Shown here one piece after another: positions 1 to 64,000 of a DNA stretch of 64,000 nucleotides. The position numbers were made by a program, and so were the translations under genes. Every line of letters begins with the position of its first letter. Within the stretch, counting starts at the first letter, position 1. Below the pieces are notes generated by a model, which had not been told where the DNA came from, made no database searches, and was given only the letters and a program-made list of their open reading frames with translations. The stretch comes from a virus (lineage: Duplodnaviria > Caudoviricetes): IMG/VR virus record IMGVR_UViG_3300007754_000852. One strand, written 5' to 3'.

Positions 1-2
1 AC

Positions 3-221
3 GGGTAGATATCGTGGGTCGATAGCATCCCATGTGTACCAGGTATTATCCCTCTTCCCGTCACACCACATCACATGGTATCTCATTCCTCCGTACTCAT
101 GATCATATCTCTCATCAACGATGATACCGTGCAGCCAGTTGAGCGGGTTACCGGCACTATCACCCATGCCAGGATCCCAGATCGCGCAGAGTGAACCGAT
201 CTTGTATAGATCATCATTCAT
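3..221 (-). CDS. Hypothetical SH3/KOW-like small protein, truncated at window edge
   Basis: Hand translation MNDDLYKIGSLCAIWD...GIIVDE...YHVMW runs off the edge; its ATG overlaps the TGA of the upstream gene. Confidence 0.65.
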   Translation of the reverse strand, partial: MNDDLYKIGSLCAIWDPGMGDSAGNPLNWLHGIIVDERYDHEYGGMRYHVMWCDGKRDNTWYTWDAIDPRYLP

Positions 222-448
222 GTTACCACCTGGAGCGCAGTTTCTGCAATGCGTTCCATTAACTTACCGTTTGCCCAGAGAACACTAATGTGACGACCAA
301 ACACCTTCTTTGCCCACGCTGAAGCGTAGATCTCTGAGCTATTTTCATTGTCACGATCTTGGATGTCGACAATTACGCCGAGCTGATCACTCACGCTCTT
401 TCCTCTGACCATCACTCCGCGCTGCTTGACAATGTCACCGATCTTCAT
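218..448 (-). CDS. MKxGDLV-family SH3/KOW-like small protein
   Basis: MKIGDIVKQ...GVIVDI...ISVLW; start moved to ATG 448, just downstream of the promoter at 467-495. Confidence 0.75.
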   Translation of the reverse strand: MKIGDIVKQRGVMVRGKSVSDQLGVIVDIQDRDNENSSEIYASAWAKKVFGRHISVLWANGKLMERIAETALQVVT

Positions 449-466
449 AGCATTATCTCTCTTTTT

Positions 467-495
467 ATTATATCCTGCGACTGGGTCGTTTACAC
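467..495 (-). promoter_or_regulatory. Class I phage promoter GTGTAAA-N16-TATAAT
   Basis: Minus strand GTGTAAA cgacccagtcgcagga TATAAT. Confidence 0.75.
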
Positions 496-693
496 GTGCT
501 GATCCATCACCTCCCACAAACCTTCGTGTGTGCGCATTTGATCATTGTACCTCTCCTCCTCTTCATTGTACACATGTGGGTAGAGTTCAAAGTACACTGT
601 GTCATCGAGTTTCTTCTTGACATCTGACCAATCGAGGCGCCGGATGACGAGAAGATGTTTGTCCTCTATGAAATCACCCGCCATGATCATCAC
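490..693 (-). CDS. Hypothetical protein
   Basis: 67-aa ORF tiling with neighbours (ATGA-type overlap). Confidence 0.55.
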   Translation of the reverse strand: MMIMAGDFIEDKHLLVIRRLDWSDVKKKLDDTVYFELYPHVYNEEEERYNDQMRTHEGLWEVMDQHV

Positions 694-1412
694 TCAACCT
701 TCTGAAGGAAATCAATATTATTCGCCGGGATGTTGAAGATCTCTCCGTTAGAGAACATAGAAACAGTGTGTGGCCAGAGATTCCCTTCAACTGTGACGAT
801 GTCAATGATCATCGCTGTGTTATTACCCCACTTGCACAGATCTCCAGTTCGGAACTCCTCACCATCACTTGTCATAACTGTTCTCTCATCTTTCATCACT
901 GGCATATCTAACTTTCCTATCGCGTGTTTCATCTCGAGGATCACGTCCTGCATGCGGATATCCACGTCAAACACAGCGTTGTCAATGAAGATCAGGTCAT
1001 GCTCCAGACCCCTCCCGACCCCCTTAACATCTGATGTGATGTAACACACATCATGGGTATCACTTGTCTCCGTGTCGCGCATCATGATTACACCGCGAGC
1101 GTACATGAACATCAGCGTGTCGCTTACCTGGTTCAGCCAATCTGTCATTTTGGTCGCAACGTCCTGGACGCTTCCACCGTTGTGACAGATGATGACGGGA
1201 ATCTTCTGGTCGACCTTGATCGCCTTCATCGCCTTGAGGATCATCAGCGTGGTTCGACCGGTCTGGCGTAGTCCAGCGCTGTCAAGAGAACCAGATCGCT
1301 GATTCAATCTGAGCATGTCGTTGAACCACTCACGAGGCGGGGATAGCGATGTGACCTGACCCCTGTTGTGCGTGTTGATCCTGTCCCAGCCGATTCCATC
1401 GATACACCTCAT
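690..1412 (-). CDS. Hypothetical protein with degenerate P-loop and C-terminal SH3/KOW-like domain
   Basis: GLRQTGRTT Walker-A-like motif, LIFIDN Walker-B-like strand, C-terminal FRTGDLC...MIIDI; start at ATG 1412 overlaps the upstream TGA. Confidence 0.6.
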   Translation of the reverse strand: MRCIDGIGWDRINTHNRGQVTSLSPPREWFNDMLRLNQRSGSLDSAGLRQTGRTTLMILKAMKAIKVDQKIPVIICHNGGSVQDVATKMTDWLNQVSDTLMFMYARGVIMMRDTETSDTHDVCYITSDVKGVGRGLEHDLIFIDNAVFDVDIRMQDVILEMKHAIGKLDMPVMKDERTVMTSDGEEFRTGDLCKWGNNTAMIIDIVTVEGNLWPHTVSMFSNGEIFNIPANNIDFLQKVE

Positions 1413-1744
1413 GATGCTCTCACCATTGTCTGTTGCTGACGATCTCTTTGCAGTATCTCTTTGAGAGTTTTCTCTCTCCACGCTGTTGTGCTCGGCGACT
1501 CCCAGTGACCCCAGGGGAAACCCAGGACATCCCAACCCTTGTTTGTCAGCGTTAGCTCCCAATTTGACGTTTGTTTCACCCACTTCCGTTTCATGATCAC
1601 CTCAAGGGTGTTTTTCTTTATCACCCGCTGCGGGTTCTCATGCCTGTGACACAACACGCGGTCAGATCCTGCGAACCAGAACCCACCTAGAGCTATTCGG
1701 GTCAACGCCTGACGCTGGACATCTGTCACCCTTCTCTCACTCAT
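1409..1744 (-). CDS. Hypothetical protein (possible winged-helix)
   Basis: TLEVIMKRKWV...LTLTNKGWDVL resembles a wHTH wing; start taken at second Met. Confidence 0.55.
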   Translation of the reverse strand: MSERRVTDVQRQALTRIALGGFWFAGSDRVLCHRHENPQRVIKKNTLEVIMKRKWVKQTSNWELTLTNKGWDVLGFPWGHWESPSTTAWREKTLKEILQRDRQQQTMVRAS

Positions 1745-1748
1745 GATC

Positions 1749-2966
1749 TCACCCCTTGACACAAACGACAGCGCGGAGTGTATGGAGGACCTCGACCAGA
1801 TCTGATTGTGCCTTCATAACATCCTCGATCGGCTTGTAGCTCATCGGTGTTTCATCGATCACATCCTCATCCTTCCTACACTCCAATCCTTCTGTTGCGC
1901 GAGCGTGATCCTCAACAGAGAACAGCGCCTTCGCCCTGGTCCGTGACATCGCCCTGCCTGCGCCGTGCGAACAGGAGTTGAACGATTCCTTATCTCCCTT
2001 TCCTCTCACAATGAATGAGCTACGTCCCATCGCGCCAGGAATGATTCCCAGGTCACCTCGCTGCGCTCTGACCGCGCCCTTTCTTGTCACCCACACGCTC
2101 CTTCCGAAGTGTTGTTCCTTCGCGATGTAGTTGTGGTGACAGTTAACGACGAAATCACCGTGGGAGAACTCTCGTCGAAGCGCCCATGAGATCGAGTCAA
2201 GAGCACGATCCATCATCAGCTCACGGTTCACCTTCGCGAATCGCTGGGCCCAGTTGACCGCCTGAACATAATCCTTGAAGTGCGGTGACCCCTGTGGGAT
2301 GTACGCGAGATCCTTGTCAGGCAGGTTGATGAACCAGCGCTCCATATCCTTCTTTGCCAGTGAGATGAAGTGGGTTCCGATACGGTTCCCAACACCTCGT
2401 GAACCTGAGTGGAGCATGACCCAAACAGAATCGCCCTCATCGACACACACCTCTATGAAGTGGTTACCTGAACCCAGGCTAGACAGGTGTCGCACGTTAT
2501 TCGACTTCGCGAGGCGCGGGTGTTTATCGCAGATCACATCGAAATCATCCTTGAGGGTGTTCCACTTACGTGCGACGTCGTCAGGGATATCTCTCCACGC
2601 ACCCTCGTCACGTGAACCTCCGTGGTGGGTCCTGCCATGCGGGATCATCCGTTCAATCCGAGAGCGCACCTTCTGCATGTTGTCAGGCAAGTCGCTCGCT
2701 GTCAGAGATGTGCGAACTGCCATCATCCCACATCCCAAGTCGACGCCGACAGCGGCGGGAACGATCGCGTTAAGTGTGGGAATGACACTCCCGACGCAGG
2801 CGCCTTTCCCCATGTGCGCGTCGGGCATCACCGCGATGTGACGATGGATGAACGGCAGGGATGACAACCTTCTCAGCTGATCCCTGGCCTGATCCTCAAC
2901 GTGAACTCCCCTGGTCCACATCTTAACCAGACCAGGGGAGTTATCTAGCACATCGTAGCTTGACAT
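1749..2966 (-). CDS. rtcB: RtcB RNA 3'-phosphate/5'-OH ligase
   Basis: MPDAHxG, GVDLGCG, LGSGNHF, HSGSRG, CHHNY, RKGA, SHGAGR motifs; 405 aa. Confidence 0.97.
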   Translation of the reverse strand: MSSYDVLDNSPGLVKMWTRGVHVEDQARDQLRRLSSLPFIHRHIAVMPDAHMGKGACVGSVIPTLNAIVPAAVGVDLGCGMMAVRTSLTASDLPDNMQKVRSRIERMIPHGRTHHGGSRDEGAWRDIPDDVARKWNTLKDDFDVICDKHPRLAKSNNVRHLSSLGSGNHFIEVCVDEGDSVWVMLHSGSRGVGNRIGTHFISLAKKDMERWFINLPDKDLAYIPQGSPHFKDYVQAVNWAQRFAKVNRELMMDRALDSISWALRREFSHGDFVVNCHHNYIAKEQHFGRSVWVTRKGAVRAQRGDLGIIPGAMGRSSFIVRGKGDKESFNSCSHGAGRAMSRTRAKALFSVEDHARATEGLECRKDEDVIDETPMSYKPIEDVMKAQSDLVEVLHTLRAVVCVKG

Positions 2967-2986
2967 GACGCGTTTCCTTTTTATCT

Positions 2987-3015
2987 ATTATACCCTGCCC
3001 GTGATCCATTTACAC
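2987..3015 (-). promoter_or_regulatory. Class I promoter upstream of rtcB
   Basis: GTGTAAA tggatcacgggcaggg TATAAT, then AAGGA SD and ATG. Confidence 0.8.
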
Positions 3016-3052
3016 GCGACATTATGACAATTGAGGAAAACGCGTGATCACG

Positions 3053-3559
3053 CTACCAGCGATACATGAGCGCCGTGTTCGGCAAGGGCATGATGCCGAA
3101 CCCGTCAGAACCGTATCTGAATCCGAGGGGTAGCTCGAACCTGAATAGCATGTTGTCCCAGAACGTGACTTGCATCCCGACACCTGGACCTGTCACCGCG
3201 CCCCAACCCTCATCGGTCGTTTCCTCGCAGTCGTCAGATTTCGTGTCCTCGTTCCACACGCACTCCTCATACGTGTCACGCCAGAACCCACCGGCGAGGC
3301 CAAGCGAGCCGTATAGCCCGACCTTTCCGTTCTCGTGGAAGTTTCTCTTTAGGTTCACCCCACCAAAAACTCGACCGCCATCGCTCTCGTCCCATACCGG
3401 TAATCCGGTTATCTGGTAACCCCACACGTCATTGTCATGTGAATATGATAGGCCGATACCATAGGTCCCACCCGCTGCAAATCCTAAGCTATTTGTCGTT
3501 TCCGCGTTAGCGGGTGTCACTAGAAGTAATCCAGCGAGAATTGTTATCATCTTAATCAT
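3053..3559 (-). CDS. Secreted outer-membrane beta-barrel-like protein
   Basis: Signal peptide ending ANA, Gly/aromatic-rich alternating strands, terminal YRW aromatic signature. Confidence 0.6.
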   Translation of the reverse strand: MIKMITILAGLLLVTPANAETTNSLGFAAGGTYGIGLSYSHDNDVWGYQITGLPVWDESDGGRVFGGVNLKRNFHENGKVGLYGSLGLAGGFWRDTYEECVWNEDTKSDDCEETTDEGWGAVTGPGVGMQVTFWDNMLFRFELPLGFRYGSDGFGIMPLPNTALMYRW

Positions 3560-3592
3560 TCGTGTTCTCCTTATGAACGATCCTCACATTAT

Positions 3593-3850
3593 CTACAGCG
3601 CGGGTATCAGCGTAAAACAATCTGTGTGTAACCACTTCAGCTCGCCCTCGAATAGCACCTCGTGGTGCCAGTGGGTGATCGCGTTACCTTTCATGTCGAA
3701 CATCCTGGAGTGAAGAACGTATCGTGAGTTTATCTCGATCAGATTGACACCTCGGTCGACAGGCTTAAACGTGTCGATGAACATCGCGACGCCTATGTCG
3801 TCACCATCCTGATCAATGATGCGAACCAGGTCACCCTCCTCTCTCATCAT
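3593..3850 (-). CDS. MKxGDLV-family small protein
   Basis: MMREEGDLVRI...VLFEGELKWLH. Confidence 0.7.
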   Translation of the reverse strand: MMREEGDLVRIIDQDGDDIGVAMFIDTFKPVDRGVNLIEINSRYVLHSRMFDMKGNAITHWHHEVLFEGELKWLHTDCFTLIPAL

Positions 3851-4080
3851 ATCACCTCAAGAAAGCGCTCATTGTAGTTATACATCTCTCCGTTGTCAGC
3901 GAGGACAAGCCAGGTGTCGACGTAGATGATCTCACGCAACGCAATATTCTCTCTTATCTCTGATATGTTCTTGTACTCTGGGATCACATCTCCCGGGCGG
4001 AACTCTATGATCATGCAGATGCGACCGCTGTTATTATCGTTGGGTAGCCCGCTCACCCTGACTAGATCACCGGGTTTCAT
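3847..4080 (-). CDS. MKxGDLV-family small protein
   Basis: MKPGDLVRVS...ERFLEVI. Confidence 0.75.
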   Translation of the reverse strand: MKPGDLVRVSGLPNDNNSGRICMIIEFRPGDVIPEYKNISEIRENIALREIIYVDTWLVLADNGEMYNYNERFLEVI

Positions 4081-4345
4081 CGCTCTCGCTCAATATCTCG
4101 ACGTGATACACATAATTTCTCTTTATATCTCCCACCGAGGAGTAGCTGAACACCTGTGACGACTGTGACAGGTCGATCCTTCTTATGTGACCTGTGTCAT
4201 CCAGGATGTTGACAACACCGGGGTCCTCGTCGTCGTCAGTGACCAGGTCAACCACCAGACCCTTGCTCACCTCGGTTCCGCCGCCAGTTCTGTAATCTGT
4301 GATCTGTATCACCCTTATCAGGTCACCGATGTTTATTCTTTCCAC
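4067..4345 (-). CDS. MKxGDLV-family small protein
   Basis: INIGDLIRV...KGLVVDL. Confidence 0.7.
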   Translation of the reverse strand: MERINIGDLIRVIQITDYRTGGGTEVSKGLVVDLVTDDDEDPGVVNILDDTGHIRRIDLSQSSQVFSYSSVGDIKRNYVYHVEILSESDETR

Positions 4346-4557
4346 TCTTCGTCCGCGTGTGAGATGACCGTGATGTGTGACCTGTGGAACCTAAGCGTTG
4401 CGCCTGTCCCAGGGAACATGATTCTAAAGATGTCATCATATCTCTCAGGCGAGATAGATTCGATGATACCCATCCTGTTGCTGGGTATATCATCCTGATG
4501 AACGACAATGTCGTTCAGAACGACATCTGACACCCTGACTAGATCACCTGGTTTCAC
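4333..4557 (-). CDS. MKxGDLV-family small protein
   Basis: MKPGDLVRVS...MGIIESI. Confidence 0.75.
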   Translation of the reverse strand: MKPGDLVRVSDVVLNDIVVHQDDIPSNRMGIIESISPERYDDIFRIMFPGTGATLRFHRSHITVISHADEEWKE

Positions 4558-4883
4558 TCACAGTTCCTCCTTGTTCTTCTCACCAACATCGCACAATCAA
4601 CTGCAGATTGATACAGTTCCTGTTTCATCCTGACGACGTCAACCTCGAGGTTGAGGTTTCTCTCAAGTAGCTCGGCGCACTCCTCGTCGACGTCCGGCAG
4701 GTTATCAATGATCTGACGATGTTCCTCTGACGCCTTCTCCAATCTTGCCCTATAGTCCTGATGTAGCTCGGCGATCGTGTCATCCTTCGCCTGTGACACG
4801 AGGAAACCCCAGAGGATCGCACCTAGCAACATTCCTGAGAGGTAATCGCTCCACTCGCTGAGGATCTTGAATAGCCTTCTCAT
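4554..4883 (-). CDS. Membrane-anchored coiled-coil protein
   Basis: One N-terminal hydrophobic helix followed by heptad-rich region. Confidence 0.6.
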   Translation of the reverse strand: MRRLFKILSEWSDYLSGMLLGAILWGFLVSQAKDDTIAELHQDYRARLEKASEEHRQIIDNLPDVDEECAELLERNLNLEVDVVRMKQELYQSAVDCAMLVRRTRRNCE

Positions 4884-4887
4884 GTTC

Positions 4888-5079
4888 TTATCGTACCTCT
4901 AGCGATGACAATGTATCTCTTAGGATCCGCATCATTCCGTGTGACATGACGTACTCTGCGTTTCTTATTTTTACCCGAACTCCGAGCGCGCTCTCGTCGA
5001 TGATGACAACTGTTTCAGATCCTGTCAATCCCATCTCTAGCAGGCGCTTACGTGCGGATCTGTTGACGCCACTGCGCAT
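4888..5079 (-). CDS. FeoA-like SH3 domain protein
   Basis: RKRLLEMGL...VVIIDESALGVRVKIRNAEY matches the FeoA pattern. Confidence 0.55.
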   Translation of the reverse strand: MRSGVNRSARKRLLEMGLTGSETVVIIDESALGVRVKIRNAEYVMSHGMMRILRDTLSSLEVR

Positions 5080-5257
5080 CGTTGATCCTCCTTACATCCC
5101 ACCAGATCCTAGCATATGTCAGAACAGATCCGTCGATTAGCACCTCAGGTCCATCGTCAATCTCATCATAACCCATGTACATCCCGACATACATCGGAAC
5201 CAATTCTGACCGCTCCATATCCCTTGGGTACACACCAACCAGGTCACCCGCCTTCAT
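5048..5257 (-). CDS. MKxGDLV-family small protein
   Basis: MKAGDLVGV. Confidence 0.7.
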   Translation of the reverse strand: MKAGDLVGVYPRDMERSELVPMYVGMYMGYDEIDDGPEVLIDGSVLTYARIWWDVRRINDAQWRQQIRT

Positions 5258-5523
5258 GAGATCACCTCGCTTGTTTCTCTCACGTAATCCTCATATGCCA
5301 GGCCTGACGACCTGTAATCGCTGTAGAACTCATTTCTCGTGCAGAAGGGAACATCATCATCCTCATCCCAGTACTCGTCATTGAACTCTCCGTATGAGAG
5401 AACGTGCTTGTCTGAGTTACCGTGACAGTGATCACACATGTTCCACGAGTGGCTGATTCTGAACTCCACGTTTCTCTCTGTTCCACAGATCCTGCAATAC
5501 ATGATACCTCCTATGTGTTTCAT
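5254..5523 (-). CDS. Small zinc-finger protein
   Basis: CRIC...CDHC. Confidence 0.65.
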   Translation of the reverse strand: MKHIGGIMYCRICGTERNVEFRISHSWNMCDHCHGNSDKHVLSYGEFNDEYWDEDDDVPFCTRNEFYSDYRSSGLAYEDYVRETSEVIS

Positions 5524-5729
5524 TATACCTTATCCCCAGCAGGGTTACACGAAATAATCCTGTCAGGAACACGGACGATCTCTGTCCTCTCAACCTCGTG
5601 GACACCCTCATCACCGAACGACACGACATACGACGTGACATCATGCCTGACGATCACCTCAACGATGATGCCGAACGGCGGCGGGCGGTCAACCAATCCG
5701 ATGTACTGAACCAGGTCACCCTTCGTCAT
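5523..5729 (-). CDS. MKxGDLV-family small protein
   Basis: MTKGDLVQY...GIIVEV. Confidence 0.75.
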   Translation of the reverse strand: MTKGDLVQYIGLVDRPPPFGIIVEVIVRHDVTSYVVSFGDEGVHEVERTEIVRVPDRIISCNPAGDKV

Positions 5730-6013
5730 GTTAACAACTCCAATTCATCCTCAAATAATGTGAACAAACCGTTTCTATACGAGACCTCCCAGTAATCACC
5801 GTGCCTAACGATGTTACTTTCGATTATCTCAATCTCCTTCTCGATGTCAGCGCAAACGATGTTTCCCTCAAAGTTTGACATGGTCATCAGCGTTCTCCTG
5901 AAATCCTCGAGGGTGTATCTATACACGAGGATACCGATGTCATCTCTATTGACACCAGTGGGAGGATGATGAGGGTTGTTACCAACCCACCTGACGGGAT
6001 CACCCACCTTCAC
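5726..6013 (-). CDS. MKxGDLV-family small protein
   Basis: MKVGDPVRW...LFEDELELL. Confidence 0.75.
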   Translation of the reverse strand: MKVGDPVRWVGNNPHHPPTGVNRDDIGILVYRYTLEDFRRTLMTMSNFEGNIVCADIEKEIEIIESNIVRHGDYWEVSYRNGLFTLFEDELELLT

Positions 6014-6221
6014 TGATCACCTCAAGATGTTTTATTCCTAAGGTCCAGCACTCAGCACTGTACTCGTCTGAGTATGTCATGATAGTTACCACGGAATTTT
6101 CGCCCTTCTCGCTCACAAAGATCGAATTGTCACTGTCGATGACAACACCCACCTTGCCCTCGAGGTAGTTAGGAAGGTACATCTCATCGAGAGAGATCAT
6201 GACAAGATCACCTGATTTCAC
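6000..6221 (-). CDS. MKxGDLV-family small protein
   Basis: MKSGDLVMI...HLEVISE. Confidence 0.75.
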   Translation of the reverse strand: MKSGDLVMISLDEMYLPNYLEGKVGVVIDSDNSIFVSEKGENSVVTIMTYSDEYSAECWTLGIKHLEVISEGG

Positions 6222-6946
6222 GATAGATCAACGTCTAGATGTGTGTTAAACATCTGGGCACTTGGCTCATTAGGGTATCCTCTCGGATTACAGATCAGCC
6301 TTGTCACTCCGAGAACGTCATCGAATCCCGTGTGAGTGTGACCGAAGAACCAGAACGCTGGCTTGCGATCAAGGATGAGATCAGTGTGGTCACAGACAAA
6401 GAATCTGTTCAGCATGGAGTTCTTCCACTCCCTAGCCACACAGAACTCACTGGGAAGGTGATGCGTGATGACGATGTCACCCTCATCCAGGTTCTCCTCA
6501 AGGTGTCGCTGGAACGCCTCCTGCTGATCATACACCCAGGGCTTGAATCCGGAGATGTGATTGAAATCACCCAAGTTCCGCTCGTAGTGAATATTTAGCG
6601 GGTCATCTCGGAACCAGCCTGTTGACCCATGGAATGTTCTCCCGTCGATCTCAACTGTGGGATTCTCTGGGTGGAGGTAGTGAAGATTGTTATTCTTGTC
6701 ACTGGCCGCGGACAGGATGTCGTGTACCTTATCCGGTGACGACATGTAATACACGTGATTCCCTGGCACATAGATGACCTCGCTGAACCTCTCACAGAAT
6801 ATGTCGAGGGTTCTGTCAATGTCCAGACACGAGTCGATGTCACCCGCTAGAATGAGAAGATCACAACCGCTGTCAAGCCCGTCAACGAACTCACGTCGAT
6901 AACCGGTGTGCTCAAGGTGTAGATCTGATAGGATCCTGACTTTCAC
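6218..6946 (-). CDS. Calcineurin-like metallophosphoesterase
   Basis: SDLHLE, AGDI, PGNH, THH, GHTH motifs. Confidence 0.93.
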   Translation of the reverse strand: MKVRILSDLHLEHTGYRREFVDGLDSGCDLLILAGDIDSCLDIDRTLDIFCERFSEVIYVPGNHVYYMSSPDKVHDILSAASDKNNNLHYLHPENPTVEIDGRTFHGSTGWFRDDPLNIHYERNLGDFNHISGFKPWVYDQQEAFQRHLEENLDEGDIVITHHLPSEFCVAREWKNSMLNRFFVCDHTDLILDRKPAFWFFGHTHTGFDDVLGVTRLICNPRGYPNEPSAQMFNTHLDVDLS

Positions 6947-7070
6947 TTTTTATCTCTCCAAAGATAGGTGATTCCATACACTGCTTGACAGGTTTGCAAT
7001 ACATCATGACCAGAACAACGCTGACGATGATCAGAACGACAAAACCATCCTCGAGGCGCCTTCTCATCAC

Positions 7071-7394
7071 TCACTCCTCATCTTCTGCTTCATTGCAAGG
7101 ATCACAAATGCCGCAACATGCACAACAGGGTGCGCCGCATCGCTCACACTCACCAGGATCAGAGGTACCATCGCTAAGCTCAAGAATGATGTCACACGGC
7201 TCGTTATCATTTAGCCCGTAGAAGAAACACCCAACGATGTAAGTTGGGCGGCCAACATGGTAGATCACGTGATTCCACCATCGCCAGTCGCCGACTGGCT
7301 TATCGAATAGATCCCACCACCTGAATGAGAACTCACACAGGACGTAGCCGATCAACTCACAGATCTCGTATCTAGCCTTTGATAACAGTGACAT
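7071..7394 (-). CDS. Hypothetical protein, Cys-rich C-terminus
   Basis: CERCGAPCCACCGICDPC. Confidence 0.55.
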   Translation of the reverse strand: MSLLSKARYEICELIGYVLCEFSFRWWDLFDKPVGDWRWWNHVIYHVGRPTYIVGCFFYGLNDNEPCDIILELSDGTSDPGECERCGAPCCACCGICDPCNEAEDEE

Positions 7395-7405
7395 CTGTCA
7401 CCTCC

Positions 7406-7786
7406 CTATTTTTCTATCTTACCACGCCCTGTGTCATAGTACACGTCGCACATCATCTCTAGCTCCGCACCGATGAGAGCGATCGCCTCTCTCGTCGCGC
7501 CTGTCACACCTGAGGCGTCGAACTCATCCTGCAACATTATCACCTCATCTGTCAGCCACGAAGTTAGCTCATCATCTGTTAGCCGATCTGTCATCTCATG
7601 AACGACGCTTGCATATCTGTCGTGGACCTCAGAAAATGTAACACGAAACTGATCATCAGAGTCCGCGCAGGCGTTGACAACGTGCGATAGTCGACGTTCC
7701 CTGTACTCTGTCAGAGCCACGCGGATGTTATCGGCATTTCTCACCTGACGCGGTAGGGATGCCTTTCCTCGGTAGAACTCATTCAC
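7406..7786 (-). CDS. Hypothetical protein
   Basis: 126-aa helical ORF with GAGGTG SD. Confidence 0.6.
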   Translation of the reverse strand: MNEFYRGKASLPRQVRNADNIRVALTEYRERRLSHVVNACADSDDQFRVTFSEVHDRYASVVHEMTDRLTDDELTSWLTDEVIMLQDEFDASGVTGATREAIALIGAELEMMCDVYYDTGRGKIEK

Positions 7787-7970
7787 TGATCACCTCGCAT
7801 TGTGTTAAAGAATATGGCTCAATAGGGTTTCCATCCACCAGACATGCTACCCAATCTAAACCTGGGTTAGCATCATCAATATCATCAAATGACGTAAAGA
7901 AAACTAATCCAATCTTATGTCCACAAGGATCAGCAGGGTAGTCAATCTTTACGAGATCACCCTCTTTCAT
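7779..7970 (-). CDS. MKxGDLV-family small protein
   Basis: MKEGDLVKI...CEVISE; start at internal Met with GGAGG SD. Confidence 0.75.
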   Translation of the reverse strand: MKEGDLVKIDYPADPCGHKIGLVFFTSFDDIDDANPGLDWVACLVDGNPIEPYSLTQCEVISE

Positions 7971-8191
7971 TCTTCCTCCACGATCTTCACCCAGCAATCC
8001 TTCACCCACGTCAACATCTTTCCATCGACATCATGATCAGAGCAGAGAACATTAAGATTTCTCGTGCCATGAATGCCAACCCATCTCTCCTCTACAACAA
8101 CGCCGAAGATGCCGGTGGAATGCTGGACAGGTGACAGGATCTCAACAAGATCTCCGATCTTGGCCCATGATCCGTGATTGTTCCTGTACAT
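7967..8191 (-). CDS. MKxGDLV-family small protein (possibly leaderless)
   Basis: AKIGDLVEI...GVVVEE; ATG 8191 lies 6 nt after the TATAAT. Confidence 0.7.
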   Translation of the reverse strand: MYRNNHGSWAKIGDLVEILSPVQHSTGIFGVVVEERWVGIHGTRNLNVLCSDHDVDGKMLTWVKDCWVKIVEEE

Positions 8192-8197
8192 GTTATT

Positions 8198-8226
8198 ATT
8201 ATATCCTGCCATCGGTCGGATTACAT
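8198..8226 (-). promoter_or_regulatory. Class I promoter
   Basis: ATGTAAT ccgaccgatggcagga TATAAT. Confidence 0.7.
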
Positions 8227-8243
8227 GAAAAGCCAGATTGAGC

Positions 8244-8459
8244 TTATTTTACCTTACTTACTGTCCAATATGTGGCATCAACATCCATGACCTTTCCGCC
8301 ATGCAGGACCTTACAAGATGTGATGTGCCCACCGTGAGGAAACACGTAAGAATCTCTCGGCTCCTCAACGAGAATTGCAGTATATTCATCGTAACCGCTA
8401 CCAGTGTCAGGCTCAGTTAATCTTACGAGATCACCCTCTTTCAGGTCATCGTTACACAT
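8244..8459 (-). CDS. MKxGDLV-family small protein
   Basis: LKEGDLVRL. Confidence 0.7.
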   Translation of the reverse strand: MCNDDLKEGDLVRLTEPDTGSGYDEYTAILVEEPRDSYVFPHGGHITSCKVLHGGKVMDVDATYWTVSKVK

Positions 8460-9164
8460 CTATTCACTTTTAGTTTCGAATCCACTCACATTCTTTACAT
8501 GCTGACGATCTCTCTCTAGCTCATCAGCTCGCTCTTTCTTTTGCTCGTCAGTGAGATAATCAGATTTCTCTAGATCCTTTCTTCGCATATCGTAATATTT
8601 ATCAAGCTCTATCTCTGTCTCGAATAGCAGTTCATAGAAGTTAGATGAATTGACAATTGCTGACTCATACTGCGGCCAGAGCCTAACGGCGTCTCGATAT
8701 GTCCAGCGGTAGTGCTGAGCGTCGCGGAACCTGCATGCTTCCCTGAACTCATCAATGTCTGGTGTCTTGACCGGATAACTTTCTTGATCCTCGTATAGCT
8801 TGATCATGTACTTCGCGGGATATTCACATGAGTCAGGTGTCACAGTTCCTTGCTTCCAAGCAAAGTACCTCCTATTCTGCTCAATAATGTGAGAAATCTC
8901 CTTTACATACCTCTCCTGAACCTGTTCCTCAGATGCAAAGTGACAGTAAACTCGGACACCTCCGAACTTTTCTTTGGTCTGAGACACATGTATTGTGTTT
9001 GACCTACATAGGTCGACTCTACATCCGTGGGTTCCCCCGACAAGAGCATAGCCGATCCAATTTGCAATCGTGCTGATATCCCACCAGTAGTTCTCATGTT
9101 CTGATAGAAGATCATCACTCCAGTCACCATAGAAGACCTGCGGAACTTTATATTTTTTACTCAT
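8460..9164 (-). CDS. Phage hypothetical protein with QxKEKFGxxRxY motif
   Basis: QTKEKFGGVRVY, a motif I recognise from uncharacterised phage proteins. Confidence 0.7.
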   Translation of the reverse strand: MSKKYKVPQVFYGDWSDDLLSEHENYWWDISTIANWIGYALVGGTHGCRVDLCRSNTIHVSQTKEKFGGVRVYCHFASEEQVQERYVKEISHIIEQNRRYFAWKQGTVTPDSCEYPAKYMIKLYEDQESYPVKTPDIDEFREACRFRDAQHYRWTYRDAVRLWPQYESAIVNSSNFYELLFETEIELDKYYDMRRKDLEKSDYLTDEQKKERADELERDRQHVKNVSGFETKSE

Positions 9165-9411
9165 CTTCTTCCGCCTCTTTTCCCATCTCTCTCACATCGA
9201 CAACCAGACCGCCCATGTGCTTGCTCTGATAATATCCTGAAAAGTGATCCCAGAGAAGCTGCTGAAGTGCCTCATGGATCCCAGCAGTGTCGTCATACAC
9301 CCAGGTGTCAATGTACTCTGAGTCATTCTCATTGGGAGTTAGCACCTCCCATCCGTTACGGACGCGCCGAATAAGGACATCACCCTTTCTTATCTCTACC
9401 GTTTTACTCAT
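9157..9411 (-). CDS. Hypothetical protein
   Basis: Tiling ORF, IRKGDV near N-terminus. Confidence 0.6.
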   Translation of the reverse strand: MSKTVEIRKGDVLIRRVRNGWEVLTPNENDSEYIDTWVYDDTAGIHEALQQLLWDHFSGYYQSKHMGGLVVDVREMGKEAEEDE

Positions 9412-9715
9412 TTACATCATACCTCTCACAGTCGTTTGGCACGTAATCCCAGCGTCCTTCACCGCACTTCTCACAGTGATTGAACACAAAGGTTCCGTTG
9501 TCAAAAAAATGCTCATTGATCCCGTCCCGCTGGATGTCTCGCTGTGCCATCTCAAGCTCCTCAAGAGTTTGCGGCCTGGCAACACACCAGGCAGCGTAAT
9601 CACCGTCGTCGCCAAGAGGATATAGCTCAACAAGAAGATTAACCTGTGACTCAAAGTCAGTTCCCTCATCCTCGATGGCGACCTTGATCAACCCGTATTT
9701 CCAGCCATTGCTCAT
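9404..9715 (-). CDS. Hypothetical protein
   Basis: Tiling ORF with CEKC. Confidence 0.6.
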   Translation of the reverse strand: MSNGWKYGLIKVAIEDEGTDFESQVNLLVELYPLGDDGDYAAWCVARPQTLEELEMAQRDIQRDGINEHFFDNGTFVFNHCEKCGEGRWDYVPNDCERYDVNE

Positions 9716-9716
9716 A

Positions 9717-9932
9717 CTAAACCTTCCTTAACACGCCTGATGATATAACATATTCCCTACCATTTATTAGCACGTCGAACATCATCTCTCCATCCCATCT
9801 ATGTAAGTTTACAGTTCCTATAATTCTACACTTTTCTTCGTCTGTGTACATGCGAGTGATCAATCCAACATATGTGCATATCGTCTCAAATGATCCTATC
9901 ATATCGTACTGAACTAGATCGCCCACCTTCAT
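9717..9932 (-). CDS. MKxGDLV-family small protein
   Basis: MKVGDLVQY. Confidence 0.75.
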   Translation of the reverse strand: MKVGDLVQYDMIGSFETICTYVGLITRMYTDEEKCRIIGTVNLHRWDGEMMFDVLINGREYVISSGVLRKV

Positions 9933-10264
9933 TCTCTATTTCTCCAACAGGTCTCACTCACGTGGATCTTTTGCATGAGATCCTCACGACCGAACTTCCG
10001 CTGACGAGAGAAGAATCTCTTTCCAACTGACACGTCAGGATCATTTGGCCTCGCACTGCCGATCGGAAACACATCATCATCACTCAGATTCCACACGTCG
10101 CCGCCGATGAGAACCATGAACTCAGACTCGTCAGATCGTGTAGGTTTGTGAAGTGGTCTGATCTCAACGATCACGCCCACATCTTCCTTGTCATCCGTGT
10201 GATTCCACGCTGCAACCATGTCACCAACCTGGTACATCACATCACCTTCTTGATATTTTGTCAT
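9929..10264 (-). CDS. MKxGDLV-family small protein
   Basis: MYQVGDMV...GVIVEI. Confidence 0.7.
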   Translation of the reverse strand: MTKYQEGDVMYQVGDMVAAWNHTDDKEDVGVIVEIRPLHKPTRSDESEFMVLIGGDVWNLSDDDVFPIGSARPNDPDVSVGKRFFSRQRKFGREDLMQKIHVSETCWRNRE

Positions 10265-10446
10265 AGACTTGCTTCTTGACTATCTACAGCACCTGCAATA
10301 GAATTAAAAACGCCCAGAAGACTTTCACATCAAAGAAGACTCGATGATCGTTCTAAGTACCATACCAAAGTGATAAAATACAATAAAGGTAACAGTATGT
10401 GCAGATGTTACTAGAAAAGAATTCATTATTGTTTACCTCTAGATAT

Positions 10447-10475
10447 ATTCTACCATGATATCGATGAAGTTACAC
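10447..10475 (-). promoter_or_regulatory. Class I promoter
   Basis: GTGTAAC ttcatcgatatcatgg TAGAAT. Confidence 0.65.
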
Positions 10476-10637
10476 GAATCTTATCTTTCTCTTGCCTTAA
10501 TCACGTTTGAGACATGTCTTTCCCATATGTAACGAACTAGATCTCCGACGTTGATGACGTCGCCATTAGCATAGTAGAATTCTTCTATCTCGTCAGCCAT
10601 CAGCTTGACTCCTTGACCGGTTTATGTCTTCATCATA

Positions 10638-11054
10638 TCACAGAACTAGCTCATTCCACATGCCGTTTTCATCGGTATACTTAACCCTCTTTATTCCTGC
10701 GTCTTTAATGTGAAACATACAATGCTTACATGGCTTAGCCATTGCAAAACCGTCATCAGATCTTTTAAATCTCATAACCTCTATTTCATCACCTTCCATA
10801 GCAAATCTCAAAACGTTCATCTCAGCATGCATATGAGAGCCTGTCGTTCCATCAGGATATATTCTTTTAAATCTTGGATGAGTCTTACAAGTGTTTTCAC
10901 CGATCTTAACAATCTTTCCCCGACGCCTTAAGATTGCAGCAACGTGATAAGCTCTTCCGTTATTAATTGCTAATTTACGAGCTCGATAGTACACTGGGCA
11001 TGAGTCTTTCTCCTTAATATAACCTATATTACTACATTTTTTGAAGATGTTCAA
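10638..11054 (-). CDS. Cytidine/dCMP deaminase-fold zinc protein
   Basis: HAE and PCKHC zinc motifs; YHVAAIL and GEN N-terminal strands. Confidence 0.85.
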   Translation of the reverse strand: MNIFKKCSNIGYIKEKDSCPVYYRARKLAINNGRAYHVAAILRRRGKIVKIGENTCKTHPRFKRIYPDGTTGSHMHAEMNVLRFAMEGDEIEVMRFKRSDDGFAMAKPCKHCMFHIKDAGIKRVKYTDENGMWNELVL

Positions 11055-11358
11055 CTAAGATCTGAATCTCAACATCGCTCAAATATAGATTTGGCATTGT
11101 TGTACCGGGCTTAACACTATCTGGATCCCTTAGCCATCGTGCAAGATTTTCAGGAGTATTCTCAAGAACGCCGGCAATCATCTTTCGTGATGAAAATCCC
11201 GACAGGTCAGGACACACTCCTGATGTGTGACATGTCTTGCATGCCTTTGACTGAAACAGTCTGTCTCCTTAATCTTGCATAGATATATTTTGACTGATTC
11301 TAAAGCCCTCTGCCGGGGCGTTGAAAGCAGAGAGAAAAATTATCATTAATGAAATCAT
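11032..11358 (-). pseudogene. Class I cytochrome c with signal peptide, interrupted by one in-frame TAA (11269-11271)
   Basis: Hand translation MISLMIIFLSAFNAPAEG...MQD*GDRLFQSKACKTCH...CPDL...ENLARWLRDPDSVKPGTTMP; CxxCH plus distal Met. Confidence 0.8.
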
Positions 11359-11361
11359 TGT

Positions 11362-11562
11362 TTAAAATGGAATATCAGGTGATGTGTTAATATATTGAAT
11401 GTCTGATAGTCTGATAATTGATCCGTCTTCAAATTTAAACATTGACGGCTCTCCGCTTTTTGAACTTTTCTTTAGCGTCGCAAGCAATTTATGATATTCA
11501 CTGGTCTTTATGTGCTTAGAAATATGATGAGCTCTGCTATGAACGTACATGTCAATTATCAT
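11362..11562 (-). CDS. Hypothetical protein
   Basis: Tiling ORF. Confidence 0.55.
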   Translation of the reverse strand: MIIDMYVHSRAHHISKHIKTSEYHKLLATLKKSSKSGEPSMFKFEDGSIIRLSDIQYINTSPDIPF

Positions 11563-11894
11563 TTCTTTCTCTTCTTTTTAGATGATTTTTTTATTAAATC
11601 TTGTTCAATTTCTTTCATTACACAAAGAGAATTACATGCTTTCCATATCTCCTGACTATATCTTATGACATCTGAATTGCAACTATAGTATCCCCTATGT
11701 CCCTCATTTTTTATCTTTGATTTAAGATTTTCTAAGCATTTATGCAATGATTCTATCTTTAGGCTTAGCAAGTCTAAATAAGCTTCTCTTGAGAGATAGA
11801 TCTTCTCTATCATATCCTTCTCGGTCTTTTTCATTGTCTTGTCTTCTTTTCGATATGAAAAATTAATTAAATCATTTCCATATCTTTTAGCCAT
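11559..11894 (-). CDS. Hypothetical protein
   Basis: Helical, basic C-terminal tail; start uncertain. Confidence 0.55.
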   Translation of the reverse strand: MAKRYGNDLINFSYRKEDKTMKKTEKDMIEKIYLSREAYLDLLSLKIESLHKCLENLKSKIKNEGHRGYYSCNSDVIRYSQEIWKACNSLCVMKEIEQDLIKKSSKKKRKK

Positions 11895-13345
11895 TTAGTT
11901 ATTCTATCATTAACTTTAGGATCGTATTCTCCTTCTGGCCAGCCTCCATGAGAGCTTGGTTGATCTAGCATTAAATTCTTAACAGTACCCTTTTCATAAG
12001 ATTCATCTGGATGATAGCCTCTGTATTTTTTCTTTTTTCCTGATTCAGCAATAATCAGATGTCGTATCATGTAGACTAGCTGATCTTTGTTACTTTCATC
12101 TAATCGAGTTCTGTTTGGATTATCTAAGCCAAATCGATTAGACAGCGCATCAACAGTTATCCAGACGTCGTTATAATTCATATCGTGATGAGATGCTAGT
12201 TTTGAATAATCCATCTCATCATTCCATATGATCTGAGCTATATCTCTATCATCTACTACGTCACCTGCAAAATTATCAACTGTATATTGTTGTCGAGGTG
12301 GTAGCTCTATGCCTGCTTCTTTTCTCTTCTTATACACTCTTGACATAACAACGCTTAAGGCAGAGTTCATTGTGTCTTGTGCTGCCTCATCAAGCATTTT
12401 AAATTCATCGATTGCAGTTTTTATCATCAGCGCTGATGCAACAAGCCCTAACCCACCAGACAAATAACTTCCCGTTGCTCCCATACCTGCTGTTGCTGAG
12501 ATTCCCATAGCTGTCAACCCTTTAAGAACAAGTATTCCAACGGGTATTGCAGCTAGACACCCTAAAACGACCCCTGTAAATGTAGCAGTCTTTGCCATCA
12601 TTTTCTGAAACGGTGTTGCTATCTCAAGCTGTTTATCAGTTGCTGCATCATCCAACCAAGACCAACTATCAACCGCACCCTCTACAGCACTACCGCCGAC
12701 ATCTCCAACACCATCAGATATTGCGTTTCCAATACCGTCTGTGATGAAAGCAAGATCGTCTGGTGAAAGTGCTCTTTGAAGTTTTTCAGCGCCAAATACA
12801 AGCTTAATATAGTCGTCAATTGCTGCTCCCGCAAGAATCAAAATTACATTGTCTAAAAAACCAAAGACGAACTGATATGCGAAATCTTTTGCATATCTTA
12901 TTAGTAGCTGTCGAAATGTCGGTGGAACTGGTTTTCCAATAATTCTTTCAACTCTTTCAGTATAGTCTGATATCAGCTTAGTGTTTGTATAAGATGACTT
13001 GTATCTCCTAAGAGCCTTTTTCGCTGATGTTTCTTTTATCTCCCTAAGTTTGTCAGGTGATAAGTCATCTTGACTTTCAATTCCTGGGTTGTCTTCTATG
13101 AACTGTCTTAATTCATCACGAATAGCATTCACATAAAGAGAGGAAAAATCACGAACAGCTCTTTCTCTCATTGCAATTCGAAGTCTTTCATCAATCTCAT
13201 TTCCATGCTCTATGGCACTTGACACGACCTCTATAGATCGATCATCTCCAGCGTGAACGTCACCATACAGATTTTGGCCCATTCCAATTTCGTTAATCAG
13301 CTCTTCTTTTATTATTTTCTTAAGAGACTTCTTAGAAAGTTTCAC
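11867..13345 (-). CDS. TMEM65-like membrane domain protein with phage 'LKKIIKEE' N-terminal motif
   Basis: FVFGFLDNVILILAG, GIGNAISD, GVVLGC match the TMEM65 pattern; GTG start KLSKKSLKKIIKEE. Confidence 0.7.
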   Translation of the reverse strand: MKLSKKSLKKIIKEELINEIGMGQNLYGDVHAGDDRSIEVVSSAIEHGNEIDERLRIAMRERAVRDFSSLYVNAIRDELRQFIEDNPGIESQDDLSPDKLREIKETSAKKALRRYKSSYTNTKLISDYTERVERIIGKPVPPTFRQLLIRYAKDFAYQFVFGFLDNVILILAGAAIDDYIKLVFGAEKLQRALSPDDLAFITDGIGNAISDGVGDVGGSAVEGAVDSWSWLDDAATDKQLEIATPFQKMMAKTATFTGVVLGCLAAIPVGILVLKGLTAMGISATAGMGATGSYLSGGLGLVASALMIKTAIDEFKMLDEAAQDTMNSALSVVMSRVYKKRKEAGIELPPRQQYTVDNFAGDVVDDRDIAQIIWNDEMDYSKLASHHDMNYNDVWITVDALSNRFGLDNPNRTRLDESNKDQLVYMIRHLIIAESGKKKKYRGYHPDESYEKGTVKNLMLDQPSSHGGWPEGEYDPKVNDRITKWLKDMEMI

Positions 13346-13346
13346 T

Positions 13347-13715
13347 CTATTGCCCTTGTGAATCTTCATCTAAAAAATATATTGTTGCATTTCTATCTGA
13401 GCATATTGGTATTAGGTCTGATTCTGACGGGAGCGGAGCAAACGATGGAGATACAAAAAATGAATATGTTGTCCACTCACGTAAGACTTGTTCATCATCA
13501 GAAAGTTTTTCATTAAAACTGACACATCTTACTTTAAACGCTCCTCTGCTTTGAGAATACCCATAATATACTGTGTCACATCCTGCCACGTCCATGTTAA
13601 CAAGAAGAGAATCTACACACATGCTCTGGCTTGGTTCAAAGTTCTTTCCGGCATAATGTAATTTTACTGAACAGCCGCATAATAAAACTAATGATGCTAC
13701 AAGTGGCTTTATCAT
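13347..13715 (-). CDS. Putative lipoprotein
   Basis: Hydrophobic leader with LLCGC lipobox. Confidence 0.65.
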   Translation of the reverse strand: MIKPLVASLVLLCGCSVKLHYAGKNFEPSQSMCVDSLLVNMDVAGCDTVYYGYSQSRGAFKVRCVSFNEKLSDDEQVLREWTTYSFFVSPSFAPLPSESDLIPICSDRNATIYFLDEDSQGQ

Positions 13716-13733
13716 TTTGTCACCTGATAATAT

Positions 13734-14072
13734 CTATTTCTTAACTAATTTAATGTTTTGCCTAAATACGTGATATACGCTGCCATGAACAAGAATTTCA
13801 TACACGTCATACATGCTCCACCTGCCTGCCCTGCTTAGTCTGCTAGGCCTTCCGACGCATCTGATAACTGTTGCGACGTCTCCGTCTCTTACAACTATTG
13901 ACTTTCCAAAAAAATCACTGTGTGACGGATAATTTGTAAGATCAATTCTTTCATAAATTTTTAACCCACCATCTTTAGTGGGTGTTCCTGTTGAAAAACC
14001 GTCAGGTGAGTTCTCTATTACAATAACAACAATATCACCTTTGACTATATCTCTATCACCCATCTGTCTCAT
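13734..14072 (-). CDS. SH3/KOW-like protein
   Basis: IVKGDIVV...YEILV. Confidence 0.65.
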   Translation of the reverse strand: MRQMGDRDIVKGDIVVIVIENSPDGFSTGTPTKDGGLKIYERIDLTNYPSHSDFFGKSIVVRDGDVATVIRCVGRPSRLSRAGRWSMYDVYEILVHGSVYHVFRQNIKLVKK

Positions 14073-14497
14073 TTTGAAATCGTCGGAAGGCCTCTAACAA
14101 TGTCACCGATGGAAATTTTGTTTGAATCAAACCATCCATCATTGACTTCAAGCGCATACATCGCAGGGCCACTAGACCATACACGTTCATCAGACTGTGG
14201 TGACATTTTTTCTATATTTAATATTTCACCTGACTCATTGAGGTATGCAATTGACAGCGGAATGTACGTATTTTTCATCCAAAATGCTCTTCTGCTAGAA
14301 TCTGGAAAGATAAAAAGCATGCCCTCATTTCTCTTTAGATCTGCTCTATTCATTAGGCCTACATCTCGTGAGACGTCTGTGTCAGCAACCTCAACATATA
14401 GCGGCTGAGAATTCACATATATTTCTATCTTGTGTGAATTACGACCATCTAGCATTCTTCTAATCGTCTGTCTAAGCTGGTTTTCTGTTATTAGCAT
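14069..14497 (-). CDS. DUF192-family protein with 'QLRQTIRR' N-terminal motif
   Basis: VEVADT...GLM...GMLFIF...FWMKNTYIPLSIAY...YALEVNDGW. Confidence 0.88.
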   Translation of the reverse strand: MLITENQLRQTIRRMLDGRNSHKIEIYVNSQPLYVEVADTDVSRDVGLMNRADLKRNEGMLFIFPDSSRRAFWMKNTYIPLSIAYLNESGEILNIEKMSPQSDERVWSSGPAMYALEVNDGWFDSNKISIGDIVRGLPTISK

Positions 14498-14509
14498 TCT
14501 ATTTATTAA

Positions 14510-14764
14510 TTATGAAATATTTTGAATAAGATTCAAATCAAGTTCAAACTCTTCTGATACTCCTAGTGTTGTATTCCATTTTTCATCTGACCATTTAACA
14601 ATAATTGTTTTCATAATTGCGCCAGTTTCAAGATTTTCACCTATCACATATTCCTTTATCTCTAGAACAAGACCAATTGGATGTTTGCCATCAGGAATCA
14701 CATTGTGTGCTGATGTATTGTGATGAGAAACATACTGAACAAGATCACCTTTTTTAATTGTCAT
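14510..14764 (-). CDS. MKxGDLV-family small protein
   Basis: MTIKKGDLVQY...GLVLEI. Confidence 0.7.
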   Translation of the reverse strand: MTIKKGDLVQYVSHHNTSAHNVIPDGKHPIGLVLEIKEYVIGENLETGAIMKTIIVKWSDEKWNTTLGVSEEFELDLNLIQNIS

Positions 14765-14821
14765 TATATTTCTACATATTTTGAATTCAAGAATATAGAA
14801 ACTCAGCATATGTATTATCAA

Positions 14822-16414
14822 ATGATCAATATTCGTAAGAGCATTATTGTTTCACTGCTCGCAGTCACTTCCATTAGTTGTATTGACTATGAGCTTTCAA
14901 ACAATCCTACTAAGATGCCTGATATACGTGTGTCACCAGACAGCGTTGACTTTGGTACACTTTTATCTGGTAACGACGTCGGTGTGCAAGAGATAGAAAT
15001 AGAAAACATCGGAACAGATGATTTAAATGTTGAAAACGTCTATCTTAAATTTTCAACAGGTGTCCACACAATTACCTCAATTAGTGATAAAAGCATAGAC
15101 CCTGGAGATAAAACAGAGTTTTTCATTTATTATGAACCAAGTACATATTCATCAGATCAAAATGTTATCTTAATTGAATCAAATGATCCTACTGACAAAG
15201 TTGTTGAAGTTCCAATTAATGGGTCTGGTGATGCACCCATAATACACGTTCAGCCAGAATATTATGACTTTGGAAACGTCATCGTTGGATGTGATGATTC
15301 TTTACCTGTCACAATTTCTAACATTGGAAATGCTGATCTTGAAATTAGCTCAATTAACTACTTTATATCTCATCCAGTTAATCTTGACATAGACAAGAAT
15401 GAACAAGTGAATGGACTCTTTCCGTGGATTATTCCGCCAGGAAACTATGCTGAGATGTTTATCGACTATGCACCGCTAGATGATATCTTTGATGCAGGAT
15501 ATATTGACATTTCATCAAACGATCCTCAGACACCTGTCAAGACTGTTGAGCAGGGTGGTGACGGTGACTATTTTGCATATGTCATAGACGAGTTTGAGCA
15601 AAAAGAAGACATAATGTCTGATGTTTTATTTGTCATAGACAACTCATGTTCAATGAGCGGCCATCAAACAAACCTTAAGAATAATTTTGATTCATTTATA
15701 AATGTATTTTCGACGTCGGGTGCGGATTATCAAATTGCATTTATAACAACAGATAGCGCAGAAATAATTGATAATGCTATTATTACTCCATCAACACAAA
15801 ACCCCATCCTGGCAGTCAATGACATCATTGATAGCATAGGAATATCTGGAAATCCAGTAGAGAAAGGTCTAAAATATTCATATGAAGCAACACTGGCGGG
15901 AGCTTCTGCAGGTCCAGGCAGTCAGTTTATGAGAAATAATGCAAGACTAGTTGTAATTTATGTGTCAGATGAACCTGATGCATCTAGCAATTACTCTCCG
16001 TGGATGTCTCCTTCTGATTACTCTTCACATCTAAGAAGCCTGAAACCTTCGAACAACTTGATTATTGCGCACGCTGTTGCAGGTGACTATCCCGGTGGTT
16101 GCTCTGGAAACGGCTATGCACAATTTGGTGACGGATATTATGACGTTGTGAATGACTTTAACGGAACATTTATGTCAATATGTGCAACTGACTGGGGTGT
16201 TCAAATGGATGCCCTGGCAAGAGATTCAATTTCATCATTTAGCTTTTCTCTAAGCAAAACACCAATAGAGGATACAATAGAGGTTTATGTTGACGGAGTA
16301 GAGTCATTTGCGTGGTCATACAATCAATCTATAAATTCAGTTGTGTTTAGTGTATCACCTCCTGAGGGAAGCAATATTGAAATAACATATGCAATATACG
16401 GTGACTGTCAATGA
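14822..16414 (+). CDS. Lipoprotein with two Ig-like (choice-of-anchor D/ASH-type) domains and a vWA domain
   Basis: Lipobox TSISC; VDFG/YDFG Ig repeats with SNDP; MIDAS DNSCSM and YVSDEPD; start at ATG 14822. Confidence 0.85.
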   Translation: MINIRKSIIVSLLAVTSISCIDYELSNNPTKMPDIRVSPDSVDFGTLLSGNDVGVQEIEIENIGTDDLNVENVYLKFSTGVHTITSISDKSIDPGDKTEFFIYYEPSTYSSDQNVILIESNDPTDKVVEVPINGSGDAPIIHVQPEYYDFGNVIVGCDDSLPVTISNIGNADLEISSINYFISHPVNLDIDKNEQVNGLFPWIIPPGNYAEMFIDYAPLDDIFDAGYIDISSNDPQTPVKTVEQGGDGDYFAYVIDEFEQKEDIMSDVLFVIDNSCSMSGHQTNLKNNFDSFINVFSTSGADYQIAFITTDSAEIIDNAIITPSTQNPILAVNDIIDSIGISGNPVEKGLKYSYEATLAGASAGPGSQFMRNNARLVVIYVSDEPDASSNYSPWMSPSDYSSHLRSLKPSNNLIIAHAVAGDYPGGCSGNGYAQFGDGYYDVVNDFNGTFMSICATDWGVQMDALARDSISSFSFSLSKTPIEDTIEVYVDGVESFAWSYNQSINSVVFSVSPPEGSNIEITYAIYGDCQ

Positions 16415-16992
16415 AAAGCTTAAAAAGCCTTTTAATATATTCTGTTGCATTACTTATTGGGTGCTCATCATGCCTACCAACTCTTACAAAAGACAGCGAT
16501 GATACAAATGAAGTAATATATCCGTGGGATACATGCTCACAGTCAACGGGAGACCATCCTTGCAATTTTACTCTCTTAGACCAGAATGGAAACGAAGTAT
16601 CTCTATATGATTTTTATAGACAGCCTATCGTCTTAGACCTAAGTGCAATGTGGTGTCCACCGTGTCAGGCTGCAGCAGAGGAAATTCAGGAGACAAGTGA
16701 CAAATACTCTGAGTACAACCTATCATACATCACAATTTTAATAGAGACACCTGTGGGAACAGAGCCAACATCTGACGACTGTAAAGTGTGGGCAGATCAA
16801 TATGGAATAATTGATCCAAGAGTTCTTGCAGGAAGCAGAGACATGATAGACTATTCGTCACAAACAGGGTGGAATCTGACAAGCTGGCCCACGTTTTATT
16901 TTATAGACGATAAAATGAAACTTGTTGATGAAATGATCGGATATAGCGAACATCTTTTAGATCAAAAAATTCAAGATCTGATTACAGATTAG
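16411..16992 (+). CDS. TlpA/CcmG-like thiol-disulfide oxidoreductase lipoprotein
   Basis: NFTLLDQNG...SAMWCPPC...WPTFYFID; lipobox LIGC. Confidence 0.88.
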   Translation: MKSLKSLLIYSVALLIGCSSCLPTLTKDSDDTNEVIYPWDTCSQSTGDHPCNFTLLDQNGNEVSLYDFYRQPIVLDLSAMWCPPCQAAAEEIQETSDKYSEYNLSYITILIETPVGTEPTSDDCKVWADQYGIIDPRVLAGSRDMIDYSSQTGWNLTSWPTFYFIDDKMKLVDEMIGYSEHLLDQKIQDLITD

Positions 16993-17723
16993 TCCTGACA
17001 CACATTTGATGATGTCAGGATGCTTCTACAAATCCCTCTAAGAATTTCATCTTCACTAATTCTACTAGACGGGGTTACCCAAATTATGTCCTCAATTATG
17101 TGTGTGCCCTGCCTCCTCTGGACGTCAATTCCCCAAAGAACGCCAACAAAGTTTCCATTAATGTCATATACACCCGATCCTGAACATCCGAACCACCCAT
17201 AGGAATGAAGTATTATTATTTCCTTTCCTGACTGATCTTTCTCATATCCGGATATCATTCCCCTTATCGTCAAAAGACTGTGAGATGATGGAAAGCCTGA
17301 ATATATTATTTGTGTCCCGATGGGCGCAGCATCAGAAGTAGGATTATATTTTATCGGAGATCTGCTCCTCATTGGAGATATCAATAGAGCTGCAACATCT
17401 ATGCTTTCATCCTTGTATATCAAATGACCAACTATTCTTTCATTTTCACCCAGAATAAGAAACTGATTTGATCCATCACTGACAACGTGTGCTGCAGTTA
17501 TTATTACATGAAACCCTTGAATTGTTACATATGTTCCAGATCCGTGGCCTCCTCGCGACTGAACCTTGACAGCAGCTGATCTAATCTTATTCTCAACTGT
17601 TGACAAGCTTGATGTGCTTCCAACATAGTCAAGAGATAAAATCGACTTTAGATCACTAGAACCATAGCAAATATTTGATAAAATAAAAAATAGAAAAAGA
17701 AGCAAAGCAGCCTTTTTAATCAT
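16989..17723 (-). CDS. Secreted trypsin-like serine protease
   Basis: TAAHV, DVALL-type Asp, GCSGSG catalytic Ser; signal peptide. Confidence 0.9.
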   Translation of the reverse strand: MIKKAALLLFLFFILSNICYGSSDLKSILSLDYVGSTSSLSTVENKIRSAAVKVQSRGGHGSGTYVTIQGFHVIITAAHVVSDGSNQFLILGENERIVGHLIYKDESIDVAALLISPMRSRSPIKYNPTSDAAPIGTQIIYSGFPSSHSLLTIRGMISGYEKDQSGKEIIILHSYGWFGCSGSGVYDINGNFVGVLWGIDVQRRQGTHIIEDIIWVTPSSRISEDEILRGICRSILTSSNVCQD

Positions 17724-17768
17724 TTGTCTAAACCCTAGAGATAACTATCTACAAGTCTAGTGTAAAGA

Positions 17769-17993
17769 TCAAGCTCTTTCCCATTTTGGCTTTTTAAACT
17801 TAGGTCTAAGAATGTTTTCTGTTGATTTGATTGACTCTTTCATCTCAGAGTTGTGTTTTTGTAAGTTTTGTATGCTTTCTCTGATGGTCTTTTTTAGCTC
17901 AAAATTTTCTACTTCTAGCTCTTCAAGTCGCTTTTCAAGTAATTCAACCTTATGCATCCACCACCCAGCATCACTTTCTCGACTGTCTTTCAC
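17769..17993 (-). CDS. Coiled-coil hypothetical protein
   Basis: Heptad pattern. Confidence 0.55.
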   Translation of the reverse strand: MKDSRESDAGWWMHKVELLEKRLEELEVENFELKKTIRESIQNLQKHNSEMKESIKSTENILRPKFKKPKWERA

Positions 17994-17996
17994 GGT

Positions 17997-18623
17997 TTAA
18001 TTCTCATGAATAAAAGTAGCAATTTTAATATTTTGATCTGTTAGCGCTATGTCTCTATCAGGTAATCGCTGCAACTGTCTAAGTCTAGCTAGACCAAAAT
18101 TGTCAAATCCACCTCGATCATGTGCAGGATTCATTATGTGACTTCTTCTATTAAGGTGGCCCCACCCAAGAGAATGACCAAATTCATGCTCAAGAACTCT
18201 ATCCCACGTAGCAGTGGTGTTTCTAATATACACTCTTGCACCAATTGCCTCTCTTGTATTAGGGTCATAATATAGAGCAGTCTGCCCAGAATGCTGTTCT
18301 TTCATTGAAGAACCATTCATTTCAACTGTTATGGCTCCAAAGGGCGTGCTATTTGTAAAGCAAATTGTACCATGATCAAAAGAAATACTTCCAATCATGT
18401 ACCCTAGATTTTTCCAAAACTTTAAGGCAGATCTTACTCTCTCTATTCTTGCAGGCGAGTCAGGGCAAATTTTAACCCAGGGTGTCGTTCTCCAGGATGC
18501 TATTAGATCAGGCTCATGACTAGACACCTCTTCACCAACTGAGACATCTCGATCATTGTTGATCTTATCGTCATGCTGATTACACGATAAACCAAAAAAC
18601 AGAATTGGCATCCATTTTTTCAT
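17997..18623 (-). CDS. Matrixin-like (metzincin) zinc metalloprotease lipoprotein
   Basis: HEFGHSLGWGH plus Met-turn SHIMNP; lipobox GLSC. Confidence 0.88.
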   Translation of the reverse strand: MKKWMPILFFGLSCNQHDDKINNDRDVSVGEEVSSHEPDLIASWRTTPWVKICPDSPARIERVRSALKFWKNLGYMIGSISFDHGTICFTNSTPFGAITVEMNGSSMKEQHSGQTALYYDPNTREAIGARVYIRNTTATWDRVLEHEFGHSLGWGHLNRRSHIMNPAHDRGGFDNFGLARLRQLQRLPDRDIALTDQNIKIATFIHEN

Positions 18624-18627
18624 CTAT

Positions 18628-18852
18628 TCACGAATTCATATTTTTCTTTTCTATTTCACTAATTAGCAGGTTGATTCTTCCTGACTTGCAAAGCTCTCTA
18701 TGGACAGACATAACAGATAAAATATTCCACTCATCAGCAACTTTAACCCATGCTGTTTCGAGATCGCTATCAGAACAATTAAGCATAAATGCTACTGTAC
18801 TATCAATTTCATCTGCTGTTGGACTATATTCATATTGATTTTTTTCTGTCAT
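18628..18852 (-). CDS. Hypothetical protein
   Basis: Tiling ORF with GGAG SD. Confidence 0.55.
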   Translation of the reverse strand: MTEKNQYEYSPTADEIDSTVAFMLNCSDSDLETAWVKVADEWNILSVMSVHRELCKSGRINLLISEIEKKNMNS

Positions 18853-18887
18853 TTTTTTACTCCTTAAAGAAGTATAACACTCGCTGT

Positions 18888-19076
18888 CTACTCTTTATTC
18901 TTTTTTTTACTCGGATGAATTTTATCTGGATATAGGCTTTTAATGCGATGTCTTTGCACTATTTGTCTTTCAAACTCATTCCAGTCTTTTCTTTCCTGTG
19001 ACGGAATCACGACAAACAAGTAGATTAAAAGAATTATTATTACAACAGAAGATACAAACAAAAACAAAAACATCAC
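18888..19076 (-). CDS. Small membrane protein
   Basis: N-terminal TM helix. Confidence 0.55.
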   Translation of the reverse strand: MMFLFLFVSSVVIIILLIYLFVVIPSQERKDWNEFERQIVQRHRIKSLYPDKIHPSKKKNKE

Positions 19077-19480
19077 TCTTTTTCGTTAAATTTCATCCAG
19101 CCGCACGGAATAAATACAGATTCGACATCTTTAATATTATGTCTTACTGGTTTAAAGTCACTATCAACTGAAACGATTATGATGTTTTCAATTATTAAAA
19201 AATCACTATTGTTTTCAATGTTTGTGACCTTTGCTTCGAGAGACAACGATGACGAACCTATATTTTTAACTCCGATCCTGACTTCTAGCATGTTATCTTT
19301 TCTTACGGGATTAACAATGTCAATTTTTGAAATATGCTTTATTAGACATTTTAATCCAGACATCGATTCGGCATGTTTTATGAGTTCATCATATATCCAG
19401 GTAAAAAATACATCACTTTTAAGAAGTCCACTTTTGTCAAGATCTTCCTGCCTTACAAGTCTTTTTATGTTGTATTTCAC
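19073..19480 (-). CDS. Hotdog-fold acyl-CoA thioesterase-like protein
   Basis: LVRQEDLDKSG...IDIVNPV...IGSSSL...VSVDSDFKPV. Confidence 0.75.
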   Translation of the reverse strand: MKYNIKRLVRQEDLDKSGLLKSDVFFTWIYDELIKHAESMSGLKCLIKHISKIDIVNPVRKDNMLEVRIGVKNIGSSSLSLEAKVTNIENNSDFLIIENIIIVSVDSDFKPVRHNIKDVESVFIPCGWMKFNEKE

Positions 19481-19736
19481 AGTTTTTTGATGCCTTTATT
19501 CTTTCAAGCTTTTGAGATCTGTTAAGTTTTTTAAATTTACACTCTTCTTTTAGTGCAATAGATCGTGACTCAAACTGAGCCCACCAAATTAACATAACTG
19601 GTCTTCTTGACCTCGTATACTTTGCACCTCTCTTTGACTCATTGTGCTCTTTAACTCTACGAGAGACATCTGTTGTAATTCCCGTATACAATGTGTCATC
19701 TGAACATGACACAACATATACAAACCACGGTTTCAC
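19437..19736 (-). CDS. GIY-YIG nuclease (UPF0213-like)
   Basis: VYVVSCSDDTLYTGITTDVSRRVKEHN...GAKYTR. Confidence 0.92.
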   Translation of the reverse strand: MKPWFVYVVSCSDDTLYTGITTDVSRRVKEHNESKRGAKYTRSRRPVMLIWWAQFESRSIALKEECKFKKLNRSQKLERIKASKNCEIQHKKTCKAGRS

Positions 19737-20005
19737 TATTCTATTTCAGTTAGCTTAAATCGTAGTAAAATGTCTCTACCGTCAATATCTTGAATTGTTG
19801 TCTCATAGTCGTAGTCGTCACCAGTCACAAGATCATAATACTCATCTGACTCTATCACGTCTTGTGCTGTTCTTTTTCCAGTGTGAATATTTTTAGCAAA
19901 CGTCTTTTCAACTTTTTTATAAAAGCCATTCTTGCACCGTTTAAAACAAAGCGAGCTTTCAATAATAAGATCTGGAGCCGATGATCTTATCTGTTTTGTC
20001 CCCAT
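19736..20005 (-). CDS. Hypothetical protein
   Basis: Tiling ORF. Confidence 0.55.
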   Translation of the reverse strand: MGTKQIRSSAPDLIIESSLCFKRCKNGFYKKVEKTFAKNIHTGKRTAQDVIESDEYYDLVTGDDYDYETTIQDIDGRDILLRFKLTEIE

Positions 20006-20202
20006 TAATCGAGCCTCATGAGATCATCAGCCCTAAACTCAACAACTTCATCGTTATTGTTGAGTTTTACCTTTATCATGAACAGAGGCTCCATTGCACC
20101 ACCAACCATCCATTGTGAGCTTACCTGATGATACATGTCAATCACGACGCCCTTTTGGCTCATATTGTGAAACGGTGCAACTTTGTCTCCGATCTTTATC
20201 AT
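20005..20202 (-). CDS. SH3/KOW-like small protein
   Basis: MIKIGDKV...GVVIDM. Confidence 0.7.
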   Translation of the reverse strand: MIKIGDKVAPFHNMSQKGVVIDMYHQVSSQWMVGGAMEPLFMIKVKLNNNDEVVEFRADDLMRLD

Positions 20203-20256
20203 CTGTTTGTAACTATATTGCTACTAACAATTTTGTATATATAACTATGAATAAAT

Positions 20257-20526
20257 TCAGTGATGATGATGTCTGTGATGATGATGTCTGTGATGATTCA
20301 TTCTTGTGTGATAATGACACTCAGTCAGCTTCCAGTGACCTCTTACAACTACACCCCTGACGCTGTGTCGTGGAATCCACTTCCATACAAGATGAGAATT
20401 GTGTCTTGCTGCGTGCTGCCTCTTGTGAGAATTATGAGAGATATCAGTGTGAGCAGATGCTGCACCCATTATCATAAAAACCGCTTGCAATAATAAAAAC
20501 TTCTTAATCATGCCACTTCCTTTCAT
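20257..20526 (-). CDS. Secreted His-rich small protein
   Basis: Signal peptide ending ASA; WKWIP...VRGHW; C-terminal HHRHHHHRHHHH. Confidence 0.65.
   Translation of the reverse strand: MKGSGMIKKFLLLQAVFMIMGAASAHTDISHNSHKRQHAARHNSHLVWKWIPRHSVRGVVVRGHWKLTECHYHTRMNHHRHHHHRHHHH
20261..20297. repeat. 15-bp tandem repeat (about 2.5 copies) encoding the His tail
   Basis: tgatgatgatgtctg x2 + tgatgat. Confidence 0.8.
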
Positions 20527-20551
20527 CTATTATAAGCATGAGAATAGAGAT

Positions 20552-20821
20552 TCATTCAGTAAATTGCTGCATCACATCTAGCTCTTCTTCAAGAAAGCTT
20601 TTCCTAGCTCCGTTTACACTAACAGAATAACTGACTGACAAAGTGCTCTTGCCATTTGACATGCTGTCATACAATGATATCTCATATGATCCTAATATCG
20701 TCCCAGCTTCCTTTTTATCATATGTCACAACTCCATCAACAACTGATGGATTTATTAAGATGGCAACTGTATCACCTTTATTATATTTTTTAGTCACAGC
20801 GCAATTTATCCTTAATAACAA
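20552..20821 (-). CDS. SH3/KOW-like small protein
   Basis: YNKGDTV...FLEEELDV. Confidence 0.55.
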   Translation of the reverse strand: MLLRINCAVTKKYNKGDTVAILINPSVVDGVVTYDKKEAGTILGSYEISLYDSMSNGKSTLSVSYSVSVNGARKSFLEEELDVMQQFTE

Positions 20822-20847
20822 TATCTTCTTTTATTTACACACATCAC

Positions 20848-21072
20848 TCAGCTGTCTAAGTCAATTCTATCTATAATAACAACTACCTGATATCCCATAA
20901 ACGTCAGAGGCAATGACCTTCTAACACTTTCAGAATCCTCAGGGTTTGCTACTACCTCTATCAAGGAGCCAAATGAGCTATAGCATATTTTTGCATCATA
21001 TTCACATGATAGCATCTTAGGCAATCCTTTTTTAAACTCCTTAAAGACTTTAGATATCGATTCTTTTTTCAC
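20848..21072 (-). CDS. Hypothetical protein
   Basis: Tiling ORF. Confidence 0.5.
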   Translation of the reverse strand: MKKESISKVFKEFKKGLPKMLSCEYDAKICYSSFGSLIEVVANPEDSESVRRSLPLTFMGYQVVVIIDRIDLDS

Positions 21073-21075
21073 TGA

Positions 21076-21594
21076 TTAAAATCCCATCTGTTTAACAGTT
21101 TCATATAATAGTATATTTGCGACCTGTGATGTGTTTAAACAGTATCCAACACCGGGCATGGGAATGTGAATAATGTCACTATTTCTTAGAATCTCTGCTG
21201 GGACTCCGGTCTCCTCATTGCCAACCACCAGACACACTCGACATGTAAAGTCAAATCTATAAGAGCCAATTGGTCTTGATCCCTCGCAGATTTCTGCTGA
21301 TACGAGTTTGATCCTTTCACCCTCAGCCCAATCTAAAAAATCGCGAGGTGATGAGTGTTGTTTGATATCTACAAAGTCACATAGACTTCCAGACAAAGGG
21401 TTTAACATCTTTCGTTTCGGAACTGATCCGATTACATGCACTCGCTCTGCTCCAAAACATGCTGCAGCCCTTATTAGATACCCAAGATTTCCATCATGCA
21501 TAAAATTAATACAACAAAGACTAACGGGGTATGACTTAGCATTTTTCAATTTTAGGCTATATCTCTCTCTTCTAGTATTGCTTCGCGTATTCAC
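21076..21594 (-). CDS. SpoU/TrmH-family RNA 2'-O-methyltransferase (SPOUT)
   Basis: GNLGYLIRAAACFG, LVVGNEETGV, HIPMPG..CLNTSQ. Confidence 0.92.
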   Translation of the reverse strand: MNTRSNTRRERYSLKLKNAKSYPVSLCCINFMHDGNLGYLIRAAACFGAERVHVIGSVPKRKMLNPLSGSLCDFVDIKQHSSPRDFLDWAEGERIKLVSAEICEGSRPIGSYRFDFTCRVCLVVGNEETGVPAEILRNSDIIHIPMPGVGYCLNTSQVANILLYETVKQMGF

Positions 21595-22079
21595 TTATCT
21601 CTCTCACTATCATCCTTTAACATCGAATCATTAGAAAGATCATCAAGATAATCAAACTGTAGCTTCTGAAGATTGCATGTAAAAAACGGATCCTTCTCTT
21701 CAAATTCCTTTAGATACTTTTCATCTATGATTGTCTGAAATGTTATGACTCCGCTATCTTTCATCTTTTTTACATAGAACGGATTATCATCATAATAAAC
21801 AGATATGTTATGAGATCTTATCTGATCTAGCTTGTGATCCGCCATTCTCTTAAAATGATCAAGGGTCATATCTGATTTATCATACTCAAAGCCGCACAAA
21901 ATATCATCATACATATCTTCAGTGATTTTCAAGCTATTCAGACCTTCAGATATCTCATTTTTTCTAGAAGCAGGTGTTCCAGTTACTATGTAGATCTTTC
22001 CCTTCCAAAGTCTTATTAGCTCTATAAAAAAGTCAGGAGAATATGAAAGCGTGTCGTGAAAATCAATTCCAATGTTCAT
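21591..22079 (-). CDS. HAD-superfamily phosphatase
   Basis: IGIDFHDTL (motif I), VTG (II), K (III), YYDDNP (IV); upstream ORF extension overlaps tRNA-Ser, so start at 22079. Confidence 0.85.
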   Translation of the reverse strand: MNIGIDFHDTLSYSPDFFIELIRLWKGKIYIVTGTPASRKNEISEGLNSLKITEDMYDDILCGFEYDKSDMTLDHFKRMADHKLDQIRSHNISVYYDDNPFYVKKMKDSGVITFQTIIDEKYLKEFEEKDPFFTCNLQKLQFDYLDDLSNDSMLKDDSERDK

Positions 22080-22105
22080 CTTGCGCACCTTTTTAAAGAT
22101 AAATA

Positions 22106-22193
22106 TGGCAGTGAGGGTGGGATTCGAACCCACGGTGCCTTACAACACTCAGGTTTTCAAGACCTGCGCCTTAAGCCTCTCGGCCACCTCACT
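22106..22193 (-). tRNA. tRNA-Ser(UGA)
   Basis: AGTGAGG/CCTCACT acceptor, G73-CCA, CAGGT-CTTGAAA-ACCTG anticodon arm, long V-arm, TTCGAAT T-loop. Confidence 0.95.
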
Positions 22194-22198
22194 AGTTG

Positions 22199-22265
22199 TG
22201 GAGCCTCCGGTCAGATTCGAACTGAGAACTGGCCGCGGAGATTCTAACCACTGAATTAAGTGCCC
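22199..22265 (-). pseudogene. Chimeric anticodon-less tRNA remnant
   Basis: 5' GGGCACT plus intact D-arm, only 14 nt to the T-arm (canonical about 23), 3' acceptor CGGAGGC-T-CCA does not pair with GGGCACT. Confidence 0.75.
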
Positions 22266-22271
22266 TGAGAA

Positions 22272-22358
22272 TGGAGCTCAGAGTGGGATTCAAACCCACG
22301 ACGTACTTTCGTATCAGGATTACAAAACCTGTTCCTTCGATCACTCGGACATCTGAGC
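22272..22358 (-). tRNA. tRNA-Thr(UGU) with non-canonical long variable arm
   Basis: GCTCAGA/TCTGAGC acceptor, U73-CCA, anticodon loop TTTGTAA, V-arm TAC-GAAA-GTA, T-loop TTTGAAT. Confidence 0.75.
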
Positions 22359-23105
22359 ATTAAAATTTTTATACTTACTATAGCCTCTCCTGAAGCAATG
22401 TTCATCATAAAATTCTGGCATCAATCGTCTCAATCGCCTGCCTGTAACTTGAGAAACTTCGCCAAAACGTTCGCTAAGCTTTTCTACCCACCCAAACTTT
22501 GAAAAATCAATTTCTCCAGATTCGTGTAAATCTTTTACTTTCTCTACGAACTTCTTATTAAACTCTTCTTTCAATTCTTTCAAGGTCGATCTTTCTTTCT
22601 GATATTTTTCAAAATCCTTGTTTCCTTTTCGAATTCTAGCTGACGTTTTCTTGTTGCTTTTCCTGCCCCAGTTTCGAAAATTTGAAGTTAGTGCATGACA
22701 ATTTGGACACAAAACCCTGAGATTATCTTTTGAATTATTCTTATGATTTCCATCAATGTGATCGATCTCTAGTATTGAACTTCCACACTTTCTCGTTTTA
22801 TCAAACCCACACTCTGAACATTTGAAATTTACTTCTTGGATCAAAATATTTCTTTTAATGGCCCATCCCACTTCGTTCCATGATCTTTTGCAGAATCGAT
22901 TATGAGCTGCTCGCGCCCTGTGTGTATCAAACTGTCTACTACACTCATCACATTTATGATTTCCTAGCGCGTTTAAATCTCTACGCCTTTGTATTTTTCG
23001 ATTTTTTGATCCTTCTCCATTACAAGCTACTATATGCTTACTAATATTATTAGCACTAAAATAGTCATTGCACAACTCGCAGTGTTTCATTTTGTTTGCT
23101 GACAT
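22341..23105 (-). mobile_element. HNH endonuclease (putative homing endonuclease) with zinc-finger motifs, inside the tRNA cluster
   Basis: CSECG...LEIDHIDGNHKNNSKDNLRVLCPNCHA; CELC and CDEC fingers; 3' end overlaps tRNA-Thr. Confidence 0.92.
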
Positions 23106-23155
23106 ACATATCTATTATATAGACAATTCGAACTTTTGTTTAGGATAAGATAAAG

Positions 23156-23182
23156 TGCAATAGGCCACTATGCGACGGAGGC
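23156..23182 (-). pseudogene. Orphan 5' half of a tRNA (probably Thr)
   Basis: GCCTCCG-TC-GCAT-AGTGGCCTA-TTGC-A; acceptor strand is 7/7 complementary to CGGAGGC in the 3' half at 22199-22232. Confidence 0.75.
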
Positions 23183-23218
23183 AATAAGTAAAAGAACGAA
23201 AAGAACGAGCTGTCTAAC

Positions 23219-23635
23219 TTACGAGAGCGTGGTCTCGGTGATCTCAACCCTGAAGGTTGTCTCATTGATATACTCTGGCTCCCACAGCTCATCAGCGTGG
23301 CACTGAAAGAACATCACGAGATCACTCAGGCACGGCTCACCGTCAGCGTGGAGGTCAGCCCACTCAATCCCTGCATTGATCCGAGCAGGGATGTCACACC
23401 ACATGTCCTCCTCATTCCAGCTGTCATAGAGGTACATCTTTGTATACTCCTTTACAAGACAACGCTCAGCGTCCTCGCGGCTCTTGAACGTGCCGACAAC
23501 GTTAGAGTATGTCTCAGCACGCTTGTAACAGTCGATCTCATCGAATTTTGTCACGGTATACACCGTCTCAACGGCGTCTTCCACCTCAACATTATCTGTT
23601 TCCTCTGCTGTATTTTTAAACCTAACTGTGATCAT
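23219..23635 (-). CDS. Hypothetical protein
   Basis: 138-aa ORF with GGGAG SD, visibly higher GC than flanks. Confidence 0.65.
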   Translation of the reverse strand: MITVRFKNTAEETDNVEVEDAVETVYTVTKFDEIDCYKRAETYSNVVGTFKSREDAERCLVKEYTKMYLYDSWNEEDMWCDIPARINAGIEWADLHADGEPCLSDLVMFFQCHADELWEPEYINETTFRVEITETTLS

Positions 23636-23671
23636 ACTATTTCTCCCTTATGTTGTTTTGATAGCAAAATT

Positions 23672-23756
23672 TGGTAGGCACGGTAGGACTCGAACCTACA
23701 TGCACCAATTACCCTAGTTTTATGCACGGTATATAAGACCGCTGGGATACGTGCCC
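23672..23756 (-). ncRNA. D-armless tRNA-like RNA with UAU anticodon loop
   Basis: GGGCACG/CGTGCCT acceptor, A73-CCA, perfect T-arm, GCGGT-CTTATAT-ACCGT arm, only 5 nt in place of the D-arm, 26-nt extra arm. Confidence 0.75.
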
Positions 23757-23775
23757 AAATAATTCATCTATGTCA

Positions 23776-23804
23776 ATTATATTCTAATCGTTACACATTT
23801 ACAC
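23776..23804 (-). promoter_or_regulatory. Class I promoter upstream of the D-armless RNA
   Basis: GTGTAAA tgtgtaacgattagaa TATAAT. Confidence 0.75.
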
Positions 23805-23811
23805 GAAAAAG

Positions 23812-23886
23812 TGGCTGGGGCGGGAGGGGTCGAACCTCCAGCTTCGGCATTAACAGTGCCGCGTTCTGCCATTGAACTACACCCCA
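23812..23886 (-). tRNA. tRNA-Asn(GUU)
   Basis: TGGGGTG/CGCCCCA acceptor, G73-CCA, CGGCA-CTGTTAA-TGCCG anticodon arm. Confidence 0.95.
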
Positions 23887-24132
23887 TCACTGTTGCTCAT
23901 TCTCATCAGAAGTAAAAGCCTCACCGATGATCTTGCTGATGCCCTTGACATATCCTGGATTATGTGTGTTGTTGACATCAAGCCAGACTCTGACCCAGTC
24001 ATCCCAGACGACTTGGATCTTATCGAGTGGATAGACCTCCATGACTGTTCCAAGTTTGCCTGTTTTTTGACATTGAACTCTGTCACCGTACAGATAGTTA
24101 TTTGACATCTGTGTTAGCATCTTCTTTTTCAT
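23887..24132 (-). CDS. SH3/KOW-like small protein
   Basis: YLYGDRV...LGTVMEV...IQVVWD. Confidence 0.7.
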   Translation of the reverse strand: MKKKMLTQMSNNYLYGDRVQCQKTGKLGTVMEVYPLDKIQVVWDDWVRVWLDVNNTHNPGYVKGISKIIGEAFTSDENEQQ

Positions 24133-24143
24133 GATATATCCTT

Positions 24144-24172
24144 ATTATACACAATAGGCAAAGAAATTACAC
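24144..24172 (-). promoter_or_regulatory. Class I promoter
   Basis: GTGTAAT ttctttgcctattgtg TATAAT. Confidence 0.75.
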
Positions 24173-24173
24173 A

Positions 24174-25244
24174 CTATAGCAACTTAATGTGAGTGGAGCT
24201 TTCAATCGCTCCTGATGATGTCTGACAGATGAATCTTGCCTTTGCATGAAGCTCATCGATGTTTATTGCGCCGGTATATGACAAACCTGATCTGATTCCT
24301 GCGCCTATCTCTCTTAAGACGCTATCGACAGACCCCTTTGTCTGAACTATGGTTGACACTCCCTCAAGAGATGACGCGTGACCTCGCCAGTCAATTTGAG
24401 CCTCTGCAGATGCCATTCCACGATAGGCCTTATACGTCTTATCACCTTTATAAATTATCTCACCTGGAGATTCAAGTGTGCCTGATAACATTGACCCTAG
24501 CATTACAAAGTCTGCACCTGCCGCAAGAGCTTTGACGATATCTCCGCTATTTTTAATTCCGCCATCCGCAACAATCTGTACAGATCCAGCAAACTCTGAT
24601 GACGATATGTCAAGAATAGATTGAAATGTTGGAACACCATGACCAGTTTGAATTCGAGTGGAACATATCGATCCACCTCCCACACCTACTCTAACACTTG
24701 TCGCGCCCCACCTTGACAGGTCATCAAACCCTTCTCTTGTTGCAACATTTCCTGCCATGATATGAACATCTCTAATCTCTTTACGAAGAGCCTCAAGAGC
24801 AGTTTTCATCATTGTGTGATGACCATGAGCAACATCAACACATAGAACTTTTACACCTGATCTCACTAGCTCTACTGCTCTATCAACATAATCACCTGTT
24901 ATTCCAATAGCTGCGCCAACATTTTTTACTCCATTCCTTCGTGCGATCAAAACCTCAGACACCTGATCGTCGATTGTATTGTATCTATGAATTATTCCCA
25001 TTCCACCAGATAGGCACATCTTCTCTGCCATAGCTCCGCAAGTTACAGTATCCATTGGGCTTGAAAAAATAGGAAGACCTAATCGACCGACCCTCTCCAA
25101 AGATGATCCTATGTCTATCTTAGACCTGCTTCTAATTTCAGAGTACTGTGGAACCAACAGGACATCATCAAAACAAAGGCCTGTCATAAATTTTTCATAA
25201 TTTTTCTTACTAATAAGCATGTGATCTCCCGCAATATTTCTCAC
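24174..25244 (-). CDS. guaB: IMP dehydrogenase / GMP reductase family protein (no CBS pair)
   Basis: [33 protein letters not shown] catalytic Cys, ADGGI, YRGMAS; IMPDH vs GMPR not resolved. Confidence 0.88.
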
Positions 25245-26857
25245 ACAAAGCTTTTCTTAAACTCTTCAGGAAACATATCTCTATTCTGTCTAAAGAATCT
25301 TTCCCAGTCAGAATCTAGAATGTACGTTACAGCACTATCATCTTCTGATCTTACACTTCGTCCTGCAGACTGAACTATCTTTTTTGCAGTCTGTAGGGGA
25401 TACCATCCTTTCCACTTATTCATTCTCTTCTTTATAAGCGGATCTCCAAGATAGGGATATGGAATCTTCATTATGATCTGAAATCTTGATAGATCACCGT
25501 GAAGGTCAACACCCTCAGACATTGAAGGTGATAGTAAAACTGTCGGCTCTTTTGATCTCATGTGCTTTCTTAGAATCTCATCCCTGTTTTCACTAGTATG
25601 AATTAAAAGCCTCTTTGACCTAATGTGACTCTTTAGATATTTTGCAATTCGATAAGTGTGGCAGTGAATAACTCCCTTCGAATTCTTGTGTTCCTTTAGA
25701 ATTTCTCTAACCGCTTGCGTCATTTTCGGAAGAGACATATCAATGTTTTTAGCACTCATACTTCCAATCGGATATGATATCACGGGTCGATTCTCAACAG
25801 CAAACGGTGAGGGAATTGAAATAAATGCGACATCAGACTCATCAAGACCTAGAGATCTACAAAATGTCTTGTGATCTAATATCGTCGCTGACATCATAAG
25901 AATCTTATCACCCAACCTGAACAGATATTCGTCAGCAAAAGGAGACACATCAATTGCCTTGAATACAAACTTCCTCTTCGATCGACCGTATGCGCTGACA
26001 CTATCCATCACCCAGTTATCTTTATCGTATACCTTGAGAAACTTTTCAATTTTTCCAACGTGAGACTTTAGCATGTCATACTGCTTTGAAAGTGATGCAA
26101 ATTCCTTAATTCTGCTTTTAAGACCCGTCTCTTTAAGCGTCTTATCCATGTGGCTAAGCTGTGATTTGATCTTAGGAAAATATGTCTCCTTCATCCACTT
26201 CACAACCTGAAACTGTGTGGTGTGGACAGGCCATGATATCTTCAATGCGTGCTTAACAAACCTCTCAGAGACTGTTACTTCAACAAACTTACTCAGCTCA
26301 GATTCAATATTGTGACACTCATCTATCACAAGAACGCGTCTAGGGGTTATCTTTCTAGAAAATGCTGCTTCTGTTAGAAAATATGGAAAATTTGTAACAG
26401 ACGAAGGTGAATCTAGAAACTTTTGTTTTGCATTTTTGTATGTGCAATTATATGTGCACACCTTAAAGAAGCGACTGTCTTTGTCTTCATTTCTTATTAG
26501 CCTCTGCGATTCTTGACATGAATTTTTTTTATGATATGAGCACTTATAATTTGACGAAGACTTTATTGACTTCATGCTCCCACGACGGCATCCGAAGTCA
26601 TTTTCATATTGATCTTGCAAGATCTTTTGAGTCGTTACAAAATATGATCCAGGAGAATATTCATCGACACTGCCAAGATTGTTATTTAAATATCTTGAAA
26701 CAGTTAGTCCAATTGCTGATTTTCCTGTTCCAGTTCCTGACTCTAAGATAACTAGCTTTTTTTCATTGTTGATAAATGCATTTAACGCAAAGTTAATTGC
26801 TTTAACCTGACAATCTCTGATCTTTTCGTGTGGAAATAATTTAGTATAGTCAAACAT
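25241..26857 (-). CDS. DinG/XPD-family SF2 helicase
   Basis: SGTGTGKS, Cys cluster, IDECHN, MSATI, EGVDL, KIPYP, QSAGRSVRSEDD. Confidence 0.93.
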   Translation of the reverse strand: MFDYTKLFPHEKIRDCQVKAINFALNAFINNEKKLVILESGTGTGKSAIGLTVSRYLNNNLGSVDEYSPGSYFVTTQKILQDQYENDFGCRRGSMKSIKSSSNYKCSYHKKNSCQESQRLIRNEDKDSRFFKVCTYNCTYKNAKQKFLDSPSSVTNFPYFLTEAAFSRKITPRRVLVIDECHNIESELSKFVEVTVSERFVKHALKISWPVHTTQFQVVKWMKETYFPKIKSQLSHMDKTLKETGLKSRIKEFASLSKQYDMLKSHVGKIEKFLKVYDKDNWVMDSVSAYGRSKRKFVFKAIDVSPFADEYLFRLGDKILMMSATILDHKTFCRSLGLDESDVAFISIPSPFAVENRPVISYPIGSMSAKNIDMSLPKMTQAVREILKEHKNSKGVIHCHTYRIAKYLKSHIRSKRLLIHTSENRDEILRKHMRSKEPTVLLSPSMSEGVDLHGDLSRFQIIMKIPYPYLGDPLIKKRMNKWKGWYPLQTAKKIVQSAGRSVRSEDDSAVTYILDSDWERFFRQNRDMFPEEFKKSFV

Positions 26858-26909
26858 AATCTTGTATTTTTATTCTATCCCGCTATTTTTGACACTGCTA
26901 TGTTAATTG

Positions 26910-26996
26910 TGGTAGGGCGAGAGGGACTCGAACCCTCAAGGGCAAATTGCCCAGCGGGTTTTAAGCCCGCCTCGTAGACCATTCCGACATCACCCC
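26910..26996 (-). tRNA. tRNA-Leu(UAA), intronless
   Basis: GGGGTGA/TCGCCCT acceptor, A73-CCA, GCGGG-CTTAAAA-CCCGC, long V-arm. Confidence 0.95.
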
Positions 26997-27021
26997 AAAG
27001 CTTGTATCTCATTTCAGAAAT

Positions 27022-27050
27022 ATTATACATCAGCTTCTACAGGTTTACAC
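27022..27050 (-). promoter_or_regulatory. Class I promoter upstream of tRNA-Leu
   Basis: GTGTAAA cctgtagaagctgatg TATAAT. Confidence 0.8.
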
Positions 27051-27255
27051 GCTATTGGTCATACAACCTGTCTAATATTACTATCATCATGATGCTTGAA
27101 ATCGCACCAACAGAGCTAAAGCAAAATGATGAAACGTTTGAAAGCACCGCAGAGAGAATTATTACTGATATATTTGTTGCAAGTATGAGATACCAAAATT
27201 GAAGATGTCTTAGCAATTTTACTCTCCGCTTTCATTTCTCTCAAGACACATTTCT

Positions 27256-28188
27256 CTATAGGGAGACCTTATATCCAACCTCAACAAGCTCACCATAATC
27301 AGGAATAAATCCCAATCTCACGGCATTCATCTCTTCAATATATTCCCAGTCATGTGTCTGAACTCTTTCGACATAAACCACTATTGATTTAACGACTGGA
27401 TCATCGGAACTCAAAACTATGCTGTCTCTCATCTGCGTTATAAACGATGATTCAGATAACCATAAAGACCAGTCATCTGCACAAATATCAATCGAATCCT
27501 TTCCATATAGACTAGCTAGCTCTGTGTACTTATATCCATATTCCCACGTATACGGACACTCGCTGTCGCCGCTATCAATTGTCGTTATTGACACAACATC
27601 ATGGTCAACGTCAACAAATGACGCGTCCATCCAATCTTTAAAAATAGATGGAGTTATATTACTTTGTTCATCCTCGTCAGAAATAAAAAATAGTAAAAAA
27701 TCAGACTCATCTCTTGAAAATTCTACACCTTCTGACGACGTTAAAAACGTGTATGTTGCTGCAAAGCCTTCCTCATAGAATGTTGAGGGTAAGAGGCTTG
27801 GTGCCATCAACATGTCTAGGGTACCTGAGTTGATGTCATATGGTCCTTGATATCCCAGATTTGTTGAATCAGCCGTGATATATCCAAACTGGTAATTGGA
27901 TGTAAGCATCTCAATATCTAGTCGAAGAAGATCCATTCCGCTTGCAACTGTTGAAAAGTTATCACTCATGCTACATGACGTGTCAAGCACAACAAGCACA
28001 TCAAGACTATCTATTTTATCAACCTGTGTAAATGAATCAACAATGACACGAGTTTCAGACTGATCAGTCATCTTAAAATCGCTACTGCACCCAGACAGCA
28101 TAAAAAGCACGCCAGCAAGAGACAATATGAACATGCAGGTCTTTTGACAAGCTAAAGACAGATAACTATCGGGCAGACCCAGCTGCAT
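27256..28188 (-). CDS. vWA-domain lipoprotein (paralogue of the C-terminal part of 14822..16414)
   Basis: Lipobox LSGC; DVLVVLDTSCSM; FISDEDEQS; YGKxxIDICADDW. Confidence 0.85.
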   Translation of the reverse strand: MQLGLPDSYLSLACQKTCMFILSLAGVLFMLSGCSSDFKMTDQSETRVIVDSFTQVDKIDSLDVLVVLDTSCSMSDNFSTVASGMDLLRLDIEMLTSNYQFGYITADSTNLGYQGPYDINSGTLDMLMAPSLLPSTFYEEGFAATYTFLTSSEGVEFSRDESDFLLFFISDEDEQSNITPSIFKDWMDASFVDVDHDVVSITTIDSGDSECPYTWEYGYKYTELASLYGKDSIDICADDWSLWLSESSFITQMRDSIVLSSDDPVVKSIVVYVERVQTHDWEYIEEMNAVRLGFIPDYGELVEVGYKVSL

Positions 28189-28248
28189 AACACCCTCAGA
28201 TATACATATGTGCTATGCGTAAAATGTCGATCTAGTCTTGTCTAGACT

Positions 28249-28437
28249 CTACTTAAAATTAACGTAAGGAGAGAGAATATCATCAATTTTTTTAATGACA
28301 CTTTCACACATCGCAGCAACGTTTTGCTGCTTAATGACCGACACTGATGGACTTGACCTTCCATCAAGAGAGTTATATGCATTTAAAACGATATTTCTTA
28401 CATCAACTATTTTATCTATATCTTCTTTTTTCATCAC
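28249..28437 (-). CDS. Hypothetical protein
   Basis: 62-aa helical ORF. Confidence 0.55.
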   Translation of the reverse strand: MMKKEDIDKIVDVRNIVLNAYNSLDGRSSPSVSVIKQQNVAAMCESVIKKIDDILSPYVNFK

Positions 28438-28554
28438 ACATGTTCCTGTAGCTGATTATTATTCAGCTCTGGGCAGCCACCAAGCCATTCATCTGATGTG
28501 ATTATCATTAAATGACCCAGGAGCTTACAGAGACAATTCTACATAGGCTGGATG

Positions 28555-29028
28555 CTAATCGTAAATTACATCAAGAATTTCAAAATACTTTACGCCACTC
28601 GGTGCGTCGATCTCAACATCATCACCAACAGATAGCCCTATTAGCTCAGATGCCAGAGGAGACTTATAGCTTATCTTTCCACCCTTTATATCAGACTCTG
28701 TCTCACCTACAATTCTATATGTTACCTCTTTCTCTGTGTCACAATTAAGAAGCTTGACTTTGACACCGAATACGACCCTTCCGTCTCTTGGTAAGCCGAT
28801 ATTGTAAATCACCTCTGTCTCACTGAGAAAGTTTTGTATCTGATTAATTCTCATCTCATTTTGCTGCTGTCTATCCTTCGCATATGTGAACTCTGCATTT
28901 TCACTGATGTCGCCATATTCACGCGCTACCTCTATCTCTTTTGCTATCTCTAGTCTTACAACAGTTGATAGATTGTTTAGCTCTCTTGCAAGATCATTAT
29001 ATCCGTTCTGTGTTATTGGATGTCTCAT
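28555..29028 (-). CDS. greA: Transcription elongation factor GreA
   Basis: PITQNGY, AREYGDISENAEF, VVFG, ISYKSPLA. Confidence 0.96.
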   Translation of the reverse strand: MRHPITQNGYNDLARELNNLSTVVRLEIAKEIEVAREYGDISENAEFTYAKDRQQQNEMRINQIQNFLSETEVIYNIGLPRDGRVVFGVKVKLLNCDTEKEVTYRIVGETESDIKGGKISYKSPLASELIGLSVGDDVEIDAPSGVKYFEILDVIYD

Positions 29029-29498
29029 TATTTCTTGTCCTCTATTTTATCTCTCATTCCTCTGTGGTCATTGACAAGTGTGCTACTACTTTGCACCTTT
29101 TTTCCACCAACATTCCACAGAAGATCAATTCCTAACTTTTTACATATGCTAATTTCAGGAGTGTTTGTGTTAATTCTATCACCCCCGTTTGCAAAATACG
29201 TAAGATCAACACTTTCTTTTAGCGTATTTAGCGCATCGCATACTGTTCTATCACTATCATTAACTGACACGACATCCACAACTCCCTTGATTGATCGCAA
29301 TATCTCTGCCCTCTCATCCCAAGGCATGAACACATATCCTTTTTTATTTCTAAGCCACCTATCGCTATTAAGGATCACTATCACCTCTCCGTGCCTCGCC
29401 GCATCTAATATCATCCTAACGTGACCAACATGAATCGGATCAAATCCTCCGCTTACTGCCACAGTATCTCTACACTTCTTGCCCATAGCTTTCTCCAA
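29028..29498 (-). CDS. Cytidylyltransferase/adenylyltransferase (TagD/RfaE-like)
   Basis: SGGFDPIHVGH, FANGGDR, KVQSSS. Confidence 0.92.
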   Translation of the reverse strand: MEKAMGKKCRDTVAVSGGFDPIHVGHVRMILDAARHGEVIVILNSDRWLRNKKGYVFMPWDERAEILRSIKGVVDVVSVNDSDRTVCDALNTLKESVDLTYFANGGDRINTNTPEISICKKLGIDLLWNVGGKKVQSSSTLVNDHRGMRDKIEDKK

Positions 29499-29697
29499 TT
29501 AAAATAAGGTCCTCCCTAAAGAACATCTCAGATTTTCCTGACACCATAACTATCATGATCTCAGGAAACTTCTCATCCATCTGCATGATATCTGAGCCGA
29601 TCACTATCCCGTACATCCCGCCAGGTGAAGCACTAGGCTCCCAACCGGCTGATAACATCGCAGACTCAGACAGTCTTACAAGACTTCCTACAACCAT
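29470..29697 (-). CDS. SH3/KOW-like small protein
   Basis: MVVGSLV...GIVIG...FREDLILI. Confidence 0.65.
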   Translation of the reverse strand: MVVGSLVRLSESAMLSAGWEPSASPGGMYGIVIGSDIMQMDEKFPEIMIVMVSGKSEMFFREDLILIGESYGQEV

Positions 29698-29744
29698 AAG
29701 GGTAAGTTTAACACATACGTTAAACTTTTACAAGGATAAGAGCT

Positions 29745-30194
29745 CTATCCCACACCTTCAAACTTAGAGCTCTGATAGTTGTTGTTGCTTCCAGTTAGTG
29801 TTCCTGTGAGAACTGGGAACTGATCGCTTTGGATTCCCGTTAGGCCGGCAACAAGGCTGAAACTTGCAGGAGCTGTTCCAGCATCCGCAGCAAACCACAG
29901 CTCCTTGCACCTTAGCTCAAGACGCGGAGTCGCCTGATTTCCTGAGACTAATAGATAGTTATTTGTCTCTTTTGAACCCAGAGTTCCTGTAACACCATTT
30001 TCAGAAAATCCGACACGGAGCCAGTTTTGACTTGTGTTCTGGACAACAAAGAAGCGAGTTACATATGGAAATTTAACTCGAACTGCCTCAGTCACGACCT
30101 CACTTGCTGCTGAACTAGTGACAAAAGGAACACCTGAAACCTCATATGCTGGAGTAAAATTTACTCCCTGTTTTGCTCTATTATCAACGCCCAC
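29745..30194 (-). CDS. Putative virion-associated beta-rich protein
   Basis: AYEVSGVPFVTSS...FPYVTR...LRVGFSENGV; preceded by class II motif; function inferred only. Confidence 0.55.
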   Translation of the reverse strand: MGVDNRAKQGVNFTPAYEVSGVPFVTSSAASEVVTEAVRVKFPYVTRFFVVQNTSQNWLRVGFSENGVTGTLGSKETNNYLLVSGNQATPRLELRCKELWFAADAGTAPASFSLVAGLTGIQSDQFPVLTGTLTGSNNNYQSSKFEGVG

Positions 30195-30272
30195 TTATAA
30201 CACCTCACTCATGCAATATTAATTATATACCCACAGATGAAATTGTGAATTTCATTTCTTTATGATTTTGTC

Positions 30273-30863
30273 TTACAGCTTAGACTCCCTATATGCATTG
30301 ACCATATCATGACAGTCGTCTTCATCTTGACTTTCTGGCGGAATACCACACTGTGCCATGTAAAAGTGAGTCAGCTCATGAACAAAGATATCATCTGCAG
30401 ACTCATCACAGTCTGAACAGATAAATGACCATGCGATATCTGGATAGATATATGTCGTAATTCCATAGAATTCCTTTCCAGGCATTCTATCTTTTGTAAA
30501 TGTCATAACAGATCGATCATTCAGCTTATCATCAGAAATAATGTGAACATTGATAAGACCCTTTCTACATGGCTGATCATCTATCAGGCTGGCCACATGA
30601 TTAGATACAAACATCACAGCTTCAGATACAACATTATTCAAGTCGTCAAGGTCTTTTTGGGTAGAGCCTTGAATCTGGACAATTGTCTCTCCGGTGACTG
30701 GAAGTACAAATGTCTTCTCAGACCTGACGTATGGACCTGCGTTAATTCGAGACTGTGAAACAAGTGATGTCTGGCTTGGCTCAGAGCATGAAAAAAGAGA
30801 AAGAATAAAGGAAAGCTTTAGAATCATCAGTATTACCTCTTGCTTAGATAATACCATACGCAC
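30273..30863 (-). CDS. Zincin (HExxH) lipoprotein
   Basis: Lipobox LFSC; FVHELTHF. Confidence 0.7.
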   Translation of the reverse strand: MRMVLSKQEVILMILKLSFILSLFSCSEPSQTSLVSQSRINAGPYVRSEKTFVLPVTGETIVQIQGSTQKDLDDLNNVVSEAVMFVSNHVASLIDDQPCRKGLINVHIISDDKLNDRSVMTFTKDRMPGKEFYGITTYIYPDIAWSFICSDCDESADDIFVHELTHFYMAQCGIPPESQDEDDCHDMVNAYRESKL

Positions 30864-30888
30864 TAGGCGCTTGCATGAAATCAGGTAG

Positions 30889-31302
30889 TTATTTTACCCA
30901 CACAATCATTGAATCAGCTATAGCGGGATCATCACCAAATTCTGCGTCTTGCTCTTTTGCCCATGAAATAGCCTTAAGTTCGTCTCGTTCGCGATGGCCA
31001 TCAAACATAGCAGCAAGAACATCTCCCCTTAGGCCAGGAAAGTTGACAGAGTCTGCCAAGGCTTCATATGCACTTTCAGGTGTAACATTAAACTTAGCAC
31101 CCTGATCAATCACTGACTGCCAATCACCGCCCTCTAAGGCACTTTTCATCGTTCCATGCTTAACTGTATTATGTCTGCTAGGGAGGGCTGCATGAACAAG
31201 TCGAGCTGCCGCCTCAAGCTTATCATCACCGGCTTGTTCAAATAGATGTCTTTCTAATTCTTCTCTAATGACCTGTCGAAGCTGGCTTTTTGTAATTCGC
31301 AT
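30889..31302 (-). CDS. Phage protein with MRITKSQLRQVIREE N-terminal motif
   Basis: Motif typical of large-phage head-associated proteins; ATATTTA upstream. Confidence 0.75.
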   Translation of the reverse strand: MRITKSQLRQVIREELERHLFEQAGDDKLEAAARLVHAALPSRHNTVKHGTMKSALEGGDWQSVIDQGAKFNVTPESAYEALADSVNFPGLRGDVLAAMFDGHRERDELKAISWAKEQDAEFGDDPAIADSMIVWVK

Positions 31303-31368
31303 TTGTTTTATCTCTCCAGAACATTATTAAATATGTTATGATTGTGAAACTTTCCCTTCTTTTCGATC

Positions 31369-31620
31369 CTAATTGTCGTATTCATCAGGTACATCTGGCT
31401 TTCTTATGAGAAATTCCTTTTGATTTTCTCCATCTGTTATTTTTCCAGTTATGTATCTATCATCTTTAAGAAGAGACTTACGAGACTCTTCAACCTCATC
31501 GCAAAAGCTTAAAAACTCTTCAACGGGAAATGCGATAGATGTCCTGTCAATTGATATAACCACTACGTCTGTGTCAGTGTCTATCCATATATTTTCTGTT
31601 AAGATCGTAAGACTATTCAC
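31369..31620 (-). CDS. Hypothetical protein
   Basis: GAGGTG SD, tiling ORF. Confidence 0.6.
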   Translation of the reverse strand: MNSLTILTENIWIDTDTDVVVISIDRTSIAFPVEEFLSFCDEVEESRKSLLKDDRYITGKITDGENQKEFLIRKPDVPDEYDN

Positions 31621-31670
31621 ACTGCACCTCTAAATGTGATGATCATAGAATATCTATGTTAACAATGATG

Positions 31671-32249
31671 TCAGATATCTATTTTTTTAAAGACATACAG
31701 CTTTGATCTGTGGTCAGGGACAACCTCAATCTCTTTCATCTTATTGATGCTTCCAAACAGTCCTGGAACAACTTCATCGTCGTGTGAGAAGATCAAGTCA
31801 TAATCCTTTAGCGTCTTTTTTATCTCACGCTCAGACAACAGCAACCCACGAATATATCCGTTTGAATTCTCGTATTCCTCATATGAAGCCCTCTCCCATG
31901 TTTCATCATGTGCGATCATTGTCTTAATGATTATGTATGACGGTGAAATTCTTCTCCACAGAGATGCCATTGCATGAAAATACTCAAGAGACGGAAAGTG
32001 ATAGATCACAGAAAATACTGTTAAAAGGTCTATCCTTGTAGACCCTAGTACGTCAGACACATCTTTAAATGTTGACGTACTATCTATAAGATACGTAGTT
32101 GCTGCTGGAATCACAGCAGCTGCGACATCAAGAACATCCTGTGACACGTCAACAAGGTGAACATCCCTTCCATCACTTATCATCTCAGACGTCCAGCACG
32201 ATCCAGGTCCCCAGTCTAAGACTGATGTGATATCGCTCATGTCAATCAT
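31671..32249 (-). CDS. Class I SAM-dependent methyltransferase
   Basis: VLDWGPGSC, LVDVSQ, VFSVIYHFPS; frame stays open 47 codons upstream of this ATG. Confidence 0.85.
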   Translation of the reverse strand: MIDMSDITSVLDWGPGSCWTSEMISDGRDVHLVDVSQDVLDVAAAVIPAATTYLIDSTSTFKDVSDVLGSTRIDLLTVFSVIYHFPSLEYFHAMASLWRRISPSYIIIKTMIAHDETWERASYEEYENSNGYIRGLLLSEREIKKTLKDYDLIFSHDDEVVPGLFGSINKMKEIEVVPDHRSKLYVFKKIDI

Positions 32250-32359
32250 CTCAATACATCTTGAAAATGATCTTTGAACATGGTGCTTTTTCTTTCTTAC
32301 CGCATCTCCAGGAGGCTTAATGTGCTTCCACCCTGGTGAGACGTCTTTCCACGTATCAT

Positions 32360-32638
32360 TTATTTTTTTGTGGATGTCTCTTTTTTTTTGTTATTATTTT
32401 TTACCTTCACTGATTTTTTAGCAAGATTACTTATGACTTTTTTCGGTCTAAATAGATCAGGATTACCCAAACCAAATGATGATAGTAAGCTATCTACTGT
32501 GTCATCATCCGGTGCACTGATGTCTTCTGCAAGAAGCACATCAATAAACTCCTCTCGTGTTCGAATGTTATTCTTTTTAAAAAACTCCTGAACGTTCACC
32601 CTTCTTCTTCCTACAAAAAAATTCCAACTGATACCCAT
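32360..32638 (-). CDS. Hypothetical protein with Lys-rich tail
   Basis: 92-aa ORF; A9 run near 3' end. Confidence 0.7.
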   Translation of the reverse strand: MGISWNFFVGRRRVNVQEFFKKNNIRTREEFIDVLLAEDISAPDDDTVDSLLSSFGLGNPDLFRPKKVISNLAKKSVKVKNNNKKKETSTKK

Positions 32639-32677
32639 AACAGACTTTCTCTCCCTATAACATTAACTATTCAAAGC

Positions 32678-33043
32678 CTAGTCTAACAGCTTTAACATGT
32701 CAAGAATTCCAGACTGGAACCTGGGATCAGATGAGATTCTCTTTACATTTTCATCTGTTAGTTTGATGTCATATAGCCTACAAGTATTCTCAACAAACTT
32801 TGTCATCGCAGATAGAAAGATGTTTCTAGCCGTAGAGTGATTCATTTTGTGACCCATTGATGTCATCATCTCAGCGATCTCTCTATATCCTAGACCATCA
32901 TCTTGAGATCTAACAGTTGCATATCCATGATCAGTTTTATAACCTTTTGGCATTGACATATCTTTATCCCTCCACAATCTTGGCCACAGCGGCTTCATCG
33001 ATATCAAATTCATCTGTACTGTTAAAATTATCAGATATTCCAA
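32678..33043 (-). CDS. HTH-type protein downstream of the sigma gene (likely start MSMPKGY)
   Basis: LGYREIAEMM...NHSTARN helix-turn-helix pattern. Confidence 0.65.
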   Translation of the reverse strand: MEYLIILTVQMNLISMKPLWPRLWRDKDMSMPKGYKTDHGYATVRSQDDGLGYREIAEMMTSMGHKMNHSTARNIFLSAMTKFVENTCRLYDIKLTDENVKRISSDPRFQSGILDMLKLLD

Positions 33044-33725
33044 ATCTAAGTCTTAGAATTTGCTCTTCTCTCTGCGAGAGTCTTGACAGACATGATTTGA
33101 TCATGATTAAAACCTTTTCCTTGTCTAGAATACTATCAACATCTACATTATCATTATCAGCGATGACCTCAATAATTGACCTTCCGCCTTCATCATTTCC
33201 CATTGTGCTATCAATTGAAATCATATTTTGAAACTTTATAGACTCAAGGCTTGCCTTGACCATATTCTCTGTAACACCGAGAAGTTCAGATATCTCAGCA
33301 ATGCTAGGCTTCTGTCCAAGATCGCTCTCATATTCCTTCATGATCATTCTGACCTTATAGGCCAAAGATGCTGTGTGTGCTGGAACCTTAACTGTGTTTC
33401 TATTTGTGCTGATGTGTCGACAAACAGACTGCTTTATCCACCAGCATGCATATGTGCTAAACTTGAAGCCCCTTCTCCAGTCAAACTTTTCAACAGCTTT
33501 CATTAGGCCGATATTTGACTCTTGGATGAGGTCTTCCATATCACATCCGCTTTTATAATATTTTTTTGCTATACTAATTGCAAGACGAAGATTAGATTCA
33601 ATCATAATGCTTCTGGCTTCTGCGTCTCCTTTTTCAATTCGCTTAGAGAGAATTACCTCCTCCTCTCTTGTTAGAAGGCTTGTTTTTGAAACATCTTTAA
33701 AGTATGAATCAAGTGATTGCGACAT
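32964..33725 (-). CDS. Sigma70-family (RpoD-like) RNA polymerase sigma factor
   Basis: Region 1.2 LLTREEE, region 2 DLIQESNIGLMKAVEKFDWRRGFKFSTYACWWIKQ, region 4 LSQREEQILRLRFG. Confidence 0.96.
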   Translation of the reverse strand: MSQSLDSYFKDVSKTSLLTREEEVILSKRIEKGDAEARSIMIESNLRLAISIAKKYYKSGCDMEDLIQESNIGLMKAVEKFDWRRGFKFSTYACWWIKQSVCRHISTNRNTVKVPAHTASLAYKVRMIMKEYESDLGQKPSIAEISELLGVTENMVKASLESIKFQNMISIDSTMGNDEGGRSIIEVIADNDNVDVDSILDKEKVLIMIKSCLSRLSQREEQILRLRFGISDNFNSTDEFDIDEAAVAKIVEG

Positions 33726-33747
33726 TATAAACTCCGATTCTTAGATC

Positions 33748-33776
33748 ATTTAATCGCTGATTGTGAAAAGTTACAC
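33748..33776 (-). promoter_or_regulatory. Class I-like promoter upstream of the sigma gene
   Basis: GTGTAAC ttttcacaatcagcga TTAAAT (weaker -10). Confidence 0.5.
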
Positions 33777-33834
33777 GAAAATACGTGTTCCTAATGATTA
33801 ATATAGACACCCATCTAGAATAGAAAAGGGGTAT

Positions 33835-34068
33835 TTAGAAAGATGTATTTCGACGCCTGTTTTCTAGTGATGCTGTGTAGTTTATGTGAGCAATCTTTCT
33901 GGCACGTCTCACCTCTAGCTCTCTGTGAACATAGCATAGTTCAGTCTCTAGAAACTCTCTACTGCCTCTGTCTCTTGTTCTTTCAATTCGACGTGTCAGA
34001 TTATTGAAGATCCTGTTAAGCTCATGCTCATCCATCTTCAGAAGCTCATCATAGTCTAGTCTTCTCAT
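33835..34068 (-). CDS. Hypothetical helical protein
   Basis: MRRLDYDELL... after GGAGG SD. Confidence 0.65.
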   Translation of the reverse strand: MRRLDYDELLKMDEHELNRIFNNLTRRIERTRDRGSREFLETELCYVHRELEVRRARKIAHINYTASLENRRRNTSF

Positions 34069-34095
34069 GCTACCTCCTTTTAACGGTGCATGTTT

Positions 34096-34124
34096 ATTAT
34101 ACCAAAGCAAAGCTAAGTTTACAT
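34096..34124 (-). promoter_or_regulatory. Class I promoter
   Basis: ATGTAAA cttagctttgctttgg TATAAT. Confidence 0.75.
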
Positions 34125-34128
34125 GAAA

Positions 34129-34362
34129 CTAAGAAACATTTACAAACGTTCCAAACCTATCCTTTATTAGCAGGTGTAACTGTGATTTTGGAATTCGTGT
34201 CCTGACGGAGACAGCATACTTTTTTACACCCTTGTTGCCTATCTCTCTAATTTCACCCATTGAAACTAAGGCCTTATTTAGCTTTGCCCACCTTATCGCT
34301 AACTGCAAGTCTGTTACATATGTTGCAATAATTATAGATTTTTTTGAATTGGGTCTTTTCAC
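34129..34362 (-). CDS. Hypothetical protein
   Basis: Tiling ORF. Confidence 0.55.
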   Translation of the reverse strand: MKRPNSKKSIIIATYVTDLQLAIRWAKLNKALVSMGEIREIGNKGVKKYAVSVRTRIPKSQLHLLIKDRFGTFVNVS

Positions 34363-34746
34363 TTAGATCACAATCGGCTTTCCATTATATAAGACCTTCT
34401 TATTGTTTAGCGTCAAAACTGTTACAATCTTAACGCCAGGCAGGCCCTTTATTAACTTTCCTATAGATTTTAGATTTTTTAAATCGCTTCCCGCTCTCGG
34501 TAAAAATTTAACGTACACCTCAAGAATCGTATTTTTATCTCCTGCTCTCTGAACAGGTTCCTTTTGTCCAACAACAGCAACCGTTGGTAGAACCCTGATT
34601 CTTGTAAGTGTGTCAGGAACGTGAGCGTCACTAACCATTGTCAGTCGACAAGTTATGTTCACAAGATCAGACTTTAATCTAAGACCAGCAGACTGCTCGC
34701 TTAAAATCATCTTAACAATGCTTTTTAATAGATGGTTTTCTGACAT
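34363..34746 (-). CDS. Phage protein with 'LLKSIVKMILSE' N-terminal motif
   Basis: Motif plus ATACCTA upstream. Confidence 0.65.
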   Translation of the reverse strand: MSENHLLKSIVKMILSEQSAGLRLKSDLVNITCRLTMVSDAHVPDTLTRIRVLPTVAVVGQKEPVQRAGDKNTILEVYVKFLPRAGSDLKNLKSIGKLIKGLPGVKIVTVLTLNNKKVLYNGKPIVI

Positions 34747-34803
34747 GTCTAGGCGTTTTTCACTTCCACATAGATAGGTATGTCGACCAAATTGAAATAA
34801 AGA

Positions 34804-36715
<1,912 letters not shown>

Positions 36716-36719
<4 letters not shown>

Positions 36720-37123
36720 GTAAGACCTTCGATATTAAAACTCGCCTTCGTTCCGTCTCCTAGATCTACAGATATTTTTTCAGAGTATTCATCACTGCCC
36801 GGAGTCTGTGATAAATCGACATCAGGTGCATCATCACCAAATATATTCTTTTTCATCTCGTTTGCCGATAGCACCATACTATTTACTGTCTCTAGCGCAT
36901 CACTTATCAGCTTTTCCTTTAGCTCATCGAGAGATGTAAACACATCGACATCAAGATTGTCAAGAGAAACACAGCTCATTTTTTTATCAGGCAGCTTCAC
37001 GACATACGACACCTCCTCAGATTCAAGAGTTCTTCTTGACACCTGCTCAGTGATCAATGATGGAAAAATACGAGAATTATTCCTTGACAGTAAATACACT
37101 ATCTGACCAACACTATAGCCCAT
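36716..37123 (-). CDS. Hypothetical protein with SH3-like N-terminus
   Basis: YSVGQIVYLL...EQVSRRTL. Confidence 0.7.
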
Positions 37124-37172
37124 AACCTCTCCCGTTGAAGGAAATATACATCATAAATCATCAATAATATAC

Positions 37173-37207
37173 AAAAACAGCCCACCTTTTTAAAGGCAGG
37201 CTGTTTT
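37173..37207 (-). terminator. Rho-independent terminator
   Basis: ACAGCCTGCC-loop-GGTGGGCTGT followed by TTTT; A/T tracts on both sides. Confidence 0.8.
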
Positions 37208-37230
37208 ATCTGGAGGTATACTAACGAATC

Positions 37231-37674
37231 TTACTTAAATCCAATTCCAGGAAATGCGAGATTTATCAATCCCTTTCTGCTGTTGGAGGGCTGATTTTCA
37301 CCATACAGCCACTTACTATCACTTTCAAGCATTCCAAGATCTTCAAGAACAGTTCTTATCTCTCCTCGAACTGCCTCGCGAAGTCGTGACTCTTCAAGAT
37401 TTTGTCTTCTCATGCTTAAAACGGCCTCTCTTAGTTCATTCTCATCAACCTCAAGAACCTCATCTTCATCAATAGATTCACCTTCTTCTAAATCACCCTC
37501 TTCATCAGATTGTAACTCATTTAATTGTTCAGCCTGATCTGGGTCATCGACACCAGGGTCATCATGTCTGCTTCTATTCTGCGCTTCTGTTAGCATCTCA
37601 GACTCAGAAGATGGTAATCCTGCTAACTTAGAAAGCCTATTTACGTCAAAGTTCATATTAAATTTCTCCAGCAT
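37231..37674 (-). CDS. Acidic putative head-associated protein
   Basis: RLSKLAGL...MLTE; LREAVRGEI; ATATTTA immediately upstream. Confidence 0.65.
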   Translation of the reverse strand: MLEKFNMNFDVNRLSKLAGLPSSESEMLTEAQNRSRHDDPGVDDPDQAEQLNELQSDEEGDLEEGESIDEDEVLEVDENELREAVLSMRRQNLEESRLREAVRGEIRTVLEDLGMLESDSKWLYGENQPSNSRKGLINLAFPGIGFK

Positions 37675-37716
37675 AGATTAAATATGACCCATTAAAAAAA
37701 ACATCCCTCACTATTG

Positions 37717-38067
37717 TCATGTTTCAAGATTATTTTTAACATTACTTGATATCGCTTGGCCTTTTTTAACAGCTGCGGCCAGGGGGTCTAGGCCGAGAGA
37801 AACTCTCACAACATCGTATGTATCTCGATCAAGCCTCTCCTTAAGAACAGCCATATCAGCATATTGGTGAAGATCCCACTGTGAAACAGGTACGTCTTCT
37901 CCATCTAGACCTGGCTCAAACTCTCCTGTCTCTCTTGATTCAAAAATGTACAAGAAGGTCGGCATGTCTTCATCTTCAGGAACCATTACAAACGGAATGC
38001 TTGAAGATGATCCGTCAGTATTTTCCTCATATAGTATCTCTGGAACCCAATTAGATGTATTGCTCAT
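37717..38067 (-). CDS. Hypothetical protein
   Basis: WVPEILYEE...IPFV; GGAG SD. Confidence 0.7.
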   Translation of the reverse strand: MSNTSNWVPEILYEENTDGSSSSIPFVMVPEDEDMPTFLYIFESRETGEFEPGLDGEDVPVSQWDLHQYADMAVLKERLDRDTYDVVRVSLGLDPLAAAVKKGQAISSNVKNNLET

Positions 38068-38122
38068 TTAATCTCCTAATAGAATAAGTGAATTATTTCA
38101 CACACACCCTGAAACGTTTATG

Positions 38123-38887
38123 CTAAATGCTACCTTCTAATCCCAGTGTAACCCTGGCATCATTAAAAATCCCTTTAATAGCTGCAGCCTCACCGGGAAA
38201 ATCCTCTGTCATATCTAGGAACGAAGACTCCCAAGACGCAATCAGAAGGGTAGAAATTGCAGGAATCACATTTGTAACAATAATATGTCGAAGAGAATCG
38301 ATCTGGTCGACATCTAGCTTTGATAAAATTTCTCCAATTATTCTTTCAGCATCTGATTCAGACTTCGCCATCTCGTTGAGTTCATTAACTATCTCGCTCA
38401 CAGTTCCGTCGGAGATGCGTGACAGCATAGATGTTATCTGTTCAACATCCTGACTAAGAGCAGGAATAAATCTTCCAAGATTCCCTTCCTCTATTGTTTC
38501 AATATCATCACCAATTTTACCTCCGAGCACCTCACTAACTCTTGGAAAGTGATCACCGAATAGCGAGCCAGACTTCTGAAAGATGTCATTAAACATATCA
38601 ATAAGACTTTTTGTAATAAAGTCATCTTCAAGACCGATTGTATTCTTGATCTTTTCATACGTCTCTGGTCCATAGACGCCTAAGAGACCTATGATTCCTC
38701 CAGCTCTGCTAATAATTGAGCTCGGTATGAATCGTCCAAGGCCGCTGGTTTGGACCTCTCCAAACATCTCAAAAAAGCTATCATTTCTATTTGTCTGTCG
38801 TTGGGCTCCGAGAGTGAAGCCTATATCACCCATTATTTCACTTATTACCCTAGAAAGTCTCACATTGTCATATTTTTCTGATGTCAC
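38123..38887 (-). CDS. Hypothetical protein
   Basis: 254-aa helical ORF with repeated GRFIP. Confidence 0.7.
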   Translation of the reverse strand: MTSEKYDNVRLSRVISEIMGDIGFTLGAQRQTNRNDSFFEMFGEVQTSGLGRFIPSSIISRAGGIIGLLGVYGPETYEKIKNTIGLEDDFITKSLIDMFNDIFQKSGSLFGDHFPRVSEVLGGKIGDDIETIEEGNLGRFIPALSQDVEQITSMLSRISDGTVSEIVNELNEMAKSESDAERIIGEILSKLDVDQIDSLRHIIVTNVIPAISTLLIASWESSFLDMTEDFPGEAAAIKGIFNDARVTLGLEGSI

Positions 38888-39146
38888 CGAATAACTCCCT
38901 TCTTTCTGCTAGTGTTCTTAGCTTTAGGTCAACCCCTGTTAGATCCTTATAATAACTAATCAGATATATCTCAAAGTCATTGAGCCACTGCTCCTTTGTC
39001 TTTTGATCCCTTCGTGAAAAATTCTTTCTTAAGTGAGATGGTATTCCAAGCATTATCTGTTTTTTTATCGTAACCCAGTCATCACAGTCACCGGCATAGC
39101 TTGCAACAAACTCGACCTGCTCTCTTATTCTATCATTAATTTGCAC
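38868..39146 (-). CDS. Hypothetical protein
   Basis: Tiling ORF. Confidence 0.6.
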   Translation of the reverse strand: MQINDRIREQVEFVASYAGDCDDWVTIKKQIMLGIPSHLRKNFSRRDQKTKEQWLNDFEIYLISYYKDLTGVDLKLRTLAERRELFGDIRKI

Positions 39147-42100
39147 TTACAGCCTTCTCGTACACAACATATCTTCCCTGCGTTGTTCTCTTAACAAATA
39201 GCCTCTCTTTAGGAGTAAACGAAAGCCTTCCCTTGTGATACCAGATAATTCCCTCAACATCCTTCAATGCTGTGTCTCTGGCGTCTTGAGACAAGACATC
39301 TAAAAATCTCTCAGCCGTCTCTATTACGTCGCCGGTATCATCCTTTATAGAGAATTGACTTACAACATCACGTGCAAATGACTTTAAGGCCACTGAACCG
39401 ATATCACTAAGGTCGCTGTGATAAAGGCCCAGGGACATCAATCTCTTGTAAAGCCTTCCGTCTAAAACCTTTTTTCCCTTTGCTGATCCTAGCTTTATTC
39501 CATTTGACTTTTTTGCTGCTTTAACCTCCCAGTTTAATCCGCCTATTGTAACATCAAATGGAGCTGTGCCGACTGAAACACTGGCATCGTTAAATAAAAA
39601 TGGAACAATCAATTCACCGGCACCTGTTTGACTTCCTCCTCTTCTTGTCGATCTATACTCAGCAAGAGGTAGAAGCTCCTCAGGAACTATAACTCTCTCG
39701 CCGGGTGTAGCTGAAAAGAGAGCGCTGTTTATATTGCCGCGGAGTTGTGACAGGATTTCCATTGTAACTGTTTGTAGACTTTTTGGTATGGAGTTTTTCA
39801 TCACATTTCTCACCCTTTCAGCATTTGTATCATCCAGCATTAGTAGAAACGATTCAAATCCAGACTCAGGCGTAAACTTATCAATCTTTAGATCGTCTCT
39901 AATATATTTTATAACAGAGAGCACCTCTAGGTCTGACATGTCAAATGCGTCATCTCCTAGTTTAATAATTGCTTCTTTGATGAGTGATCTCACCTTTGAC
40001 TCAGACAAAGCTGACGACATCGACTGATTGACATAACTAACAGCCCTTTCAGACTCCTCAGCCGGCAGGTATCCAGGAAGATATTCCTCAAATTCATCTA
40101 ACGCCTGCAACAGTATTTCATCATTAGACTTTGACATGTGATCGACTAGCTCTTCAAATGAGTCAATTTTAAACTTATCAATGCCGCTCAAGCCTATCAG
40201 CGGAAGATACTCATCTGGATCTCTGATCCTCTTAACCTCCTCACCGTTTATATTTTCTGTATATCCTCCTGGCCATCTTAATGTCACCTTTACGACATCG
40301 TCAGGCGTTGTTCTGCTTCTTCCCGTGATGTTTGCAAGAAGAGATAGCATCAGATTTCTATACACACCCTTTACCTTTCCCTTATGTCCGCCCCTTAACT
40401 CCCACCATGTATCACCAGCATGTTCAGGTCTCTCAGAGACAAGATCTATTTGAAATAGCTCATCTTGCAGAGGAGCACTACTGTCATCAGAATCAGGATC
40501 TCTAAGCATTACACTCACCATGCTTCCTCCGACAACAATGTTAGAAACCCCTGGCACCAGCTCTTTCTGCAGGAACGGTGAACTACGAAGCATTGCCTCT
40601 AGTGTTTCCTTTACAGGATCATCTTTCCTCTTTTTCTTTTTTCTCTGCTGCCTTAGCTCTTCTACATCGCTAGAATATTTGTCAATCATGTCATCTGTAA
40701 TGACTGCCAGCAAGTCTATATCACCCAAGATGTCTGCATCTGTTCCCGTGCTTCCAAGAAGGCTATTTCCAGACTCACTTTTCTCTATGTTGAGATCAAT
40801 TCCAAGAGGATCTAAGACGTTCTTTTTTAACGATGAGATAAGTCTGTTTGCCTGGTCCCTAGATATCTTTTCCTGTGATGTGACAACAACCTTTTTCTTC
40901 TTTCCGTCGGCATCAATTATCGATCTCTTGAAGGCCTTTCCTCCTTCAGACAAGATCTTTTTAAATATCTTTAAAGCTTCTGATAGCGCCTCTTCATCAG
41001 AGTCAGACATGTTTACATCTTCAGGTTCATCAATAAAAAGAACTTCACCCCTAGACGGATATCTAAACAGCGTTACAAGCCTATGGACCGGTGTAAACAT
41101 TCCTGTTAACTTAACAGATATATCTCTACCCTCTTTTCCTGGGAGCCTGAGGACGACACCCTCAACAGCCTTTTTAAACATAGACATCTGTTCAACTCGT
41201 GAAATCGACGTATCTAGCTTTGTTGCCCAGGCTGTGTCAACGATGTCGCTTATCTCACCACTTTCAACATTCCTTACATGTATGGTGCTAGACTGTAACG
41301 CACTTTGTATTCTATCAACCTCGCTTGCGAGATCAGCTGTAACACCGTCATTTGTCGCCAAGGTAAATTCTAGCGTCTCAAAGAAATAGTATCCTAATTT
41401 TTGAATAATTTTTTCAAGATCAACAATTGCAGCAACAACGTGTGCTGTTGCCATCTTATCAATTTTTTGAAATACCTTCCAGTGAACAGAATCCATTTCT
41501 CGACTTGAAATTCTTTTTTCTATAAACTTTTCAGAGCCTACGTGAAATTTATCTAAAAGTCGATGAACTGCCCTGGTTCGTATGTCATCAGGCATGCTAT
41601 CTAGCTCAGGAGCATAGTGACTTAGATAGTCTTTCATCACAAGCGTTGCATACTCACCTACTGTCTTGGGTGGGTGATCAAATCTTTTTAAAAGTGAATC
41701 AATTTCACCTTTGAGCTCATTTATCTGGCCTATTATCTCTGATGCGACCTGCTTTGTCTGCTCTAGTTTAGGAACTGTACCGACAGACCACGATCTGTCA
41801 GAATTATCCTGTATCTCAATATCATCATTCATAAAGAGGTCATTGTATATATCAACATCTATGTCGATATCTGGATATGGAGATGAAGGTCTTATAAATC
41901 TAAAGTGATTCTCAGTATAGGGAATCGTGTTGGGGTTTATTGGTGTGAGTATCTGACCCTCTACAACAACCTTACCATTTAAAAATAACTGTCTTACTTT
42001 GTTTATGTCTAGCTTTTTTACATATTCATCTAAGACATCATAGGCTGAGGCAAATGCATCTTTTGTCTTTTCTCCCCACGTCTGAATGTTTCTTATGTCA

Positions 42101-43233
42101 TCTCTTCCCTTTCCGCCTTTTTCAAGAGTAGAAACTCTTGGACCTTTTCCGTACTGTCGTATTTCGCCATCGTCTAAAACTGTAAATGTGAAATTTTGAC
42201 CATCCATCTTTTCCTCGATGTGATCAATTCTTCCGCTAAGAACATCCTCTATTAGCTGTTTCAGATTATCAAACGTAAGATTCATATCTTCAGTTAGGCC
42301 CGGGATGTGACCTTCTGGTCTCGATGTTGCCTCTCTAATCGATTTCATCGCAGTAAATCTAGATGCTGCCCTTAGAATCGTTGAGCTGCTTATAGCTGAT
42401 GATAAACGTGACTCACTGACATTTTCATCACTGATAATTATCTTGACAATCTCGTCTTTTTCAGCATCGCTTAAAACACCCGGAAGATATCTCTTAAATG
42501 ACTCGATGTCACCAGAGCCAATGAACCCTCGAACGTCAGTTCCCCTAACATTGATCATCTCCTCAGATGCGTCTGGATGATAATCTTTCAATAGGTTTAC
42601 GAGGTCCGATACATTAGACATGCCTGATTTAAATGATATCTTTCCTTTGTCAATTAGCTCATACACCTTTTCTCCGATGACTGCGTCACCTCTTTCAGCC
42701 CTTTTTTTCATTCCTAACAAAAAGGCATATGAGTTTATCTCATCGTCTCCTGCATACACGGTTATGCTATCTACTGCAGATAGATCTATGTCACCCTCAG
42801 GACTGCTATGTTTTGTCGTGAGATTTCCAACTGCAAGCGCCGGGTTTCTTGACTGTCCTGCCTCGTCTTTAGCTCTCTTTCTTTCTTCATCTGTTAGATG
42901 GGCGTATGCGAACCTGTCAAGAATATTGTGAATATTATTGATTGGAGACGTGTGCTTTGCAGAAATCACATCAAGCTTGTCAGGATATCTATCCTGTAAT
43001 GCTTTTTCATACACAGCAAATACAGCGTCCTGGAGAGGTTCAGTATATAGCCTGCCTGTATCTCCAAATGTTCTAAACTTTGTTTTTAAAGGCTTTCCTT
43101 TTTTATTTAGCTTTTGCTTTTGAATCCCAAAAAAAGAAAGAACCTTATCATTCTCACCTAAAGCAAGAAGCAATTTTGAAAAGTGACCCGTGTGAAACGG
43201 TTTAAATCCACCACCATAGAGACCTAATTTCAT
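39136..43233 (-). CDS. 1365-aa multidomain protein: HxGH nucleotidyltransferase + KxDG ligase-like domain + Pol-beta NTase + PD-(D/E)xK nuclease
   Basis: GGFKPFHTGH (aa 8-17); EEKMDGQN (aa ~340); LGSTG...GDIDL...QIDL (aa ~825-900); GAGE...FDV...WEVKA (aa ~1200-1240). Confidence 0.75.
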   Translation of the reverse strand: MKLGLYGGGFKPFHTGHFSKLLLALGENDKVLSFFGIQKQKLNKKGKPLKTKFRTFGDTGRLYTEPLQDAVFAVYEKALQDRYPDKLDVISAKHTSPINNIHNILDRFAYAHLTDEERKRAKDEAGQSRNPALAVGNLTTKHSSPEGDIDLSAVDSITVYAGDDEINSYAFLLGMKKRAERGDAVIGEKVYELIDKGKISFKSGMSNVSDLVNLLKDYHPDASEEMINVRGTDVRGFIGSGDIESFKRYLPGVLSDAEKDEIVKIIISDENVSESRLSSAISSSTILRAASRFTAMKSIREATSRPEGHIPGLTEDMNLTFDNLKQLIEDVLSGRIDHIEEKMDGQNFTFTVLDDGEIRQYGKGPRVSTLEKGGKGRDDIRNIQTWGEKTKDAFASAYDVLDEYVKKLDINKVRQLFLNGKVVVEGQILTPINPNTIPYTENHFRFIRPSSPYPDIDIDVDIYNDLFMNDDIEIQDNSDRSWSVGTVPKLEQTKQVASEIIGQINELKGEIDSLLKRFDHPPKTVGEYATLVMKDYLSHYAPELDSMPDDIRTRAVHRLLDKFHVGSEKFIEKRISSREMDSVHWKVFQKIDKMATAHVVAAIVDLEKIIQKLGYYFFETLEFTLATNDGVTADLASEVDRIQSALQSSTIHVRNVESGEISDIVDTAWATKLDTSISRVEQMSMFKKAVEGVVLRLPGKEGRDISVKLTGMFTPVHRLVTLFRYPSRGEVLFIDEPEDVNMSDSDEEALSEALKIFKKILSEGGKAFKRSIIDADGKKKKVVVTSQEKISRDQANRLISSLKKNVLDPLGIDLNIEKSESGNSLLGSTGTDADILGDIDLLAVITDDMIDKYSSDVEELRQQRKKKKRKDDPVKETLEAMLRSSPFLQKELVPGVSNIVVGGSMVSVMLRDPDSDDSSAPLQDELFQIDLVSERPEHAGDTWWELRGGHKGKVKGVYRNLMLSLLANITGRSRTTPDDVVKVTLRWPGGYTENINGEEVKRIRDPDEYLPLIGLSGIDKFKIDSFEELVDHMSKSNDEILLQALDEFEEYLPGYLPAEESERAVSYVNQSMSSALSESKVRSLIKEAIIKLGDDAFDMSDLEVLSVIKYIRDDLKIDKFTPESGFESFLLMLDDTNAERVRNVMKNSIPKSLQTVTMEILSQLRGNINSALFSATPGERVIVPEELLPLAEYRSTRRGGSQTGAGELIVPFLFNDASVSVGTAPFDVTIGGLNWEVKAAKKSNGIKLGSAKGKKVLDGRLYKRLMSLGLYHSDLSDIGSVALKSFARDVVSQFSIKDDTGDVIETAERFLDVLSQDARDTALKDVEGIIWYHKGRLSFTPKERLFVKRTTQGRYVVYEKAVSAN

Positions 43234-43874
43234 TTATTCCTTCCGTCCTGTGATCTGTTTATCGTTGAATAAATATGTTCAATGACACCTGAAAAATCAT
43301 GAACATGCACAGCGATGTGAGACCTAATCATATTTCCGCTTACATGACTATCACACCACACATTGTCATCTCCACACTTTTTAACATTTAGCATCGCTAT
43401 TTCATCAATTGAAACAGGTGTATAGTTCCATAAGTCTGAGCAGACATTCACCCTGCCACCTCGAACCCTTTCTCCCTTGTGGATGTGTCCGTGAATTAAT
43501 ACGTCAAATCTTTCAAAGAGAGGCTCAGGAAGGGGGTGATGCTGGACCAGGGCATTTTTTCCACACGGCATATCATATTCTATAGATCGATGATATTCAT
43601 CAAACCCTGCTTCGATCATTCTTCTTTTAGACTGATCATGGTTTCCTTTTATAAGGATCTTATATCCATTTAATCTGTCTATTATACCTTTTGGATCGTC
43701 ACACCCTCTAAGAAATGCATCTCCTACAAGAAAAACCCTATCATCGTCTGTTATAACACTGTTCCAGTTGTCAATTAACGAATCATTCATCTGATTAACG
43801 CTGTCGTATGGACGATCACAGTACTTTATGATATTCCTATGGCTAAAGTGCGTGTCTGCTGTAAAGAAATCCAC
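43230..43874 (-). CDS. Calcineurin-like metallophosphoesterase
   Basis: ADTHFSH, VGD, KGNHD, HHP, HGHIH. Confidence 0.92.
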   Translation of the reverse strand: MDFFTADTHFSHRNIIKYCDRPYDSVNQMNDSLIDNWNSVITDDDRVFLVGDAFLRGCDDPKGIIDRLNGYKILIKGNHDQSKRRMIEAGFDEYHRSIEYDMPCGKNALVQHHPLPEPLFERFDVLIHGHIHKGERVRGGRVNVCSDLWNYTPVSIDEIAMLNVKKCGDDNVWCDSHVSGNMIRSHIAVHVHDFSGVIEHIYSTINRSQDGRNK

Positions 43875-45190
43875 TATTGCTTTCCATTCATGCTAAAGAT
43901 ATCCCCTACGATGCTTAGAACACTATCATTTAATCTTTCAAGTTGTTTATATTTTTTATCATCTATTCCAAGAGAAAGCTTTTTATCAATGTTCTTTCTT
44001 AAGCCGTCTTTATACAGCACAAGAATTTCATCAAGCATCTCATTAGAAGATGATATCACATCATTTTCAGCAAGTGTCAGTGCAAGACCCTTTATTCCAA
44101 GAGATAGACTTCTGATTGTGATATCTTTAGGGTCAACACCGGGATATTGTGTCAATAATTCATTTTCTGTAAACTCATCACCAATAAATTCCCTTGCAAT
44201 ATCTCGTAAAAATGTTTTGATATTCTTGCTAACCAAGACCAAAGATGTATCTTTTCTCTGTCTAAACGGAACTATCTCACCGTCTCTTACCTTTGCAAGA
44301 ACGCCTCTGTCTCCTATTGACATGTTGAAATAGCTTCCAAGTGCTGTATAGAGATTTCCTATCGTATATCCCTTCTTCCCTTTTTCAGGAATCCATCTCC
44401 ACGGCATCCATCCCGACTCATCTTGAGATGAATCGTCCTCTTTTACATAGAGCGGAAATGTAACAATCGTATCTGCTTGAACGTGATCACCGCTTGGCAG
44501 TCTCAGTATGAGCAAAAGAGCTGAATCTGGGTTTTTATCTGCTCCATGAAGAGTTGCTGCAGTGTTAACATATTTTTCAATCTCAACAGACTGGTTTAAA
44601 AAATCAATCAATGAAGAGACATACTTCTTCTTTGTCAGGTTTTCTGCTTTCCTTATCTCATCAGGTGATGCACCAGACTCGACACCAACAGGAAATGACA
44701 CTGATACGTCTATGTCACCATACTCTGCATCGGGATCGTCAACAAGATGATAGTAAGATGATCCCACAGTAGTCACCACCTTGACGGCTTCCATTCCTTC
44801 AGACTCAAGATGCTTATTCCACATGTCAATGACAATCCTATAGACGTCAAATGTCATTGAAACTATCTCTGGATCGATCTTTACATGAGATGTGAGATGA
44901 GGGGCCTTGAGACCACCCTCCTTCAGAATTCCTGATTTTATCCCTTCTCTCTCTGCTACTTTCTTTAGATATCTTAAGGCACCTATGGCATCTTGAATTC
45001 TATGCATCTCTTTTCTATGCTTCAGCCTATTAGGGCCTTTTCTCAAAGAGTTTTTTACGAGAATTAATCTTGATATCATAGACTCTAAGTCATCTATGTG
45101 AACTCTAGACCCATAGTCTGCTGCAGTGCCATCTGACATCGACACAAGAGACTCTGCCACTTGCCTCATTACGTCACTATAGTCACCCAT
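43874..45190 (-). CDS. Pol-beta-superfamily nucleotidyltransferase with N-terminal helical extension
   Basis: TVGSS...GDIDVS...VQADT catalytic triad. Confidence 0.75.
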   Translation of the reverse strand: MGDYSDVMRQVAESLVSMSDGTAADYGSRVHIDDLESMISRLILVKNSLRKGPNRLKHRKEMHRIQDAIGALRYLKKVAEREGIKSGILKEGGLKAPHLTSHVKIDPEIVSMTFDVYRIVIDMWNKHLESEGMEAVKVVTTVGSSYYHLVDDPDAEYGDIDVSVSFPVGVESGASPDEIRKAENLTKKKYVSSLIDFLNQSVEIEKYVNTAATLHGADKNPDSALLLILRLPSGDHVQADTIVTFPLYVKEDDSSQDESGWMPWRWIPEKGKKGYTIGNLYTALGSYFNMSIGDRGVLAKVRDGEIVPFRQRKDTSLVLVSKNIKTFLRDIAREFIGDEFTENELLTQYPGVDPKDITIRSLSLGIKGLALTLAENDVISSSNEMLDEILVLYKDGLRKNIDKKLSLGIDDKKYKQLERLNDSVLSIVGDIFSMNGKQ

Positions 45191-45232
45191 TAGAGAACGC
45201 CTCCAACGATAAATATGTTTTAATATTAGTGT

Positions 45233-45445
45233 TTATGATTCATCAACAACAACCCAGTCTGGATCTGATTCAACATTATCAAGGGCCGACTTTACACTTC
45301 CGTGAATAAACATCCTTATATCATCATCAGTTACATCATCGCCATCAGGAATTTTAAAGTGATTTCTTACATGCAGCAAGAATGACTCAGTCAGATCTAC
45401 CTCAAGACTACCACCACCAGGTAGCTGTATTATTTTTTTCTGCAT
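45233..45445 (-). CDS. Hypothetical protein (possibly leaderless)
   Basis: ATG 5 nt after the -10 of the promoter at 45451-45479. Confidence 0.65.
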   Translation of the reverse strand: MQKKIIQLPGGGSLEVDLTESFLLHVRNHFKIPDGDDVTDDDIRMFIHGSVKSALDNVESDPDWVVVDES

Positions 45446-45450
45446 GATTT

Positions 45451-45479
45451 ATCATACAGGGCTTTCTTTAAAAGTACAC
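45451..45479 (-). promoter_or_regulatory. Class I-like promoter
   Basis: GTGTACT tttaaagaaagccctg TATGAT. Confidence 0.55.
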
Positions 45480-45484
45480 AATTA

Positions 45485-46165
45485 TTATAGAGACATCAAG
45501 CTTCTTACTTTCTCTCTTATCTCATTTACCCTCTGTTCTCCAACTCGAATCGGAGGAGATGTATCTTCTGGGCCGTGCTTCTCTTCTTCTTCCTCTTCAT
45601 CATCTGTATGATCTATCCCTGCTGTATCTTTCTCTGGCTCTTGAACAATGTCTTCTTCTCCAGCAGACATTTTTATATTTTCTGGGGGCTCACTAGGATC
45701 TTGCGCATCTGCACCGGTCACTGATCCTGTCAATATCCCAGCAAATGATCTCAAGAAAATTAGAAGGACCTGCCTCTCTTGATCATCTAGTCTGTCAAAA
45801 TATGTTCTCATCTGAGCACTTATTTGACTATCATCAACAGACCTTCCGCTTCGTAGAGTCTTGATTGCATCTGCAACACTATCAAGAGATACCTCTATGT
45901 CATTTTCATCGCTTTCAGGCTGCGTAGGCTCATTATCGTCTTCTGATTTTGTAGACAGCGATAGATCATCATCTACGTCACCTGATTGACTGTCTTGTTC
46001 ATCAACCTTATATACATCTTTATCAACCTTAAGCATGTCAGAGATTCTACCTTGCATAGGATCAACATTTGACACTGCAGACGTCGCCTCTTTTACACTT
46101 TCTTCAGCTAAAATCTTTAAAAACATCTCAACATCATCGGTGCTCTTAAGTCTTACTGTGCTCAT
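45485..46165 (-). CDS. Acidic putative head-associated protein
   Basis: LKILAEES; Asp/Glu-rich linkers. Confidence 0.7.
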   Translation of the reverse strand: MSTVRLKSTDDVEMFLKILAEESVKEATSAVSNVDPMQGRISDMLKVDKDVYKVDEQDSQSGDVDDDLSLSTKSEDDNEPTQPESDENDIEVSLDSVADAIKTLRSGRSVDDSQISAQMRTYFDRLDDQERQVLLIFLRSFAGILTGSVTGADAQDPSEPPENIKMSAGEEDIVQEPEKDTAGIDHTDDEEEEEEKHGPEDTSPPIRVGEQRVNEIREKVRSLMSL

Positions 46166-46338
46166 TTTTTCTCTCCATACTTTATTCTATTTTGCCATAG
46201 CTCACGATATAGACGATTATACTGTCTCTGGGGAATCTCTTCAGGCCTTCCTGTATCTTCATTTGTCATATTGTGATCAATCTTTTCCCGGTTGCATATA
46301 TCATCGATAAACTTATCAAAATTAAATTTTTGGCTCAT
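46162..46338 (-). CDS. 58-aa hypothetical protein (not in the supplied ORF track)
   Basis: Hand translation MSQKFNFDKFIDDI...YNRLYRELWQNRIKYGEKK; TGA overlaps next ATG; ATAGTTA upstream. Confidence 0.65.
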   Translation of the reverse strand: MSQKFNFDKFIDDICNREKIDHNMTNEDTGRPEEIPQRQYNRLYRELWQNRIKYGEKK

Positions 46339-46368
46339 GTAATCACCCTTTAAAGATAACTATTTGTG

Positions 46369-46770
46369 TTATTGGTTCGTTACTGTTATCTCACAATCAT
46401 ATTCATCTTCACCAATAAAGATCGACGACTGTCTCATAACATTTACGCTGTCTAAATTAAGCGACGAACCAGAGCTTGTCTCTAGTATCTTAATTTTTTT
46501 AATTCTTCCAGAAAGAAGGTTCATCGCCTTAATTGCATTGCATGAAAATGATATCGTTATCTCATCTTGCTTCTTTTCTATCTTTTTAACATAGCGCTCA
46601 ATTTTATCGTTTTCTAAGATAATTTTGCACATTATGCTAGCTTCTACATCATTATAGAACTGTGTGATATCAATCTTTTCAACCAGTGAATCGCTCATTA
46701 TTACAGATTTTTTATTAATGTTCGTCATCTTATAAGCTGATATATCTTGTGTCATCATATATCTCATCAC
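46369..46770 (-). CDS. Hypothetical protein
   Basis: Tiling ORF; start uncertain. Confidence 0.6.
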   Translation of the reverse strand: MMRYMMTQDISAYKMTNINKKSVIMSDSLVEKIDITQFYNDVEASIMCKIILENDKIERYVKKIEKKQDEITISFSCNAIKAMNLLSGRIKKIKILETSSGSSLNLDSVNVMRQSSIFIGEDEYDCEITVTNQ

Positions 46771-47125
46771 AAAATCGTGATATTTTCTGATCCTGTTCTG
46801 TTACACCGTTTACATCTTTGGTAAATGTCTCAATTCTAACTAACAGGCCATCGACGATGATCATAATATCGTGATGTATTCTTTTTTGCTCACCTAGTAC
46901 CTCATTAATAAAGTATCTTGCTCTGTCATAGTTATCAAACTGAAAGCCTTTGACTAGCCTCTCTGGCTCATGTAAAACCTGCCATGATGAAATAGAAGCC
47001 TTTATCGGAGAATCACTAGATGGCATTCCAACAATTGACTCAACAATTCTCTCGCTTCTCTTGCGATCTCCTCGACACTCTATAAATTTTTTATTATCAA
47101 TCAGGTCTAAAAGCGTTCTCATCAC
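46730..47125 (-). CDS. Pterin-4a-carbinolamine dehydratase-like protein
   Basis: WQV...LVKGFQFDNY...FINEV...HHD...VRIETFTKDVNGVTEQD. Confidence 0.8.
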   Translation of the reverse strand: MMRTLLDLIDNKKFIECRGDRKRSERIVESIVGMPSSDSPIKASISSWQVLHEPERLVKGFQFDNYDRARYFINEVLGEQKRIHHDIMIIVDGLLVRIETFTKDVNGVTEQDQKISRFCDEIYDDTRYISL

Positions 47126-48927
47126 TACCTTCTAAACTTTGAAACACGCTTTGGAGCTGTAGCGAGAGCCTTCTCTAACATCCTATATGAAGCCTCTTCA
47201 TCAAAAACAATATTTTCAATATCATTGATTATTCCTATCATATAGTCATCATATTTTTCTGATGAATAAATTTCATCATCGCTAGATCGCCTAAATACAC
47301 CATCGGCATTGAGCTGTTGAATAAATGCACGGACTCCACCCTCTTTTGCGCCTTTTGTCTTGTCTGCATCAAGGACGTCTTTTGCAACCTGTTGTATAAA
47401 TGCAACAACAGACTCAAATGCATTTCTTTTATCAATATATGACTGTGACTCAACATCAACGTCTCTTGTGTTGATGGCAGTGTTTTGAACAACAAGATAT
47501 CCACCAAGTCCATCAGGATCATCAGGATCATCAGAGTCAACATCTGGAAAAATGGAATTGTCTGCATCAAGAAGATCATTGACAATTGTCATCTCAGCGT
47601 CATCATCATATCCAACTGACTCGACATAATCTCTTAAAACAGACCTAAACACATTATAAATTGCTGCAACTATCTGATCTTGCGCCTTTAATTTCAGCGG
47701 ATCATATGTTGATGGAATCTTCTTTGTCGTCGGAAAGCCCAGCGTAGCTGCATCTTCTGGATCGAATCCAAAAACCTTTAAATCATCATATAGAATGTTC
47801 TGAATATTGTTTGTCTTTAATCCCGTCTCATCAGATATTCTATCCTTTAATGCTTGCATTGCTTTTTGTGACATTTGCAATCCAATTCCCTCATCCTCAA
47901 GAATCTCATCTCTCAGCTGCCTTCTTATCTTTGCTGCCTCATCTGGGTTTATATTTTCATCGGCTGCGATCTGATCAACGGTATTTTCTGGCTCTCTTGC
48001 TTCTTGTTCTGTCTCATCAGCAAGAGCTTTGAGTCTTTTTGCTCCTTGCACATCACCCTGGGCCGCGATCTCATCTGCCCTGGCCCTAAGAGCACTAGCC
48101 AAGTTAACACCTGTTAGACCTGTTTCCTTTCTAATCTTTGCAAGCTCTTTGGTTGATGATCTTGATTCTGCCTCTTCTTTTCCTGCTGCAACATATCCAG
48201 CAACCTCTTCAGGGGTGACATCTCTGCTTCCAAGAACTGATGATAGATATTCTAAGACCTTTCCCCTAACCTCTTTCTTTTCATCATCAGAGAGGTCTTT
48301 CATCATCTGCTTAATTCTTCGATTATTTCTCATCTCTCCGATTGCCTTAAGATGAACTAATCTTGTGTCAGTTCCTCTAACCACAGAGTGACCAGTCTCA
48401 GAATCTATATCAACATTGGCAAATAGCGCAGGATTTTTCATAAAATAATCAACAATAGCATCAGTTGCAACCTGAACATCATCTTCTATGCTAAGCGGTC
48501 TGTCAAGATCATCATCTAGATCATCAAGCATTCCCTCAACTATCTGCCTAAACGCTTTCTCATGAATCGTCGTTTGATCATCATCACTTTTTCCATAGAC
48601 TTTTTCATCGTGCTTGTCAATGGACAGGTCTAGAAGCTGATGTAATCGTCTATAGAAAAATTCTATTTGATCAGCAGGAACCTCATTAGATATCACAGAT
48701 GACGCCCTCGATAGCTCCTCCTGATTTGATGGAATGTACTCAGGATCATCAACAGGAGGAATGTCAGCAGATAGCTGGACAGCCATCTGGGGGGTTGGTT
48801 CTATTGGCTCTTCATCACTCTTCGCTGGGATGTCGCTGATATTGCTAGACTTCGGACTTCTATCTTCAGATAGAATTCTTCCTATTGCATCTCTCAGGGC
48901 ACGCTTATTTACTATGACACGCATCAA
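47125..48927 (-). CDS. 600-aa acidic phage protein with 'ALRDAIGRILSE' N-terminal motif
   Basis: Long ORF; PQMAVQLSADIPPVDDPEYIP; ATACCTA upstream. Confidence 0.75.
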   Translation of the reverse strand: MMRVIVNKRALRDAIGRILSEDRSPKSSNISDIPAKSDEEPIEPTPQMAVQLSADIPPVDDPEYIPSNQEELSRASSVISNEVPADQIEFFYRRLHQLLDLSIDKHDEKVYGKSDDDQTTIHEKAFRQIVEGMLDDLDDDLDRPLSIEDDVQVATDAIVDYFMKNPALFANVDIDSETGHSVVRGTDTRLVHLKAIGEMRNNRRIKQMMKDLSDDEKKEVRGKVLEYLSSVLGSRDVTPEEVAGYVAAGKEEAESRSSTKELAKIRKETGLTGVNLASALRARADEIAAQGDVQGAKRLKALADETEQEAREPENTVDQIAADENINPDEAAKIRRQLRDEILEDEGIGLQMSQKAMQALKDRISDETGLKTNNIQNILYDDLKVFGFDPEDAATLGFPTTKKIPSTYDPLKLKAQDQIVAAIYNVFRSVLRDYVESVGYDDDAEMTIVNDLLDADNSIFPDVDSDDPDDPDGLGGYLVVQNTAINTRDVDVESQSYIDKRNAFESVVAFIQQVAKDVLDADKTKGAKEGGVRAFIQQLNADGVFRRSSDDEIYSSEKYDDYMIGIINDIENIVFDEEASYRMLEKALATAPKRVSKFRR

Positions 48928-48959
48928 AACCTCTCAACAATAGGTATCTAAGATGTCGC

Positions 48960-49400
48960 TTAATTTGCTGTATTTGCCTGAGAAACAGCCCAAACTCCAA
49001 CAGATGTTGCTAGTATTCCTGTCAAAATTCCTCCTACATACCATGCTGACACTGACGGGCTATTTCTTTTTAACATCTCATCAGTTAAAAGCTCTATGTG
49101 ATCATTCTTTAGATCGATTATTTGACTGCTTCTTTCCTCACAGGATTCTGCTTTAACTCTTTCAACATCAATAAGATATTGTGTTTCTGCTTCTTGAACG
49201 TCTAAAGCCTCACTCATCTTAAGCTCACAAAGCTCCTGTGAGCTTTCTAACTCAATTAACAATCTTGCTGATGCATTTGTGCTAAATAGAGTTCCAGAAA
49301 ACGGTGCTTCCTCACCTGCCTGAATAGTTGTGACCTGCTCAGAGTCCTGTGCGTATGATGATCCACACAAAGGGAACAGAGAAAATAAGAAAAACATCAT
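48960..49400 (-). CDS. Secreted coiled-coil protein with C-terminal TM (spanin-like)
   Basis: Signal peptide, EAPFSGTLF, coiled coil, C-terminal hydrophobic helix. Confidence 0.55.
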   Translation of the reverse strand: MMFFLFSLFPLCGSSYAQDSEQVTTIQAGEEAPFSGTLFSTNASARLLIELESSQELCELKMSEALDVQEAETQYLIDVERVKAESCEERSSQIIDLKNDHIELLTDEMLKRNSPSVSAWYVGGILTGILATSVGVWAVSQANTAN

Positions 49401-49801
49401 AGCATTATCTCAAAGCCCGTGATGTCTGCAAGCCTTTTTGTAATTGTATCTGGGTCATCAAGATTTTCCTCAAGAACCTTCTCAACCTCTTTTCTTTTTT
49501 TCTTATCAAGCTTTTTATTTTCAAGCTCATATTTTTCCTCTATCTGTTTTATAGCTACCTTTCTTACATTTTCAAGCTCAAGCATTTTTTCAATTTGACT
49601 CTCATATGATGAATTTATCACATTTATTTCATCATTATATAGCTGTCTTGTTTTATCAAGAGCTTCACTTAATGATCTAGTTTTATTTCGAGATACTACA
49701 CTAATAATAGCAAATGAAAGGATTGCTAGCGATAATTCCCAGTGAGACTTCACCCAGACGCTAATTTTTTTTAATACGTGCCTAAGTTTAAAAAATTTCA
49801 T
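49397..49801 (-). CDS. N-terminal TM plus coiled coil (i-spanin-like)
   Basis: Topology and position between holin-like and spanin-like ORFs. Confidence 0.5.
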   Translation of the reverse strand: MKFFKLRHVLKKISVWVKSHWELSLAILSFAIISVVSRNKTRSLSEALDKTRQLYNDEINVINSSYESQIEKMLELENVRKVAIKQIEEKYELENKKLDKKKRKEVEKVLEENLDDPDTITKRLADITGFEIML

Positions 49802-49802
49802 T

Positions 49803-49991
49803 TTAGCTATTGTGTCGGTATGCCTTCATGGCATCAACCGCAGCCTGACTACCGATGTACACTATTGCTATCATGCCCCATGTTTCAGACGTCAATCCAT
49901 CCCACACCATCAGGCCTGTTGCTGATAGAAACACTAACAGCTTTCTAGAGATCATCTTTTCTAGAAGGCTGTCTAAATGACCTTTTATCAT
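49803..49991 (-). CDS. Putative holin
   Basis: 62 aa, two hydrophobic helices, SRKLLV...YIGSQAAVD. Confidence 0.55.
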   Translation of the reverse strand: MIKGHLDSLLEKMISRKLLVFLSATGLMVWDGLTSETWGMIAIVYIGSQAAVDAMKAYRHNS

Positions 49992-49992
49992 A

Positions 49993-50226
49993 TTAGTTCT
50001 CGTTTTCAGTTGTCTCTGTGTTCGCCTCAGCCGTCTCTGCGGCCTCTGCGGCCTGTGTTGTAGTTTCTGTTGTCTCTGTTGCTACCTCGACTGTTTCAAC
50101 ATCATCTGACTCGACAGCCGACGGTTCATATACACATTTACCATATGTAGTTGCAACAACGAGAGCACCACCTACAAGATAAACCTCAACCTTCCACTTT
50201 TTTAATAATTCTTTTAAGCCATTCAT
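49993..50226 (-). CDS. Small membrane protein with Thr/Glu-rich tail
   Basis: One TM plus low-complexity tail; AGGAG SD. Confidence 0.6.
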   Translation of the reverse strand: MNGLKELLKKWKVEVYLVGGALVVATTYGKCVYEPSAVESDDVETVEVATETTETTTQAAEAAETAEANTETTENEN

Positions 50227-50288
50227 GCTTATTCTCCTGTTTGATTAAAAATTATATATAGAAGTAGTGAAAATATAAAATTTCTTAA

Positions 50289-50612
50289 TCAATTAATTAA
50301 ATCATCGTCGACATCTGGTATTGTGAATATGATACTCCCTGTCCCACCCTTTCCAGCAGTCTTCTGATCAAACATAGATATCGTATCAAGAATTTCATTT
50401 TGAACAGCACCAAGCGTCGATATTACATATGACTGCTTTATAATGACAGTTTCAAGATCATAAATCACATCTTCAAGAGATGATATCTTTTTCATTATCT
50501 CATCTCTATTACTAGGCACACTATCTTTGCCATTGCTTGTAGAAAACCTTTTAAAAAGATTATTTAAAAAACATCTTATCTTCTGAAACATTAGCTTAAT
50601 CCTTCTTATCAA
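50289..50612 (-). CDS. Coiled-coil hypothetical protein
   Basis: Tiling ORF. Confidence 0.55.
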   Translation of the reverse strand: MIRRIKLMFQKIRCFLNNLFKRFSTSNGKDSVPSNRDEIMKKISSLEDVIYDLETVIIKQSYVISTLGAVQNEILDTISMFDQKTAGKGGTGSIIFTIPDVDDDLIN

Positions 50613-50934
50613 GAGGATTATCTGCAGCTATTATTTCAAATAATGACTCTGCATCAGTCCTTGATAACTTCTTAATGATTTTATCACGTTTTTTCTGCGA
50701 GAGCTCTTCCATCATTCTCATCATGTCAGGAGACTCAGATGCTATTCTCTGTGATATTTCTTCAAATATCTCTTGCATCGATAATCTATTTTTAAAACAA
50801 GCTATTCTTACGGCACTATGTGTTTCTCGAGTTGTTGTGAAGTGAATTGACTTCTTTGTTTCAAAATCAACATAGTCTTTGCTCACACCGCTCCTCCACC
50901 ACCGCCGCCAAGGCCTCCCGTGCCCCCAGCCCAT
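50596..50934 (-). CDS. Possible ribbon-helix-helix protein (true start likely GTG SKDY)
   Basis: KSIHFTTTRETHSAVRIAC...LSMQEIFEE. Confidence 0.55.
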   Translation of the reverse strand: MGWGHGRPWRRWWRSGVSKDYVDFETKKSIHFTTTRETHSAVRIACFKNRLSMQEIFEEISQRIASESPDMMRMMEELSQKKRDKIIKKLSRTDAESLFEIIAADNPLDKKD

Positions 50935-51482
50935 GCACCTGTAGCAAACGGAGCTACAGGATGATCGGCATCGTCGTCAATGCTGATGTCAAACTGTGTG
51001 TGTAGTATTTCCTTCATCTCACTCACATGATCATTGTCGTAATGATCTGCAAGAAAACTTGATGCTCGATTCACGATCGCTGCCTTTATGTCAAGAAGAA
51101 CCTCATTATTCATTACAAGTCTTGCAACTCTCTTTGTAAAGGCGTCTATGTCAATAGGGGGCTTAGGCGGCTCTAGAGACTCATCACTCTCTTCGCTATC
51201 TGTCTCACTGTCATCATCTACCTCCTCTTCATCATCAGCAGCACCCTCTTCACCCTCTTCAGCATCCTGTTCTAAAAATAGCTTTCTAAGAGATGTTGAC
51301 GACATTGACTCCATCATCATATCATCATCAGATGACATTGAATCCTTTTCAAACTTTATTAAAAATGCATCAATCTGATCATCAACAGAGTCAGCTGATC
51401 TTTTTTCATCACTACTGTCAGGTGACATCATCTCATCCATCTGCTCAAGTATTAGTCTTCTAAGTGTCTTTTTGTCAATCAT
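50883..51482 (-). CDS. Acidic phage protein with 'TLRRLILEQ' motif
   Basis: Motif, acidic linker, Gly-rich tail. Confidence 0.7.
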   Translation of the reverse strand: MIDKKTLRRLILEQMDEMMSPDSSDEKRSADSVDDQIDAFLIKFEKDSMSSDDDMMMESMSSTSLRKLFLEQDAEEGEEGAADDEEEVDDDSETDSEESDESLEPPKPPIDIDAFTKRVARLVMNNEVLLDIKAAIVNRASSFLADHYDNDHVSEMKEILHTQFDISIDDDADHPVAPFATGAWAGGTGGLGGGGGGAV

Positions 51483-51483
51483 G

Positions 51484-52191
51484 TTATGTCCTTAAGGCAT
51501 TCTGAATTTTTTCTGCCCTGTTAACTCTTCCCTCGATCACAGTCCAATTTAATTGTTTCATCATTGCATGAACATATGTTCTTACATCTGTTAAATAGTC
51601 TCGATAGTACGCATGTTGCCACAGGTCTAAGGCTATGATCGGATATGAGCCAACAGGAACTTGTATGCTGTGAAGGTCAACGACGCAGTTCATATATCGC
51701 TGAAGATATGAATTATACACCGTCATAGCCCAGCCACATCTAGATGACATGCAGCATGCTATGAAGTCCTCTTGCCAGGCATCAAAGGTCCCAAAGTCTC
51801 TAGAAAGCCGCATATATGAAAGTGAATCCATTGATATATTGCTATGAAGATCACTTATATTTGAGAAGTATAGCTCATGCAAATAAGCTGCGTTCATATT
51901 GTGAACTTCATCAATCTTTAACGATCTAAACTTAGAATAGTTTGAATCTGCCTCTGATCGATTAACAGCGTCTAGCTCAGCACTTATCCTATTAAATTTT
52001 TCAACATAGCCCTCGTATAGTGCGACATGGCTCTTTTTATTTGCCATGCTTAAAAGCTCTGTAGGAAGATCATGATGCTTTGGCTGTGCAACATATGCCT
52101 CATCTAGAGTCTTGTCGTCTCTAGCATCATTGTCTAGACCAAGTGAATCTCGTATGTTCTTTCTTAGATCATCATTTGTAAAGCTTGACAT
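51484..52191 (-). CDS. Fe/Mn superoxide dismutase family protein
   Basis: SHVALY, YLHELYF, DFGTFDAW, GWA, DLWQHAYY. Confidence 0.9.
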   Translation of the reverse strand: MSSFTNDDLRKNIRDSLGLDNDARDDKTLDEAYVAQPKHHDLPTELLSMANKKSHVALYEGYVEKFNRISAELDAVNRSEADSNYSKFRSLKIDEVHNMNAAYLHELYFSNISDLHSNISMDSLSYMRLSRDFGTFDAWQEDFIACCMSSRCGWAMTVYNSYLQRYMNCVVDLHSIQVPVGSYPIIALDLWQHAYYRDYLTDVRTYVHAMMKQLNWTVIEGRVNRAEKIQNALRT

Positions 52192-52499
52192 TATTTCCTC
52201 TCATAGTCTTTAAACTCTTTCTTTTGTATCTCTATTGTCATACCAGGCCTATTACATATAACTTTTGGATTTGACCTGTCTGATACGTCAACATATACAA
52301 CTGTATAGTCGATTCCTGTTTCTTTATGCTTTATCTTCAGCCCAGGTCTTACAATTAATCTTTTATCGTCACCTTTTCCGACAAAGAGATCTAAGCCTTC
52401 AATCACACGAGGCCTTATTTCATTAACAATATTTTGTATATCATCTTTTGTGTATGTTTCCAACACTTTCTCCGTGTGATGCCTCAATATAAATATCAA
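52191..52499 (-). CDS. Hypothetical protein
   Basis: Tiling ORF. Confidence 0.55.
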   Translation of the reverse strand: MIFILRHHTEKVLETYTKDDIQNIVNEIRPRVIEGLDLFVGKGDDKRLIVRPGLKIKHKETGIDYTVVYVDVSDRSNPKVICNRPGMTIEIQKKEFKDYERK

Positions 52500-52519
52500 G
52501 AATTCTTGGTTATTTAATT

Positions 52520-53749
52520 CTAAAAGTCAAGTCTGACCCTGAGAGACAAGCTCTTCTCATTGTTTTTTTCAACGGGTCTGCTTAGTTTAGCAACTGCAAG
52601 AAGATTATCGTGTGCATCATATAGCCCTACAGATGTAAAAAATGTAAATGATTGCTGCCTGTTCTCCACTCCTCCCTCAAGCACGTTTATTGTGTCGCTT
52701 TCATCTGTATATGTTGGATTCGATGAATAATTAAACTCATCTGATCCCACCCTACAAAAAATCAAGGTCGAATTAATATTTGTTGCATTTTGAAATGTCA
52801 TGGCTGTGTATGTTCCAGAGCTAAATCTACATGTACAGACATGATCAAGAATATCATCAACTGACGCAGACACCATGAGATCTGGAATATATCTCGCCTT
52901 AGGGTTGCCTGATCCCGATGACCCTATTACCATAGTTCCAGCGGGTGGTCCAACAGCCGGACTATTTTCATTTATAGCGCATATTACACCTGAAACATGC
53001 TGTGATCCTGACATTATCTTATTTAGATCTAAAACGGCTATTCCTTTTTTATACCATAGAGACCCTACTATCTTTTTTGTAGGATTGTCTGCATTAGCTA
53101 TATGACCAACCTTTCCACCAAACATCGTTGTCTGTGTGGCTGTTGATCCAACGTCTGTGAAGATGTGAGATCCTGTCTCTGATGTAACGCTTAAATTAAA
53201 TCCAGGATTATGAGGATGATCGACAACTGACGCGGTTGAAAAAAACTTCATCGCAAATGTCTCAGGTTTTATCTCATCTCTGGTAAATTGACGCTTAAAA
53301 CTTATAAACAATGCCTCATCTATCTTATCAGACTCAAGTGTGCCAGTTACAGGTGATCTGAACTGAATATCTGCACTACCAAGAAGAAGCTGAGAATACT
53401 GTCTGTATATGTCTATCTTCTCATTCATCATAACAGACTGCGATGAAAATAAAAATTTCCCATAATAATCTACGCTTGTCACTGCATCTGTTACAGTTGT
53501 GCTTCCGCTATATAGACCAACTGTTATGTCAAAGACAGGATTAGCTGAGTGTAGAGAAAAATTATTATCATAGACTGTCTGAAATAATGATGATGTTATG
53601 CCAGGACCCTGGCCTCCTGTCATAAACGTCTGACGCTTCTTTCTTGATGACGATCCAGATATTCTCTGCTGGGATATATCAACCAACTGATGAAGAAACG
53701 ATCTTCCCGCACGTATATCAGACTGCGGTATTTCCTTAAAGATTGCCAA
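52520..53749 (-). CDS. Putative virion structural (baseplate/tail-collar-like) protein
   Basis: FNYSSNPTY...VGLYDAHDNLLAVAKLSRPVEK...VRLDF C-terminus. Confidence 0.65.
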   Translation of the reverse strand: MAIFKEIPQSDIRAGRSFLHQLVDISQQRISGSSSRKKRQTFMTGGQGPGITSSLFQTVYDNNFSLHSANPVFDITVGLYSGSTTVTDAVTSVDYYGKFLFSSQSVMMNEKIDIYRQYSQLLLGSADIQFRSPVTGTLESDKIDEALFISFKRQFTRDEIKPETFAMKFFSTASVVDHPHNPGFNLSVTSETGSHIFTDVGSTATQTTMFGGKVGHIANADNPTKKIVGSLWYKKGIAVLDLNKIMSGSQHVSGVICAINENSPAVGPPAGTMVIGSSGSGNPKARYIPDLMVSASVDDILDHVCTCRFSSGTYTAMTFQNATNINSTLIFCRVGSDEFNYSSNPTYTDESDTINVLEGGVENRQQSFTFFTSVGLYDAHDNLLAVAKLSRPVEKNNEKSLSLRVRLDF

Positions 53750-53809
53750 CTGGACTCTCCAAACTTCTCACAATGTTTTATTATACCAATATATTAAGTA
53801 TGAGAAATA

Positions 53810-54220
53810 TCAGATAAGTTTTTTAACAATGATATTGCTATCTGTGAGAACGCTTAGCCCACTGGAATCCCTATATTCTTCATCATATATCACCTTTTTT
53901 ATTCCTGCATTAATAAGGGCCTTGCTGCACATTCGACATGGACTTAAGGTGACATACATTATTTTGTCCTTTGGATTGTTATAGTCCATCTTAAGCAGTG
54001 CATTAATTTCTGCATGTAGCATTCCAGACTCACCTGGTGTTAGTGACTCCACCTCATTTGGACCACCTTTGTGATCCCCGTTATATCCTACTGCTAAGAC
54101 CTGCGTGTTATCTGACGTTACAACAATTGCACCGACCTTGTGTCTTGGATCAATCGACCTTCTTGCAATTGAATGTGCAAACTCCATCCAGATCTGATCC
54201 CATTTCGGTCTATGCTCCAT
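53810..54220 (-). CDS. dCMP deaminase
   Basis: RPKWD, KVGAIVV, GYNG, HAEINAL, SPCRMC. Confidence 0.93.
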   Translation of the reverse strand: MEHRPKWDQIWMEFAHSIARRSIDPRHKVGAIVVTSDNTQVLAVGYNGDHKGGPNEVESLTPGESGMLHAEINALLKMDYNNPKDKIMYVTLSPCRMCSKALINAGIKKVIYDEEYRDSSGLSVLTDSNIIVKKLI

Positions 54221-54234
54221 TGTAACCTCCCGAA

Positions 54235-54462
54235 CTAAAAGGGATTCTCCTCACAGTATCGAATTATCTCCATGATGTCATCAACAAAGGAGTCATCTAG
54301 ATCCTTATAAGACTCACCTAGAATGTCTCTGATTGTCTTCCAGATGTGTGCATGGGCATTCCTACCTTTTGGATGCTTCGAGGTCTCTGGCAGCTTACTG
54401 CTTAGGCTTCTTGCTGCTTCTTCGACCCTTTCCTGCACTCTTTTTTGGTTTTTTGGGCTCAT
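54235..54462 (-). CDS. Hypothetical protein
   Basis: HPKGRNAHAHIW; start uncertain. Confidence 0.6.
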   Translation of the reverse strand: MSPKNQKRVQERVEEAARSLSSKLPETSKHPKGRNAHAHIWKTIRDILGESYKDLDDSFVDDIMEIIRYCEENPF

Positions 54463-55447
54463 CCTTTTTCTCTGGCTTCTCTAGCTCATCTAGAAGTGAC
54501 TCAAGACCTTCGACGACGACGTTCTTGTCAGTGTCACCCTTCTTCTCAAGTGACTCCTTTATCTTTTTTATCTCCTCACGGGCACTTGACGTGTCAACCT
54601 TCTCCTCAACAACATCAAAGAGATTGTCAACAATTGTGTTTCCAGTCAGTGTAAATCCTGCTGCCTTCGGATGCCCGCCGCCGCCAAACTCCTTTGCAAC
54701 CTCTGACACATCGACCTTGTCGTGAAATGCCCTAAGGCTCACCCTGATGTTCCTCTTCTCATGGTCGTAATACCATATCACCGCAAAGTCACAGTCATGT
54801 GATAACCTTGCACCGATCTCAGACATCCAGTGCGATGCATTGACGACAAGAACATCATGACCCATGTATTTTCTCGGTTTTGCTTTCTCACACACCTTTC
54901 TAACAACTGACTTAGAATACTCAAGGATGTAACTACCTTTCTTAACTGCTGCGTCAAACACTGAGTCATCTTCAAATTTCTCAAACTCCTCAAAGTCAAA
55001 CGGAACCATGTCAAATGACGCTGAAAATTCTTTTGAGTAAGGTAGTTCCCACTTCCACAGGTCACGATCCTCGATATACCTAAGGAATTTAGGTGGTTCC
55101 TTTCCTGGGTGGAAGAAATTCCATGAGATTATCGTCCCAGAATGTTTCAGGTCAAATATTGTCTCCGTGATATCATGTAGCTCAACAACTGCTGACTTGT
55201 GATGATCAAGAACAATTAATGAATTTGCCTTTTCAATCAGCTCCTTTGTTGTCTCATTGCTAAAACTGAAATCGCAGATCGCGACGTTTTTTCCCTCGAC
55301 GTCTGGCGGAGCATCTCCATGAGCACATGCAACATATGCTGCTCTATTACCAAGCAGCTTCCATGCTGCATATGCACTTCCCTGCCCATCACTACAGTTC
55401 TTATGATAGATCACCAAATCTACGTCATTTGGATTAGGTCTTGCCAT
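54395..55447 (-). CDS. DHH/DHHA1-family phosphoesterase
   Basis: YHKNCSDG, CDFS, LDHH, EDRDLW, SLRA, GGGGHPKAAG. Confidence 0.93.
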   Translation of the reverse strand: MARPNPNDVDLVIYHKNCSDGQGSAYAAWKLLGNRAAYVACAHGDAPPDVEGKNVAICDFSFSNETTKELIEKANSLIVLDHHKSAVVELHDITETIFDLKHSGTIISWNFFHPGKEPPKFLRYIEDRDLWKWELPYSKEFSASFDMVPFDFEEFEKFEDDSVFDAAVKKGSYILEYSKSVVRKVCEKAKPRKYMGHDVLVVNASHWMSEIGARLSHDCDFAVIWYYDHEKRNIRVSLRAFHDKVDVSEVAKEFGGGGHPKAAGFTLTGNTIVDNLFDVVEEKVDTSSAREEIKKIKESLEKKGDTDKNVVVEGLESLLDELEKPEKKDEPKKPKKSAGKGRRSSKKPKQ

Positions 55448-55450
55448 ATA

Positions 55451-56017
55451 TTAGTCCAGATTGTTTACAAAACTATGATATTCCCAACAGCGAGGCTCAT
55501 ATAAATCTGATCCACCAATGGTTATCTCATCAATACAATCACTTTTTCTATGAGTGTAATATGCATCTCTTCCTGTTACTGGACAAACTGCCGGACATAT
55601 CTCGATCTTTGTTGCCCAGGGCATCATGTCTCGAACCTCTTCAAATACCTTTCCTGTCGCAGATAACTGTAGAGATGAAACGACAATCGTCTTTCCCTTT
55701 CTAAAAAGATAAATAAGAGCTCTAGCAACGTCATCGATCATAAATGCCTCATCAACAGCAATAACATTAGCTGAGCCATCTGAGCTCTTGACGTGATTAA
55801 CTATATCGTCTCCGCTCTCAACTATTATAGCCTTCAACATTCCACCATTATGCGTTGTTATATCTCCGCTTGCATACCTATCATCTAACTTTGGCTTAAA
55901 CGATAGAACAGTTTTATTCTGATACCTGAATCTATCAACTGCGCCTAACAGTCTCGTTGTCTTTGATCCAAACATTGGTCCTGTAAATATTATAAACTCA
56001 GGCGATCTCACTTGCAC
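55451..56017 (-). CDS. tdk: Thymidine kinase
   Basis: GPMFGSKTT, KPKLDDRY, VDEAFM, IGGSDLYEPRC. Confidence 0.94.
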   Translation of the reverse strand: MQVRSPEFIIFTGPMFGSKTTRLLGAVDRFRYQNKTVLSFKPKLDDRYASGDITTHNGGMLKAIIVESGDDIVNHVKSSDGSANVIAVDEAFMIDDVARALIYLFRKGKTIVVSSLQLSATGKVFEEVRDMMPWATKIEICPAVCPVTGRDAYYTHRKSDCIDEITIGGSDLYEPRCWEYHSFVNNLD

Positions 56018-56409
56018 GTTCTCCCATAGTCATCATCTAGTCTTGTGAATTGACTTTTCTTATTATTTCCTATTTCAATAATCTCACTATTTTCAATTGC
56101 AGTAATTCTATACGGGCTACATGACTGGACGTGCAACACATCACCTGGAAAAAACTCATCAATCACATACGGCCTTTCATCCTCTTTTGTCAATGTCAAT
56201 TGATCTCCATGCTGTATTAAAACCTTTCCGCTAAGCACATATAACACCTCATCCTTATGATTATTATATTTTAAACTTGTTCTATTTCCTGCTTCAATGG
56301 ATAAAATTTTTCCATGAACTCCTGGTAGTGCACTCCAGACAATCTCATAACCCCATGGCTTTTTAACTTTTTCACTGCGTCCTTTCCACGAGCACTTATT
56401 CATCTTCAT
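56008..56409 (-). CDS. Cupin-fold protein (mannose-6-P isomerase type II C-terminal-like)
   Basis: VKKPWGYE, TSLKYN..KDE..YVLSG; two canonical His replaced (YN, YR). Confidence 0.75.
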   Translation of the reverse strand: MKMNKCSWKGRSEKVKKPWGYEIVWSALPGVHGKILSIEAGNRTSLKYNNHKDEVLYVLSGKVLIQHGDQLTLTKEDERPYVIDEFFPGDVLHVQSCSPYRITAIENSEIIEIGNNKKSQFTRLDDDYGRTCK

Positions 56410-57430
56410 TTACTCCCCACCACCTAAGTGTTCTCTCAAGACCTTCCCAAAATCTCACTTGCACCTCATACCCGAGATCTCGCTGAACCTTAGAGATGTC
56501 TGCCTGTGTATGCATTACATCTCCAGGACGCCACGGAGCGTGTCTAACAACAGCATGACTAAACCTATTAGTAAAAAAGTCAAGAACTTCCTTGTTAGAT
56601 GTCCTATCTCCACACGATACATTATATGCACTTCCTAAAAATGACTTGTTAGATGTTGCTGCTAAGACGTTTGCCTCAACTGCATTGTCAACATAGCACA
56701 TGTCTCTTGACTGACTTCCATCACCGTCACTTCTTAGCGGGAGACCATTTTTAATTGCATTACACCACGCTGATATCGCTGTGGAGTATGGTGAATCTCC
56801 ATACTGTCCTGGCCCGAATACATTAAAGTATCTTAAACACACGATGTCAAGATCATAAAGGTCGCCAAATAGCCTTGCAGCATCCTCTATTGCACTTTTT
56901 TGCCAGGCATATGGTGACTTAGGTGATTTTTGTGTTTCCTCTCCTGTAGGAAGAACTTCTGCGCCGCCATAGACTGACGATGATGATGCCCACACGACAC
57001 GGTCGACGTTATTCACGCATACCTCAAAGAGCCTAATAGTCCCTGCTATATTTACATCAGTTGTCAGCGATGGATTTTCAACTGAATATGATACCCTTGG
57101 AATCGCTGCCTGATGAAATACCACATCATACATTTTTTCTGATATGTTCCTAATGATCTCCTTATGAGAAAAATCTCCCTGTATCACGAGAACTGCCTTA
57201 TCATCTCTATCTGTTACAGCACTGTAAAAATTTTGCAATAAATCTACAGGAACAACTCTCATGGCTACACCTTCAAGCAATTCAAGATGTCCATTTGACA
57301 TATCATCAACTACATCAACCTTCCAGCCATCACTCACAAGACGCTTTGTTAGATTTGATCCAATAAATCCGCAACCTCCGGTCACTAAAGCTCTTTTCAT
57401 CTTTTCTCCATTCTCATTAATTTTACTCAA
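56396..57430 (-). CDS. NDP-sugar epimerase/dehydratase (extended SDR, WbpP/GalE-like)
   Basis: TGGCGFIGS, HQAAIP, ASSSSVYG, YAWQK, LRYFNVFG. Confidence 0.93.
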   Translation of the reverse strand: MSKINENGEKMKRALVTGGCGFIGSNLTKRLVSDGWKVDVVDDMSNGHLELLEGVAMRVVPVDLLQNFYSAVTDRDDKAVLVIQGDFSHKEIIRNISEKMYDVVFHQAAIPRVSYSVENPSLTTDVNIAGTIRLFEVCVNNVDRVVWASSSSVYGGAEVLPTGEETQKSPKSPYAWQKSAIEDAARLFGDLYDLDIVCLRYFNVFGPGQYGDSPYSTAISAWCNAIKNGLPLRSDGDGSQSRDMCYVDNAVEANVLAATSNKSFLGSAYNVSCGDRTSNKEVLDFFTNRFSHAVVRHAPWRPGDVMHTQADISKVQRDLGYEVQVRFWEGLERTLRWWGVNEDE

Positions 57431-58334
57431 TTATGTGCGCAGAGTTTAAATTCATTCTAATTCTCGCAGATGTACAATTTACACCAATTCTTTTCCAACA
57501 TTCCGACGCAAGATAGTAAAGAAACCTTAAGTCGTGTTCAAACAGCCTGACAACATCGCATGATCTTATCACACAATGAAAATCCATTATTTTATTTCTC
57601 TGACTAACTTGAATAAATGATATACAAGAATCATCAGTGTATACAAACCTTCTAGAAAAAATATCTTCCTTTCTCAGATACTCATTTTCTCCTGACATCT
57701 CTGATTCTATCTTTTTAAGAAGTGCTAAGAATATCTTTATGTAGTATTCTGACTCTGGCTCAAATTCTAAACTTTTTGGTGTTGCTTCCCTAAATTCTCC
57801 GTCGTCATGCAGTGTCAGCTGGAGCGGGAAGACCTCACTCCTCTCTGTCTGTCTTACAACCTTAGCTACAATACCTGCAACATCTTTGAGCTGAAATTTT
57901 TCATGTGACGTTAATTCATCTATAACATGATCAGCTATATCATTTATTGGTGAGCTTTCAGATGTTATTCTTACAGCTAACGGATGATCATTTAAACGCT
58001 TAAACTCTTTTTTAAACGACCTATGAACAGACTTTAAAGATCTAGCGTCGTGGATCTCATCTCCTCTCTTTTCAAATCTCTTCTTTATTACCCTAAACGG
58101 CAGATCGATGATAACATACCTGTTATTTAAATTGTACATCTCTCTGTGTAGATGGTCTTCCATATAGTCAATAGACCTACCATACATCTCTGAAAACACC
58201 TTTCTAGATAGCTGTGATCTATCCATGAGGTGCCACCGATACCCAGTTTTTTTATGAATCTCCCGAATCAGAGACGTCTTTCCTGAACAGTCTGGACCCT
58301 CTACAAATATTGTATGTGCTGGAAATGATAACAC
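57423..58334 (-). CDS. dNMP kinase fused to a minimal thymidylate-synthase/dCMP-hydroxymethylase-fold domain
   Basis: N-term EGPDCSGKT, DRS; C-term SRR...SCISFIQ...RSCDVVRLFEHD...SAHI. Confidence 0.8.
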   Translation of the reverse strand: MLSFPAHTIFVEGPDCSGKTSLIREIHKKTGYRWHLMDRSQLSRKVFSEMYGRSIDYMEDHLHREMYNLNNRYVIIDLPFRVIKKRFEKRGDEIHDARSLKSVHRSFKKEFKRLNDHPLAVRITSESSPINDIADHVIDELTSHEKFQLKDVAGIVAKVVRQTERSEVFPLQLTLHDDGEFREATPKSLEFEPESEYYIKIFLALLKKIESEMSGENEYLRKEDIFSRRFVYTDDSCISFIQVSQRNKIMDFHCVIRSCDVVRLFEHDLRFLYYLASECWKRIGVNCTSARIRMNLNSAHIIE

Positions 58335-61300
58335 TATGCCACGTTCACCTGTTTCATCTTATATGACGACGTAGAACACCCCCACGATTCACTGGACGAA
58401 ACCTCAGCCAGCCATATTGTGTACAAGCCTGGGACAGTTTTAAACTTCGTCCACACGCGAAGCCAGGCGCTTTCTGAATTATTGTCACATACCTTCATTC
58501 TATAGAACACCTTTCCATTTTTTGTAGTTCTCTCTTCAATAGATTGAATGCAGAACCATGCAACTGTCTTCTCGCTTCCACTCATGCTAACAACTGACTT
58601 CACGCCAGACTCATTTATCTTTTTCATAAGCTGTGGAGGAAAAATTAGATCCTCATCTGCACCTGCCATTAGATCAACACACATCTCAATTTTTTCAGAC
58701 CTTGACCAGTCGCTAAGATCGTGACTTTCAAGAATCTTCTCGTTGATAAAGACAGGAACTCGACCTGTATCTTTTATCATTCTCTTCACAGCTGTTTTTG
58801 TCATACCGTGTCTACCCTTCTTAAGAAGATCATAATTTCCAACAATTATCTCATGAAGCTGTCTATGATTTAAGATCTTTCCACTTTTCATCTCATCAAG
58901 AGATCCAAATGCCTCAACCTTACAAAGTGAATCGAAACACGTCTTATTCATCTTTGAAGGTTTCCACGTTCCTTCATCGGTAAATAGCATCTGGTCTATG
59001 CATGTAAATGGCCTTCGCATCATTATTTCCTGAACTGCTGACTTACCCACACCCTTTATTGCTGTGAGAGGAGGAACAAATCCTTCTCGATCATCACTGT
59101 AAACCCAGACGTCAGATGATGTATTGATGTCAGGAGGAAGAAACTTATATCCAAGAGATTTTATTTCCGCCATTATCTTTCCAAACTTTGGTGAGCCGTT
59201 CCACGTCTGAAGGCATGTCGCCAGCCACTCTTTTTCATAATATGTGTGAAGCCATGCAGAGTAATATGAGTCAACTGCATACGATACAGCGTGACTTGCG
59301 TTAAAGCCATATCCTGAGAAATATTCTATTGTCTCATATAGCTTCTCGGCCTTTTCCCTATCCATTCCGCTTAGGTTGACTGACCCATCTACAAATTTCT
59401 TTCTAAGATCAATTCTTTCCTGAACCTTTGCTGCGTTTGAATCAAGAGATTTCTTTACAAGAGTCTTTCTCATCTTGTCAGACTCACCTTTATCAAACCC
59501 TGCTAGCTTCTGTGCTAACATCATAAACTGCTCTTGAAAACACAGATAGGAATATGTCTTGCCTGTAACCTCCTCTATGACAGGATGGTCGTATGATATT
59601 TTCTTACCGGCATCAACTTCTTGCTTAGTCTTTACATACTTCTTATCGACCTTTGCTGCTAAAGGTCCTGGACGATATATTGCGGTAATTGTAGCAAGAT
59701 CATCAATCGATCGTGGCTTTGCATTTTGACAAAACTTTCTTGCACCAGAATTTACAAACTGAAAGATTTGAACGAATCGCCCACCATGATACACATATTC
59801 CCACACCCTTTGATCATCCATGTCATGATATCTGCTGTTTAAGTGATCATCAAAGAACTTATTTATCTGATCGAATGAAGGATTTTCAACACCTTTCTTT
59901 CTTAAAACTAGCCTAATGGTGTCCTCCACCATCTTCAATGTCGCAAGACCAAGAAAGTCAAACTTTAGAAATCCATTCTCTTCTAGATGCCTAAAGTTCA
60001 TTCCTTCAGACCACGGTGTCTGCAACTCACCTCTGACTTTGACTATCGGCATGTGGGTCTCAAGATCAGGACACACCAAGACGCCGCCAGCGTGTCTGCC
60101 AATAGACCTCAACTCCATAAATAGTGTTTGAACATGCTCAGAAACCTTAGGGTATTTTTTCATAAACTTCTGGTATGGTTCACTATATTTCATGCAATCC
60201 TCATGAGTCAAAACATATGTTGATTTTTCCTCGTGGTCTCCCATAGCACGAGGCATCACCTCTCTTTCTAAAGGGTTTGTGAGCTTATTGACTTCATCAA
60301 ATGGAATCCCGTAAAACTTAGACACATCTTTGATCAATGATTTGAGTTTTAATGTATTAAAATTTGATACAGGAATTACAGAATCGTCTCCAAAGAGCTC
60401 TCTTGACACATCGATTAAAACATCTCGATCTCCGACGTCTGTATCAATATCAGGCCAGCTTGCTTTATGAAGACCCAAAAATCTCTCAAAGAGAAGATTA
60501 TACTTTATTGGATCAACATGAGTTATTCCTAAGACATAATTAACAAGACTACCCGCACCTGATCCCCTTCCCGGACCTATCAGGGTTTGATTCTTAGCCT
60601 TATCAAACACTTTAGTTAAGGTTAAAAAGTAGTTTTCAAACCCTAGTTCTTTAATGACAGAAAGCTCTTCTTTGACCCTGACGAGATATTCAGGCTTCTC
60701 ATGAAGGTCTGACTTTATCATTCCTTCCTTTACCTGATCAACTAATTGTCCGAATGCTGACCTTTGGGGTGTTGTAAAGTCTGGAAGTTTTGCGCTGTTA
60801 CCGTCAAACCAAACCTCATCACACATATCCCACGCAATGCCATAGGTTCTCCCAATTGAATCCTTTACTGTGTTCTCATGACCGCGATAGAAGTCATATT
60901 GATCATAGCCTTTCTTAAATGACTCCCACATCTGTTGAGCATTCTTTGGGTATAGCTCGCACTTTAGCTCACTCTTCTCTGGAAGTTTTGGCATCTCATC
61001 ATCTCTAGATCCCATTCTTCCTAAAATTTTATACATCTCTCGTGCCTCCCACATCTCAGGCCTGCAATAATGTGAGTCAGCAGTTGAGATAAGCGGGATA
61101 CCAGTTTTATCTGACAGCTCTAGAAGACATCGATTTGTAAGGTGTTGTGCGACAAGATCGTTAAATTGCAACTCTAAAAAGAAATTTTCTCTGCCAACAG
61201 CATCAACAAATCTATCAGTCATGTTCTCAAGCTTTCTCATCACTGACTTGAGAACATAGGGATCATCAACTAATCCTGGTGATAGCTCATCAAATTGCTT

Positions 61301-61936
61301 ATCTGGAAATTCCTGGAATATGTGACCTGATGCTCGGCCTCCCACACATGCTGTAGATACAATAAGCCCATCAGAATTTTCCTTTAGCATCTTGAAGTCA
61401 ATCCTTGGAAATCTATAAAACCCTTCCTTATATGACATCTTAATAAGCCTAAAAAGATTTTGGAGACCTTTGAAATTTTTCGCTATAACAACAAGATGAT
61501 ATCTCCTCTTCCACTCTGGGTATTCACCTCTATCTTTCTTTGTCTCATTTTCATTTTCAACAATGAGACCCTCACTTTCGTCTCCGTCATCTACAGAGAT
61601 CTTTCTTTTGGTCTCTCTCTCAAGCCTAACCCTCTCACGATGCTTATTGTAGTCATTTCTCCATTCTGATAGATCATCAACGAAATAGCACTCACATCCG
61701 TATATGTGCCTATACTGCTTCCCTTTTGTCTTTAGCTTCTTTGCATAGTTATGCGCATGAGCTGCTGAATTCATGTGACCGTGATTTGTTAAGGCTAGAG
61801 AATTCATTCCGTTCTCAAGAATGAAATCGATGTGCTCATTAGGATAGCCTAGACCGTCATAGACACTTGATCCATCATGTGCATGTAATCCGACAAATCG
61901 TCTGGGCGGAGAAATTTTATTAATTGACATTAGCAT
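58334..61936 (-). CDS. dnaE: DNA polymerase III alpha subunit (family C)
   Basis: PHP LHAH...TNHGH...TADSH; GRGSGAGS; PDIDTD; GRHAGG; KFDFLGL; FSGYGFNASH. Confidence 0.96.
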   Translation of the reverse strand: MLMSINKISPPRRFVGLHAHDGSSVYDGLGYPNEHIDFILENGMNSLALTNHGHMNSAAHAHNYAKKLKTKGKQYRHIYGCECYFVDDLSEWRNDYNKHRERVRLERETKRKISVDDGDESEGLIVENENETKKDRGEYPEWKRRYHLVVIAKNFKGLQNLFRLIKMSYKEGFYRFPRIDFKMLKENSDGLIVSTACVGGRASGHIFQEFPDKQFDELSPGLVDDPYVLKSVMRKLENMTDRFVDAVGRENFFLELQFNDLVAQHLTNRCLLELSDKTGIPLISTADSHYCRPEMWEAREMYKILGRMGSRDDEMPKLPEKSELKCELYPKNAQQMWESFKKGYDQYDFYRGHENTVKDSIGRTYGIAWDMCDEVWFDGNSAKLPDFTTPQRSAFGQLVDQVKEGMIKSDLHEKPEYLVRVKEELSVIKELGFENYFLTLTKVFDKAKNQTLIGPGRGSGAGSLVNYVLGITHVDPIKYNLLFERFLGLHKASWPDIDTDVGDRDVLIDVSRELFGDDSVIPVSNFNTLKLKSLIKDVSKFYGIPFDEVNKLTNPLEREVMPRAMGDHEEKSTYVLTHEDCMKYSEPYQKFMKKYPKVSEHVQTLFMELRSIGRHAGGVLVCPDLETHMPIVKVRGELQTPWSEGMNFRHLEENGFLKFDFLGLATLKMVEDTIRLVLRKKGVENPSFDQINKFFDDHLNSRYHDMDDQRVWEYVYHGGRFVQIFQFVNSGARKFCQNAKPRSIDDLATITAIYRPGPLAAKVDKKYVKTKQEVDAGKKISYDHPVIEEVTGKTYSYLCFQEQFMMLAQKLAGFDKGESDKMRKTLVKKSLDSNAAKVQERIDLRKKFVDGSVNLSGMDREKAEKLYETIEYFSGYGFNASHAVSYAVDSYYSAWLHTYYEKEWLATCLQTWNGSPKFGKIMAEIKSLGYKFLPPDINTSSDVWVYSDDREGFVPPLTAIKGVGKSAVQEIMMRRPFTCIDQMLFTDEGTWKPSKMNKTCFDSLCKVEAFGSLDEMKSGKILNHRQLHEIIVGNYDLLKKGRHGMTKTAVKRMIKDTGRVPVFINEKILESHDLSDWSRSEKIEMCVDLMAGADEDLIFPPQLMKKINESGVKSVVSMSGSEKTVAWFCIQSIEERTTKNGKVFYRMKVCDNNSESAWLRVWTKFKTVPGLYTIWLAEVSSSESWGCSTSSYKMKQVNVA

Positions 61937-62003
61937 CTTACCGCATGAATATCATAATTTTACCACACGCATGCAAGATGAACAAGAATTATGACTTAAA
62001 TCG

Positions 62004-63869
62004 TTAGTCAACCTCTTCATACTCTGCTTCAGAGAAGTCATCGCTTTCATGAGATGTCTCTTCATTTTTTGATGCATTCTCATACATTTCCCTTCCGGCA
62101 TTTTGAGATACCTCTTCAAGCTTCTCAAGAGCGCTTAAGAGAGCCTCTCTGTCATCCCCAGACAACGCATCCTTGGCATCAGCAACTGCAGACGTAATAT
62201 CAGCAAGAGTCTGATCTGATATCTGCCCACCTGAATCCTTTGTCATTTTTTCAACCTGATAGACTAGACTGTCGCATCTATTTCTATCTTCTACGTCTTT
62301 CTTTCTAATTGCATCTTCCTCTTCATGTTGCTTTGCATCATTAATCATTCTTTCAATATCGTCATCAGACAGTGATCCTTTACCCTCTATTCTAATAGAC
62401 TGATTTTTTCCTGTCGCCTTGTCTTTTGCTGAAACACTAACAATTCCGTTTGCATCGATATCAAATGTAACCTCGATCTGCGGGATCCCTCTCGGTGCGA
62501 CTGGTATGCCGTCTAGCCTAAACCTTCCAAGACTCTTGTTGTTCTTTGCAAACTGCCTTTCACCCTGAAGAACATGAATATCAACAGACGTCTGACCATC
62601 AGCTGCTGTGCTAAATGTCTCATTTTTTGAACACGGTATTGTTGAATTTCTATCAATTAGCCTAGTCATAACACCGCCCAGAGTCTCAATTCCAAGAGAC
62701 AAAGGTGTTACATCTAGCAAGAGAACATCGTGAACATCACCTGAGAATACCCCTCCTTGAACTGCTGCACCTAATGCGACAACTTCATCAGGATTTACAG
62801 AGCTGTTAGACTTTTTGTCAAAGAGCTTCTCAACTGCAGACTTAACTGCAGGGATTCTTGTTGATCCGCCTACGAGTATTACCTCATCAATGTCACCAAC
62901 ATTTAGCCCTGCATCCTTTAGGGCTCTCTTTGTAGGCTTCAGCGTTCTTTCAACAAATGACTCAATCATCTGTTCAAATTTTGACCTTAGAAGCTCAACT
63001 TGAAGATGTTTTGGCCCTGTTGAATCTGCTGTTAAAAATGGCAAGTTTACCTCTGTTTTTTGGGTGCTGGAAAGCTCTATTTTTGCCTTTTCAGATGCAT
63101 CTTTTAGTCGCTGTAAGACCATCTTATCTCCGCTGACGTCGATACCTGTTTTGTTCTTAAACTCTTCAATCAGCCATGATATTAATATCTGATCAACATC
63201 GTCGCCGCCTAGTCGAGTATCTCCATTTGTGCTAAGCACCTCAACAACGCCTTCTGCTATTTCAAGAATTGATATGTCAAATGTTCCACCTCCGAGATCA
63301 AATACAGCAATTTTTTGATCCTTTTTTTTGTCAAATCCATACGCTAATGCTGCAGCCGTCGGCTCATTAATAATTCTCTTTACATCAAGACCAGCAATCT
63401 GCCCAGCATCCTTTGTGGCCTGCCTTTGATCATCGTTAAAATATGCAGGAACAGTTACTACTGCTTCATTTATCTCACATCCAAAATATGACTCAGCTGA
63501 CCTTTTCAACTTTAAAAGAATCTGTGCACTTATCTCCTGTGGCGTATACTTCTTATCATCTATCTTTACGCTACATAGCTCACCCTCACCTGAGACAACA
63601 TTGTACGGCACATTCTTAATATCATCTTTTGAATCTGAAAATCTCGCCCCCATGAACCTCTTGATAGAAAATACTGTGTTTTCTGGATTAACAACGGCCT
63701 GTCTTCTGGCAGGATCACCTACAAGCCTCTCACCCTCCTTTGTAAATGCAACAACAGAAGGTGTTGTTCTGCTTCCTTCTTCGTTTGTAATTATCTTTGG
63801 TGTATCACCCTCTATGACTGAAGCGCAACTATTTGTTGTGCCCAAATCAATTCCTAGTACTTTTCCCAT
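62004..63869 (-). CDS. dnaK: Hsp70 chaperone DnaK
   Basis: [44 protein letters not shown]. Confidence 0.98.
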
Positions 63870-64000
63870 TTTTATCTCCTAGATTTGTTTTATCGGAATT
63901 TTCCTATCATAAATGTAGACACGATTTTATAAGAGGAAACCCTTTTATTGATTTTTTTGTCTTATTTTTTCAAGCTTTTCAATTAAAGACCGTTCTTCTT

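Follow-up and report, generated by a model that had tools for sequence, protein, structure and literature searches.

TMEM65 is a mitochondrial inner-membrane Na+/Ca2+ exchanger whose N-terminus faces the matrix, and the purified mammalian protein is a homodimer that carries out Na+/Li+-dependent Ca2+ exchange (PMC12830682; PMC13254257). Activity of human TMEM65 requires residues D132, D167, G170, and E178 (Vetralla et al.), and the mutagenesis primers of the same authors show the surrounding sequences as FGFLD132N, VAG140THIE144, and GNLVSD167LAG170 (PMC12830682; PMC13254257). The third transmembrane helix (TM3) contains a glycine zipper, which is a motif of channel-forming proteins (PMC12830682; PMC13254257). 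Bare phage genes for TMEM65 proteins are already on record at the annotation level, since NVP2275O_332 of Vibrio phage 2.275.O._10N.286.54.E11 (MG592671.1) is labelled in GenBank as "TMhelix containing protein; pfam:PF10507". This gene, from a cultured 349-kb Vibrio phage, encodes 94 aa. Our literature search found no discussion of such bare phage TMEM65 genes. The other described system with which the locus is compared here is the capsid-targeting sequence of phage T4. Of its 10 residues, numbers 4 and 7 determine targeting, and cutting depends on numbers 8 and 10 (I-x-E); the T4 protein Alt is trimmed at both of its ends (PMC9026906).

We analyzed a 64,000-nt stretch of viral DNA, referred to below as the window. 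Nearly all of this gene-dense stretch is transcribed from the minus strand, and its G+C content is about 0.38-0.40 beyond a richer first 8 kb. Its products include a DnaE-type polymerase, a full-length Hsp70 (834 bits), Cpn60, RtcB, a sigma factor, a dCMP deaminase, and five tRNAs. Among sequenced phages, none has a polymerase more than about 31% identical to this one. We read the window as a piece of the genome of an uncultured giant marine phage. Searches of 20 window proteins against PHROGs returned no structural gene, likeness to T4 was not confirmed from the window, and neither a head gene nor a gp21-type prohead protease was found within it.

The gene under study, which the initial annotation had placed at 11867-13345 on the minus strand, is indeed present there as an ORF (Table 1). 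An in-frame ATG at 13369 would yield an alternative product of 500 aa (P0001), and residues are numbered from this ATG throughout. We nevertheless consider GTG 13345 the better start because it lies 1 nt past the TAG of the upstream gene, is preceded by AAGGG at a distance of 8-12 nt, was the start called in the public database (P0002, 492 aa, 100% identical), and puts the conserved leader at the extreme N-terminus, matching all homologues. The ATG, in contrast, overlaps the upstream gene and lacks a Shine-Dalgarno-like sequence.

Table 1. Positions of the gene, its predicted parts, and the other tagged ORFs of the window. Residue numbers refer to the 500-aa product.
Feature	Residues	Coordinates	Strand	Basis or remark
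Whole gene, 492 aa		11867..13345	minus	GTG start at 13345; stop codon 11867-11869
Shared N-terminal tag VKLSKKSLKKIIKEE	9-23	13301..13345	minus	position matrix, 30-34 bits
Helical N-terminal domain	~43-145	12935..13243	minus	many invariant columns; pLDDT 70-84 over residues 60-120
TMEM65 core	146-287	12509..12934	minus	PF10507, alignments, hydropathy, core model
Fourth hydrophobic helix, Gly/Ala-rich	~298-320	12410..12478	minus	hydropathy, alignment, core model
C-terminal soluble domain	321-425	12095..12409	minus	invariant columns; pLDDT 76-83
Decayed internal tag, ...KDQLVYMIRHLIIAE	426-442	12044..12094	minus	alignment with homologues
Fused C-terminal module and stop codon	443-500	11867..12043	minus	motifs YEKGTVKNLMLD, HGGWPEG, KWLKDM
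DUF192 protein with weak tag MLITENQLRQTIRR		14069..14497	minus	three genes upstream, in the same gene string
Second window ORF with strong tag MRITKSQLRQVIREE		30889..31302	minus	rest unrelated, without Pfam family

The gene product almost certainly belongs to the TMEM65 family, judging from its sequence. The Pfam TMEM65 profile (PF10507) matched residues 168-272 with 38 bits (E 1.8e-9) over profile positions 8-99 of 109, against a curated gathering cut-off of 25 bits, and the core alone scored 40.8 bits. The assignment to TMEM65 made in the initial annotation is thus borne out by a significant profile match as well as by the three motifs that it had named, which we located at residues 169-174 (FGFLDN), 212-222 (GIGNAISDGVG), and 266-271 (GVVLGC). 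To these can be added the residues on which human TMEM65 depends. By matching spacing, the phage equivalents of D132, G140, E144, D167, G170, and E178 are D173, G181, D185, D219, G222, and E230. Given that the spacing within each helix agrees with the primer contexts, all residues known to matter are kept. In TM3, the small-residue zipper reads G266-x3-G270-x3-A274-x3-G278, with Ala in the third position, so it is not all-Gly.

Conservation across the family was assessed with 20 diverse members comprising long phage forms, minimal forms of 110 aa, and eukaryote-like proteins with presequences. F169, G170, D173, N174, G181, G214, N215, S218, D219, G222, G266, G270, and C271 are invariant in this set. 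A full-length profile made from 12 homologues and run against 1.84 billion representative proteins gave only 51 matches at E<=0.001; E<=1e-30 was reached by eight, and the majority of the remainder cover the core alone. All 46 diverse relatives aligned from these matches are PF10507 proteins, and two members of this alignment contain EF-hands. One match (P0048), a repetitive Ig-like surface protein, was dropped as spurious. Among shorter proteins, the core region as query returned nothing at E<=0.001.

Full-length relatives number about 20, one of which lies on a 382-kb metagenome contig (Ga0080013_1000002). The 21 matching database clusters all derive from marine metagenomes, and 19 of them carry PF10507. 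One matching record wrongly bears the label of a Pacearchaeota bin. Relatives came from the metagenome scan only: scans of IMG/VR and GTDB genomes found none, and the complete protein had no tblastn match in 50,697 phage records. The 12 aligned relatives are 49-65% identical to the window protein, with a mean column identity of 47% and more than 100 invariant positions. That so many columns are invariant at this level of divergence argues that the whole protein, and not the core alone, is under selection.

The initial annotation had also brought up the VIT family, a suggestion that our searches do not bear out. Pfam returned no row for VIT1/CCC1 (PF01988) even at E<=10; the other rows that it returned, FTR1 (E 0.028) and S_100 (E 0.16), were both under their cut-offs. 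A sequence search of the PDB with the family profile found no match, and the PDB copy searched holds no TMEM65 structure. Foldseek of the core model against the PDB gave no row under E 1.7, and VIA-align against 48,161 chains reached a best Z of 7. No VIT1 chain stood among the rows of either program, and neither listed a solved structure resembling the core, although such lists can miss a shared fold. Since a Z of 7 lies within the background for helical models, we claim neither a structural relative nor a link to VIT1. In a viral structure library, the top rows were uncharacterised giant-virus proteins and a 94-aa protein (BFVD A0A2I7SAH6), the latter matching the core model with the best coverage, at a target TM score of 0.70 and 32% identity.

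The AlphaFold model of the full-length protein has a pLDDT of 54 and is poor in the membrane part, with confident helical regions at residues ~60-120 in the N-terminal domain and ~330-420 in the C-terminal domain. The core (residues 140-330), modelled from the 46-sequence alignment, reached a pLDDT of 84 and a pTM of 0.71, with individual helices at 84-96. Our structural reading uses this model, which draws on the deeper alignment. It contains four long helices at residues 152-192, 203-234, 253-287, and 300-329 (the last being model residues 161-190 in core numbering). The core begins with a conserved pre-helix stretch, GKPxPPT..Q..RYAK. TM1 (163-187) carries FGFLD173N174, TM2 (206-230) carries GN215xxSD219xxG222...E230, and TM3 (258-283) carries G266xxxG270CxxA274xxxG278. 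Hydropathy detected TM1, TM3, and the fourth helix more weakly; two helices are strongly hydrophobic, with Kyte-Doolittle means of 1.9 and 2.4. In the alignment, the fourth helix occurs in long phage forms only, and minimal and eukaryote-like sequences stop soon after TM3. The N-terminal domain, specific to the long phage form, is predicted to be cytoplasmic. The C-terminal domain terminates in NPNRTxL423-D-E425, and its invariant residues include W382, E385, M386, D387, N417, P418, and N419.

In view of the low confidence of the full-length model, the domain arrangement and the topology are stated here as predictions. If the N-in orientation known from mitochondria applies, four helices would leave the two large domains, like the N- and C-termini, in the cytoplasm, the fourth helix presumably returning the C-terminus to the side of the membrane on which the N-terminus lies.

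On these grounds, our best reading is that the gene encodes a four-helix TMEM65-type inner-membrane protein, probably a dimeric mover of cations in the host cytoplasmic membrane; we hold it with somewhat better than even confidence. The first three helices would form the TMEM65 core with its essential polar and acidic residues. The protein would pair into a dimer in the cytoplasmic membrane of the host, where inflow of Na+ could drive Ca2+, or some other divalent cation, out of the infected cell. The two conserved helical domains in the cytoplasm may regulate the core or dock partners. Seawater is high in Na+ and contains about 10 mM Ca2+. Ion transport itself, considered apart from the rest of this reading, seems to us mildly favored, and the altered host ion flux put forward in the initial annotation can reasonably be inferred from the family. 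The envelope proteins encoded around the gene and the EF-hands of two family members and of the tagged neighbor in L005, all described in this text, speak for our best reading. Against it stand the longer TM1-TM2 loop of the core and the Ala in place of the third zipper Gly.

Loss of transport altogether would give the core another use, as an anchor or pore-former for lysis timing, superinfection exclusion, or the tethering of assembly. The glycine zipper of TM3 is typical of channel-forming proteins, function could reside in the large soluble domains, and PHROGs, which returned no significant family and no structural family for the product, gave a weak match (E 0.055) to "membrane protein" in the category of moron, auxiliary metabolic gene, and host takeover. 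We nonetheless regard such a role as highly improbable, because a mere anchor would not be expected to keep so strictly those buried residues (Asp, Asn, and Glu) on which transport by human TMEM65 depends.

Having placed the core in a family, we turn to the N-terminus. Its leader, KLSKKSLKKIIKEE, represents a shared tag with the 15-residue consensus MKITxxQLRxIIxEE and scores 30-34 bits with a position matrix derived from the loci. We scanned every position in all six frames of the window and nine related loci (150 kb) with this matrix and obtained 29 matches of at least 25 bits, as opposed to none in the reversed sequence. Twenty-five of the 29 lie at start codons no more than 26 codons past an in-frame stop, and three are clearly internal, within long multi-part proteins. 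One further match (L005:4306) has a GTG 41 codons into its ORF that may itself be the start. Every copy of the tag closes with I-x-E, represented here by I20-K21-E22. The bodies of the tagged proteins share no similarity, and Pfam searches of nine other tagged proteins found no domain. The window holds only two further tagged ORFs, one strong and one weak (Table 1); the weak tag, on the DUF192 protein, is retained in L001 and L003. A AATAAATA box preceding start codon 14497 was considered as a late promoter and rejected, being too close to the start and too AT-rich. The TMEM65-like gene usually has tagged genes as neighbors. In L005, the internal tag of a tagged neighbor precedes a canonical EF-hand loop, DxNxDGxLxxxE.

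The C-terminus differs between the window protein and most of its homologues, which terminate in [LI]-x-E-S-R-W-x-K-L-A-G-I, so that L/I-x-E directly precedes the conserved peptide SRWxKLAGI. Two other ORFs share the motif RxxKLAG: ORF 37231-37674 of the window, close to its N-terminus, and an ORF of L007 that is unrelated. At the position that the SRWxKLAGI peptide and stop codon occupy elsewhere, the window protein and its closest relative have a decayed tag, which ends in IIAE, plus 58 residues. These 58 residues form a module that recurs in other contexts. Relatives encode it as a free-standing gene of 81 aa consisting of the tag and the module alone (P0071, P0072); elsewhere it forms the C-terminal end of a tagged HExxH protein and the N-terminal end of another protein. 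Two matching proteins (P0021, P0022), both without a Pfam family, match the C-terminal module only. Given that the module exists elsewhere as a free-standing tagged gene, we conclude from these comparisons that a small tagged gene has been fused onto the 3′ end of the TMEM65-like gene. Where most relatives present a second short peptide behind L/I-x-E, this lineage carries the fused gene instead. Internal tags mark the junctions of fused proteins not only here (residues 426-442) but in P0003, L005:9310, L003:11446, and L005:15305 as well.

The gene occurs in two settings. In the window, L001, and L003, it belongs to a block of envelope proteins, the neighbors being a lipoprotein, an Ig-vWA lipoprotein, a TlpA-like protein, and a trypsin-like protein. 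In L002, L004, and L008, it directly follows the gene for the DnaE polymerase. The first setting, an envelope-protein module and not a head module, would suit a tag that served as a handle for some other phage system, for example one bound by the phage's own Hsp70 or GroEL to help phage proteins fold or enter the membrane, on a protein that would then be an ordinary membrane protein made during infection. We raise this alternative because full-length Hsp70 and Cpn60 are encoded nearby, and the tag, with a Leu/Ile core and basic flanks, presumably resembles DnaK-binding peptides. It strikes us as very doubtful, however, since it leaves unexplained why L/I-x-E is found at both ends of the protein and why tags lie at fusion joints.

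As to what the tags do, our leading guess is that they serve for loading into capsids and for trimming by a head protease of the T4 type. For the TMEM65-like protein, the corresponding scenario would be loading into the prohead by means of a T4-like tag, trimming by the protease, ejection with the DNA, and insertion into the host membrane before phage expression begins; the C-terminal L/I-x-E and SRWxKLAGI would act in the manner of the T4 Alt C-terminal propeptide. We entertain this scenario tentatively and think it rather unlikely. It would accommodate a tag that stands on many unrelated proteins, nearly always at gene starts, and that ends in I-x-E, the positions governing the processing of the T4 tag. 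It would also fit the conserved C-terminal peptide behind L/I-x-E, given that Alt is cut at both ends, as well as the tags that persist at fusion junctions, which is how a cleavable polyprotein is expected to look. The company of other tagged genes and the different N-terminal motif of shorter TMEM65 proteins, ENWRxY, point the same way. Other observations argue against it. Neither the window nor the loci contain a head gene or a protease, no PHROG structural family matches, three relatives place the gene beside a replicative polymerase and not beside head genes, and the two strongly hydrophobic helices would be awkward for capsid loading, the known T4 tag cargo being soluble. The initial annotation had described the leader as common to putative virion proteins: the sharing is real, as the matrix scan demonstrates, but the virion role is conjectural, no tagged protein having a known one. 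Overall, delivery of the protein by the virion appears unlikely to us. The general proposition that giant marine phages load a TMEM65-type exchanger into the capsid via removable tags and plant it in the membrane along with the incoming DNA is one that we consider quite unlikely. If it were true, control over Ca2+ and Na+ flux would start at the instant of infection, with a membrane transporter as virion cargo.

TMEM65 has only recently been established as the mitochondrial Na+/Ca2+ exchanger, and phage homologues with all required residues are simple, expressible subjects for studies of structure and transport and open a view of the family outside eukaryotes. Under our best reading, they would also be a tangible example of phage interference with the cation balance of the host in a sea rich in Na+ and Ca2+. 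As for the tags, finding the tagged transporter trimmed in virions would lend much weight to tag-based prediction of injected phage proteins, and its absence from virions would call for a revision of the capsid-loading interpretation.

Compared with the described systems, the phage protein resembles eukaryotic TMEM65 in its three-helix core, in the motifs FGFLDN, GNxxSDxxG, and GxxxGC, and in a PPT..Q stretch before TM1. The four activity residues are kept, plus G140/G181 and the acidic E144/D185. It differs in lacking a mitochondrial presequence and a poly-acidic tail, in a TM1-TM2 loop that is 11 residues longer than that of human TMEM65, and in the Ala at the third Gly position of the TM3 zipper. 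Instead of a presequence and a three-helix N-in/C-out topology, it has the tag, a helical domain of 100 aa, and a fourth helix; further additions are a C-terminal domain, which like the N-terminal one spans about 100 aa, tags at the termini, and the fused 58-aa module. With the T4 capsid-targeting sequence of internal proteins IPI-III, the MKIT tag has in common that it is short, N-terminal, amphipathic, borne by unrelated proteins, and framed by an MK start and an I-x-E end, and a second conserved L/I-x-E ahead of a short C-terminal peptide recalls T4 Alt. The two tags nevertheless differ in length (15 versus 10 residues) and share no sequence identity, and the cargo of the T4 tag is soluble whereas that considered here is an integral membrane protein. 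The minimal TMEM65 proteins of phages and prokaryotes (~90-130 aa), whose carriers include a giant marine phage, have the same three-helix core, but they consist of the bare core, without tags, soluble domains, or a fourth helix. What is specific to this phage group is the combination of core and tag with a further helix, two added domains, and the fused tagged module.

Comparison of the window TMEM65-like protein with database proteins revealed that its fused C-terminal module of 58 aa, for which there is no Pfam family, is a mobile unit. Besides the window protein, where it is present as a fusion, the module was seen in P0071, P0072, P0073, P0021, and P0022. One arrangement is an 81-aa gene encoding the MKIT tag (the short N-terminal peptide shared by many otherwise unrelated proteins of this phage group) followed by the module alone. 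Two tagged proteins, an HExxH protein and one of 208 aa, carry the module at their C-terminus, and a 305-aa protein carries it at its N-terminus.

Features of the fused module, the KLAG-type peptide and internal MKIT tags
Feature	Location	Strand	Details
58-aa module with decayed tag at junction	window 11867-12094	-	YEKGTVKNLMLD...HGGWPEG...KWLKDM
NRLSKLAGL	window 37231-37674	-	near N-terminus of unrelated 147-aa ORF
DRWSRIAGL	L007:102-464		inside unrelated ORF
Long ORF with second, internal tag	L005:8803-9972		tag at L005:9310
Long ORF with second, internal tag	L003:11101-12312		tag at L003:11446
Long ORF with second, internal tag	L005:14201-16018		tag at L005:15305

The TMEM65-like gene lies directly 3′ of the DnaE polymerase gene in three related metagenome loci (L002, L004, and L008) and within the envelope-protein block in the window, L001, and L003. 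These two genome positions indicate that the gene has moved against the otherwise syntenic backbone of related phages. With its listed coordinates (11559-11894, minus strand), the ORF downstream of the TMEM65-like gene in the window shares 28 nt with that gene's end. Given that its L001 and L003 homologues are 93 aa long, its real start is probably the second Met, near 11834. G+C content is ~0.50 in window positions 1-8000, which contain RtcB, a phosphoesterase, and numerous small MKxGDLV-type ORFs, versus ~0.38-0.40 in positions 10000-64000; gene order over this boundary is also kept in L001.

The peptide RW/L-x-K-L-A-G-I/L, C-terminal in the TMEM65-like family, recurs in unrelated ORFs of the window and L007, and looks like a second short motif common to several proteins. 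Shorter TMEM65-family proteins from a profile search, mostly of ~270-390 aa, have another conserved motif, (L)MENWRxY, at one terminus. It is N-terminal in P0030, P0034, P0038, P0040, P0042, P0044, P0047, P0049, P0056, and P0057, and C-terminal in P0035 and P0062. Since (L)MENWRxY, known here from TMEM65-family proteins, differs from the MKIT tag, TMEM65 cores may be joined to at least two kinds of terminal tag. In P0041 (789 aa), the core is accompanied by a C-terminal ArdA antirestriction-like region (24.4 bits, just under the cut-off of 27).

Long ORFs carrying an internal MKIT tag resemble, in their sequence layout, tagged units strung together with no stop codon between them. In L005, the unit downstream of an internal tag contains a canonical EF-hand loop (DVNDDGELDADE) and adjoins the TMEM65-like gene.

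Follow-up and report, generated by a model that had tools for sequence, protein, structure and literature searches.

Organization of the locus

The locus lies in a stretch of 64,000 nucleotides, which is the whole of the DNA analyzed and is called the window below; its source is an uncultured marine jumbo phage. All features and genes in this part of the window are on the minus strand (Table 1). Two separated pieces of a tRNA gene, called "A", are found there, and between them lie an HNH endonuclease gene, a complete tRNA-Thr(UGU) called "Thr-II", and part of another tRNA. The 5′ piece begins with GCCTCCG (23182–23176), followed by TC, a D-arm (GCAT/AGTGGCCTA/TTGC) and an A; the D-arm has three Watson–Crick pairs and one U–U pair, with A14 and GG in the loop. 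The 3′ end consists of CGGAGGC (22209–22203), T (22202) and CCA (22201–22199), and its CGGAGGC pairs 7/7 with the GCCTCCG located 973 nt upstream. In the 64-kb window, each strand has a single copy of GCCTCCG, and the chance of finding the complement of a 7-mer no more than 1 kb upstream, also with U8 and a D-arm next to it, is ~6e-4. A prediction made earlier for this DNA had described a 5′ half with the GCCTCCG acceptor and a D-arm near the HNH gene, together with a fully complementary CGGAGGC-U-CCA end about 950 nt downstream, and both are confirmed, at 23182–23156 and 22209–22199, respectively.

Table 1. Features of the rearranged block and its borders; "A" is most probably a tRNA-Thr gene
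Feature	Coordinates	Strand
Intact tRNA-Ser(UGA), right border of the rearranged block	22106..22193	−
3′ remnant of tRNA-Thr "A": C65, CGGAGGC, U73 and CCA; fused to the Met part "Y"	22199..22210	−
Body "Y" (positions 1–64) of a tRNA-Met(CAU), lacking 9 nt of the anticodon loop (deletion between 22236 and 22235)	22211..22265	−
Passenger tRNA-Thr(UGU) "Thr-II", intact, 87 nt, long variable arm	22272..22358	−
Free-standing HNH endonuclease gene, 254 aa	22341..23105	−
HNH left flank: decayed anticodon/variable region, T-loop-like AGTTCGAAT, promoter-like site	23106..23155	−
5′ remnant (positions 1–27) of long-armed tRNA-Thr "A": GCCTCCG, U8–C9, D-arm	23156..23182	−
ORFan, 138 aa, directly upstream of the 5′ remnant	23219..23635	−

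The 5′ piece is clearly tRNA-like at positions 1–27 only and is decayed beyond them; the region after position 27 (CTTTATCTTATCC) forms no stem, and no anticodon arm is left. The two Thr halves give no score with the Rfam tRNA model. Thr-II is separated by 6 nt from a 67-nt tRNA-like stretch (22265–22199), which is called by neither ARAGORN nor Rfam. The G+C content of the 138-aa ORFan (47–51%) is higher than that of its surroundings, and its protein has no homologue besides itself among 5.8 billion proteins. The window also encodes RtcB (1749–2966).

The HNH gene and its left flank

The HNH ORF starts at 23105 (254 aa) or at an ATG at 23090 (249 aa) and ends at 22341. The protein scores 23.5 bits with Pfam HNH (cut-off 21.4), matches several PHROG HNH families (best E 1e-17), and contains CxxC pairs, an EIDHIDGNH...N...CPNCH motif and a conserved C-terminal domain. 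It has 494 homologues, and an alignment of 19 homologues shows D115, H116, N128, H137, C96, C99, C133 and C136 to be invariant. The stop codon TGA (22343–22341) is inside Thr-II, the first 17 nt of which overlap the end of the ORF; the intact tRNA-Thr(UGU) that had been predicted to overlap the HNH stop region is present, and it scores 51 bits with Rfam.

Upstream of HNH, a sigma-70-like promoter is predicted (TAAACA, 17 nt, TATAAT; 23142–23114). The ~50 nt of A+T-rich sequence before HNH also contains the T-loop-like AGTTCGAAT at 23134–23126, which is found again as a 9-nt direct repeat at 22223–22215, in the T-loop of the chimera described below, giving two T-loop-like sites. A motif TTGGAACTnTnGGTTCGAATTACC...TATTTA upstream of the HNH start is common to several other HNH loci (L210, L212/L011, L131 and L132) and occurs in a diverged form in the window; judged by its sequence, this shared element looks like a decayed variable region followed by a T-stem and a T-loop. 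The T-loop-like motif upstream of HNH was also considered as the end of the 5′ remnant, an assignment that was rejected because the motif is present at HNH loci that have no 5′ remnant.

No Rfam intron model matched the 1-kb stretch around HNH at E values up to 10. The HNH gene is free-standing, with tRNAs on both sides, rather than lying within an intron, and, unlike a group I intron, the DNA between the two pieces includes one complete tRNA and a portion of a second. An identical HNH protein is encoded in the same arrangement on 15 metagenome contigs, and contigs from a second study cover both the 5′-remnant/HNH junction and the chimera and, over HNH and the 5′ remnant, show no difference. 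The arrangement is thus fixed and gives no sign of ongoing mobility.

Identity of the split tRNA gene

The acceptor formed by GCCTCCG and CGGAGGC carries the Thr-type pairs G1:C72 and C2:G71, the discriminator is U73, and CCA is encoded. In viral contigs, 118 stretches fitted a gapped GCCTCCG...CGGAGGCTCC pattern, mostly by chance; the real tRNAs with a GCCTCCG acceptor in viral contigs are nearly all tRNA-Thr, with the anticodon UGU or CGU. When the 690 ARAGORN tRNAs from all fetched loci were ranked by their likeness to the two pieces, tRNA-Thr made up 16 of the top 25, the best-ranked being an 84-nt long-armed Thr(UGU) of locus L137. The 5′ piece aligns over positions 1–27 with the long-armed Thr(UGU) family, sharing U8–C9 and the D-arm pattern NCAT-AGNGGNCNA-TTGN, and the 3′ end matches the tail of the same family, GTCAG-TTCGAAT-CTGAC-...GGC-T-CCA.

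In JGI metagenomes, a degenerate search yielded a single contig (L215), which carries an intact 85-nt Thr(UGU) that has the GCCTCCG acceptor, starting with GCCTCCG-TC-CCAT-AGAGGTCGA-TTGG and ending with TGGAGGC-T. The piece in the window has G10:C25 where L215 has C10:G25, a compensatory change suggesting that gene "A" was once functional. An NGU anticodon is absent from "A", the anticodon arm being gone, so that the isotype has to be read from the remaining molecule, from which "A" was most probably a long-armed tRNA-Thr(UGU). The Thr-type acceptor and discriminator, the isotype of nearly all tRNAs with the same acceptor and the intact homologue in L215 bear out the earlier view that the split gene is of the Thr type.

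The Met(CAU)/Thr chimera

The 67-nt stretch downstream of Thr-II starts with GGGCACT and a good D-arm, has 13 nt in place of the anticodon arm, continues with a T-arm and ends with CGGAGGC-T-CCA; the two acceptor strands within it are not complementary. When its 5′ part was used as the query, an intact 75-nt tRNA-Met(CAU) turned up on two IMG/VR contigs (L213 and L214), and the stretch is identical to this gene from position 1 through ...CTCAGTTCGAATCTGA, save for a 9-nt deletion and one substitution. The deletion is clean, is flanked by CG/CG and removes the anticodon loop, and the segment concerned is present in an L213-like contig. The divergence from "Y" begins exactly after TTCGAATCTGA: past this junction the Met gene has G-AGTGCCC-A-CC, whereas the window has C-CGGAGGC-T-CCA. 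The right junction is located between tRNA positions 64 and 65, in the T-arm, and a C49–C65 mismatch results because the switch falls there. "Y" was not found in species-representative genomes.

These boundaries change the extent of two elements in the original prediction. Of its 3′ half, only the last 12 nt (22210–22199) are assignable to Thr, whereas the T-loop and both strands of the T-stem as far as position 64 derive from the tRNA-Met(CAU); what it took for the 5′ half of another tRNA is indeed a second tRNA, but one that extends beyond a 5′ half to position 64 of the tRNA-Met(CAU).

In both L213 and L214, an Ile-like tRNA directly adjoins the tRNA-Met(CAU). These contigs have two tRNAs only in common with the window, and for this reason L213 says little about the window locus. 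A contig joint from 22266 to 23673 (run X5) was accordingly rejected as an allele of the window phage, as it belongs to an L213-like phage that has just the two tRNAs in common. A second contig joint, from 22139 to 23155 (run X1), was dismissed, having one side of 22 nt that resembles a foreign tRNA-Ser(GCU).

HNH relatives and recurrence of the layout

A set of 86 related loci was assembled from IMG/VR and fetched contigs. A tRNA starts between −45 and +150 nt from the HNH stop codon in 66 of the 86, and the stop codon is often inside the tRNA gene. The relatives with at least 58% identity whose contig continues past the HNH stop all precede a tRNA-Thr(UGU); other HNH sub-clades are found before Met(CAU), Gln or other tRNAs. 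The pair of HNH and Thr(UGU) occurs in unrelated gene contexts (L010/L011, L130, L210, L212, L137/138 and L141), and the long-armed form of Thr(UGU), 84–87 nt in length, recurs beside HNH relatives (L137–139, L210 and L212). This sequence distribution supports the view that HNH and Thr(UGU) act as a linked unit.

A scan of 61 distinct HNH loci revealed 3 perfect remnant pairs, compared with 0.1 expected from shuffled acceptors; the three cases are the window and two other distinct loci (L137/138 and L202). In L137/138, a remnant GCCACCT-TA-GCTC-AGCTGGTA-GAGC... is followed by HNH, a long Thr(UGU) and then a Lys(UUU)-like tRNA with the 5′ strand GGGACTG and the 3′ strand AGGTGGC, the latter being the complement of the upstream GCCACCT remnant; Rfam matches this Lys-like tRNA at model positions 8–63 only. 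In L202, a tRNA-Ile(UAU) is split in the anticodon loop by a more distant HNH and a tRNA-Arg(CCU), with TTATAA at both junctions. No Rfam intron model matched L202 or L137, and searches for uninterrupted alleles of these two loci gave only the same contigs.

A third, weaker sister case is provided by L210, which contains the left flank, a 60%-identical HNH and a close homologue of Thr-II, placed between tRNA-Gln and tRNA-Gly. Immediately upstream of this cassette is a class I Thr-like 5′ remnant (GCCCCTG-TA-GCTC-AGTTGGCCA-GAGC-A-ATCGC-CTT...) that differs from the one in the window, and its candidate 3′ partner, CAGGGGC at 5684, is 1.5 kb away, with five called tRNAs in between, and is off by one in its T-arm register. 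Since each locus has its own 5′ remnant but they have the left flank in common, the remnants would belong to the targets and the flank to the cassette.

Proposed origin of the locus

The locus is best read as a recombination scar, not as a working split gene or a new kind of tRNA gene. With a probability of roughly 70%, the two pieces are dead remnants of the long-armed tRNA-Thr "A", which was interrupted by a cassette of a homing-type HNH gene and a Thr(UGU) gene. This is in line with the original prediction that a mobile HNH cassette with its own Thr tRNA broke a resident Thr gene, a claim favored by the Thr-type pieces, the HNH–Thr linkage and the recurrent layout. The cassette would consist of the conserved left flank, the free-standing HNH gene and its own functional long-armed tRNA-Thr(UGU).

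The anatomy of the locus, the identity of every piece, the exact position of the right junction and the recurrence in other phages are observed, whereas cleavage by the HNH enzyme, the site that it would cut, the sequence of events and the genome in which they took place are inferred. During a mixed infection, the HNH enzyme would break the tRNA gene of a phage without HNH, and the break would be repaired by copying from the HNH-bearing genome. As the flanking genes are not homologous, the crossovers would fall inside tRNA sequence. The simplest route would be one gene-conversion event with two crossovers, in which the recipient had the order 138-aa gene, A, Ser and the donor the order left flank, HNH, Thr-II, Met(CAU). 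The crossover on the left would have taken place past position 27 of A, close to the anticodon arm, and that on the right where the T-loop of the donor Met(CAU) (AGTTCGAATCTGA) matched that of A; the T-loop of Thr-II (GGTTTGAATCCC), a poorer match to A's, would have been skipped. The product would be the 5′ piece of A, the left flank, HNH, Thr-II and Met(1–64) fused to the last 12 nt of A, so that Thr decoding would be kept by the passenger Thr-II, with A and the Met tRNA lost. The Met part may have lost its 9-nt anticodon loop afterwards or already before the event. The earlier idea that the anticodon region of the Thr gene was replaced holds for the left break, which is near the anticodon arm, but not for the right breakpoint, which is in the T-arm.

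The left junctions of L137, L210 and L202, all near the anticodon loop, together with the CG/CG-flanked loop deletion in the Met part, give a hint from sequence of cutting at the anticodon loop. However, the right junctions of the sister cases are in T-arms, and thus a single cut site does not account for the two kinds of junction. A nuclease target consisting of the T-loop alone can be rejected, because the phage's own tRNA-Ser carries GTTCGAATC and yet is intact. As the HNH ORF ends in the passenger tRNA, RNase P processing would remove the stop codon of the mRNA and thereby limit nuclease expression. The overlap of ORF and tRNA, which is conserved across the HNH family, would fit the expression control proposed for T4 segB, in which tRNA maturation cuts the mRNA at the stop codon and limits expression (PMC2330249, PMC13096335).

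A search for a relative that lacks HNH and has an uninterrupted Thr gene with these genes on either side found none, and the event may therefore have occurred in a donor genome, from which the block was inherited or imported whole. The contigs of three metagenome runs, all belonging to the probable source study, contained no HNH-less form, the stretch being in one piece in each. Near-identical DNA was not matched in cultured phages, and the exact 3′-end sequence gave 0 matches in viral contigs. With the SpoU neighbor as the query, one distant viral contig (L001) was found, which is not syntenic; the downstream 161-aa gene has many homologues, but these have a different upstream context (L003–L005).

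Beyond this locus, the HNH family may tentatively be viewed as a portable "replacement-homing" element, although we rate this general picture as clearly less probable than its opposite. Such an element would cut tRNA-Thr genes in other phages and use tRNA sequence as its only homology arms, allowing entry without shared flanking genes, and the loss of the target would be offset not by splicing but by a functional Thr tRNA, often long-armed and possibly immune to the nuclease or resistant to a host defence.

Alternative explanations

An unlikely alternative is ordinary homologous or illegitimate recombination among similar tRNA genes, either between two phage genomes or within one, with the HNH gene as a mere neighbor, or with a 5′ remnant brought along by the cassette and a 3′ end derived from another Thr gene that had an identical acceptor. 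It would account for the arrays near HNH genes being littered with orphan T-arm/acceptor pieces without an ARAGORN call (105 matches across 86 scanned sequences) and for a crossover in the most conserved segment of the tRNA; it leaves the large excess of split pairs around HNH genes over chance (3 vs. 0.1) without an explanation. The Thr-like 5′ remnant of L210, fused to the same left flank, suggests that a remnant could ride with the cassette, but among the window, L210 and L137 the left flank is common whereas the 5′ remnants vary in both sequence and class, which fits remnants that were owned by the targets. Moreover, nucleases of this sort have been tied experimentally to this type of exchange (PMC2330249, PMC13096335).

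It is also possible that the ancestral order was an Ile-like tRNA followed by Met and that a 1.4-kb block was inserted between them, as this order is seen in L213 and L214; more crossovers would be needed than in the route preferred above. A working split tRNA, whose pieces would pair through the 7-bp acceptor in one transcript and be processed, perhaps with ligation by the phage RtcB, is highly improbable: the perfect Thr-type acceptor with U73 and the encoded CCA, the presence of the RtcB gene and the stability of the arrangement in two studies would suit it, but the anticodon stem-loop is in neither piece and a joined product would be without one, the Thr-assignable 3′ piece is just 12 nt long and is covalently continuous with a Met-derived body whose acceptor strand is not complementary to it, the pieces enclose an intact Thr(UGU), no group I or group II intron model matches here or at the sister loci, and the cofold gain of −10.1 kcal/mol is within ~1.5 sd of that of shuffles (−6.7 ± 2.9) and rests on the acceptor and a TTCGAA palindrome, with no extra helix as in archaeal split tRNAs. 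Halves joined by RtcB, which the original prediction already regarded as the less likely option, are thus not supported, there being no anticodon arm, no complementarity past the acceptor and a 3′ end fused to a Met body; the RtcB fits tRNA repair in general.

Relation to known systems

Homing nucleases of phage tRNA clusters are known from T4 and from T5 (F-Tfl), and they have recently been shown to reshape tRNA arrays against tRNA-targeting host defences. The kind of element is therefore already known, and what is new is the recurring layout of a split target plus a replacement and the tie to a long-armed tRNA-Thr. The locus and its sister cases provide a concrete footprint of tRNA-cluster homing activity in uncultured marine phages, in which a nuclease-plus-tRNA unit would enter a tRNA gene of the same isotype, kill the target and its neighbor and substitute its own copy. 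Such events may lie behind some of the numerous tRNA fragments and tRNA-like genes that escape calling in phage arrays, and they caution against taking these for exotic split or minimal tRNAs. They also link an unusual long-armed class of tRNA-Thr(UGU) to a mobile element and make tRNA-Thr genes a testable candidate target for an uncharacterised HNH clade.

The closest parallel in T4 is SegB, a GIY-YIG homing endonuclease of the tRNA gene cluster, which recognizes a T-loop motif in tRNA genes and is inherited with the neighboring tRNA genes at nearly 100% in crosses (PMC2330249), and which drives recombination-dependent rearrangement of the tRNA array through short homologies (PMC13096335). 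Like the HNH gene studied here, segB is a free-standing nuclease gene in a phage tRNA array, and the end of its ORF abuts a tRNA gene. However, the fold is GIY-YIG there and HNH here, SegB has not been reported to leave its target tRNA gene in two halves around a passenger tRNA of that isotype, and SegB shows no isotype preference, whereas the close relatives of the present HNH are tied to tRNA-Thr(UGU).

A selfish nuclease gene between two halves of a gene is also found in genes split by a free-standing homing endonuclease, such as nrdA/mobE of Aeromonas phage Aeh1, and in the "fractured genes" with split inteins (PMC2677866). In those systems the halves still give a product, by a protein complex or by trans-splicing, whereas the halves in the window would be dead and the function kept by a replacement gene in the insert. 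The split tRNA genes of Nanoarchaeum equitans and the bacterial group I introns in anticodon loops likewise have the 5′ and 3′ parts of a tRNA apart in the DNA; in contrast to the present locus, where the anticodon arm is missing and neither joining signals nor a ribozyme were found, they have a full cloverleaf together with joining signals or a ribozyme.

Among cultured phages, the nearest relatives of the HNH protein are ORFs of T4-like coliphages, with 27–30% identity over 67–86% of the protein. One of them, in ACG-C40, carries the annotation "similar to T5 TflIV" and is located 6 nt ahead of the first tRNA in the array. These TflIV-like proteins are likewise of the HNH family and are encoded in a tRNA cluster directly upstream of a tRNA gene; unlike the HNH gene in the window, to which their identity is low, the coliphage copies precede a tRNA-Leu at the head of an otherwise intact array, in which no split tRNA is seen. 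The similarity spans both the HNH and the C-terminal parts.

tRNA genes at the HNH loci

A tRNA-Thr(UGU) with a long variable arm (84-87 nt) was found as a conserved family, whose members come from phage contigs unrelated to one another and fall into at least two D-arm subtypes. To our knowledge, the bacterial tRNAs with a long variable arm are, apart from this family, tRNA-Leu, -Ser, -Tyr and -Sec only. Its copies adjoin a gene of the HNH endonuclease family on the downstream side of that gene, with the exception of the copy in L215, one of the viral and metagenome contigs (L-numbers) compared with the window. The stretch immediately 5′ of this intact copy, L215:5313-5436, contains no HNH ORF and carries a motif, GGAGTTCGATGTTATTTAAT, resembling the conserved left flank upstream of the HNH start, which may be the trace of a lost HNH gene.

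Among the 86 HNH loci examined (including L010, L011 and L130-L212), the HNH-family ORF mostly ends inside a tRNA gene or a few nt from one (offsets −38 to +40), and a large sub-clade is located between tRNA-Ile(UAU) and tRNA-Met(CAU). The arrays of these loci also gave 105 hits to T-arm and acceptor pieces missed by ARAGORN. At two loci (L131:~3060-3190 and L133:~3070-3200), the HNH ORF extends through the greater part of a sequence resembling tRNA-Ser(UGA), which ARAGORN did not call; the HNH C-terminus is therefore encoded there by tRNA-like DNA. In the HNH loci L153/L154, two tRNA-Arg(UCG) genes with an identical acceptor are present, one immediately 3′ of HNH (2772-2850) and the other 0.8 kb beyond (3568-3644), and the related loci L158 and L160 have the distal gene alone. 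The pair looks like a duplication tied to the nuclease.

Features of the HNH locus and their counterparts in compared contigs
Feature	Position	Remark
Long-armed tRNA-Thr(UGU)	window 22272-22358
	L137:2721-2804
	L139:3003-3087
	L198
	L210:4814-4900
	L212:1055-1141
	L215:5228-5312
D-armless tRNA-like gene	window 23676-23774	UAU loop
	L213:5750-5835
	L011:640-722	CAU loop
	L212:247-329	CAU loop
138-aa ORF	window 23219-23635	between Ile-like tRNA and 5′ remnant of tRNA-Thr
99-aa ORF, GIY-YIG domain	window ~19437-19736	minus strand; placed from L006:9355-9654

Other features of the locus

The D-armless, Ile-like gene of the window is a genuine RNA gene that recurs rather than a single oddity, because it is conserved in L213 and L214 (89.5% identity), where it adjoins tRNA-Met(CAU) on the upstream side, and because a version with a different loop lies 5′ of HNH in L011 and L212.

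The 138-aa ORF had no homologue among 5.8 billion proteins, and its G+C content is 47-51% versus ~36% in the region; it may be a recent gain, part of the same inserted block. The GIY-YIG ORF, ~2.6 kb downstream and near the tRNA region of the window, is possibly a further homing-nuclease remnant.

The contig L002 is 1.4 kb long and comes from the same series of samples. It shows 99.4% identity to the window downstream of 22745, and its first 107 nt are unrelated and stand in place of the N-terminal half of HNH, including the catalytic DH. Either the population contains a decayed HNH variant, to which this contig belongs, or the contig is a chimera of the assembly.

Follow-up and report, generated by a model that had tools for sequence, protein, structure and literature searches.

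Long variable arms in bacterial tRNAs are, by textbook rule, limited to those for Ser, Leu, Tyr and Sec. The stretch of 64,000 nucleotides analysed here (the window), which is part of an uncultured marine giant phage, encodes a tRNA that combines the threonine anticodon UGU with a long-armed, class II body and in which the elbow pair G19:C56 is replaced by A19:U56. This locus raises the question of whether such a gene can encode a working threonine tRNA and, if so, what its body and its elbow pair signify.

The tRNA-Thr(UGU) gene and its phage setting

ARAGORN calls the gene as tRNA-Thr(tgt), and it scores 51.3 bits against the Rfam tRNA family RF00005 (gathering score 29; E = 6e-9). It reads GCUCAGA-UG-UCC-G-AGUGAUCGA-A-GGA-A-CAGGU-UUUGUAA-UCCUG-A-UACGAAAGUA-CGUC-GUGGG-UUUGAAU-CCCAC-UCUGAGC-U-CCA. 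All seven pairs of the acceptor stem (GCUCAGA/UCUGAGC) are Watson-Crick pairs, G1:C72 and C2:G71 included, and the discriminator U73 (22275) is followed by a CCA encoded in the DNA (22274-22272). The elongator-tRNA bases U8, A14, G18, U33, G53-U54-U55, A58 and C61 are all present; only G19 and C56 are changed, and these jointly, G18 at 22342 being followed by A19 in the D loop AGUGAUCGA (AGUGA). The variable region of 15 nt (>10 nt) forms a stem-loop and the D stem has 3 pairs only (10-12 with 23-25), with G13·A22 unpaired and an enlarged D loop, which together define a class II molecule. MFE folding yields a modest gain over shuffled sequences (z = -1.8). The pair U31·U39 is flagged as a non-pair in the Rfam alignment, and RNAfold predicts a 4-bp anticodon stem closing a 9-nt loop; this mismatch weakens the anticodon stem and counts against a working tRNA. 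'Superwobble' on a 4-bp anticodon stem was considered in support of U31·U39 and set aside, as the relevant study deals mostly with the top pair and C34 (PMC13092985).

We infer that the gene is expressed; a promoter scan identified two sigma-70-like sequences upstream, TTGAGA-18-TATGAT (10/12) and TGAACA-16-TATAGT (9/12), both of which are consensus matches only. Judged by its sequence and conservation, the tRNA-Thr(UGU) gene is real and conserved, far beyond chance, and very probably functional. ARAGORN, Rfam and the sequence itself bear out the preliminary description of the gene as a tRNA of class II shape whose anticodon and acceptor end are of the Thr type; each of the motifs it had named (a TAC-GAAA-GTA variable arm, D-loop AGTGA, T-loop TTTGAAT, C2:G71 and U73) is found. 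The U31·U39 mismatch, the 3-bp D stem, the encoded CCA, the overlap with an HNH endonuclease ORF and the adjoining tRNA fragments are additions to that description (Table 1).

Table 1. Features of the tRNA locus, with window positions, strand and the evidence for each.
Feature	Position	Strand	Evidence
tRNA(UGU), 87 nt, intact, class II architecture, encoded CCA	22272..22358	-	ARAGORN, Rfam, family alignment
A19, D loop, partner of U56; also third base of the TGA stop of the HNH ORF	22341..22341	-	sequence
Anticodon UGU (positions 34-36), reads ACA	22322..22324	-	ARAGORN (gene position 35), sequence
U56, T loop UUUGAAU	22292..22292	-	sequence
Variable region, 15 nt: A44, 3-bp hairpin UAC-GAAA-GUA (22313-22304), unpaired CGUC	22300..22314	-	sequence
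Anticodon arm CAGGU-UUUGUAA-UCCUG, U31·U39 mismatch (22327/22319), four pairs left	22315..22331	-	Rfam alignment, RNAfold
Two sigma-70-like promoter matches upstream of the tRNA, within the end of the HNH ORF	22377..22433	-	promoter scan
Canonical tRNA-Ser(UGA): G2:C71, G73, G19:C56, 16-nt variable arm; internal comparison	22106..22193	-	ARAGORN, Rfam 61 bits
HNH endonuclease ORF, 254 aa; its final 18 nt are shared with the 5' end of the tRNA gene	22341..23105	-	ORF list, PHROG, Pfam
Orphan 5' half of a second Thr-type tRNA: GCCUCCG-UC-GCAU-AGUGGCCUA-UUGC-A	23156..23182	-	sequence
tRNA debris: 5' fragment (22265-22240) and 3' half (22226-22199)	22199..22265	-	sequence

The window encodes RtcB, GroEL, DnaK, a DnaE-type polymerase, a sigma factor, a helicase, a SPOUT methylase and an RNA-ligase-like domain. 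A megablast search of the window against phages and E. coli gave no match, and no cultured phage has a DnaE more than 31% identical to that of the window. Metagenome contigs of the same phage number at least 24 and reach 205 kb in length, and the tRNA-Thr(UGU) sequence is unchanged in all examined contigs of this population. In a relative with 66% identity in SpoU and helicase, the Thr/Ser cluster is absent at that place and the region is rearranged. The first 10,000 nt of the window, which include RtcB (1749-2966), have a G+C content of ~50% versus ~39% in the rest, and ATC makes up 64% of Ile codons there versus 18% further on.

Five tRNAs were found in the window: Thr-UGU, Ser-UGA, Ile-UAU-like, Leu-UAA and Asn-GUU. 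The first four correspond to favoured A-ending codons, namely ACA (59% of Thr codons in the window ORFs), TCA (35% of Ser), ATA (40% of Ile) and TTA (19% of Leu), and Asn-GUU pairs exactly with AAC (30% of Asn codons). The Ile(UAU)-like tRNA (23676-23756, minus strand; Rfam 34 bits, the alignment being locally gapped at the D arm) is without a normal D arm, UA-UCCC-A being followed directly by the anticodon arm; it has a 26-nt variable region, possible pairing of UCCC with the GGG of this region, and a length ~11 nt below that of a 91-nt homologue (L020). Close to the tRNA cluster, positions 21076-21594 (minus strand) encode a SPOUT (SpoU) 2'-O-methyltransferase, which best matches TrmH (Gm18, beside position 19) and then TrmL, both far under the family cut-offs. 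Such an enzyme may give the phage a means of modifying its tRNAs at the elbow or the wobble base.

A long-armed tRNA(UGU) family and its elbow pair

Pattern scans of IMG/VR, JGI metagenomes and GTDB genomes, together with BLAST searches against cultured phages, yielded 20 distinct long-armed tRNA(UGU) genes, mostly on phage contigs, all of which align end to end. Over 23 tested pairs including 19:56, standard pairs fill 98% of the cells of this alignment, compared with 70% in shuffles and 33-47% when partners were slid, and 18/23 pairs show compensatory change on both sides. Each of the three hairpin pairs of the variable arm (variable regions of 12-18 nt) has undergone compensatory change across the family, the three D-stem pairs are paired throughout (100%) and the four remaining anticodon-stem pairs covary. 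Invariant features are G1:C72 and C2:G71 (each 20/20), C11:G24, U8, the anticodon loop, G53 and the T-loop frame. The scan patterns required U31 and U39, so that the frequency of the mismatch within the family cannot be read from them; the members found by BLAST have A31:U39 (phage 5) and U31:A39 (LR756511). By this pattern of substitutions, the set is a functional RNA family under purifying selection and not a collection of chance variable-loop hairpins, and its family-wide compensatory changes argue that the window gene itself is neither a decaying copy nor a chance hairpin. Pattern hits in bacterial and archaeal genomes numbered 106; only 2 of these were long-armed tRNA(UGU) genes, one of which lies in a cluster of 19 tRNAs.

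The same design is annotated as tRNA-Thr in many cultured T5-like phages, and the window gene is not unique: the 87-nt tRNA-Thr occurs in 113 phage records, mostly T5-like (Tequintavirus, including Salmonella phage 5, Bas33/HildyBeyeler, fp01 and SP01). The window gene is a further member of this family, from an unrelated marine giant phage. It shares with the T5-like gene its length, class II body, UGU anticodon, G1:C72, C2:G71, 15-nt variable region with 3-bp hairpin, 3-bp D stem and CCA, whereas the T5-like gene has G19:C56, A31:U39 and A73; identity outside invariant positions is ~65-70%. T5's own tRNA-Thr was ruled out as a relative in shape, as it is a 75-nt class I tRNA and the long-armed form occurs in other T5-like phages. 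Coliphage Bas33 (HildyBeyeler) encodes its tRNA-Thr(UGU) in the 87-nt gene bas33_0122 and additionally an 86-nt long-armed tRNA-Asn. Although annotated in cultured phages, the long-armed tRNA-Thr(UGU) family has apparently not been discussed in print; our literature searches found no paper describing long-armed Thr, Asn or Lys phage tRNAs. A conserved phage lineage with a class II body under a Thr anticodon, in which the Thr marks of the acceptor end are kept, means that the divide between class I and class II is not tied to amino-acid identity. Furthermore, its presence in cultured T5-like coliphages such as Bas33 makes ThrRS tolerance, PARIS blocking and the role at the ribosome testable in E. 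coli.

Long-armed bodies also occur on other class I anticodons in phage contigs, including Pro(UGG), Gly(UCC), Val(UAC), Lys(UUU), Lys(CUU) and Asn(GUU) (L006 10380-10472, 13034-13119 and 13126-13211; L027 10855-10941; L034 5289-5375; L001 9147-9233; L203 777-862), the Bas33 tRNA-Asn being one of them. Long-armed tRNAs for Ala, Arg, Asp, Cys, Gln, His, Phe and Trp were not seen in the same phage sample. The reverse case is found in 9/20 phage tRNA-Leu genes of the fetched loci, which have a 5-nt variable loop and are type I tRNA-Leu.

The paired change at the elbow had been put forward as a sign of selection rather than decay, to be checked by covariation at 19/56 across homologues. In scans that permitted C or U at position 56 and left the D loop unconstrained, A19 is present in 8/8 tRNA(UGU) genes with U56 (six long-armed, two short; D loop GA, no GG) and G19 in 18/18 with C56 (D loop GG). 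The corresponding columns of the family alignment hold GC in 13 rows and AU in 6, with 1 row misaligned, and an A19-conditioned scan of IMG/VR returned only members that were already known. With columns 19 and 56 left out, the nearest relative of 4/6 long-armed U56 genes is a C56 gene; this scattering of U56 genes among C56 relatives implies that the switch recurred independently. The covariation check was thus passed and the case for selection holds, the change being truly covariant, recurrent and two-sided.

The swap is not, however, peculiar to the window gene, nor is it a family-specific feature, which was ruled out by the other tRNAs of the same loci (n=242): U56 occurs in 10 of these, 8 of which (~3%) have A19, and A56 occurs in 3, apparently with U19. 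T5 tRNA-Ile(GAU) is also among the A19:U56 tRNAs. Such variants share with the window gene the D loop GA and the compensating T loop UUUNAAU, whereas in the window the pair sits in a class II-shaped Thr tRNA. AT pressure was rejected as the cause, as the G+C content of the loci averages 0.41 for both the U56 and the C56 group. In three phage contigs with an A19:U56 tRNA (the window, L004 and L006), the neighbouring tRNAs keep G19:C56. As far as comparisons of sequences can tell, A19:U56 is a genuine, recurrent covariation, yet a common and unspecific one, and behaves as an isosteric alternative, the pair being selected for its geometry. In mechanistic terms, A19:U56 is an isosteric Watson-Crick swap for G19:C56 that has arisen repeatedly and would keep the contact between D loop and T loop. 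Nothing in this analysis links the swap to any defence. The repeated and always compensated switch is a clear-cut natural case of selection acting on the elbow pair as such and not on the bases that form it.

Amino-acid identity and decoding

Bacterial ThrRS recognizes G1:C72, C2:G71, G35 and U36, and U73 is no Thr determinant in bacteria (PMC9976931). The complete ThrRS identity set is present in the window gene. The preliminary description had assigned Thr identity to both C2:G71 and U73; the assignment stands for C2:G71, an identity pair kept by all 20 members, but fails for U73 (PMC9976931), in place of which the family has either U73 or A73. Among long-armed Thr(UGU) genes, pair 2:71 is C:G in 19/19, position 73 is U in 12, A in 7 and never G, and the variable region has 12-18 nt. 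Short-armed phage tRNA-Thr genes have C:G at 2:71 in 13/14 cases, A or U at position 73 and a variable region of 4-5 nt. In tRNA-Ser genes of the same loci, pair 2:71 is G:C in 22/22, G73 is present in 17/22 and the variable region has 16-24 nt.

The window tRNA resembles the class II tRNAs for Ser, Leu and Tyr in the length of its variable arm, in a D stem of 3 bp with a non-Watson-Crick 13·22 and in its enlarged D loop. It differs from them by C2:G71 and U73, compared with G2:C71 and G73 in tRNA-Ser and A73 in tRNA-Leu and tRNA-Tyr, and its variable region is, at 15 nt, shorter than the 16-24 nt of co-resident tRNA-Ser, a comparison of length in which the sequence gives no arm orientation. 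With class I tRNA-Thr(UGU) (E. coli thrU; the 75-nt tRNAT of T5) it shares the anticodon, the acceptor identity pairs and the presumed decoding job, whereas these tRNAs have a variable loop of 4-5 nt and a 4-bp D stem. Among other tRNAs, the nearest matches to its D arm are mostly tRNA-Ser or other long-armed tRNAs. A class II-like D arm together with a Thr-type acceptor indicates that the molecule is, on sequence criteria, a class II body with Thr marks, and not a Thr tRNA with a stray insertion.

The reading that we favour, with a probability of roughly 70%, is a working phage tRNA-Thr(UGU) that is charged with Thr by the host ThrRS and decodes ACA, the dominant Thr codon of the phage. The host enzyme would charge the tRNA through G1:C72, C2:G71, G35 and U36, and the charged tRNA would supply decoding of ACA. 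Its class II body (3-bp D stem, large D loop, 15-nt arm) would represent the inherited design of the long-armed phage tRNA-Thr(UGU) family. In the window DnaK, 25 codons are ACA. The alignment columns concerned hold, on average, 76% Thr and 4% Ser in 117 homologues; Thr reaches 80% or more for 16 of these codons, and no ACA codon falls on a column where Ser is conserved.

A dual or switched identity, in which the tRNA would be a substrate of SerRS (or, in its A73 relatives, of LeuRS or TyrRS) and ACA would be partly misread, deliberately or with tolerance, is in our estimate improbable. It draws on the D arm of Ser/class II type with its invariant C11:G24, and on bacterial SerRS, which reads mainly the class II shape, relying on the variable arm and tertiary structure, and ignores the anticodon (PMC9976931); some serylation of tRNA-Thr(UGU) is accordingly conceivable. 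Against this, the window gene lacks the SerRS identity elements G2:C71 and G73: the family has C2:G71 where all 22 co-resident tRNA-Ser genes have G2:C71, never has G73, and has an arm of 12-18 nt where theirs measures 16-24 nt. LeuRS and TyrRS need A73, whereas the window gene has U73. In addition, ACA is the main Thr codon and is used at conserved Thr positions of the phage DnaK, where misreading would harm the phage.

Amber suppression in the T5-like phages also bears on charging. The 2004 record of Salmonella phage 5 (AJ604531) annotates its 'tRNAT' as a reader of ACA whose CUA derivative is an effective amber suppressor, from which it follows that the phage-5 scaffold is processed, charged and used by ribosomes. 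The 75-nt class I tRNA-Thr of T5, which is syntenic with the long-armed gene of phage 5, is annotated as not convertible to an amber suppressor. The two genes to be compared are the long-armed, convertible one in AJ604531 (L200, 1501-1587) and the class I, non-convertible one in T5 (L202, 1668-1742). This contrast hints that the class II body allows charging without the Thr anticodon, and it can be cited for a dual identity. Many amber suppressors, however, are charged by GlnRS or LysRS, and the suppressor annotation consequently does not single out SerRS.

Possible nuclease evasion and the split tRNA locus

[quoted passage not shown] Bas33 escapes PARIS with added T5 tRNA-Lys alone, whereas T7 needs both Lys and Thr (10.1101/2025.02.04.636281), and AriB has been modelled as reading the anticodon stem and D-loop U16-U17 (10.1101/2025.02.04.636281). 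The window gene represents the same isoacceptor as a prime AriB target and keeps the U36-A-A-U-C motif, but has C41 instead of the E. coli A41 at the cleavage site U36-A-A-U-C/A41, and its D loop, unlike that of class I tRNAs, offers no U16-U17 context. The characterised AriB-escaping variants of T5 are class I tRNAs with point substitutions, unlike the long-armed design. In the 12-kb tRNA region of Bas33, Thr(UGU) and Asn(GUU), both AriB targets, are the only long-armed tRNAs outside Ser, Leu and Tyr. The Bas33 tRNA-Thr keeps the U36-A-A-U-C-A41 site and, as Bas33 needs only tRNA-Lys, the body and not the cleavage site would be the protective feature; the long-armed Bas33 tRNA-Thr would then be a working decoder that is spared by AriB. 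Long arms are also found on Gly(UCC), Ile(UAU), Val, Glu, Pro and Met tRNAs of the same sample, which are no known AriB targets, and this counts against a PARIS-specific account. A literature search found no mention of the variable arm in the PARIS papers.

That the class II body (arm plus remodelled D loop) serves as an anti-defence feature, giving an ACA decoder that ThrRS can charge and that is a poor substrate for nucleases like PARIS AriB, is a tentative proposal which we regard as rather doubtful. Nuclease evasion, offered earlier as one example of what might select for the paired changes, is a possibility that would suit the long arm and the D-loop architecture more than the 19:56 pair. 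Were the proposal true, such a tRNA would have as its companion an HNH homing endonuclease that took the place of a Thr-type tRNA gene already resident there, and the A19/U56 change could even reflect immunity of tRNA-gene DNA to endonucleases that target conserved tRNA-gene motifs.

Evasion is distinct from a decoy or shield, an RNA with no decoding role that would soak up or block tRNA-targeting nucleases or toxins, which we likewise consider unlikely. RtcB and the RNA-ligase-like domain in the window suggest that damage to tRNAs and its repair play a part, the AriB preprint raised the idea that overexpressed viral tRNAs act as competitive inhibitors (10.1101/2025.02.04.636281), and the AriB motif U36-A-A-U-C is retained. 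The Thr pairs, 7-bp acceptor stem, CCA and T-loop consensus held across 20 members nevertheless correspond to the needs of an aminoacylated tRNA in use on the ribosome and exceed those of a decoy, the phage-5 homologue works in suppression, and the anticodon fits the preferred codon of the phage.

The intact gene lies between the two halves of another Thr-type tRNA gene. The orphan 5' half, directly upstream of the HNH gene, has a class II-type D arm that resembles those of the long-armed Thr genes L018 and L006. The 3' half in the debris consists of the T arm, with a C49·C65 mismatch, followed by CGGAGGC-U-CCA (22209-22199). The acceptor strands of the two halves are complementary at 7/7 positions (5' half versus 22203-22209), and the split gene bears the Thr-type features G1:C72, C2:G71 and U73. 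Fused to its 3' half is the 5' fragment of a different tRNA, GGGCACU-UA-AUUC-AGUGGUUA-GAAU-C, the acceptor start of which matches the Ile(UAU)-like gene at 23756; this arrangement suggests tRNA gene recombination. The debris as a whole gave no ARAGORN call and no Rfam match at E <= 1, and folds no better than shuffled sequence; its 3' part matches tRNA 3' halves. The ~950 nt between the split halves contain a promoter-like site, the HNH ORF (best PHROG HNH family match E = 1.4e-17; Pfam HNH), the intact tRNA-Thr and the foreign tRNA 5' fragment.

The simplest interpretation of this layout, reasonable if unproven, is that a long-armed Thr gene was resident here and lost its middle to an HNH cassette that carried, or lay beside, the intact tRNA-Thr, and it suggests that the intact gene is the only tRNA-Thr(UGU) of the phage at this locus. 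Searches revealed no intact copy of the split Thr-type gene in IMG/VR, no HNH-less alleles in the window phage population and no relatives of the window HNH. That the intact gene is itself a decaying or inactive copy in this scrambled locus, its odd features being tolerated damage, is highly improbable: it does sit among tRNA fragments with an overlapping HNH ORF, has a U·U at the bottom anticodon-stem pair and a z of only -1.8, and the rearranged locus may allow recent inactivation elsewhere, for example in the promoter, but its long arm, A19:U56, U31·U39 and U73 are common to homologues on unrelated contigs with many compensatory substitutions, no stem mismatch other than 31·39 is present and the sequence is the same throughout the examined contigs of the population.

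An HNH gene and an intact tRNA inside a split tRNA gene provide a possible example of endonuclease-driven tRNA gene turnover in giant phages. A similar HNH-over-tRNA layout is present in T5, where hegC and hegD overlap tRNA genes and tRNA-Gln2 is a pseudogene. In the window, the TGA stop codon of the HNH ORF (22341-22343, minus strand) coincides with tRNA bases U16-G18-A19, and with a canonical G19 the ORF would extend by seven codons to a TAA in the anticodon loop.

What the first reader, a model, noticed from the sequence alone, without database searches (positions are those of the whole stretch)
23672..23804. D-armless tRNA-like RNA (UAU loop) with a rearranged cloverleaf and its own promoter
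The acceptor stem, A73-CCA, T-arm and an anticodon arm (loop CU-UAU-AU) are well formed, but only TCCCA replaces the D-arm. A 26-nt extra arm 3' of the anticodon (GCAT...GTGC stem) carries a D-loop-like AATTGG in its loop. CTAGGGTA in that loop can pair with TATCCCAG near positions 8-15 (7 of 8 pairs), suggesting a pseudoknot that rebuilds the core with the D-element relocated. A consensus class I promoter lies 19 nt upstream. UAU would read the rare AUA Ile codon without lysidine (TilS), or the RNA could be a decoy.
Basis: partly seen in the sequence, partly recalled or inferred. Interest (0 to 1): 0.8.

Follow-up and report, generated by a model that had tools for sequence, protein, structure and literature searches.

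The report
Phage isoleucine tRNA with re-threaded D-arm
This 82-base gene in a marine phage looks like an intact isoleucine tRNA (anticodon UAU, codon AUA) whose D-arm is rebuilt from two strands on either side of the anticodon arm, a non-cloverleaf wiring shared by over a hundred phage arginine and isoleucine tRNAs that a standard tRNA finder (ARAGORN) mostly misses.

Summary
It lies on the minus strand, 23756 to 23675, with an encoded CCA to 23672.

**Structure.** The acceptor stem, anticodon arm (loop CUUAUAU) and T arm are intact, and A73 and CCA are present. UCCCA stands where the D hairpin should be. A GCA/UGC-closed arm follows the anticodon arm.

**Family.** It belongs to a large family: 98 sequences score at least 40 bits against my covariance model, and 131 distinct members were parsed from viral contigs, Felix O1-like, Vequintavirinae and Asteriusvirus phages, and tRNA arrays in MAG contigs.
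- All four helices covary, including a 3-bp helix (CNN right after U8-A9-U, paired with NNG just before UAAnUGG) that encloses the anticodon arm.
- In the window's subtype the extra stem covaries too, so the pseudoknot is real.

**Identity.** Every member has an Arg or Ile-type anticodon.
- The base after UGG is A in 66 of 67 Arg members and U in 26 of 29 Ile members, matching the position-20 identity elements.
- All 31 Ile-type members (29 Ile plus 2 CAU) have A73.

**Reading.** Most likely this is a working tRNA-Ile(UAU). AUA makes up 37% of the window's Ile codons.

**Not shown.**
- The "consensus promoter" is only a perfect TATAAT.
- There is no RNA evidence.
- I found no paper describing this layout.
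- This scan has noted the same family before on other DNA.

The parts
23750..23756 (-). Acceptor stem, 5' strand GGGCACG (positions 1-7).
   Evidence: Pairs 7 of 7 with 23676-23682 (one G-U). All 7 pairs covary in 98 relatives, 99.3% paired.
23747..23749 (-). U8, A9 and a U that would lie opposite the U after GGG.
   Evidence: UA is present in all parsed members by selection. The third base is U in 58 of 69.
23744..23746 (-). CCC, the 5' strand of the rebuilt D stem. It runs straight on through A (23743) into the anticodon stem, as positions 23-25 and 26 do in a normal tRNA.
   Evidence: Pairs with GGG at 23712-23714. In the family the first pair is C-G in 92 of 98, the second is CG 39 / GC 35 / UA 21 / AU 2 with none unpaired, and the third is paired in 74 of 97. 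In the window's subtype the helix is 100% paired.
23726..23742 (-). Anticodon arm: stem GCGGU/ACCGU, loop C-U-UAU-A-U, anticodon UAU at 23735-23733.
   Evidence: Rfam alignment. All 5 pairs covary. U33 was required by the parser; A37 is present in all 69 parsed members.
23723..23725 (-). GCA, the 5' strand of the extra (variable-arm-like) stem.
   Evidence: Pairs with UGC at 23702-23704. In 17 subtype members the pairs are GC 12 / CG 5, CG 13 / GC 4, and AU 11 / GU 4. Long-linker Arg members show GUC/GAC, AGGC/GCCU, CGCU/AGCG and CACU/AGUG.
23715..23722 (-). Linker UAAAACUA inside the extra arm's loop.
   Evidence: Length and sequence vary between subtypes, 3 to 12 nt between the anticodon stem and the NNG strand.
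23712..23714 (-). GGG, the 3' strand of the rebuilt D stem (the place of positions 10-12).
   Evidence: Covaries with 23744-23746.
23705..23711 (-). UAAUUGG, the D-loop-like element. Inferred equivalents: U13, A14, A15, N16, U17, G18, G19.
   Evidence: UAAnUGG was part of the search patterns. 91 of the 98 model hits carry it and the rest carry close variants. The match to D-loop positions is inference.
23702..23704 (-). UGC, the 3' strand of the extra stem. The U at 23704 holds the 'position 20' place.
   Evidence: The base after UGG is U in 26 of 29 Ile and 2 of 2 CAU members, and A in 66 of 67 Arg members. Bacterial identity sets list U20 for Ile and A20 for Arg (PMC9976931).
23700..23701 (-). 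AU just before the T stem. Inferred equivalents: A21 and U48.
   Evidence: AU is present in 67 of 69 members. The equivalence is inference.
23683..23699 (-). T arm: GUAGG UUCGAGU CCUAC.
   Evidence: Rfam alignment. 98.6% paired, and 4 of 5 pairs covary.
23672..23682 (-). Acceptor 3' strand CGUGCCU, discriminator A73 (23675) and encoded CCA (23674-23672).
   Evidence: A73 in 31 of 31 Ile-type members (29 Ile plus 2 CAU). CCA is encoded in 34 of 69 members.
23776..23781 (-). TATAAT hexamer 19 nt upstream of G1. A possible -10 box, not shown to be a promoter.
   Evidence: Sequence. Not called by the promoter scan. TATAAT occurs 33 times on the minus strand and 8 times on the plus strand.

Best explanation
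This is a working elongator tRNA-Ile with anticodon UAU that supplies the phage with a decoder for AUA. It keeps the acceptor/T-arm domain and the anticodon arm of an ordinary tRNA, but the D arm is threaded differently.

**Shown by covariation**
- After U8-A9-U the chain runs straight into one D-stem strand (CCC), then A, then the anticodon stem.
- The partner strand (GGG), with a D-loop-like UAAUUGG attached, comes after the anticodon arm.
- That partner strand and loop lie inside the loop of a short GCA/UGC arm at the variable-arm position.
- CCC/GGG pairing around the anticodon arm rebuilds a D stem stacked on the anticodon stem. Together with the GCA/UGC stem this makes a pseudoknot.

**Inferred**
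- UAAUUGG stands in for A14, A15, G18 and G19 and touches U8 and the T loop.
- The AU before the T stem stands in for A21 and U48, so the L shape and its length are kept.
- The host IleRS charges it, using A73, the anticodon, A37 and the U at the position-20 place.
- RNase P and the other processing enzymes see a normal acceptor/T domain.
- It is transcribed either with the upstream tRNA-Asn or from the TATAAT 19 nt upstream.
For: 1. **Intact gene.** All helices are paired, the T loop is UUCGAGU, U33 and A37 are present, and A73 and CCA are encoded.
2. **Family membership.** 73.5 bits, E 1.5e-19, against a model built without the window. 98 hits reach at least 40 bits in 92 loci, while ordinary tRNAs in the same loci score about 35 bits or less.
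3. **Covariation.** 96.6% of cells are paired, 19 of 20 pairs change on both sides, and 0 of 500 shuffles reach the observed score. The D-like helix shows four pair types at its middle pair with no unpaired cell. In the window's subtype both crossing helices covary.
4. **Identity elements track the anticodon.** Anticodon-blind patterns returned only Arg (67) and Ile-type (31) anticodons. The position-20 base is A in 66 of 67 Arg members and U in 26 of 29 Ile and 2 of 2 CAU members. A73 is in 31 of 31 Ile-type members. These match the published bacterial identity sets (PMC9976931).
5. **Members fill gaps.** In 56 tRNA arrays with at least 8 ARAGORN tRNAs, only 4 of 59 members repeat an anticodon that ARAGORN also finds in the locus.
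6. **Codon demand.** AUA is 278 of 742 Ile codons (37%) in the window's long ORFs. The phage's other tRNAs (Ser UGA, Thr UGU, Leu UAA) also match favoured A-ending codons.
7. **Selective conservation.** Only the tRNA is conserved at DNA level between the window and other phage loci that carry close relatives.
8. **Promoters in relatives.** Relatives in L270, L291 and L333 have TTGACA-N17-TATAYT ending 11-12 nt before G1.
Against: - No transcript, charging or decoding has been observed for this gene or any relative. The window's DNA was found only in marine DNA metagenomes.
- The RNA-library contigs that cover a Felix O1-like relative are thin and may be DNA carry-over.
- The three-dimensional equivalences (A14, A15-U48, G18, G19, A21) are inferred from sequence only.
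- The third pair of the D-like helix is unpaired in about a quarter of members.
- In this subtype the position-20 U is itself paired in the extra stem, so its role as an IleRS determinant is uncertain.
- C29-G41, listed among the E. coli Ile identity elements, is G29-C41 here, and A38 is U38.
- An unmodified UAU anticodon might also read AUG.
- The host and its IleRS are unknown.
Confidence: 0.8

Rival explanations
1. It is a tRNA mimic used as a decoy or sponge rather than in translation. It would soak up a host tRNA-targeting nuclease, toxin or modification enzyme that acts on tRNA-Arg and tRNA-Ile. Alternatively it is a working tRNA whose main advantage is that the rewired core escapes such a host factor.
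For: The layout is confined to two amino-acid identities and is found in phages and phage-like tRNA arrays. Many bacterial defences cut tRNAs, and phage tRNAs are known to counter them (titles and abstracts, for example PMC10264068, PMC11464382, PMC11555353). A changed core is a plausible way to escape recognition.
Against: A pure decoy would not need A73, an encoded CCA, synthetase identity bases that switch with the anticodon, or a 7/5 acceptor/T domain. It would also not be expected to fill the missing anticodon in arrays or to match codon demand. No defence system specific for both tRNA-Arg and tRNA-Ile was identified here.
Confidence: 0.12
2. It is a decayed tRNA gene that lost its D arm and gained an insertion, and has no function.
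For: Low Rfam score (34.2 bits). ARAGORN gives a distorted fold. The single-sequence folding energy is no better than shuffles (z -0.46).
Against: More than a hundred distinct relatives in unrelated phages keep every helix through compensatory changes, including the two helices peculiar to this layout. Flanking DNA is not conserved while the gene is.
Confidence: 0.02
3. It is an ordinary tRNA gene interrupted by an intron or insert that is removed to give a normal cloverleaf.
For: About 26 extra nucleotides sit between the anticodon and T arms.
Against: Removing the extra arm would still leave no D arm. The D-loop-like bases lie inside the extra piece. ARAGORN in intron mode finds nothing. Short-linker members (75-79 nt) have no room for an insert yet keep the same wiring.
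Confidence: 0.01

Closest known systems
Canonical bacterial and phage elongator tRNA-Ile and tRNA-Arg (Rfam RF00005)
   Same: 7-bp acceptor stem, 5-bp anticodon stem with a 7-nt loop (U33, A37), 5-bp T stem with a UUCRANU loop, discriminator and CCA. Synthetase identity bases are present (A73 and U20 for Ile, A20 for Arg). Members sit in phage tRNA arrays beside ordinary tRNAs.
   Different: There is no D hairpin between positions 9 and 26. One D-stem strand follows U8-A9 and leads directly into the anticodon stem. The other strand, with the D loop, lies after the anticodon arm. The secondary structure is therefore a three-way junction (plus a pseudoknot in the window's subtype), not a four-way cloverleaf.
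Metazoan mitochondrial D-armless tRNA-Ser(AGY) and other truncated mitochondrial tRNAs (reviewed in PMC9976931, PMC4394434)
   Same: No D hairpin. A short connector sits between the acceptor and anticodon stems. The anticodon-side helix is extended.
   Different: The phage family keeps a D-loop-like UAAnUGG and a canonical T loop, so the elbow contacts are probably kept. It has normal tRNA length (73-91 nt), occurs in phages of bacteria, and is limited to Arg and Ile. Its extension helix is formed by a distant strand across a bulge of 3-12 nt.
Class II (long variable arm) tRNAs: Leu, Ser, Tyr, Sec
   Same: In the window's subtype a base-paired arm emerges between the anticodon stem and the T stem.
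   Different: Class II tRNAs have a normal D arm, and their variable-arm loop has no core role. Here the arm's stem is only 3-4 bp and its loop supplies the D-stem strand and the D loop. Most family members have no such stem at all.
Allo-tRNAs and (8/4) tRNAs (Mukai et al. 2016, PMC5389517)
   Same: Non-canonical tRNA architectures found in metagenomes and phages and missed by standard tools.
   Different: Allo-tRNAs change the acceptor/T split (8/4 or 9/3) and keep a long D arm. This family keeps the 7/5 split and rewires the D arm.
tRNA-Ile with anticodon UAU (Mycoplasma mobile tRNA-Ile2; phage T4 tRNA-Ile), recalled from memory and not checked here
   Same: A UAU-type anticodon reads AUA without the lysidine route.
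   Different: Those are ordinary cloverleaf tRNAs.

Membership tests
tRNA (Rfam RF00005, canonical cloverleaf) | Score at or above the curated gathering threshold (29 bits). | tested here: met
   34.2 bits, reached only by deleting the D arm and inserting 23 nt.
tRNA (Rfam RF00005, canonical cloverleaf) | D hairpin (3-4 bp stem plus loop) between position 9 and position 26. | tested here: not met
   Only UCCC lies there.
tRNA (Rfam RF00005, canonical cloverleaf) | 7-bp acceptor stem, 5-bp anticodon stem with a 7-nt loop (U33, purine 37), 5-bp T stem with a T-loop consensus, and a discriminator. | tested here: met
tRNA (functional definition) | Transcribed, processed, aminoacylated and used on the ribosome. 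| not testable with these tools
   No RNA run holds the window. The relative's RNA-library coverage is inconclusive.
   UAUCCC ... GGGUAAUUGG. R1 scores 73.5 bits, E 1.5e-19. The helix covaries.
   UAU, U at 23704 and A73 at 23675.
Mitochondrial-type D-armless tRNA | Loss of the D-loop/T-loop elbow elements, with reduced size. | tested here: not met
   UAAUUGG and UUCGAGU are kept, and the length is 82 nt.
Class II tRNA | Long variable arm together with a normal D arm, and Leu, Ser, Tyr or Sec identity. | tested here: not met
   The extra arm is present, but there is no D hairpin and the anticodon is Ile.
Bacterial tRNA-Ile identity set (PMC9976931) | A73, A35, U36, A37, C4-G69, U20, C29-G41, A38, U12-A23, G16. 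| tested here: inconclusive
   Present: A73, A35, U36, A37, C4-G69 and a U at the position-20 place. Absent: C29-G41 (G29-C41 here) and A38 (U38). Positions 12-23 and 16 cannot be mapped with certainty.

The most novel reading that the evidence does not exclude
Bacterial translation accepts a tRNA whose core is wired in a different strand order from the universal cloverleaf. Phages have spread this design because it frees their tRNA-Arg and tRNA-Ile from a host factor that reads the normal D arm, such as a tRNA-cutting defence nuclease, a toxin or a modification enzyme. The wiring would then be an anti-defence adaptation as well as a new tRNA scaffold.
Probability: 0.25. Interest if true: 0.92.

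Novelty: new variant of a known kind. Interest (0 to 1): 0.8.

Why it matters
[quoted passage not shown] Known departures are mostly shrunken mitochondrial tRNAs.

This is a full-size tRNA, apparently complete in its tertiary elements, with a permuted chain order. It is conserved across many unrelated phages, including well-studied coliphages such as Felix O1.

- If it works in translation, then RNase P, the CCA enzyme, ArgRS and IleRS, EF-Tu and the ribosome all tolerate a rewired core.
- That would matter for ideas on tRNA evolution and for the design of orthogonal tRNAs.
- Phage tRNA inventories and codon-usage studies made with ARAGORN, which missed 121 of 131 members here, undercount Arg and Ile tRNAs.
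- The restriction to Arg and Ile is an unexplained and testable pattern, possibly tied to phage-host conflict over tRNAs.

Tried and rejected
- **Megablast** of 22000-25500 against isolated phages: no match. The phage is only distantly related to isolates; its DnaE-type polymerase is about 30% identical.
- **Whole genome:** none is held for the window.
- **Intron reading:** ARAGORN in intron mode finds nothing at the site.
- **Folding energy:** z -0.46, not informative, as is usual for tRNAs.
- **Promoter scan:** finds nothing upstream of the gene. A search for the TAGAATATAAT word finds no more copies than chance.
- **RNA evidence for the window:** the full-length holders are all marine DNA metagenomes.
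- **RNA evidence for a relative:** two RNA-library runs have contigs across the element in a Felix O1-like phage. Depth is only 4-7 and the contigs reach 41 kb, so DNA carry-over cannot be excluded. This was not used as evidence.
rejected on relatives.
- **Neighbouring ORFs** 23219-23635 and 23887-24132: no PHROG or Pfam match. No link to a homing endonuclease was shown here, unlike in Felix O1, where an HNH gene abuts the relative.
- **Literature:** nine full-text searches found no description of this layout. Subscription-only papers are not covered.
- **Chromosomal origin of the MAG hits:** I considered whether these copies are chromosomal bacterial genes. Most sit in arrays of up to 25 tRNAs per 8 kb, which looks phage-like. 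This was not settled.

Full report
**What is there**

The flagged element lies on the minus strand, inside a small phage tRNA cluster. The cluster holds Ser-UGA (22106-22193), Thr-UGU (22272-22358), the element itself, Asn-GUU (23812-23886) and Leu-UAA (26910-26996), all on the minus strand.

Read 5' to 3' from 23756 to 23672 the element is: GGGCACG UA U CCC A GCGGU CUUAUAU ACCGU GCA UAAAACUA GGG UAAUUGG UGC AU GUAGG UUCGAGU CCUAC CGUGCCU A CCA.

- Rfam's tRNA model matches at 34.2 bits, but only by deleting the D arm (4 nt in place of 15) and inserting 23 nt in the variable region.
- ARAGORN calls Ile(tat) through a distorted 99-nt fold, and finds nothing in intron mode.

**The window's genome**

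The window comes from an uncultivated marine phage.
- It has a DnaE-type polymerase about 30% identical to any isolate, a GroEL and an HNH endonuclease.
- Its DNA is held by marine metagenome runs.
- No whole genome is held.

**Relatives**

A sensitive blastn against isolated phages found an 82-nt match with the same odd layout. It occurs in Felix O1-like phages, Vequintavirinae (UPEC06) and Asteriusvirus jumbo phages. There the anticodon loop is CUUCUAA, that is UCU, for Arg.

Two anticodon-blind pattern scans of viral contigs, and one of prokaryote genome contigs, brought in many more. I parsed them by structure and found 131 distinct members.

I then built a covariance model (R1) from 17 gap-free 79-nt members, with the window left out.
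- R1 scores the window at 73.5 bits, E 1.5e-19.
- 98 sequences in 92 loci score 40-100 bits.
- Ordinary tRNAs in the same loci stay at about 35 bits or less.

**Structure from covariation**

On the 98-sequence alignment:
- 96.6% of cells are paired.
- 19 of 20 pairs change on both sides.
- No shuffle of 500 reaches the observed covariation.
- Sliding the partners by one to three columns drops pairing to 38-48%.

Besides the acceptor, anticodon and T stems there is a fourth helix. CNN, right after U8-A9-U, pairs with NNG, right before UAAnUGG.
- The first pair is C-G in 92 of 98.
- The middle pair is CG 39, GC 35, UA 21, AU 2, with none unpaired.
- The third pair is paired in 74 of 97.

This helix encloses the anticodon arm and is separated from it by one base on the 5' side and 3-12 bases on the 3' side. 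In the window it is CCC (23746-23744) with GGG (23714-23712).

The window belongs to a subtype with an 11-12-nt linker. About 20 members are all Ile-UAU; the closest are L335, L272 and L289 at 80-85% identity over the gene only.
- In these, the first three linker bases pair with the three bases after UGG: GCA/UGC, GGA/UCC, CCA/UGG or CCG/UGG.
- On a 17-sequence alignment this stem is 96% paired with compensatory changes at two pairs, and the D-like helix is 100% paired.
It is 69% paired, no better than shuffles, and the register one column over carries the covariation.

Long-linker Arg members have 3-4-bp stems of their own (GUC/GAC, AGGC/GCCU, CGCU/AGCG, CACU/AGUG) that leave the A after UGG unpaired.

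**How it probably folds (inference)**

The strand CNN runs on through one base into the 5' strand of the anticodon stem. This is the connectivity of positions 23-25, 26 and 27 in a normal tRNA.

The strand NNG runs on into U-A-A-n-U-G-G, which reads like positions 13-19 (A14, A15, G18, G19). The connector almost always ends in AU before the T stem (67 of 69), which fits A21 and U48.

So the universal core bases all seem to be present and the D stem is kept at its usual length, counting the frequent U-U apposition (58 of 69). What differs is the chain path:
- 9 joins to the "22-25" strand.
- The "10-13" strand plus the D loop replaces the variable loop.

I could not test the three-dimensional fit.

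**Evidence that it is a working tRNA**

1. **Only two identities.** Every one of the 98 model hits has an Arg anticodon (UCU 36, ACG 16, CCU 9, UCG 4, CCG 2) or an Ile-type anticodon (UAU 23, GAU 6, CAU 2), although the search patterns did not fix the anticodon.
2. **Identity bases switch with the anticodon.** The base after UGG is A in 66 of 67 Arg members and U in 26 of 29 Ile and 2 of 2 CAU members. All 31 Ile-type members have A73. The published bacterial identity sets are A20, C35, U/G36 and A/G/U73 for Arg, and A73, U20, the anticodon and A37 for Ile (PMC9976931).
3. **Members fill gaps in arrays.** In 56 tRNA arrays with at least 8 ARAGORN-called tRNAs, only 4 of 59 members repeat an anticodon that ARAGORN also finds there.
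4. **Codon demand.** AUA is 37% of Ile codons in the window's long ORFs. The phage's other tRNAs also match favoured A-ending codons.
5. **Only the gene is conserved.** Flanks are not conserved between phages.
6. **Signs of transcription in relatives.** Some relatives have textbook TTGACA-N17-TATAYT promoters ending 11-12 nt before G1. Others follow another tRNA by a few bases.

**What is not shown**

- No RNA evidence exists for the window. Coverage of a Felix O1-like relative in two RNA libraries is too thin, and too genome-like, to count.
- The window's "promoter" is a perfect TATAAT at 23781-23776 with a weak -35, and the scan does not call it.
- TATAAT is four times commoner on the coding strand (33 against 8), so it may be real. 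tRNA-Asn ends only 55 nt upstream, though, so co-transcription is just as likely.
- Charging, decoding and modifications are untested.
- Some E. coli Ile identity elements (C29-G41, A38) are not present.

**Rivals**

- A pure decoy is hard to square with the synthetase identity bases, A73/CCA, gap-filling and codon demand.
- A hybrid idea stays open and is the most interesting reading: a working tRNA whose rewired core escapes a host factor. tRNA-targeting defences and phage tRNA counter-measures are well documented.
- A pseudogene or an intron-bearing gene is excluded by the covariation and by the short-linker members.

**Known or new**

Nine full-text searches found no description of this wiring.

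The nearest published unusual tRNAs are of different kinds:
- allo-tRNAs with 8/4 or 9/3 acceptor/T splits (PMC5389517);
- mitochondrial D-armless tRNAs (PMC9976931).

ARAGORN misses 121 of 131 members, which would explain the silence.

Earlier notes of this scan describe the same family on other DNA, including Felix O1-like phages and jumbo phages, and reach the same reading. They are unchecked AI notes. I reached the reading independently before opening them, and I tested its main claims here.

**Verdict**

This is a real and intact gene. It is a new member of a large, apparently undescribed variant of tRNA.

Noticed in passing
L014:9-84 (+): A Ser(UGA)-type tRNA-like gene in an rV5-like viral contig also lacks a D hairpin (UA UUAC A, then the anticodon arm). 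It has a 5-bp variable arm GAAGG/CUUCC whose loop UGGAAACAU carries a GG. This may be a second, separate design that moves D-loop function into the variable arm.
   Followed up: no
L114:3635-3709 (-): An odd tRNA-like sequence with normal acceptor and T arms, but a hairpin with an 11-nt loop and no clear anticodon arm.
   Followed up: no
L270, L291, L333 (70 nt upstream of their Ile-UAU members): Near-consensus TTGACA-N17-TATAYT promoters end 11-12 nt before the first base of the rewired tRNA. In other relatives the gene follows another tRNA by 2-10 nt.
   Followed up: partly
window, whole: TATAAT occurs 33 times on the minus (coding) strand and 8 times on the plus strand. This suggests many real -10 boxes or a strong strand composition bias.
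   Followed up: no
window 22341-23105 (-): An HNH endonuclease ORF (Pfam HNH, several PHROG HNH families) sits inside the tRNA cluster. Its 3' end overlaps tRNA-Thr (22272-22358) by 18 nt.
   Followed up: partly
L144, L188, L228, L242, L260 and other genome-contig loci: Contigs binned to Blastocatellia, Bryobacterales, Saprospiraceae and other MAGs carry arrays of up to 25 tRNAs in 8 kb that include a rewired Arg or Ile tRNA. They look like large-phage tRNA arrays binned with bacteria. Four Blastocatellia MAGs (L188, L228, L242, L260) share a near-identical Arg(UCU) member.
   Followed up: partly
L001:1144-1491 and L002:1143-1535 (-): In Felix O1-like phages an HNH/endonuclease VII gene lies immediately downstream of the rewired tRNA-Arg. 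The Felix O1 annotation lets this CDS overlap the tRNA's 3' end, and the tRNA itself is unannotated in most records.
   Followed up: no
window 34804-36414 and 58334-61936 (-): The phage encodes a GroEL-type chaperonin and a DnaE-type (Pol III alpha) polymerase only about 30% identical to any isolated phage.
   Followed up: no
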